The translations under genes and the position numbers were made by a program. From positions 1 through 13,464 of the forward strand of contig CAWDKY010000008.1 in the NCBI GenBank assembly GCA_963802945.1: DNA of 13,464 bases, given 5' to 3'. Shown in pieces: positions 1-13,464 of this stretch. A model generated the notes under the pieces. It was not told where the DNA came from and did no database searches. It was given only the letters and a program-made list of their open reading frames with translations. Position 1 is the first letter of the stretch. The number at the start of each line of letters is the position of its first letter. The DNA comes from an uncultured delta proteobacterium. GTDB taxonomy: Bacteria; Desulfobacterota; RBG-13-43-22.

Positions 1-2
1 GA

Positions 3-1055
3 AAGATATTTGAACAGGTTGAAGACGGCCTAGCCGAAATCGATCTGAAGGGGAACATCACTTTCGTTAACAACGGCGCCGCAAAAATTTGGGCCGGTTC
101 TGTGGAAACGATGATAGGCCTGAACTATCGGTCCTATTTGGATGAAGAAACAGCCAAGGTGGTTTATCAAGCCTATAATAAAGTTTATAGAACCGGCGTT
201 CCCGCTAAATTCAGTTATGAAATCACCAGGAAGGACGGTCTGCAGAGGTTCGTCGAAGATTCCATTTCTCTGACAAAAAATGCAGAAGGGAAAATCACCG
301 GGTTTCGGGTTGTCACCCGGGATATTCAGCAACGGAAGGAAGCAGAAAGGGCATTGGCCGAACATCGCATTCGATTAGAGGCCATATTCGGCAGTGTAAA
401 AGATGCTATTATTACCGTGGATCCGAAATTAAGGGTTATTGAAGCCAACAAATCCACGGAAAATATCTGCGGGTATTCCTTCAAAGAAATCTCCGGCAAG
501 ATGCTTCCTCAGTGCATGAACCAATGTAGTCAATCCTGCGGGGAGGTCTTAAAACAAACCCTCCAAAAGAAGATCACCATCAAGGAATACCGGACCGAAT
601 GTGGGCATCAACAGCATCATCGCCAGATTGTCAGCCTGACCAGTTCTCCGCTTCTCGATCCGGAAGGAAATTTCCTGGGGGCCATGCTTGTCATCCGGGA
701 TATTACTCTGCTCAGAGACCTGGAAAAAAAGTTAAGGGAAAGACATCAGTTTCATAAAATTATCGGTAAAAGTAAAAAAATGCAGGATATATATGGCCTG
801 TTGGAGGACTTAGCCAATCTGGAAACCACGGTTCTAATCACCGGGGAAAGCGGGACAGGAAAGGATTTGATTGCCAGGGCGCTTCATTACAGCGGACAGC
901 GGGCCTTCAAGCCTTTCGTACCGGTGAACTGCTCGGCGCTGACGGAAAGTCTTTTGGAAAGCGAGCTTTTCGGTCATGTCAAGGGGGCCTTTACCGGGGC
1001 CATTAAAGATAAACTGGGCCGTTTCCAATTAATGATGGCCAGCATCATCCCTTGA
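3..1055 (+). pseudogene. PAS-PAS-AAA+ sigma-54-dependent transcriptional activator (NtrC/bEBP family); 5' end outside window, 3'-truncated
   Basis: Frame is open from position 3 (KIFEQVEDGLAEIDLKGNITFVNN...). Two PAS/PAC-like segments, then Walker A GESGTGKD, ESELFGH and GAFTGA. After GRFQL the protein ends in MMASIIP* with no Walker B (FLDEI), no rest of AAA+ and no Fis HTH. Confidence 0.9.
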
Positions 1056-1173
1056 TCTTGGTTTCTACCTCGCAGCATTGCCTCCTTAGTATTTGTTGGA
1101 GGCATATTATCAAATCGCTTCTATTTTGGAATCGAAAAATGATCGCTTTTAAGAGTTTTTCAGCAAACTGCTA
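1029..1173 (-). mobile_element. Left-end remnant of an IS5/IS1182-like insertion sequence (terminal IR, RBS, first ~17 transposase codons)
   Basis: Minus strand begins TAGCAGTTTGCTGAAAAACTC (1173-1153), resembling AGCAGGCTGCTGAAAAA-type IS ends recalled from memory. AAGGAGG (1087-1081) precedes ATG 1078, giving MLRGRNQDQGMMLAIIN, similar to the MRG..Q..MF N-terminus of DUF772-type transposases. Confidence 0.6.
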
Positions 1174-1226
1174 ACATTTAATTCCTTCCTCAACAATCTA
1201 AAAGAAACGGCAAGGCTGAGAGGGAT

Positions 1227-1260
1227 TTTTTATTTTCGGCGAGATGCTCGCAAATAAAAA
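1227..1260. repeat. Imperfect palindrome / possible bidirectional terminator or MITE core
   Basis: TTTTTATTT-tcg-GCGAG-atg-CTCGC-AAATAAAAA. Confidence 0.45.
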
Positions 1261-1466
1261 GAAATACCCCCTGGGTAATTTCAGCAATTCTGTGGTCGAT
1301 GGGATCTTTTGGCGGACAAAGGCGGACTGTTAGGAAACTTGATTGTTATCTGGGAATGGTCCGGTGGTCACAGTTATAATCGTGGCCTCTTGCCATGGAT
1401 AAGCCGGAGAAAAGGCCTGCCCGACAGCCTCCATACAGAAGAAAATGCATCCTTCCCCCGCCCAGA

Positions 1467-1595
1467 CTAACTCGGTATAGGTGTAATAGTAATAATGGTG
1501 AACCCTCTGAGAGTAGTGCCTGAAACCGTGGCATCAATTTCCGTGTCGATTTGTGAATATATGGAAAGTGCTGTATAGGTGACGGTTAAGGGCAT
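1467..1595 (-). pseudogene. Orphan C-terminal fragment paralogous to the lipoprotein at 3358-3858
   Basis: Translates as MPLTVTYTALSIYSQIDTEIDATVSGTTLRGFTIITITPIPS*, aligning by eye with LTTTFTAPSPYSYSGETFNTVITSTVAGTNIQGSIPLAIIVLPSS*. An in-frame TGA lies immediately upstream. Confidence 0.65.
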
Positions 1596-1653
1596 TCACA
1601 CCACCCTACCAGTATTATATTTGCTGGATTTTACCCCACATTAGGGTCATTAC

Positions 1654-1692
1654 GGACACTACGTTTTGTGTCCACACTTGTGTCCACGGACA
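1654..1692. repeat. TTGTGTCCAC direct repeat (12-bp period) with inverted GGACAC/GGACA copies; possible recombinase arm-type sites
   Basis: TTGTGTCCAC at 1666-1675 and 1678-1687; GGACAC at 1654-1659; GGACA at 1688-1692. Confidence 0.5.
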
Positions 1693-2049
1693 AGGAAGTT
1701 CTCATTATCAGAATGAATAAAGAATGGATAACCAACCCTGTCCTGCATCTGGACTTTGTTGTGGTAGAACGTCTTCCCCTTGGTCATACTAAAATCTTAA
1801 GAGAAACAATTCAGTAAAAAGCAACCTTATAATCAAGGCCAATCTGACCTTCCTCTTTTTCCCACGACTAAACCCCGACTTTACCAACTCTACAAAAAAA
1901 ATAATTCTAATAATATCTAATAAAAGGTCACAAATGAGCACCCTTTTATATACCAGTGTTTCCGTAGACAAACAAACCAAAAAAGACCTTCCCATACCTA
2001 ATATCTCGGATCTGGCCCCACCTTGCAACCAGGTCCTTTCTTCTTTTTT

Positions 2050-2262
2050 TCATGCCCTTAATCGATCATGGTGTTCAAGCCCATTTCTTCCAGAGACCAT
2101 CTTCAACCTGGGGTCTCCCTTATCGATCCGAATCAATTCCCCTTTGGATAGGTTAAAAACAATCTCAGCATAAAAAGGCCAGCACACACCATAAAGAAGA
2201 ATACCCACTTCAAGCATCCTGCCATTATATAGTGCATGCTGTCCCCTGGTTGATTTCCCCAT
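2050..2262 (-). CDS. Small hypothetical protein (70 aa), possibly from a phage/island remnant
   Basis: Purine-rich GGGGAAGG upstream of ATG. Lies ~22 nt downstream of the upstream pseudogene's shifted-frame stop. Its stop overlaps (ATGA) a further short ORF MKKRRKDLVARWGQ... No recognisable motif. Confidence 0.35.
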   Translation of the reverse strand: MGKSTRGQHALYNGRMLEVGILLYGVCWPFYAEIVFNLSKGELIRIDKGDPRLKMVSGRNGLEHHDRLRA

Positions 2263-2284
2263 TTAACCTTCCCCATTATCCTTA

Positions 2285-2789
2285 TCAACAATTGATCCAC
2301 CCAAACTCGGGCGAATATCTACGATTACCATAGGTCATCATGGGATGAATATCATTCTCAAGTTCAACATCATGTCGGGTTTGTCTGATCCAGGTCTTAA
2401 GGTATGCCAACATCCCATTGTGTGCAGTCCACCACCAGCCATAACGATCGTTTATTTTTCAGTTGCGCCTTTTTGACTTTGCCGGACTGCATAAACGTTA
2501 AGCAAATGGCTTCTTGAATCAGATCCTCTTTGATAGACCTGGCCACCGGATTCCTTGAGAAATTTTTATAAAAGACTTTCCTGGCAATATTATAAGCACT
2601 GGTTGGATGGAAATGTTCGCGATCAATGATGACCTGCTTTTTGTTGTAATTCTTAATGAACCATCCTCTTTTTATGGAGGCGTGAGCGGTATTTTTCGAG
2701 ATGCCATATTTTTCCGTAATTTCTCCAACTGACATGCCTTTTGGTACAAACACTTTTTCTCTATGAATCTCAATGTCTCTGGATTCCAT
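2285..2789 (-). pseudogene. Frameshifted HTH + sigma70 region-2-like protein
   Basis: N-terminal HTH-like MSVGEITEKYGISKNTAHASIKRGW, then EDLIQEAICLTF. The annotated frame stops at 2397, but another frame from about 2458 reads KINDRYGWWWTAHNGMLAYLKTWIRQTRHDVELENDIHPMMTYGNRRYSPEFGWINC* (stop 2285-2287). Confidence 0.5.
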
Positions 2790-2948
2790 ATATGGTTCGT
2801 TATCATGCTATGGGGTTAATGGATTTTTTGAATGAAGGGGATGAAGGGGGTTAGTTGTACTGGGGAATGACAGAAAAACAGAAGCGGGGTTGAAGAAGGT
2901 TCAGGGGATAAGAATCCCCTTCTATAGATTGCTCCAAGGAAAGGGCGG

Positions 2949-2973
2949 GATAGCCCCTCGAGGGGTTATCTTT
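2949..2973. terminator. GC-rich hairpin, candidate intrinsic terminator
   Basis: GATAGCCCC-TCGA-GGGGTTATC, a 22-bp near-perfect palindrome followed by TTT on the + strand. Confidence 0.35.
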
Positions 2974-3357
2974 AATAATTTAATATACATAGTCAAATTG
3001 GTAGGTAGCAAGGGTATAGATTCAGCAGAATGGCAATAGACTGGGAAGAGGGATTAGATTCTGATTAGGGTCATCTAATTAAAAAACGAAGTTGGATAGG
3101 GTTAACTAATCCCAAAAAGGACCTAAATAAATTTTTGAAATCTTGATAACGACTAGTTGGTCGTTTTGGGGCTATTTGGGTTGTTGGTAGATCATTGAAC
3201 TAGGAGGGTCTAATCTTTATTTGGCTATAGCTCTTTTGAGTTGACTTTAACCCTTTGTTATAGTTAATATTATTCATTCTATTTTTTGCTTTCTTAAGGT
3301 TGGCAACCCCTAAACCGAAAGGCTGGTCCATGAAGCAGTTTGATAAGACCCTTTTTC

Positions 3358-3858
3358 TCAGGAAGAAGGAAGTACTATTATAGCTAAAGGGATGGACCCT
3401 TGTATATTCGTCCCTGCGACCGTAGACGTAATTACCGTATTGAAAGTTTCCCCTGAGTAACTATATGGCGAAGGGGCGGTAAAGGTAGTTGTTAGCGCCC
3501 CCCCAGAGGTTGACCCTGTTAAGCTGGTATTTGTCGATCCATTAAAAGTACCTCCCGCCGAAGAAGTCAATATAATGGTAGCATCGGTCCGATTCCCTTT
3601 CGAATCAGTTAAAATAACTGTAATGACGGTGGTCCCACCAGCGTACATTGTGTTAGCTGTGGCAGATACAGCGACATTGGCTACTGTACCGCCGGAACTT
3701 CCAAAGCCGGTGGTGGTTCCGCTGCCGACGCTATTTTGTTTATTGACATCCGAGACATTGCACCCCAGGGAAATTACCAGGGCGGCTCCCAGTAAAAAAA
3801 CCACAGTAATTGAGGAAAGAATTTTTAAGAAATGTTTTTTATTCCCAATTAGTGACAT
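3358..3858 (-). CDS. Putative lipoprotein with one bacterial Ig-like (Big_1/invasin-like) domain, 166 aa
   Basis: Likely start ATG 3858 overlaps the gspG end by 20 nt. Basic N-region, hydrophobic stretch and imperfect lipobox ISLG|C, then a Gly/Ser/Thr linker and the beta-rich pattern VAVSATANTMYAGGTTVITVILTDSKGN. Confidence 0.7.
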   Translation of the reverse strand: MSLIGNKKHFLKILSSITVVFLLGAALVISLGCNVSDVNKQNSVGSGTTTGFGSSGGTVANVAVSATANTMYAGGTTVITVILTDSKGNRTDATIILTSSAGGTFNGSTNTSLTGSTSGGALTTTFTAPSPYSYSGETFNTVITSTVAGTNIQGSIPLAIIVLPSS

Positions 3859-4267
3859 CTTGGTCTTCGCCTTCTCCGCCGGGTTTGTTGTCGCGACCCA
3901 AGGAGTAAAGATCATATTCCCCATGCGTACCGGGGCATTGATAATTGTAAGGTCTTCCCCAGGGGTCCAAAGGAAGATTTTTCTTTAGATAAGGACCGTC
4001 CCAATTTTCCTGTCCCGGGTTAGTCATCAAGGCATTTAATCCCTCCTGTGTTGAAGGATAAGAACCGGTATCCAACCGATATTGATCCAGGGCTTGACCC
4101 AAAAGCTCAATTTGGGCTTTGGCTGCCGCTTGCTTTCCCTTACCCAACTTTGGGAAAAGCCTGGGGGCCACCAAGGCCGCCAGCAGGCCGATGATGACCA
4201 TGACCACCATAAGCTCAATCAAGGTAAAGCCGCGATGGTCTGACTGGGACCGCTTGGGGATAACCAT
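3839..4267 (-). CDS. gspG: T2SS major pseudopilin GspG
   Basis: Prepilin site RG|FTLIELMVVMVIIGLLAALV; conserved YPSTQEGLNAL, WDGPYL, DPWGRPYNY and SLGRDNKPGGEGED. RBS GGGAAGGGAG. Confidence 0.97.
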   Translation of the reverse strand: MVIPKRSQSDHRGFTLIELMVVMVIIGLLAALVAPRLFPKLGKGKQAAAKAQIELLGQALDQYRLDTGSYPSTQEGLNALMTNPGQENWDGPYLKKNLPLDPWGRPYNYQCPGTHGEYDLYSLGRDNKPGGEGEDQDVTNWE

Positions 4268-4559
4268 ATCTCTCCCTTCCCTTTTCCCTGAATCCTTTGC
4301 CTGATTTTTTTAAATTAAAATACAAAACAGATGGTTAGTCAATAAAAAAATAAAATCCGCTTTAAAATCGATCAACGCTGAAACCACTCCTGTTGGTATA
4401 CGGTCATGAACGTGTAAGAAAAGGGAGGTCCAGAAAAATTTAAGAATATAAGTTTAACCTTCGAAATTGATCTGCAATTTTTTATTTGTTTATTTTCAAT
4501 TTTTGGTGTATTAAAAATATTTTGCAGATATTTTGATGAACTTAAGGAGGTTTATTCTT
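4268..4559. promoter_or_regulatory. AT-rich divergent promoter region between gspG and gspD, with the gspD RBS at 4544-4550
   Basis: Non-coding AT-rich gap between divergent genes. AAGGAGG lies 9 nt before the in-frame TTG at 4560. No specific promoter boxes could be pinned. Confidence 0.5.
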
Positions 4560-6557
4560 TTGGTAAAAAGGGCATCCCGATTCAGCCAAATCGGTCTTAT
4601 CTTTGTCATTGCTGCCCTGCCCTTCCTGGGGTCGCCGATTTCAGCTCAAACGCCCCTGCCACCCCTGTCCCCAGGATCTTCCCAGAAACAACCCCCCCTG
4701 GGTCAACCACCAATGCCTGTCCCGACATCTGAGGCGCCGGCACCTGCACCTTCAATATCATCAATGCCGTCCCCGATTCCCGGCCAACAACCAGGGGCAT
4801 CGGTAACCAATCCTCCTGCCAACAACAGACCTGAACCGTCCAATAACCAACAACCTTCTGCAAAAAGGGGAGAGGTCAGTTTTAATTTTGATGACGCTGA
4901 TGTCTTCTCCGTCATCCAGACCATTTTTGGAGGTGTTCTGAAATTCAATTATGTTATCGACCCTAAAGTAACCGGGCGGGTGAATTTCAGATCGGTGGCC
5001 CCGGTAGCCAAAGAAGATGTCCTCCCATTAATGGAGGTTATTTTACGCCTAAACGGTATCGGCGTTGTGGAAGAGGGTGGGCTTTATCGCATTATCCCTA
5101 TTGCCGATATGCCCAAAGAACCGGCCCCGGTTAAGATCGGACGGGAGCCGGGCAAGGTAACCTTGCAAGGTCTGGGATTACTTCAAGTCGTTCCTATAAA
5201 ATTTGTTACCTCTACGGAAATGGTTAAGGTTCTGACCCCCTTTCTATCCACGAATGCGGTGATCGTGGATGTGCCTAAAATAAACTATCTCATTCTGGTG
5301 GATACGGATGCCAATGTAAAAAGACTCCTGCAATTAGTCGAGATATTTGACAGCGAACAGCTTAAAAAAATAAAACCTGAGGTCTTTGTCTATCCGGTTC
5401 AAAATGCCAAGGCCGAGGACCTGGCCAGTTTGCTGCAACAGATATTCTTGGGGGCAAAAGCTCCGGCAAAATCCTCTACAACCCAAACAACATCCACAAC
5501 ATCGTCCAAACCGGCGACTACCGGAGCCCAACCCACCACACCTACGGCCCCTCTTCAAACCCAGACCACCATTGGTGCTTCCATGGGCGGAGAGGCGTTG
5601 GTTTCTGAAATTACCAAGATTTTTCCCGATAAGATTACCAATGCGCTGGTCATCTTGGCCACACCCGAGGACTATGCCCTTATCTTGGAAACCTTGAAAA
5701 AGCTGGATCAGGTCCCAAGACAGGTGATGATCGAGGTGCTCATTGCCGAGATAACCTTATCCGGTGAATTAAAATTTGGGTTGGAGTGGTCCTTACAAGC
5801 AATGGCGAATCAAGGTTTTGCTACTATTACAGGAAGTTTTATCCCGACTACGACTACCACTAACGCAGCCGGTACTACAACAACCACCCAGCCAGCGGGA
5901 TTTTCTTTTTTGGGAATTGATAAAACCGGATTGGTCCAGGGATTCTTAAATACTTTGGCTACCCAAGGAAAAACCAATGTCCTGGCCTCACCCCATATCC
6001 TGGCTGCGGATAACCGGAAGGCCAAGATCCAGATCGGCAGTCAGGTCCCCGTTGTCACCGCCGTACTAAGCACCACAACAACCACCCAATCCGTGGAATA
6101 TAAAGATACCGGGGTGATCCTGGAAATAACACCGAACATCAATGACAGCGGGCTGGTGTCCCTGGAGATCAACCAGGAGGTTTCAGATTATACCTACCAA
6201 ACAATCGGCGGATACCAATATCCGATATTTACCCAAAGAAAGGCCTCCACCTATACGGTGGCCCAGGACGGACAGACTATTGTCCTGGGCGGATTGATTC
6301 AAGAAAATATAGGCCGGACCAGATCCGGGTTACCCTTTCTAAGTAACATCCCCATCCTCGGATATCTTTTTGGTTATACGGATGACACCTCCGCCCGAAC
6401 TGAAATCATCTTATTACTCACACCCCGAGTGGTCAAAAATCAAAAAGAGGCCGAGAATCTGACCGATTTTTACATACACCGGCTGGATAAGAGTTTCAAA
6501 AAACAGATTAAAATGGAAGAATTGATCCCTCAAAAAGAAAAAAAGGATGCCAAGTGA
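4560..6557 (+). CDS. gspD: T2SS secretin GspD
   Basis: Signal peptide, Pro-rich linker, N0 (VSFNFDDADV...YVIDPKVTGRV), ring-building domains, and secretin motifs (PRQVMIEVLIAEI, NVLASPHILAADNRKAKIQIG, DGQTIVLGGLI, LPFLSNIPILGYLF). TTG 4560 is preferred over 4533/4536 because of the RBS position. Confidence 0.96.
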   Translation: MVKRASRFSQIGLIFVIAALPFLGSPISAQTPLPPLSPGSSQKQPPLGQPPMPVPTSEAPAPAPSISSMPSPIPGQQPGASVTNPPANNRPEPSNNQQPSAKRGEVSFNFDDADVFSVIQTIFGGVLKFNYVIDPKVTGRVNFRSVAPVAKEDVLPLMEVILRLNGIGVVEEGGLYRIIPIADMPKEPAPVKIGREPGKVTLQGLGLLQVVPIKFVTSTEMVKVLTPFLSTNAVIVDVPKINYLILVDTDANVKRLLQLVEIFDSEQLKKIKPEVFVYPVQNAKAEDLASLLQQIFLGAKAPAKSSTTQTTSTTSSKPATTGAQPTTPTAPLQTQTTIGASMGGEALVSEITKIFPDKITNALVILATPEDYALILETLKKLDQVPRQVMIEVLIAEITLSGELKFGLEWSLQAMANQGFATITGSFIPTTTTTNAAGTTTTTQPAGFSFLGIDKTGLVQGFLNTLATQGKTNVLASPHILAADNRKAKIQIGSQVPVVTAVLSTTTTTQSVEYKDTGVILEITPNINDSGLVSLEINQEVSDYTYQTIGGYQYPIFTQRKASTYTVAQDGQTIVLGGLIQENIGRTRSGLPFLSNIPILGYLFGYTDDTSARTEIILLLTPRVVKNQKEAENLTDFYIHRLDKSFKKQIKMEELIPQKEKKDAK

Positions 6558-6697
6558 CCAGGGACAGGTAACGGGTACAACACTACTGGTCAGGACCAAT
6601 AATCACCTCTTGAATCTTTCCTTTATCGCCAAGGCGGATTGCTTCCTTATCAGTTTTTAACGCCCTTCGATCGCTGCTTTTCAAAAATTGAGGATCG

Positions 6698-7432
6698 TTA
6701 TTCATCAGGCATGGGGATGGGCATTGCCGGCCCGATAGGCGGGGAAATCCCGGGCATCGGGCCGGGAGGCGGGGGCATACGACTGGGAGGCCCAGGTCTT
6801 TGCCCGGGAACAGGAGCTGACGGTCCGATCCTTGTCGGCTGGGGAAGAATAGGAGTAGGAGCCGGTGCACCAGAGGCCGGAACGGACGGTCTTCTGTGCC
6901 CTGAGGTCGTTTCCCTGGCCTTGGATGAACCTGGTTCTTGCAGGAGGACCTGAAGGATTTCATCTTCCCGGGTCATCATTACCTTGTCGGTCATGATCTC
7001 CTTCAACTTGAAACCGCTTAACGACTCTCCAATCATTAAGGCGGTTTGTCTCTGCCCCCGGCCGGGGGTTGAAACCGGGGCCTTTTTGTCTTCTAGATAA
7101 GCCACTTTCAAATCAGGGGTTATTAAGGTTCCGAAGAGGACAAATTCCGGTTTGGGAAGGACGGCCTCCGGTTTTGTTTCAGGCGGGATAATGCGTTCGG
7201 GATGAAAAAGATTTTGGTCGGCAATATCCCTATATTCTTGGGGTGAGGGCGCTTGGGTTTTCAAGGATTCGTTGGGGTTCTTTTCAACCGGCTTCTTTTT
7301 AATCAGGGTAGGAACATAAACTACATCCGAATCCACCCGGGGGAGAAGGAAACCAAAAAGAAAAACCAAAAAGGCGATGATCAAGATACAGTTCAACACA
7401 TTAAAATTTTTTATGACCCGAATCAGATCCAT
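6698..7432 (-). CDS. T2SS GspN/GspC-like bitopic protein with Pro-rich C-terminal tail
   Basis: N-terminal TM helix, NLFHPER motif, FVLFGTLI...GESLSGFKLKEIMTDKV (HR-domain-like). ATG 7432 is 1 nt after the gspM stop. Position after gspM supports the call. Confidence 0.75.
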   Translation of the reverse strand: MDLIRVIKNFNVLNCILIIAFLVFLFGFLLPRVDSDVVYVPTLIKKKPVEKNPNESLKTQAPSPQEYRDIADQNLFHPERIIPPETKPEAVLPKPEFVLFGTLITPDLKVAYLEDKKAPVSTPGRGQRQTALMIGESLSGFKLKEIMTDKVMMTREDEILQVLLQEPGSSKARETTSGHRRPSVPASGAPAPTPILPQPTRIGPSAPVPGQRPGPPSRMPPPPGPMPGISPPIGPAMPIPMPDE

Positions 7433-7433
7433 T

Positions 7434-8078
7434 TTATTTGCCTCCATACAAGGCGGAGACATCCAGTTTGACCATGAGTTCCCTCGGCTCCCTGAAATTT
7501 CTGACCCGGCAATCCAGTTCTTTGATCACCAGATAAGGAGTCCTGGTCTCTATAAAAAAAACAATGTCCCTTAAAGCCCCGGTGTCGGGGGCAGTGAAAT
7601 CAAAGCTCGCACTGATGATCTTAAATCGTCTTTTGTTTTCGTATTTTTCTTTTTTGACTTTGAAATCCTTTTCCGTTTTTGGTCCCTTGGGTTCCTCTTT
7701 TTTGGGCCCGGAAGGCCCGGAGACGATTTCTTCCTCCTTCCCTATTCTTTCACTGGATATAATGCCCCCCCTACTGGTAATGATGCCCTTGACCATGTCC
7801 TGAAGAGCAGCCGCGGCCAAAGAAAAGCTCTCCCCCTCCATCAGTTTTGCCGTTTCGGCCTTTCTTTGATCTTTAATGGTGATGAGCTTTTTTTCCAGAT
7901 CGGGTTTCTCGGCAATGATAGCCAAATATTTTTGAAGGGTTTTGGCCTTACTTTCTTGTTCCTCACGTATCAGGTTCAACTCTTCTTTAATCCGAAGGAA
8001 GCCGTATTGATAAATGACCAACCCCGCCAGGATCACCAAAGCAGGAATGGCCCAGATAAAAATTCTATTTTTTTTCAT
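7434..8078 (-). CDS. gspM: T2SS GspM (PilO-like)
   Basis: N-terminal TM, coiled coil, AAAALQDMVKGII, C-terminal ferredoxin-like pattern (LRDIVFFIET...LVIKELD...LMVKLDVSAL). Overlaps the gspL stop. Confidence 0.85.
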   Translation of the reverse strand: MKKNRIFIWAIPALVILAGLVIYQYGFLRIKEELNLIREEQESKAKTLQKYLAIIAEKPDLEKKLITIKDQRKAETAKLMEGESFSLAAAALQDMVKGIITSRGGIISSERIGKEEEIVSGPSGPKKEEPKGPKTEKDFKVKKEKYENKRRFKIISASFDFTAPDTGALRDIVFFIETRTPYLVIKELDCRVRNFREPRELMVKLDVSALYGGK

Positions 8079-9576
8079 CAGACGGCCCTTTAATTTCCAT
8101 TTTGATCTGAAAACGATCCATGTTTTGTCTCGGGTCTCTAAAGGTTGGGGCGGAAAACTCCACCTTCTGAAAGAGCTTCGATCCCTCCAGCCTGGGAATC
8201 AGTGAGGTGGCCGAAGGAGAATAGCCTTCTAAATTAATTTGGGATTCCGAAATTCTGAGCCTGGTCAGCCATGAATGCTTGGGCAGCAGTAGAGTAAGTT
8301 CCTTCAATATATTCAAACCCAGAGGTTTTGATTGTTTGAAGTCGTGGATAAGGTTAATCTCAGTATCAACTGTTTCAATTTCTTTTTTAAGGCTGCCGAT
8401 TTTTTTCATTTCCACCTTTTTTGAGGCAACCTGATTTTCTATATTTTGAAGTTTTTTCTTTTCTATTTCGATCGGGGTGCCCCAATAAATCCCCAATAAA
8501 ACACCCAAGGCCAAAATCAAAAAGGCCGTGAACACCCAGGGAGGCTTGGACTTTTCGTGAACCCCCTTAAGTAGTAAATTAAGGCCCAGCGACTGGGTCC
8601 ACAAGGATTCCAGCATACCACCGACAGCGGCATAAGGAATTGGCTTTCCCCCCGATTCCATTGGTCCTAGGGGCATCTCCGATTCATCTAAAAATTGAAA
8701 AGGTCGATCTAGGTGGATATTGACCAATTTTTTCAGAGATGGATTTTTATCTTTCACCAAGAAAATAACTTTTCCCAAGGCATTCATTTCTGTTGAGGAA
8801 GATTTTATTAATTCAATTTCCTGACGGATCAGTGCTGCTTTTTTCTTTTCATCTACGTCCGGAAAAATTCCATAAAAGACCTTCAGGTCAATATCAGGCG
8901 AAAAAAATACCCCCTGATATCGATTTTCATCTAGGCTGATAAAAAGTACCTGATCTGATCTTTGAATATAGCGGCACAAGGTGTTCAATCCCAACAGGTT
9001 GACCGTAATTTGATCGACCTTGAATCCTTTTTCTTGAATGGTTTTCAGATAAGGCTCTAACAAGTCGGCCCTGACCGCAGCCACGGTGATATTAACCTTC
9101 CCCTCTTCTTTTTTTAGGATCCTAAAGTCATAGTAGGCACTTTCAGGAGTAAAGGGGGTTATCCGATCCAGTTCAAAGGCGATCACATTGGAAATATTTT
9201 CCAATACACTGTCAGGATATTCTACTGTTTTAACGACCGCCCAGGCCTTGGGAAGGCTTAAAGTCAAACGGCAGCCCTCCGCCCCCAGTTCGGCCCTGGC
9301 TAAACTGAGGCTGGAGGTCAAAAAGTCCGGCGAAGGATAGTCTGCTTCGGGAAAAGGATATTCTTTCCATCCTTTCATTTTTATTCTGGAAAGAAAGCGG
9401 GAACCGAAGGCAACAGACACCCTCCCTTTTTCAATAGACAAGCAAAGGGTTTTTTTAAAGGCAATCTTGTCGTCCGCTGGGCTTAAAAACAATACCCGGT
9501 CCAGGCCTGCCCCTATTCTCTTCCCCCTCAAGCGGAGAGAACTGACTGTTTCATTGTTATGGTGAAGGAATTTCAT
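8065..9576 (-). CDS. gspL: T2SS GspL (cytoplasmic actin-like domain + TM + PilN-like domain)
   Basis: FELDRITPFT...YYDF, LNLL motif before the TM, coiled coil, PilN-like LKELTLLLPKHSWLTRL...LEGYSPSATSLIPRLEGSKLFQKVEF. Confidence 0.88.
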   Translation of the reverse strand: MKFLHHNNETVSSLRLRGKRIGAGLDRVLFLSPADDKIAFKKTLCLSIEKGRVSVAFGSRFLSRIKMKGWKEYPFPEADYPSPDFLTSSLSLARAELGAEGCRLTLSLPKAWAVVKTVEYPDSVLENISNVIAFELDRITPFTPESAYYDFRILKKEEGKVNITVAAVRADLLEPYLKTIQEKGFKVDQITVNLLGLNTLCRYIQRSDQVLFISLDENRYQGVFFSPDIDLKVFYGIFPDVDEKKKAALIRQEIELIKSSSTEMNALGKVIFLVKDKNPSLKKLVNIHLDRPFQFLDESEMPLGPMESGGKPIPYAAVGGMLESLWTQSLGLNLLLKGVHEKSKPPWVFTAFLILALGVLLGIYWGTPIEIEKKKLQNIENQVASKKVEMKKIGSLKKEIETVDTEINLIHDFKQSKPLGLNILKELTLLLPKHSWLTRLRISESQINLEGYSPSATSLIPRLEGSKLFQKVEFSAPTFRDPRQNMDRFQIKMEIKGPSDEKK

Positions 9577-10542
9577 CCTGTTTCAAATGGACTGGCGTCT
9601 TATAATAAAGTATTTTATATTGGTTGTTGGTCAAGAGAGTAACTGTTGCCCTGACCGCATAGCCCGATTGGGGTTTATCTTTGTATCCCGACGATTCAAT
9701 GGTGAACGTATTGCTATCGCTTCCATAATGAATAGTCATACTGAGGGCATACATCAAGGCCTGAATTTTGATCCCGGTTCCGCCGATCTCCTGGATGCTT
9801 TTTATATCTTGTTGTTGTCGATAGGCGATGATCTCATCAACCATATCCGTCGTCATCCCCGGAAAGGCCATCAAGACTTCTTTGGAGGCGGCATTGACAT
9901 TGATCGCATTCGGTGTCCCATAAACGGTCAGAAAATCGATTAACCCCTTTTTCCCCCGTTTCCATAAAGGAGTCCCCGGGTCACCCCTTTAACCAATAAG
10001 AGTTCCTCCAAGGTATCAAAATCGGCATTCTTGGCTTTATAGGGATTGGGCAACGAAAGGTAGTAGTCGGATTTGGCCCCATTCAAACGGCGCAAATCAC
10101 CCTTTTCCCTCCAATCCAAAATGGAGTCCACAACCGTATCTACGTCTATTCCTTCAATACCCATGATCTCGATAAGCTTCCTGAGGACTATCTCCGGGGC
10201 CGAATTAATATTTATTTTACCTGATTCATCGCTTATCTTGACGACATAGTTTCCAGCCCCTAATTGACCGGAATAAGGGCGGCCATCTATTTTCCACATC
10301 TCTCCACCTTCAACCAGGTCCTTAATCACGGAAAGCTGCATCTTTTGTCTGTAAAAGAGCTCACAAACCCCTCGTTCGATCCCCGCTTCGGCCAGGAATC
10401 TTTTTTCCATCCCCTCTTTGAAGGATAAGGTGGACAGAGTCTCGGTCCGGGCCATATAGGAGAAAGAAAAAACAATGACCATTAGGACCGCTAAAACCCA
10501 TAAAACGGTCAGTAAGGCAATACCTTTTTGATTCTTACTCAT
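9557..10542 (-). pseudogene. gspK: T2SS minor pseudopilin GspK, split by a 1-nt frameshift at 9944-9957
   Basis: KG|IALLTVLWVL, DESGKININ, DSILDWRE and ELLLVKGV in the first frame. The -1 frame continues GLIDFLTVYGTPNAINVNAASKEVLMAFPGM. Adding one base in GGGGGAAAAAGGGG gives a 328-aa ORF. Confidence 0.9.
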
Positions 10543-10566
10543 TTTCCCCCTAGAATAAATTTCCCT

Positions 10567-10615
10567 TTATCCGTTATTCGACATTCAACCTTCGTTATTC
10601 AATATTCGATATTCT
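10567..10615. repeat. Degenerate heptamer tandem array (7 units, approximately WYATTCR) between gspJ and gspK
   Basis: ttatccg ttattcg acattca accttcg ttattca atattcg atattct. Confidence 0.85.
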
Positions 10616-10623
10616 CTTTCTCG

Positions 10624-11334
10624 TCAATTTTTGCTTACCGCTCCTGTGCCCTGCCCGGCCTGGCTTCCTAATAGTCCTCCTCCGGTTCTCATAGAAAGGA
10701 TCATGGAAAGGTCTTTCCTGTCTTTGATCAGGTGAAGGCGTATCTTATTCGGCAGAAAAGCGGCCTCGGTCCATTCATCAACCCATTTCCCTTCTTCTTT
10801 AATCGGATCCTGATAAAAATATTCAAAATACATCTCATCAAAAAGATCCAAGAGTTTTATCTCTTTTTTGTTTTCCTGTCCTACCCCGTTTTCTGAGGCC
10901 CAAAGCGTGCGTTTCCCTTGACTCTCTTCAACTACCCGGTAGGAGACGACCACATACCCTGTCTCGCCTCCCCAAATGGAATGATTGGTAGAAAATTCGA
11001 GAAGCGCAGGCTGTCCTATAAAATAATACTTATTCTCTCCGTTTTCTTCGTGGGTCAGAGGGATTTCCGATTGTATTTGGGCGTCAATCAGATTTACAGA
11101 GGCCCTTACCCGTTCCAGGGATTCTATCTTTTTTTCTCCGGCTTCAATAGAACGAAACCCCAGTCTCAAGACGGCCACCAGGATGGAAACCATAATCCCG
11201 ACGATGGCGATGGAGATCATGAGTTCCAGCAGGGTGAAGCCGAGGTTATTCCTCTTACCTTTTTTTTCAGTTATGACTGAATTCACTTGAATCCCTGAAT
11301 CCTCGACTCCTGGAACCCTCTGGTTTGGAGTCAT
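10624..11334 (-). CDS. gspJ: T2SS minor pseudopilin GspJ
   Basis: LG|FTLLELMISIAIVGI prepilin motif and C-terminal W...W...LPNKIRL. Lies between gspI and gspK. ATG overlaps the gspI stop. Confidence 0.88.
   Translation of the reverse strand: MTPNQRVPGVEDSGIQVNSVITEKKGKRNNLGFTLLELMISIAIVGIMVSILVAVLRLGFRSIEAGEKKIESLERVRASVNLIDAQIQSEIPLTHEENGENKYYFIGQPALLEFSTNHSIWGGETGYVVVSYRVVEESQGKRTLWASENGVGQENKKEIKLLDLFDEMYFEYFYQDPIKEEGKWVDEWTEAAFLPNKIRLHLIKDRKDLSMILSMRTGGGLLGSQAGQGTGAVSKN
11286..11317. repeat. Degenerate octamer array (4 units, approximately CYYGAATC) inside the gspJ leader coding region
   Basis: cttgaatc cctgaatc ctcgactc ctggaacc. Confidence 0.7.
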
Positions 11335-11756
11335 ACCGGTTTTTCAACCATCTTCAAGGTCGTTAGAGTCAAAAATTTTTCCTTATTCCCCTGAGTCCAA
11401 TAAACCTTGACTTCTATTTCCATCAGTTTCACTGAGAGGCTTTCCGACCTCTCCGACAAGGTATCCGAAACAGAAACCTGAAATCGATATCCGTTATCCG
11501 TAATCCCATGCCAAGTCCTTTCTGAAACGTCTTTGTCTTCCAGAACCTCTCTCATCTTGGCCTGGGCCTCCAAAGAACCGGCCACGTATTCTTCCGAAGC
11601 TGAAATGGACCTCAGGTTGGCTGAAAAAAGCTGTAAAACAACGGTGCCGGCCACTCCCAGCAGGGCCAGAGCAACCAAAACCTCCAGCAAGGTAAACCCG
11701 GCCGTTTTATTCAGGGGCTTCATTTCAGCCTTCTTTCGATATTCATTGTTCGCCAT
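11331..11756 (-). CDS. gspI: T2SS minor pseudopilin GspI (alternative start at 11723)
   Basis: AG|FTLLEVLVALALLG prepilin motif, about 120-aa mature protein, located between gspH and gspJ. Confidence 0.88.
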   Translation of the reverse strand: MANNEYRKKAEMKPLNKTAGFTLLEVLVALALLGVAGTVVLQLFSANLRSISASEEYVAGSLEAQAKMREVLEDKDVSERTWHGITDNGYRFQVSVSDTLSERSESLSVKLMEIEVKVYWTQGNKEKFLTLTTLKMVEKPV

Positions 11757-11773
11757 TCGATGTTCCCTATTCG
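11732..11773. repeat. Degenerate heptamer array (6 units) overlapping the gspI start
   Basis: tctttcg atattca ttgttcg ccattcg atgttcc ctattcg. Confidence 0.8.
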
Positions 11774-11904
11774 ATGACTTCGTAAAAAGAAGTCATTCCC
11801 GCACACGCGGGAATCCAGGCCCTGCGTAACCAATTAAAAACACTGGATTCCCGTTTTCACGGGAATGACGAAAATGGATTTCGTCGACTTTTTGCGGGTT
11901 CATC
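11773..11904. mobile_element. 132-bp MITE/REP-like palindromic element with two ATTCCC-N8-GGGAAT (dRS3-like) units
   Basis: Imperfect terminal IRs GATGACTTCGTAAAAAG / CTTTTTGCGGGTTCATC. ATTCCC-gcacacgc-GGGAAT at 11795-11814 and ATTCCC-gttttcac-GGGAAT at 11847-11866, arranged as GTCATTCCCG...ATCCAG / CTGGATT...CGGGAATGAC. Confidence 0.85.
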
Positions 11905-11943
11905 CACGGGTTCATCCATTGGTTCTGTTTGTCTGAATAGGCT

Positions 11944-12423
11944 TCACCGGGTAACTACTGCCCCGAGTAAAGGGTCCAGCTCGATTCTTATGACCCTTTT
12001 TTTATTGGACAATTGAAATTGAGCGCTGTCCATACCCCAATTCGATTCAAAAACCAGCCGATATTGCCCGCTCCGAACCTCTTCCCCTGTTGAATCTACT
12101 ATTTTGAGTTCCAAATGGGAAGGGATTTTCTTGACCGGTCGCCCTTCAATTCCATATTCTTTCGAGTCCAGATTAACGGACCATCCTTGTTGTCCCCCAT
12201 GAATTTTGGCCAAATCACGGGCCTGTCTCAGTGTAGCTGAAAATTCCCTGGCCGTTGCCTGGAGCTTGGCCGAAGACAGAAGGTTGGCAAAAGAGACCGT
12301 CACCAATCCCAGGATCAGCAGGCTTAACAACAAGACAATGATCAATTCCAGCAGGGTAAAACCGGATGGATTTTTAATTAATTTTTTCGAATATTGAATA
12401 TCGAACACCGAATTTCGAATCAT
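11944..12423 (-). CDS. gspH: T2SS minor pseudopilin GspH (FimT/GspH-like)
   Basis: SG|FTLLELIIVLLL; LQATAREFSATLRQARDLA helix; lies upstream of gspI. Confidence 0.88.
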   Translation of the reverse strand: MIRNSVFDIQYSKKLIKNPSGFTLLELIIVLLLSLLILGLVTVSFANLLSSAKLQATAREFSATLRQARDLAKIHGGQQGWSVNLDSKEYGIEGRPVKKIPSHLELKIVDSTGEEVRSGQYRLVFESNWGMDSAQFQLSNKKRVIRIELDPLLGAVVTR

Positions 12424-12429
12424 GAAATT
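12388..12429. repeat. Heptamer array (6 units, opposite orientation, approximately YGAATRW) forming the gspH start and leader
   Basis: cgaatat tgaatat cgaacac cgaattt cgaatca tgaaatt. Confidence 0.85.
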
Positions 12430-12796
12430 ATCTACTCTTCTTTTTTGCTGTCTGAATACTTTTTACAAAAATTGATATTAATTCGTTGTTTTCATTGATT
12501 AGAGACTTAAGTTTTCTTTGTTGAATCAGTTTTGCCTTTTCGATCATTAACAGCCATATTCTTGTTTCCCTCAATTCCTTAAGACAAATTTTCATCTTAT
12601 GGATAAAATCAACTCGAGATTCTGCACCTTGGGCTTCTCCATAATTGGAAGCCGGAGAGGTGCCGCAACGAATGAGTTGCCCGGAAATATGATTACCGGT
12701 TCTTGTTTTTGGTAACGATTCAACTTCTGTAATTATTTGAACGGCGAAATGAATCAATCGTTCTTCAAGATCAAATATTTTTTCTTCCTTCAACAT
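12428..12796 (-). CDS. Four-helix-bundle protein (23S rRNA IVP / TIGR02436-type family)
   Basis: 122 aa with the family pattern DLEERLIHFA...LPK...QLIRCGTSPASNYGEAQGAESRVDFIHKMKICLKELRETRIWL...ENNELISI. Confidence 0.93.
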   Translation of the reverse strand: MLKEEKIFDLEERLIHFAVQIITEVESLPKTRTGNHISGQLIRCGTSPASNYGEAQGAESRVDFIHKMKICLKELRETRIWLLMIEKAKLIQQRKLKSLINENNELISIFVKSIQTAKKKSR

Positions 12797-12806
12797 TCGT
12801 TATTCG
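12786..12806. repeat. Short heptamer array containing the four-helix-bundle start codon
   Basis: tccttca acattcg ttattcg; the minus strand reads cgaataa cgaATGt tgaagga. Confidence 0.7.
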
Positions 12807-12834
12807 AAATACTTGCTAACTTTTTTAACTCTTT

Positions 12835-12920
12835 AATATTGAAGATCGAACTCCGAATATCGAATCAGGAAGTTTTTTCACTTCGATATTCAACATTCAA
12901 TATTCAAAATTCGACATTCT
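12835..12920. repeat. Inverted pair of heptamer arrays forming a long imperfect palindrome
   Basis: aatat tgaagat cgaactc cgaatat cgaatca ggaagt [tttttc] acttcg atattca acattca atattca aaattcg acattct. Confidence 0.88.
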
Positions 12921-12935
12921 ATTTGCATGGTCTTT

Positions 12936-13463
12936 TTAAAAAGGAAGATCCGTGATACTGAAAATAGCCATCAGCATGGACAAAACAATAAAGCCGATGA
13001 TCAATCCCATCACTAAGATCATCGCCGGTTCCAGAAAGCTGATAAACCTTTTTATGGAGACCCGCAAACTTTTTTCATAAGTGGCCGCCACCTTCAACAA
13101 CATATCGTCCAATTGACCGGTCTCCTCCCCCACCTTGATCATGGATAAGGCCAGGGGGGGGAACACCTTGGAAGCGGAAAGCGGCAGGGCCATGCCCTTG
13201 CCTTCTTTCACCCCGGTTGACACTTCCTCTAAGGCGGAAGCAATCACCTGATTACTGACTACGTCCCGTGCATTTCTTATGGCCTGCAGCAATGGGACCC
13301 CGCTCTTGATCAGGGTGCCCAAGGTCCGGCAAAAACGGGCGGTCTCCAACTTTCGGATGATATCTCCAACCAATTTAAGTTTTAAACCGTCCCATCGAAA
13401 CCGACCCTGTTCCGATTTAGTGTAGGTCCGGAATAGAAGCCAGACGAAAACAATCAACATTAG
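12936..13463 (-). CDS. gspF: T2SS inner-membrane platform protein GspF, C-terminal part (5' end outside window)
   Basis: ARFCRTLGTLIKSGVPLLQA, MIKVGEETGQLDDML and LEPAMILVMG motifs. Frame is open to the window end. Confidence 0.96.
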   Translation of the reverse strand, partial: LMLIVFVWLLFRTYTKSEQGRFRWDGLKLKLVGDIIRKLETARFCRTLGTLIKSGVPLLQAIRNARDVVSNQVIASALEEVSTGVKEGKGMALPLSASKVFPPLALSMIKVGEETGQLDDMLLKVAATYEKSLRVSIKRFISFLEPAMILVMGLIIGFIVLSMLMAIFSITDLPF

Positions 13464-13464
13464 G

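Follow-up and report, generated by a model that had tools for sequence, protein, structure and literature searches.

The window, that is, the whole 13,464-nucleotide stretch of DNA analysed here, carries on its minus strand a gsp operon into which a small four-helix-bundle gene and several short repeat arrays are set; all coordinates below refer to features on this strand. In order of transcription, the 3' part of gspF (12936..13463; T2SSF PF00482, TIGR02120) is the host gene upstream of the four-helix gene (12428..12796; 122 aa), which is assigned to TIGR02436 / PF05635 (S23p, IVP) by HMM and predicted fold. Profile matches identify the minor pseudopilin genes gspH (11944..12423), gspI (11331..11756, with an alternative start at codon 12) and gspJ (10624..11334); gspK (9557..10542) lies in two frames, with a frameshift near 9944-9958 that is either real or an assembly error. 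Profile searches and a core-chain scan bear out the order of parts, the gene names and the arrays from gspF to gspK that had been set out in a sequence-only reading; the K/L and L/M junctions do overlap, M and N are 1 nt apart, and none of these has an array. The name gspN is doubtful, its profile matches being weak and to GspC models.

Three kinds of repeat in one operon

Six arrays of GAA cores at a 7-nt pitch are found in the 13.4-kb window, all between about 10577 and 12919 and none elsewhere. Arm A1 (12880..12921; six cores) is followed by a 10-nt spacer and the complementary arm B1 (together 12829..12879; B1 core chain 12841-12871, 5 cores). A2 (12782..12805) is truncated to 4 cores and includes the start codon of the four-helix gene, while B2 (12387..12426; six cores) includes that of gspH. 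Two arms are single: A3 (11733..11772; six cores) covers the gspI start or lies directly upstream of it, overlapping the first possible one, and A4 (10573..10614; six cores) is intergenic between gspJ and gspK. The core chains themselves run over 12882-12919 in A1, 12389-12426 in B2, 11735-11772 in A3 and 10577-10614 in A4. Thus A1, A3, A4 and B2 have exactly six cores each; the arrays are 40 nt long and 65-78% alike among themselves. The 13.4 kb contain no other chain of at least four GAA cores, and chains of at least five are absent from 200 shuffled controls (mean 0, maximum 0). The lack of a comparable chain in these shuffles, and the fact that the arms are degenerate, of fixed length, inverted and gene-linked in two independent sets, refute chance or ordinary microsatellite slippage as an origin, to which we attach almost no weight; whole-unit expansion of some arms (L030, L087, L095) suggests that slippage may act on them later.

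A separate family is represented by an octamer array (11281..11319; period-8 stretch 11286-11319, 18.8 bits) in the predicted GspJ leader. The gspI stop and the gspJ start overlap (ATGA, 11331-11334), so that the octamers fall inside the predicted 5' end of gspJ. In a plain 28-nt autocorrelation scan the array barely exceeds the 95% null (19 vs 18). The octamer design recurs at L013 (3558-3592); no four-helix gene with octamer arms on both sides came to light, period 8 in both flanks being seen in 1/77 GTDB and 0/16 plasmid loci.

The H/I junction holds a composite element (11773..11918; fold z -5.4) in which a looser outer inverted repeat encloses two palindromes of CGTC-1 type, at 11844-11870 with the exact CGTC tag and at 11791-11817 with an AGTC tag; a 12-nt duplication occupies 11895-11918. 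Tag, 8-bp stem starting with AT, 4-nt loop, CCA tail and dimeric arrangement agree with the CGTC-1 REP (dRS3) as described in PMC3733652, and what had been taken for a MITE is this known REP dimer. It is unrelated to the heptamer arms and absent from the orthologous operon at locus L001.

The arrays are therefore real, but they do not form the single repeat system that had been proposed; GAA heptamer arms, a GGATTC-type octamer array and a CGTC-1 REP dimer, which are unrelated, had been pooled. Several arrays are not intergenic: A4 is, whereas the octamers and B2 lie in leader sequence and A3 overlaps the first possible gspI start. Arrays are concentrated at or inside the cleavable leaders of prepilins; in GspH, GspI and GspJ these leaders are removed by prepilin peptidase. 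B2 encodes most of the 21-aa GspH leader and is leader coding for either of two in-frame starts. Among 115 leaders of GspH homologues, 20 have at most 8 aa and 71 at least 15 aa, the long ones showing a lag-7 excess (0.117 vs 0.070); 63 match 11 repeat-like motifs, which were defined by eye, and 15 contain a window-type B arm.

Scans of the window gave 8 promoter-like sites (3.8 expected, sd 2.0) and 4 terminator-like sites (3.0 expected), nothing firm in either case, and two weak chance matches to Rfam, neither within the arrays or the cassette. The core-site motif of attC, the site of integron gene cassettes, is GTTRRRY; it gives 0-1 match per arm, and this reading was rejected.

The four-helix gene and its arms

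The four-helix protein belongs to TIGR02436 / PF05635, with profile scores of 87.9 bits (cut-off 24) and 60 bits (cut-off 33.8), respectively. Its predicted structure has four helices (pLDDT 93) and matches 2RLD, 2GSC and Avd (4DWL) with TM values of 0.81, 0.83 and 0.74, so that its description as a small Avd-like protein is borne out by the S23p/Avd fold. By analogy with 2RLD (5 chains) and Xcc0516 (PMC4990558), it would be a homopentamer. Profile searches and structure comparison detected no transposase in the cassette, no mobility enzyme was found for it, and a search of a phage collection returned 2 matches. Comparison with the L001 counterpart gives a dN/dS of 0.08, a rough value since dS is near saturation, and indicates purifying selection. 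The two genes are sisters (support 96), and their dS of 1.54 is similar to that of the gsp genes; the cassette in the window is thus old and stable, which allows for a benefit to the host and counts against the cassette explanation developed below. The quick tree leaves 42 of its 77 inner branches open and was used for this pair only; no transfer between phyla is claimed.

The unit to which the gene belongs consists of an arm A, a TIGR02436/S23p four-helix gene and a complementary arm B. Period-7 arrays lie on both sides of the gene in 50 of 77 GTDB loci (upstream in 56, downstream in 67), against 0-1 of 77 for control periods of 5, 8, 10, 11 and 13, and in 16/16 plasmid loci with distant homologues, which supports the suggested correlation of arrays with four-helix-bundle genes. 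The locus counts are conservative, as A2 and A3 themselves fall below the threshold of the generic period-7 detector; ORF calls in the compared loci are crude, and the loci are not fully independent (L073 equals L078, and three are carA/carB loci). The repeat unit is specific to a locus and common to both its flanks: inverted 7-mer sharing between flanks amounts to 11.3 for cognate, 3.9 for non-cognate and 1.9 for shuffled flanks, and sharing in either orientation to 24.3 vs 2.5 in the plasmid set. Arms span 5-6 units in 50/78 downstream and 41/78 upstream flanks, which fits a pentamer. Two observations count against the cassette reading: plasmid-set arms are looser (5-6 units in 8/16 upstream and 4/16 downstream, maximum 18), and the flanks of 78 loci are cleanly inverted in 35, direct in 18, both in 13 and neither in 12. 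In close loci, homology stops at the outer arm ends, and proteins 91-95% identical sit between differing neighbours (L004/L006, L002/L007). At L060, two complete copies stand in tandem and two others have lost the ORF, although this locus is from a MAG and the tandem copies are possibly in part mis-assembled. Only L002 and L060 show a TA flank, in both cases at their outer repeats.

Alternative A:B pairings, as had been suggested, are supported by prediction: each A arm pairs with either B arm at -21.8 to -34.6 kcal/mol, against -8 to -13 for shuffled arms. In the predicted fold of the window, an A1:B2 stem of ~28 bp encloses the ORF (z -4.2), and A3 (z 0.15) and A4 are each unstructured on their own. 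For pairing of the octamer array with B2, the energy is practically that of shuffled sequence (-12.9 vs -12.8 kcal/mol); with B1 it is -22.5 vs -15.8 kcal/mol (sd 3.2). Arm mismatches are G-U rather than A-C in a pooled ratio of 172:134 (p 0.03; per locus 33 vs 24; 568 others); the RNA-pairing signal is weak, a point against the cassette explanation.

This weak strand asymmetry would suit an element acting at the DNA level, REP-RAYT- or MITE-like, whose arms are inverted recognition sites for an enzyme supplied in trans and pair as RNA only as a by-product. The arms are inverted and register-matched, with a position-specific middle unit; direct copies of the whole A:B unit flank the gene in L015, L020 and L067, and outer inverted repeats enclose the cassette in L002, L004, L006 and L060. 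Set against this are the strong co-orientation with host transcription, the absence of a nuclease fold from the four-helix protein and the action of its known relatives on RNA. We hold such an element to be possible but doubtful; it would be compatible with the cassette explanation developed below.

Spread, remnants and possible function

Cassettes occur in many phyla and in unrelated operons. Most GTDB loci lie co-oriented in ordinary operons such as carA/carB, pntA/pntB or cheR/cheB, and by hand count 55/60 upstream and 48/57 downstream Pfam-named neighbours are co-oriented; plasmid copies are found in helicase/methylase, CRISPR and efflux operons. Arrays are present at 2/84 overlapping junctions, 24/142 short gaps, 10/89 convergent and 8/92 divergent junctions. 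In the fatty-acid/PKS cluster of L028 they mark 6/11 further junctions, and adjacent junctions carry different unit families, a frequent pattern. The claim that arrays colonise operons fits these data; the claim that they are specific to surface-structure operons does not. Pseudopilin genes or prepilin motifs lie near the cassette in 1/80 GTDB loci, and T2SS, LPS/capsule or SusC/D neighbours in ~7/80 (hand count). A system dedicated to such operons would account for repeats at four consecutive gsp junctions, for the L001 cassette at the same site and for the window-type B arm in GspH leaders, yet the prepilin count, the L028 cluster and the plasmid copies largely refute it; we judge it very improbable, and a T2SS-specific control system unlikely.

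The orthologous operon at L001 has its cassette at the same site, but three of four junctions differ: J/K has no array, I/J has heptamers instead of octamers, and H/I lacks the REP. The punctuation of the junctions is accordingly not conserved. Gene order is the same, and dS between window and L001 is 1.2-1.8 for H-K and 1.3-2.3 for F, L, M and N. The suggestion that arrays serve as recombination points for shuffling pseudopilin genes draws on the direct A copies on both sides of gspI-gspJ and on the tandem duplication at L060. There is no sign of it in the kept H-I-J-K order and even divergence across the operon, although this is a test on two sequences, and arrays of 40 nt are merely 65-78% alike; we give it very little credence.

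Remnants of the unit are found as ORF-deleted copies and single arms, and arrays have been gained or lost at orthologous junctions. The gspF palindrome, A1+B1, is most readily taken for an 'empty' copy of the cassette, one that lacks the ORF: it forms a hairpin of -29.7 kcal/mol (z -5.1), its join GAAGTGAA-AAAACTTC corresponds to the left end of the L001 cassette fused to the right end of the family, and L050 has a near-identical join. The arrays at gspI (A3) and gspK (A4) are best read as single cassette arms. The L001 I/J unit still has its start and stop codons; they frame a mini-ORF, MSKGMATS, and the stop shares bases with the gspJ ATG. Of the 32 small ORFs scanned next to distant arrays, 2 are four-helix genes, 1 is GIY-YIG and 1 a PD-(D/E)XK fragment, the remainder being housekeeping or unnamed; most distant arrays thus have no adjoining four-helix gene. 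The local gene's unit is shared by 32/95 arrays more than 400 nt away.

The explanation we favour, and hold to be probable although far from assured, is that the repeats are arms and leftovers of the rRNA intervening sequence (IVS) that encodes S23p, in a form that resides in mRNA. The unit is a small promoterless cassette of ~450-500 nt, with an arm A of 5-6 heptamers that often includes the gene's ribosome-binding site and start, and a complementary arm B beginning at the stop codon; it would be transcribed together with the host operon. A and B would pair into a ~30-bp stem around the ORF; this stem would mask the start codon and probably serve as an RNase III substrate. The possible cost of such a cut to a polycistronic mRNA counts against the explanation. 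The basic and presumably pentameric protein may bind its own arm RNA, each subunit taking up about one heptamer, either to regulate itself or to promote spread, and spread would depend on a carrier transposon or on an enzyme provided in trans. Empty A:B units and single arms would arise as cassettes are duplicated, deleted internally or lose an arm, and they may persist where harm is small, at slack junctions and in GspH/I/J prepilin leaders; such survival would explain why the operon looks punctuated between F and K but not at the tight K/L/M/N overlaps.

TRAP-like binding of the arrays by the four-helix protein is a plausible candidate. In its strongest form, a domesticated translational regulon, the pentamer would bind single A arms in many mRNAs and tune the downstream starts, here lowering or balancing the minor pseudopilins. 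The exact six cores of A1, A3, A4 and B2, the unstructured state of A3 and A4 at or near starts and the dN/dS of 0.08 agree with this, as do the contacts of all five Avd protomers with one RNA stem-loop (bioRxiv 2023.10.23.563531) and the TAACTGA arrays that directly precede start codons (PMC4679880). It is nevertheless rather unlikely: junction arrays differ between orthologous operons, neighbouring junctions frequently carry different unit families (L028), only 32/95 distant arrays share the local unit, and convergent and divergent junctions have arrays too.

Taken more widely, the cassette explanation joins three loose ends, namely a very common protein family with solved pentamers and no known function, the origin of the 23S rRNA IVS, and heptamer repeats between genes, whose binding protein had been sought (PMC4679880). 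The arrays may be a clue to the recognition target of the ring-shaped four-helix protein. It is conceivable, if speculative, that S23p/IVP pentamers read heptamer arrays in a sequence-specific way, with about one unit per subunit and units matched to subfamilies; that gene and arms are a widespread selfish element at the RNA level, the rRNA IVS being one of its insertions and DGR Avd a relative that was recruited; and that leftover arms are the source of orphan heptamer repeats (TAACTGA, STRR), in places as translational control sites. Every four-helix gene brings its own candidate ligand, so the idea is directly testable by cognate versus non-cognate binding. Annotators should be aware that in these taxa repeats have given rise to long GspH/I/J leaders and to some small ORFs.

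Relation to known systems

In REP-RAYT systems, too, a small gene is flanked by repeats of its own, which are also found alone; the four-helix protein differs in having no nuclease domain. TRAP is a ring protein that reads periodic repeats, but its ring is eleven-fold, whereas that of the four-helix protein would be five-fold, a complementary arm is present, and binding here is putative. The cyanobacterial STRR are orphan intergenic heptamer repeats. The TAACTGA repeats of Beggiatoaceae, Cyanobacteria and Bacteroidetes (PMC4679880) share with the arms a period of 7, ~2-6 copies and an intergenic position, often directly before in-operon starts; the main text of that paper names no four-helix gene and leaves the binding protein open, and at L094 the four-helix gene has TAACTGA-like units on its flanks. 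The H/I element resembles the CGTC-1 REP and Neisseria dRS3 (PMC3733652) in all the traits given above, except that one window copy is tagged AGTC.

Avd (4DWL) has the same fold at 14% identity and is pentameric, basic and RNA-binding (bioRxiv 2023.10.23.563531), but the window protein matches PF05635 and not the bAvd family. There is no sign of a DGR in the window, with no reverse transcriptase among the ORFs scanned and no template/variable repeat (longest direct repeats 40 nt); the adjacent genes scanned at the compared loci yielded an RT fragment at L026 and, at L015, a single weak match of bAvd type.

The closest relative is the S23p-encoding IVS in the 23S rRNA genes of Coxiella and Leptospira (PMC4990558). 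The IVS described there has 428 nt, against ~535 nt from A1 to B2 here; that of Coxiella has a 28-bp terminal stem, heptamer repeats ahead of its ORF and an RNase III cut in the first of them (PMC4990558). RNase III excises the rRNA IVS and the ends are not re-ligated, whereas cutting of the window cassette is putative. It shares with the window cassette the protein family, complementary terminal arms of ~28 bp (predicted here) with a sense-strand ORF in the loop, and heptamer repeats that precede the ORF start. The window cassette differs in lying in an mRNA junction (gspF/gspH) rather than in rRNA helix 45, and the Rfam scan of the window gave no rRNA match. Both its arms are heptamer arrays, empty and single-arm derivatives lie nearby, and its ORF is under purifying selection, whereas that of Coxiella is decaying (PMC4990558). 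In a search of main texts, with few subscription journals covered, no publication was found that connects heptamer arms with four-helix genes of mRNA operons. In its anatomy the cassette matches the S23p-encoding IVS of 23S rRNA, transferred to mRNA.

Arrays and their junctions in the gsp operon

The gspF gene, the gene for a 122-aa four-helix protein, gspH, I, J, K, L, M and a GspC/N-like gene all lie on the minus strand. A core search of the window places six chains of at least four GAA cores, at a 7-nt pitch, within 10577–12919; chains of at least five cores arose in 0 of 200 shuffles. In mRNA order these arms are A1 (six cores) and the complementary B1 (five), which form the palindrome after gspF; A2 (four) and B2 (six), which flank the four-helix gene; and A3 and A4 (six each), at the H/I and J/K junctions. 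A period-8 array (11286–11319) lies at the I/J junction. The punctuation from gspF to gspK described in the sequence-only reading is thus real, but pools three unlike things, and some arrays are coding: B2 and the octamers, and perhaps A3 as well, fall inside prepilin leaders with predicted lengths of 21, 32 and 20 residues, compared with 7 in GspK and 13 in GspG. The junctions downstream of gspK, which overlap or are 1 nt apart, carry no array in the window scan, as had been proposed. The supposed MITE at H/I is indeed a repeat element, but its identity is that of a CGTC-1 REP as defined in PMC3733652, where the available text equates such REPs with Neisseria dRS3.

The operon has further features. 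A GGATWAC-like period-7 stretch (11468–11506; 19 bits) with a different core, possibly due to chance, lies in the gspI coding region. The frame change in a G/A run of gspK (9944–9958) is either a real lesion or an assembly error; gspK of the orthologous operon L001 is intact (317 aa). In the region 3839–6557, the gspD gene runs against the H–N genes and converges with them, being encoded on the other strand, and gspG is located away from gspF–H; likewise, no gspG stands between F and H in the gspE-F-cassette-H order of L001. A 188-aa Ser/Thr/Gly-rich, lipoprotein-like ORF (3358–3924) overlaps the end of gspG and has no match in Pfam or NCBIfam; its product is possibly a surface protein or secretion substrate. 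A PAS/sigma-54 regulator (1–1055) has an AAA domain that ends early at 1055, and the low-coding DNA from there to about 3350 may mark a truncation or insertion boundary.

The four-helix protein and its cassette

The 122-aa protein (22 basic and 15 acidic residues) passes the cut-offs of TIGR02436 and PF05635. Its structure model (pLDDT 93) best matches 2RLD, which has five chains, and 2GSC; the predicted likeness to Avd, the four-helix protein of diversity-generating retroelements (DGRs), holds, though it is more remote. A relative, Xcc0516, is reported as a homopentamer (PMC4990558, available text). Against its L001 sister copy, the gene has a dN/dS of 0.08, the lowest of the operon, and a dS similar to that of the gsp genes, and so has long been retained intact here.

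One scan of GTDB genomes yielded 553 relatives, and the analysis used the 80 best loci. Flanks were long enough in 77 of these: 56 carry period-7 arrays upstream and 67 downstream, with 50 having both, whereas control periods appear on both sides in 0–1. All 16 plasmid loci, picked for spread from 31 records and encoding distant homologues (30–43% identity), have arrays on both sides, with a unit specific to each locus. The two flanks of a gene resemble each other more than they resemble those of other loci. With the window included (n = 78), flank pairs are inverted in 35, direct in 18, both in 13 and neither in 12, the direct cases frequently having one whole A:B unit per side. Arms span 5–6 units in 50/78 downstream and 41/78 upstream flanks, and none of the 78 downstream flanks reaches eight or more; spans are less uniform in the plasmid set. 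In 13 close loci, sequence identity ends where the arms end on the outer side, B starts at the stop codon of the four-helix gene, and a middle ACAAGGAA unit, positioned as a Shine–Dalgarno site would be, is common in A. At three unrelated sites (L002, L004 and L006) a common outer inverted repeat, CATAAGCGCTAACTT, lies about 45–75 nt beyond the arms and may represent a miniature transposon that acts as carrier. The design of the octamers is seen again in L013, and L006 has an octamer A:B pair; no owner gene for octamers was found in the loci examined.

In the predicted fold of 12360–12945 (z −4.2), A1 pairs with B2 over about 28 bp enclosing the ORF, with B1:A2 nested across the four-helix start codon; in this model, A1:B2 would cover the gspH start. 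The A1:B1 hairpin (predicted −29.7 kcal/mol) can form alone before B2 exists, so the alternative pairings suggested earlier are possible. Evidence for selection on the transcribed strand is weak.

In L001 the cassette also sits between gspF and gspH, with the GspH leader again encoded by B. Its H/I junction has A plus an empty (ORF-less) A:B unit and lacks the REP, its I/J junction has heptamer A:B units in place of octamers, and J/K has no array. The I/J unit encodes MSKGMATS*, the cassette start joined to its end, whose stop codon overlaps the gspJ ATG. L060 has two complete tandem cassettes followed by two ORF-deleted ones, from which the A1:B1 palindrome is likewise read as an ORF-deleted cassette. 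These cassettes (5656–7528) all sit within a GxxExxY-type PD-(D/E)XK nuclease gene with a TAACTGA-like array upstream, and an outer inverted repeat bounds the cassettes, with TA on each side.

GspH leaders were parsable in 115 of the 120 homologues listed of 358; predicted starts may be placed too far upstream, and lengths are at most 8 aa in 20 and at least 15 aa in 71. Among the long leaders, lag-7 self-identity is 0.117 versus 0.070 when shuffled, and 63 leaders fit eleven repeat-like motifs set by eye; 15 are of the type seen in the window, and 5 resemble the octamer's complement. Whichever start holds, many repeat families have moved into this junction, and in other homologues it is empty; tolerance of repeats fits better than a conserved code. 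Shuffling of pseudopilin genes finds no support, as gene order is the same and divergence even along the operon in the single pair compared, window and L001.

Genomic setting

The proposed dedication to surface-structure operons is not supported: prepilin motifs occur in 1/80 GTDB loci (L001 only), and neighbours are mostly ordinary operon partners. Pfam scans (74 upstream, 78 downstream neighbours) identified carA/carB, gyrase or topoisomerase B/A, pntA/pntB, cheR/cheB, trkH/trkA, two ketosynthases, DUF1549/DUF1501 and PFL activase/PFL. Counted by hand, 55/60 named upstream and 48/57 downstream neighbours are co-oriented with the cassette.

Away from the four-helix gene, arrays reach about 2.5 times the density of control periods; by crude ORF calls, and with some sites near the cassette, 73/89 lie outside ORF interiors versus 25% expected. 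They occur at 46/336 co-oriented junctions (control 11) and 2/84 overlapping ones, and some convergent and divergent junctions carry them too. Runs of punctuated junctions recur outside gsp operons, as in the L028 fatty-acid/PKS cluster, where 6/11 additional junctions have arrays with differing units. In Planctomycetota, fatty-acid/PKS clusters with differing heptamer arrays at many junctions span L028 3001–10051 and L033 960–9220.

The pattern is wider and less T2SS-specific than first held. On balance, the arrays are probably a heptamer-armed four-helix cassette of IVS-like build, together with its empty and single-arm remains, gathered at tolerant junctions. Binding by the protein, processing and mobility are putative steps.

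Among individual loci, cassettes adjoin cas1 on cyanobacterial plasmids (L086, L090), and the reported IVP–CRISPR association may be plain insertion beside cas1. In L015 (1493–3708), a bAvd-like gene, a cassette and a gene for an Lcl C-terminal domain are adjacent and share their heptamer arrays; this is possibly a DGR-related locus. In Verrucomicrobiota, tyrosine-integrase fragments lie immediately 3' of the cassette (L059 6414–7001, L067 599–976).

Relation to known systems

Protein or heptamers are each treated separately in the available text of PMC3936711, PMC10053308, PMC10910872, PMC6749651 and PMC8700078; in openly accessible main texts, no paper was found joining four-helix genes, mRNA operons and heptamer arms. 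The result offers a testable candidate ligand for an uncharacterised pentamer family. In a DGR structure, one RNA stem-loop is touched by each of the five protomers of Avd (bioRxiv 2023.10.23.563531, available part).

MacGregor describes intergenic TAACTGA repeats that precede start codons and suggests that the mobile part might be a binding protein; a term search of the available text (PMC4679880) found no mention of four-helix genes. At L094, TAACTGA-like units flank such a gene. In the Coxiella 23S rRNA intervening sequence (IVS), as far as the available text of Warrier et al. goes (PMC4990558), an S23p ORF is carried in the loop of a 28-bp terminal stem, tandem heptamers lie ahead of its start, RNase III cuts the first repeat, and the origin is given as unknown. 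The cassette is alike in anatomy, although its location outside rRNA means that it is not itself an IVS member.

Follow-up and report, generated by a model that had tools for sequence, protein, structure and literature searches.

How does the gene of a four-helix-bundle protein come to lie between inverted heptamer arrays inside a type II secretion (gsp) operon, beside a palindrome of the same units that holds no gene? This arrangement is found between gspF and gspH in a 13,464-nucleotide stretch of DNA (the window) from an uncultured delta proteobacterium, for which a preliminary description had proposed a minimal cassette placed at the centre of a palindrome. The protein, designated P0001, belongs to PF05635/TIGR02436, to our knowledge a very large family with no known function and with structures solved since 2006-2007. 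The origin of the rRNA intervening sequences has, as far as we know, likewise been open since about 1990. In the literature covered, the architecture reported here is undescribed except for heptamers noted in one rRNA intervening sequence.

Organization of the gspF-gspH junction

Table 1. Features of the gspF-gspH junction and adjoining gsp genes, in window coordinates
Feature	Positions	Strand	Remarks
3' part of gspF (type II secretion protein F)	12936-13463	-	PF00482, E 1.9e-31; from the ORF list; ends with a stop codon complementary to 12936-12938
Arm A1, distal arm of the gene-less palindrome	12880-12921		period 7, 4.6 copies; in operon sense upstream-type, ending in ...GAATATCGAAG
Arm A2, proximal arm of the gene-less palindrome	12835-12874		downstream-type; 35/40 identical to 12390-12429
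Gene-less palindrome, whole (A1-loop-A2)	12830-12925	-	1 of 17 TCGAATA-family copies in the genome
Arm A3, short upstream arm of the gene-bearing element	12787-12809		about 2.5 units; holds the ATG of the gene (complement of 12794-12796)
PF05635/TIGR02436 four-helix-bundle gene P0001, 122 aa	12428-12796	-	motif G-x3-R-x3-S-x3-N-x2-E
Arm A4, downstream arm of the gene-bearing element	12387-12426		5 units; holds the in-frame gspH ATG (complement of 12421-12423)
gspH-like pseudopilin	11944-12423	-	PF07963; G|FTLLE prepilin site 20 codons past the ATG in arm A4
Solitary heptamer array, TCGAATA family	11739-11774		overlaps the start of a gspI-like gene (ATG is the complement of 11754-11756)
Solitary heptamer array, TCGAATA family	10568-10616		between the gspJ stop and the gspK start

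The gene was confirmed to lie between inverted arrays of TCGAATA-type units, beside a gene-less palindrome (Table 1), which spans 87 bp (12835-12921), is built of units of the same type and adjoins the gene-bearing element. The two-unit heptamer pattern has 18 matches in the window versus 1.49 expected, a count reached by 0 of 200 shuffles. The arms are related by the inverted pairs 12387-12419/12882-12914 (33 nt, 79%), 12835-12864/12882-12911 (30 nt, 77%), 12380-12405/12789-12814 (26 nt, 77%) and 12412-12426/12796-12810 (15 nt, 87%). Both the start and the stop codon of the gene had been placed within the arms; the start codon does lie inside arm A3, and the stop codon (complement of 12428-12430) falls at the edge of arm A4 and not within it, 2 nt past a conserved ...ATCATGAA. 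The gspH ATG follows 4 nt after this stop codon and arm A4 encodes most of the 20-residue leader of gspH, so that the gsp operon is left unbroken by the element, because the downstream arm provides the start codon and leader of the next gene. A gspH start within an arm is found in this contig and in the genomes G003, G008 and G012. The heptamers are not confined to this site: they recur in the solitary arrays of Table 1 and throughout the genome, and TCGAATA-family arrays are present at four gsp operon junctions. A Pfam search of the window found no integrase gene, and Rfam models at gathering score, applied to the window and 10 loci, gave no match at the hairpins and matched only two tRNAs.

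A repeat search combined with RNA folding indicated that the terminal inverted repeats can form a stem enclosing the ORF, the minus-strand RNA of 12376-12930 folding with a z-score of -5.0 and a 28-bp outer stem that pairs A1 with A4. The gene-less palindrome (12830-12925) folds at -29.7 kcal/mol (z -4.7) as minus-strand RNA versus -15.3 (z -1.2) as plus-strand RNA. This strong strand asymmetry does not generalise, and selection for pairing in the sense RNA, which was considered, is unsupported: among 30 palindromes in co-oriented junctions, the better fold was sense in 12 and antisense in 18; G-U versus A-C mismatches, at 150 versus 150 in 47 loci, showed no such selection; and sense duplexes were weakly favoured by duplex energy (46 versus 29 loci, p 0.03).

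The protein P0001

PF05635 is the sole Pfam match of P0001 (E 3e-16, 60 bits, cut-off 33.8), and its TIGR02436 score is 87.9 bits (cut-off 24). Its motif reads G-QLI-R-CGT-S-PAS-N-YG-E, with a G-to-R spacing of x3, not the x2 of the family motif published as GxxRxxxSxxxNxxE (PMC3936711). Across 53 sequences, E54 and E77 never vary, and conservation is 90% or higher at Q40, R43, S47 and N51. The AlphaFold2 model (mean pLDDT 92.9) has four helices, and its best Foldseek matches are 2RLD (E 1.3e-6, TM-score 0.80) and 2GSC (TM-score 0.82), with five chains each, the former also matched by sequence (E 5e-16); these are followed by the protein Avd of diversity-generating retroelements (DGRs), in the entries 4DWL (TM-score 0.73, query-length normalised) and 8UB7, the latter a DGR ribonucleoprotein. 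No catalytic domain is recognisable in P0001. With a dN/dS of 0.11 between P0001 and its G003 ortholog, the gene is, on the evidence of sequence divergence, functional and under purifying selection.

Heptamer arrays and PF05635 paralogs across the genome

About 110 TCGAATA-type arrays and 17 palindromes of this family are present in the genome, and solitary arms are frequent, the roughly 82 TCGAATA-family loci being mostly single arms. The direct repeat between 12390-12429 and 12835-12874, which had been counted by hand, was confirmed at 35/40 identity (88%) and 445 bp apart. The 40-mer 12390-12429 has 19 other genome sites at 30/40 or better, with which the neighbouring palindrome at 35/40 ties in four cases, and the best of them, on another contig, reaches 36/40. 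As judged from these alignments, the direct repeat is a family-level similarity and no local duplication.

Of the six PF05635 paralogs in the genome, five lie between inverted arrays, each with a 7-8-nt unit of its own, and the sixth (C16:41197, 245 aa) is without arms. An unbiased TRF scan of the genome yielded 80 inverted versus 20 direct array pairs, and a PF05635 gene lies within every inverted pair with a spacing of 300-450 bp (4/4). The proposed check for inverted 7/8-bp arrays around the paralogs thus came out positively, here and widely elsewhere (see below), and the gene with its arms is the discrete repeat-bounded unit it had been taken for. Gene-less palindromes share a unit with one of the five array-framed paralogs in 38 of 58 cases, versus 6.7 +/- 2.4 (maximum 14) under a letter-shuffle null, with 20 of the 58 lacking any paralog unit match, and there is one palindrome family per paralog. 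The units in the two arms vary independently of each other. By crude ORF calls, the gene-less copies are oriented both ways relative to the adjoining genes.

Homologous loci in other bacteria and metagenomes

Among 107 homologous loci, drawn from many phyla and from metagenomes, 69 have an array upstream of the gene, 60 have one downstream and 42 have both, versus 4, 3 and 0, respectively, in control windows 450 nt further out at the same loci. Of the 42 both-sided loci, 37 have units in inverted orientation across the gene and 2 in direct orientation. The array period is 7 in 66 arrays, 8 in 60 and 9 in 3, with a median copy number of 4.4. The median distance between an upstream array and the start codon is 15 nt, and that between the stop codon and a downstream array is 3 nt. 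The upstream neighbour runs in the direction of the gene at 108/128 loci, and the downstream neighbour does so at 110/137.

The arms follow the protein subfamily. Arms of the P0001 type occur on both sides at 39/72 metagenome loci of the P0001 subfamily versus 0/74 of another subfamily, and the period is 7 in 41/42 arrays of the P0001 subfamily. The former count rests on reference-arm alignment, which replaced a strict phased-heptamer count (16/75 both sides) that undercounted because canonical arms hold GGAAT and CGAAG units; a cross-locus null is inflated because related loci have units in common. The 75 loci of this subfamily fall in 65 different contexts, and 0/80 lie beside gspF or gspH. 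At three metagenome loci, the whole element is nested in a further outer inverted repeat. Resemblance to 23S rRNA was found at 0/160 related loci, the genome's own 23S gene being on contig C65. The array-framed layout of PF05635 genes is widespread, and by sequence comparison points to a compact genetic element that leaves gene-less hairpins.

History of the junction and decay of the element

Orthologs of P0001 occur at the gspF-gspH junction in two other species (G003, and G007 on contig C267), and remnants of the gene are found there in G008 and G009. The gspF fragment of the ortholog-bearing species is 75-80% identical in protein. Alleles of this junction that are without the gene, which it had been suggested to look for, do exist, and what they carry there is a different (octamer) palindrome instead of a cleanly emptied site. 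No movement of the element was observed. Across the species compared, the gene at the gspF-gspH junction is old and vertically inherited, and has been lost or replaced in other species. The preliminary description had named vertical inheritance with the gsp genes, together with a lack of array enrichment and of gene-less alleles, as what would speak against its mobile cassette; the first was found at this junction, while arrays are enriched and gene-less alleles are present. No target-site duplication was found at one filled/empty pair (C34:83228 versus G008 and G012), whose junction sequences have diverged. None of the public sequencing runs contains this stretch (best share of sampled words 0.12), and the apparent excision joints in them, 12420>12878 and 12426>12889, extend over just 25 nt on each side and correspond to other copies of the family. 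The one RNA run yielded a single contig, which lies outside the element.

Several copies are partly deleted. In G008, about 55 nt of the 5' end of the ORF and the ORF tail remain between the arms; a metagenome contig has a 147-bp deletion within the ORF; and C16:276606 and C15:227425 retain 3' ORF remnants. Gene-less copies retain GAATGTCGAAG and ACTTCATAATTCG, which in a full element form its start end and its stop end. In G005, the closest relative, TCGAATA palindromes are present and the cognate gene is absent. Because the arms travel with the subfamily through 65 contexts and partly deleted intermediates exist, the neighbouring "empty" palindrome is read as a deletion derivative and not as an unoccupied target.

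Proposed explanation and alternatives

We consider it reasonably probable that 12387-12809 is one compact element, consisting of the PF05635 gene and its own arms, that the arms belong to the element and not to an insertion site, that 12835-12921 is an ORF-less second copy, and that the element is a non-rRNA counterpart of the ORF-bearing 23S rRNA intervening sequences. Each arm would be made of degenerate tandem copies, typically about 4-5, of a 7-nt unit specific to the protein subfamily; the ORF starts within the upstream arm and stops at the downstream one. The element lies co-oriented inside the gsp operon, and the second copy, lacking nearly the whole ORF, would be one of the gene-less derivatives at intergenic junctions. 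The homopentameric protein may bind unit arrays, one unit per protomer, in its own arms and in the cognate gene-less copies; the arms are probably cognate sites for a pentameric protein, and copy numbers are what suggests a link between five units and the pentamer. In the transcript, base pairing between the arms could give a stem of about 20-28 bp round the ORF, which RNase III could cut as in rRNA intervening sequences. Full elements may have spread in the past by a route without reverse transcriptase, and would since have decayed via internal deletion into hairpins. Several results count against this explanation: the finding of arrays on both sides at just 42/107 loci by TRF, the paralog without arms, the 20 palindromes that match no paralog unit, the G005 palindromes lacking a cognate gene, the independent variation of units in the two arms, the missing sign of selection for sense-RNA pairing, the age and vertical inheritance of the gene at this junction, and the absence of observed movement, of a target duplication at the one filled/empty pair with its diverged junctions, and of a recognisable catalytic domain.

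A broader version is tentative and in our judgement rather doubtful. PF05635 proteins would here be the sequence-specific factors of widespread mobile hairpin elements without transposase or reverse transcriptase, the pentamer reading about five tandem 7-8-nt units per arm and each subfamily maintaining or mobilising its own gene-less palindromes in RAYT/REPIN-like fashion; rRNA intervening sequences and many dispersed heptamer/octamer palindromes would be its products.

Among the alternatives, P0001 might be a domesticated regulator and not part of a selfish element, namely a sequence-specific RNA- or DNA-binding factor with the dispersed arrays, including those at four gsp junctions, as its regulon and its own arms serving autoregulation. 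This we regard as unlikely. The dN/dS of 0.11 and the long vertical persistence agree with it, as do the TCGAATA-unit arrays at the four gsp junctions, the single palindrome family of each paralog and the overlap of arms with the start codons of the P0001 gene, gspH and gspI; however, a host regulon does not predict an arms-plus-gene unit in 65 unrelated contexts and many phyla, and the gene has been repeatedly lost and has decayed, with the closest relative G005 keeping the palindromes without it.

The model of the preliminary description, in which the palindrome pre-exists as a target, a gene-only cassette is inserted or excised at its centre by recombination (through a 445-bp circle) or is looped out as RNA, and the neighbouring palindrome is an unoccupied site, is less probable still. 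It is contradicted by the pairing of arms with subfamily (39/72 versus 0/74, over 65 contexts), by the ORF ends retained in gene-less copies and the partial-ORF intermediates, by gene-less alleles that hold a different octamer palindrome instead of the closed-up original, and by the orthology of the gene in species with 75-80% protein identity in the gspF fragment. The existence of gspF-gspH alleles without the gene does accord with this model, as does the exact loop position filled by the ORF, between ...ATCATGAA and CTTCAACATTC; so do the three metagenome loci at which the whole element lies within an outer inverted repeat, and the rRNA insertions at helix tips described in PMC11270868.

A retroelement-like cycle, in which the stem-enclosed RNA would be copied by a reverse transcriptase that the Avd-like protein recruits, with the tandem units as by-products of repeated short-template copying, appears very improbable. 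Avd is a pentamer contacting structured RNA (10.1101/2023.10.23.563531), and is there the partner of the DGR reverse transcriptase on distally paired RNA; the predicted fold of P0001 resembles it, as does its presumed pentameric state, and the lack of target duplication at the one filled/empty pair, with its diverged junctions, would also suit such a cycle. Unlike the Avd systems, however, the present genome (100% complete by marker genes) has no RVT_1 match, the flanks examined hold no direct repeats of the template/variable (TR/VR) type, and P0001 does not match the Avd equivalog NF033474, for which the paralogs score far under the cut-off. Least probable is a coincidence in which common intergenic heptamer hairpins happen to flank the gene, as the mostly single arms at about 82 loci and the arrays at other gsp junctions might suggest; it is already contradicted by the array pairs spaced 300-450 bp (4/4 enclosing PF05635 genes), by the control windows (both-sided arrays at 0/107 versus 42/107 at the gene) and by P0001-type arms flanking homologs in unrelated metagenomes.

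Implications

The rule found here, of inverted arrays of a subfamily-specific 7-8-nt unit together with dispersed cognate gene-less palindromes, gives a handle on both the function of the PF05635 family and the origin of the rRNA intervening sequences. The units are a candidate ligand for the PF05635 protein, the five paralog/palindrome pairs within one genome form a natural specificity test, and the decay series leads from full element to bare hairpin. For annotation, start codons inside arms become fixable, and an arm of the element can provide a downstream gene with both start codon and leader, as it does for gspH. The rule also accounts for PF05635 genes within operons, for example cas operons (PMC3936711).

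Comparison with known systems

The 23S rRNA intervening sequences of Leptospira and Coxiella ('S23p' ORF) encode the same protein family as P0001. According to PMC4990558, their terminal inverted repeats form a stem round the ORF that is cut by RNase III, and one of them has tandem heptamers of varying copy number upstream of the ORF; decay of the ORF by deletion and ORF-less versions are described there and in PMC11270868. By contrast, the P0001 element lies in an mRNA operon junction, both its arms are built wholly of tandem units, each array-framed PF05635 paralog has dispersed cognate gene-less palindromes, and cleavage of the stem, by analogy, is only proposed.

In REPIN-RAYT systems, a single gene is flanked by an inverted short repeat that is also dispersed as intergenic palindromic doublets, with one repeat family per gene copy. 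The P0001 gene is similarly flanked by inverted copies of a repeat dispersed as palindromes; however, P0001 is a four-helix bundle and not a Y1/HUH transposase, the arms are tandem 7-8-nt arrays, and any mobility of the element is putative. MITE-like hairpins such as Correia and ERIC are gene-less, inverted-repeat-bounded sequences of about 90-150 bp between co-transcribed genes, derived from longer gene-bearing elements by internal deletion. The gene-less PF05635 hairpins in operon junctions resemble them, but their gene-bearing partner encodes no transposase, their loops preserve both the start end and the stop end of the lost ORF, and one PF05635 filled/empty pair, with diverged junctions, has no target duplication.

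Tandem heptamers are also dispersed in intergenic regions of cyanobacteria as STRR sequences, for which we know of no described link to PF05635 genes. Among the GxxExxY (PF13366) genes of the genus, which were kept out of the PF05635 hairpin-framed class, some have inverted arrays and others direct repeats.

The PF05635 gene and its flanking repeats

The source metagenome-assembled genome comprises 4.37 Mb in 72 contigs, of which the window is one entire contig of 13.5 kb. Pfam domain matches place a type II secretion operon on the minus strand (see table), with a 122-aa ORF between gspF and the first pseudopilin gene. Its product, P0001, belongs to PF05635 (60 bits vs cut-off 33.8) and TIGR02436 (87.9 bits vs cut-off 24), and its predicted model contains four helices (mean pLDDT 92.9), the closest structures being 2RLD and 2GSC (five chains each), followed by the DGR protein Avd. 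As the preliminary description stated, the gene is bracketed by inverted arms of tandem repeats and is adjacent to a gene-less palindrome, and segments 12390-12429 and 12835-12874 form a direct repeat of 35/40 identity. The start and stop codons had both been placed in the arms; the start codon does lie within the short arm, while the long arm's conserved end falls 2 nt short of the stop codon.

Features of the window and of the source genome (C followed by a number denotes a contig)
Feature	Position	Strand	Basis or repeat unit
gspF, 3' part	12936-13463	-	Pfam
Gene-less palindrome	12835-12874 and 12880-12921		
Short arm	12787-12809		
PF05635 gene (P0001)	12428-12796	-	TCGAATA
Five-unit (long) arm	12387-12426		
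N-methyl pseudopilin 1 (gspH-like)	11944-12423	-	Pfam
Repeat with nested inverted motifs	11776-11880		GTCATTCCCGC...GCGGGAATCC, GGATTCCCG...CGGGAATGAC
Heptamer array at another gsp junction	11739-11774		
N-methyl pseudopilin 2 (gspI-like)	11331-11756	-	Pfam
N-methyl pseudopilin 3, also T2SSJ match	10624-11334	-	Pfam
Heptamer array at another gsp junction	10568-10616		
gspK-like	9940-10542	-	Pfam
PilM/PilN-like gene	operon	-	Pfam
gspM-like, weak match	operon	-	Pfam
gspD		+	Pfam
PF05635 paralog	C33:67732		AGGATTCA
PF05635 paralog	C29:192816		CAGAATC-like
PF05635 paralog, frameshifted	C14:159932-160174		AGGTTCA
PF05635 paralog	C36:2858		GATACTG
GC-rich hairpins beside TCGAATA palindromes (examples)	C14:52769-52918, C17:130034-130183, C33:42617-42766, C34:83199-83348		
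Arrays beside the 23S rRNA gene	C65:16759-16834 and C65:20262-20334		

The window heptamers are members of a genome-wide family. The window holds 18 matches to a two-unit pattern (1.5 expected), a count reached by none of 200 shuffles, and a strict genome scan (at least three phased units) found 74 arrays vs 0 in the shuffled genome, while a tolerant scan found 110 arrays at 82 loci. The 40-mer of the gene-bearing arm has 19 other genome matches of at least 30/40, the top one (36/40) on a different contig, and the direct repeat therefore reflects the family similarity of two adjacent family members. The genome contains 17 TCGAATA-family palindromes of ~85-95 bp resembling the gene-less copy in the window, with an oriented consensus in common and a loop also common to many copies.

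Paralogs and palindrome families in the genome

The suggestion that paralogs be examined for inverted 7/8-bp arrays proved productive: five of the six PF05635 matches in the genome are framed by inverted tandem arrays, each with a distinct unit, and the sixth, a longer protein of 245 aa, has no flanking arrays. The frameshift near the 5' end of the C14 paralog marks either a pseudogene or a sequencing error. In a unit-blind TRF scan, period 7 was the most frequent (888/2450 rows), and array pairs were inverted in 80 cases and direct in 20. Among the inverted pairs, 58 have a loop of <120 nt and exactly four a spacing of 300-450 bp, each of the four with a PF05635 gene inside. The units of 38 of these 58 gene-less palindromes are at most one mismatch from the unit of one of the five array-framed paralogs (10, 9, 7, 6 and 6; the one-mismatch rule does not sharply separate the C29 and C36 families), compared with 6.7 +/- 2.4 for shuffled units.

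Generality and co-inheritance of arms and gene

Two sets of 80 loci each were compiled, the first with the C33 paralog as query, from genomes of many named phyla (Desulfobacterota, Nitrospirota, Planctomycetota, Bacteroidota, several candidate-phyla-radiation groups, Elusimicrobiota, WOR-3, Omnitrophota, Acidobacteriota, Verrucomicrobiota and Atribacterota), and the second with P0001, from metagenome contigs. At 75 first-set loci, alignment of the upstream flank to the reverse-complemented downstream flank gave a median score of 16, vs 7 in direct orientation and a mean of 8.9 for cross-locus pairs; 26/75 inverted vs 3/75 direct comparisons exceeded the 95th percentile of the cross-locus null. 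By eye, the arms in both sets are tandem 7-8-mers with a unit particular to each locus. Among 107 loci with room for controls, TRF found arrays upstream at 69, downstream at 60 and on both sides at 42, vs 4, 3 and 0 in windows 450 nt further out, and 37 of the 42 both-side loci had inverted units, 2 having direct ones. The period is 7 in 66 arrays, 8 in 60 and 9 in 3, with a median of 4.4 copies (interquartile range 3.6-4.7), and the arrays lie close to the gene (median 15 nt from array end to start codon, and 3 nt from stop codon to array start). By crude ORF calls, the gene is co-oriented with its upstream neighbour at 108/128 loci, its downstream neighbour at 110/137 and both at 77/111.

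Relatives of P0001 (57-77% identity) carry the same arm, inverted, on both sides in 39/72 loci (47 upstream, 46 downstream), with period 7 in 41/42 arrays of the subfamily, and the P0001-type arm is found on both sides at 0/74 loci of the other subfamily, where AGG-type octamers on both sides occur at 17/30 loci of at least 60% identity and 4/45 below. Of the 80 P0001-query loci, 75 represent 65 distinct contexts, and gspF or gspH is a neighbour at none of the 80. The inherited and moved unit is therefore arms plus gene, which bears out the proposal of a repeat-bounded cassette and speaks against insertion of the gene alone into palindromes already present.

At loci L131, L132 and L154, inverted copies of an outer motif, CCCATAAGCGCTAAC(TTAA), flank the whole element; the motif was found at 4/72 loci upstream and 5/75 downstream, L134, L144 and L149 also carrying it. 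These loci look like nested hairpins, and one has other heptamers before the motif.

Gene-less copies as deletion derivatives

The preliminary description took the gene-less palindrome as the target of the gene. Sequence comparison points the opposite way, indicating that gene-less copies are deletion derivatives of the full element. Stages of decay include a copy at the gspF-gspH junction of G008, another genome of the genus, with arms, the first ~55 nt of the ORF and the ORF tail; a metagenome contig with 147 bp deleted from the gene; an ORF tail beside a degenerate GxxExxY gene fragment in G009; and 3' remnants of a C29-type ORF between arms at C16:276606 and C15:227425. Gene-less TCGAATA copies likewise keep the start end (GAATGTCGAAG) and stop end (ACTTCATAATTCG) of the full element. 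The loop common to several of them suggests multiplication also as gene-less elements, and the differing loops in other palindrome families suggest independent decay.

Many TCGAATA palindromes have, next to their right arm, a GC-rich hairpin with a stem varying by paired substitutions between copies (examples in the table); the hairpin is followed by CATGAG..TTTAG and has no Rfam match. Heptamer arrays are present in the two spacers that flank the 23S rRNA gene (C65:16891-20180), those at 20262-20334 forming an inverted pair; the gene itself is 3290 nt vs a 2925-position model, and the expansions within its first 600 positions are all small.

History of the gspF-gspH junction

Orthologs of P0001 lie beside gspF in G003 (1529 bp colinear, 71%) and G007 (contig C267), the former with 75% protein identity and a dN/dS of 0.11, showing purifying selection. 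Alleles without the gene exist, as had been anticipated: it is absent from G005 and from the C30 and C57 operon copies of the same assembly (flanks 95% and 91% identical), which have a AGGATTCA-type octamer palindrome in its place. Other species have further hairpins or a GxxExxY gene, and different spacers, of 102 and 112 nt, span the junction in two metagenome contigs. At this junction, therefore, the gene is old and has been repeatedly lost or replaced. The entire interval from the gspF stop codon to the gspH G(-1) codon has been exchanged. An in-frame gspH start (ATG in the window, G003 and G008; GTG in G012) lies within the element arm, 20-21 codons upstream of the prepilin cleavage site; the C30 allele lacks such a start and has a TAA three codons upstream of G(-1). 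At C34:83228, a second site, G000 (the source genome) and G005 contain a gene-less element with adjacent GC hairpin that provides a new start codon, vs overlapping stop and start codons in G008 and G012, where it is absent; no target duplication was seen between the diverged junction sequences of this comparison.

The near-identical extra operon copies (C30:207277-207851 and C57:17898-18420) indicate that the assembly combines sequence from several strains or close species (contamination 6.7%). The GxxExxY (PF13366) genes of the genus are likewise framed by short repeats (L013 on G007:C298, L209-L212, L213, L216, L217 and L220), some by inverted octamer arrays of GCGCAAAG or ACGATTAC type, others by ~30-nt direct repeats, often as an array followed by a hairpin with loop TGAGAGG. 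In G007, such a gene occupies the gspF-gspH junction in place of the PF05635 gene, as does a degenerate one in G009.

Proposed working of the element

The arms are putative cognate sites of a pentameric protein, a proposal based on the subfamily-specific units, the ~4-5 units per arm, the five-chain homolog structures, and Avd, described in 10.1101/2023.10.23.563531 as a pentamer in contact with structured RNA. Translation of gspH would be coupled to the element, since 4 nt separate the element stop codon from the gspH ATG. In a transcript, the arms would form a stem around the ORF, and the predicted minus-strand fold of 12376-12930 (-135.5 kcal/mol, z -5.0) has an outer 28-bp stem in which the arm following the gene pairs with the distal arm of the gene-less palindrome, the two inner arms being paired together; PMC4990558 describes rRNA intervening-sequence stems cut by RNase III, one with heptamers preceding its ORF. 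Against an RNA-only reading, arm mismatches show no sense-strand G-U excess, the palindromes show no sense-strand folding bias, and units in the two arms vary independently. These results agree better with arms maintained as repeats recognised by the protein, or as termini at the DNA level, than with arms kept for pairing. The genome search yielded no reverse transcriptase, which makes a retroelement route unlikely here.

Relation to known systems

The systems compared with the element are REPIN-RAYT, MITEs and STRR repeats. The literature search turned up neither array-framed free-standing PF05635 genes nor families of cognate gene-less palindromes. Related settings appear in several reports: an ORF-bearing 23S intervening sequence (PMC4990558), PF05635 ORFs within 16S and 23S insertions of candidate-phyla-radiation bacteria (PMC11270868), PF05635 genes inside cas operons (PMC3936711) and the Avd relationship (PMC10053308, 10.1101/2023.10.23.563531); passages of PMC2672173 and PMC8700078 hold nothing further on the flanks of PF05635 genes. 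Further repeats were also observed: one with nested inverted motifs lies between the gspH-like and gspI-like genes of the window, and two other short stretches of locus L107 (~64 nt and ~200 nt) have many match sites across five genomes of the genus.
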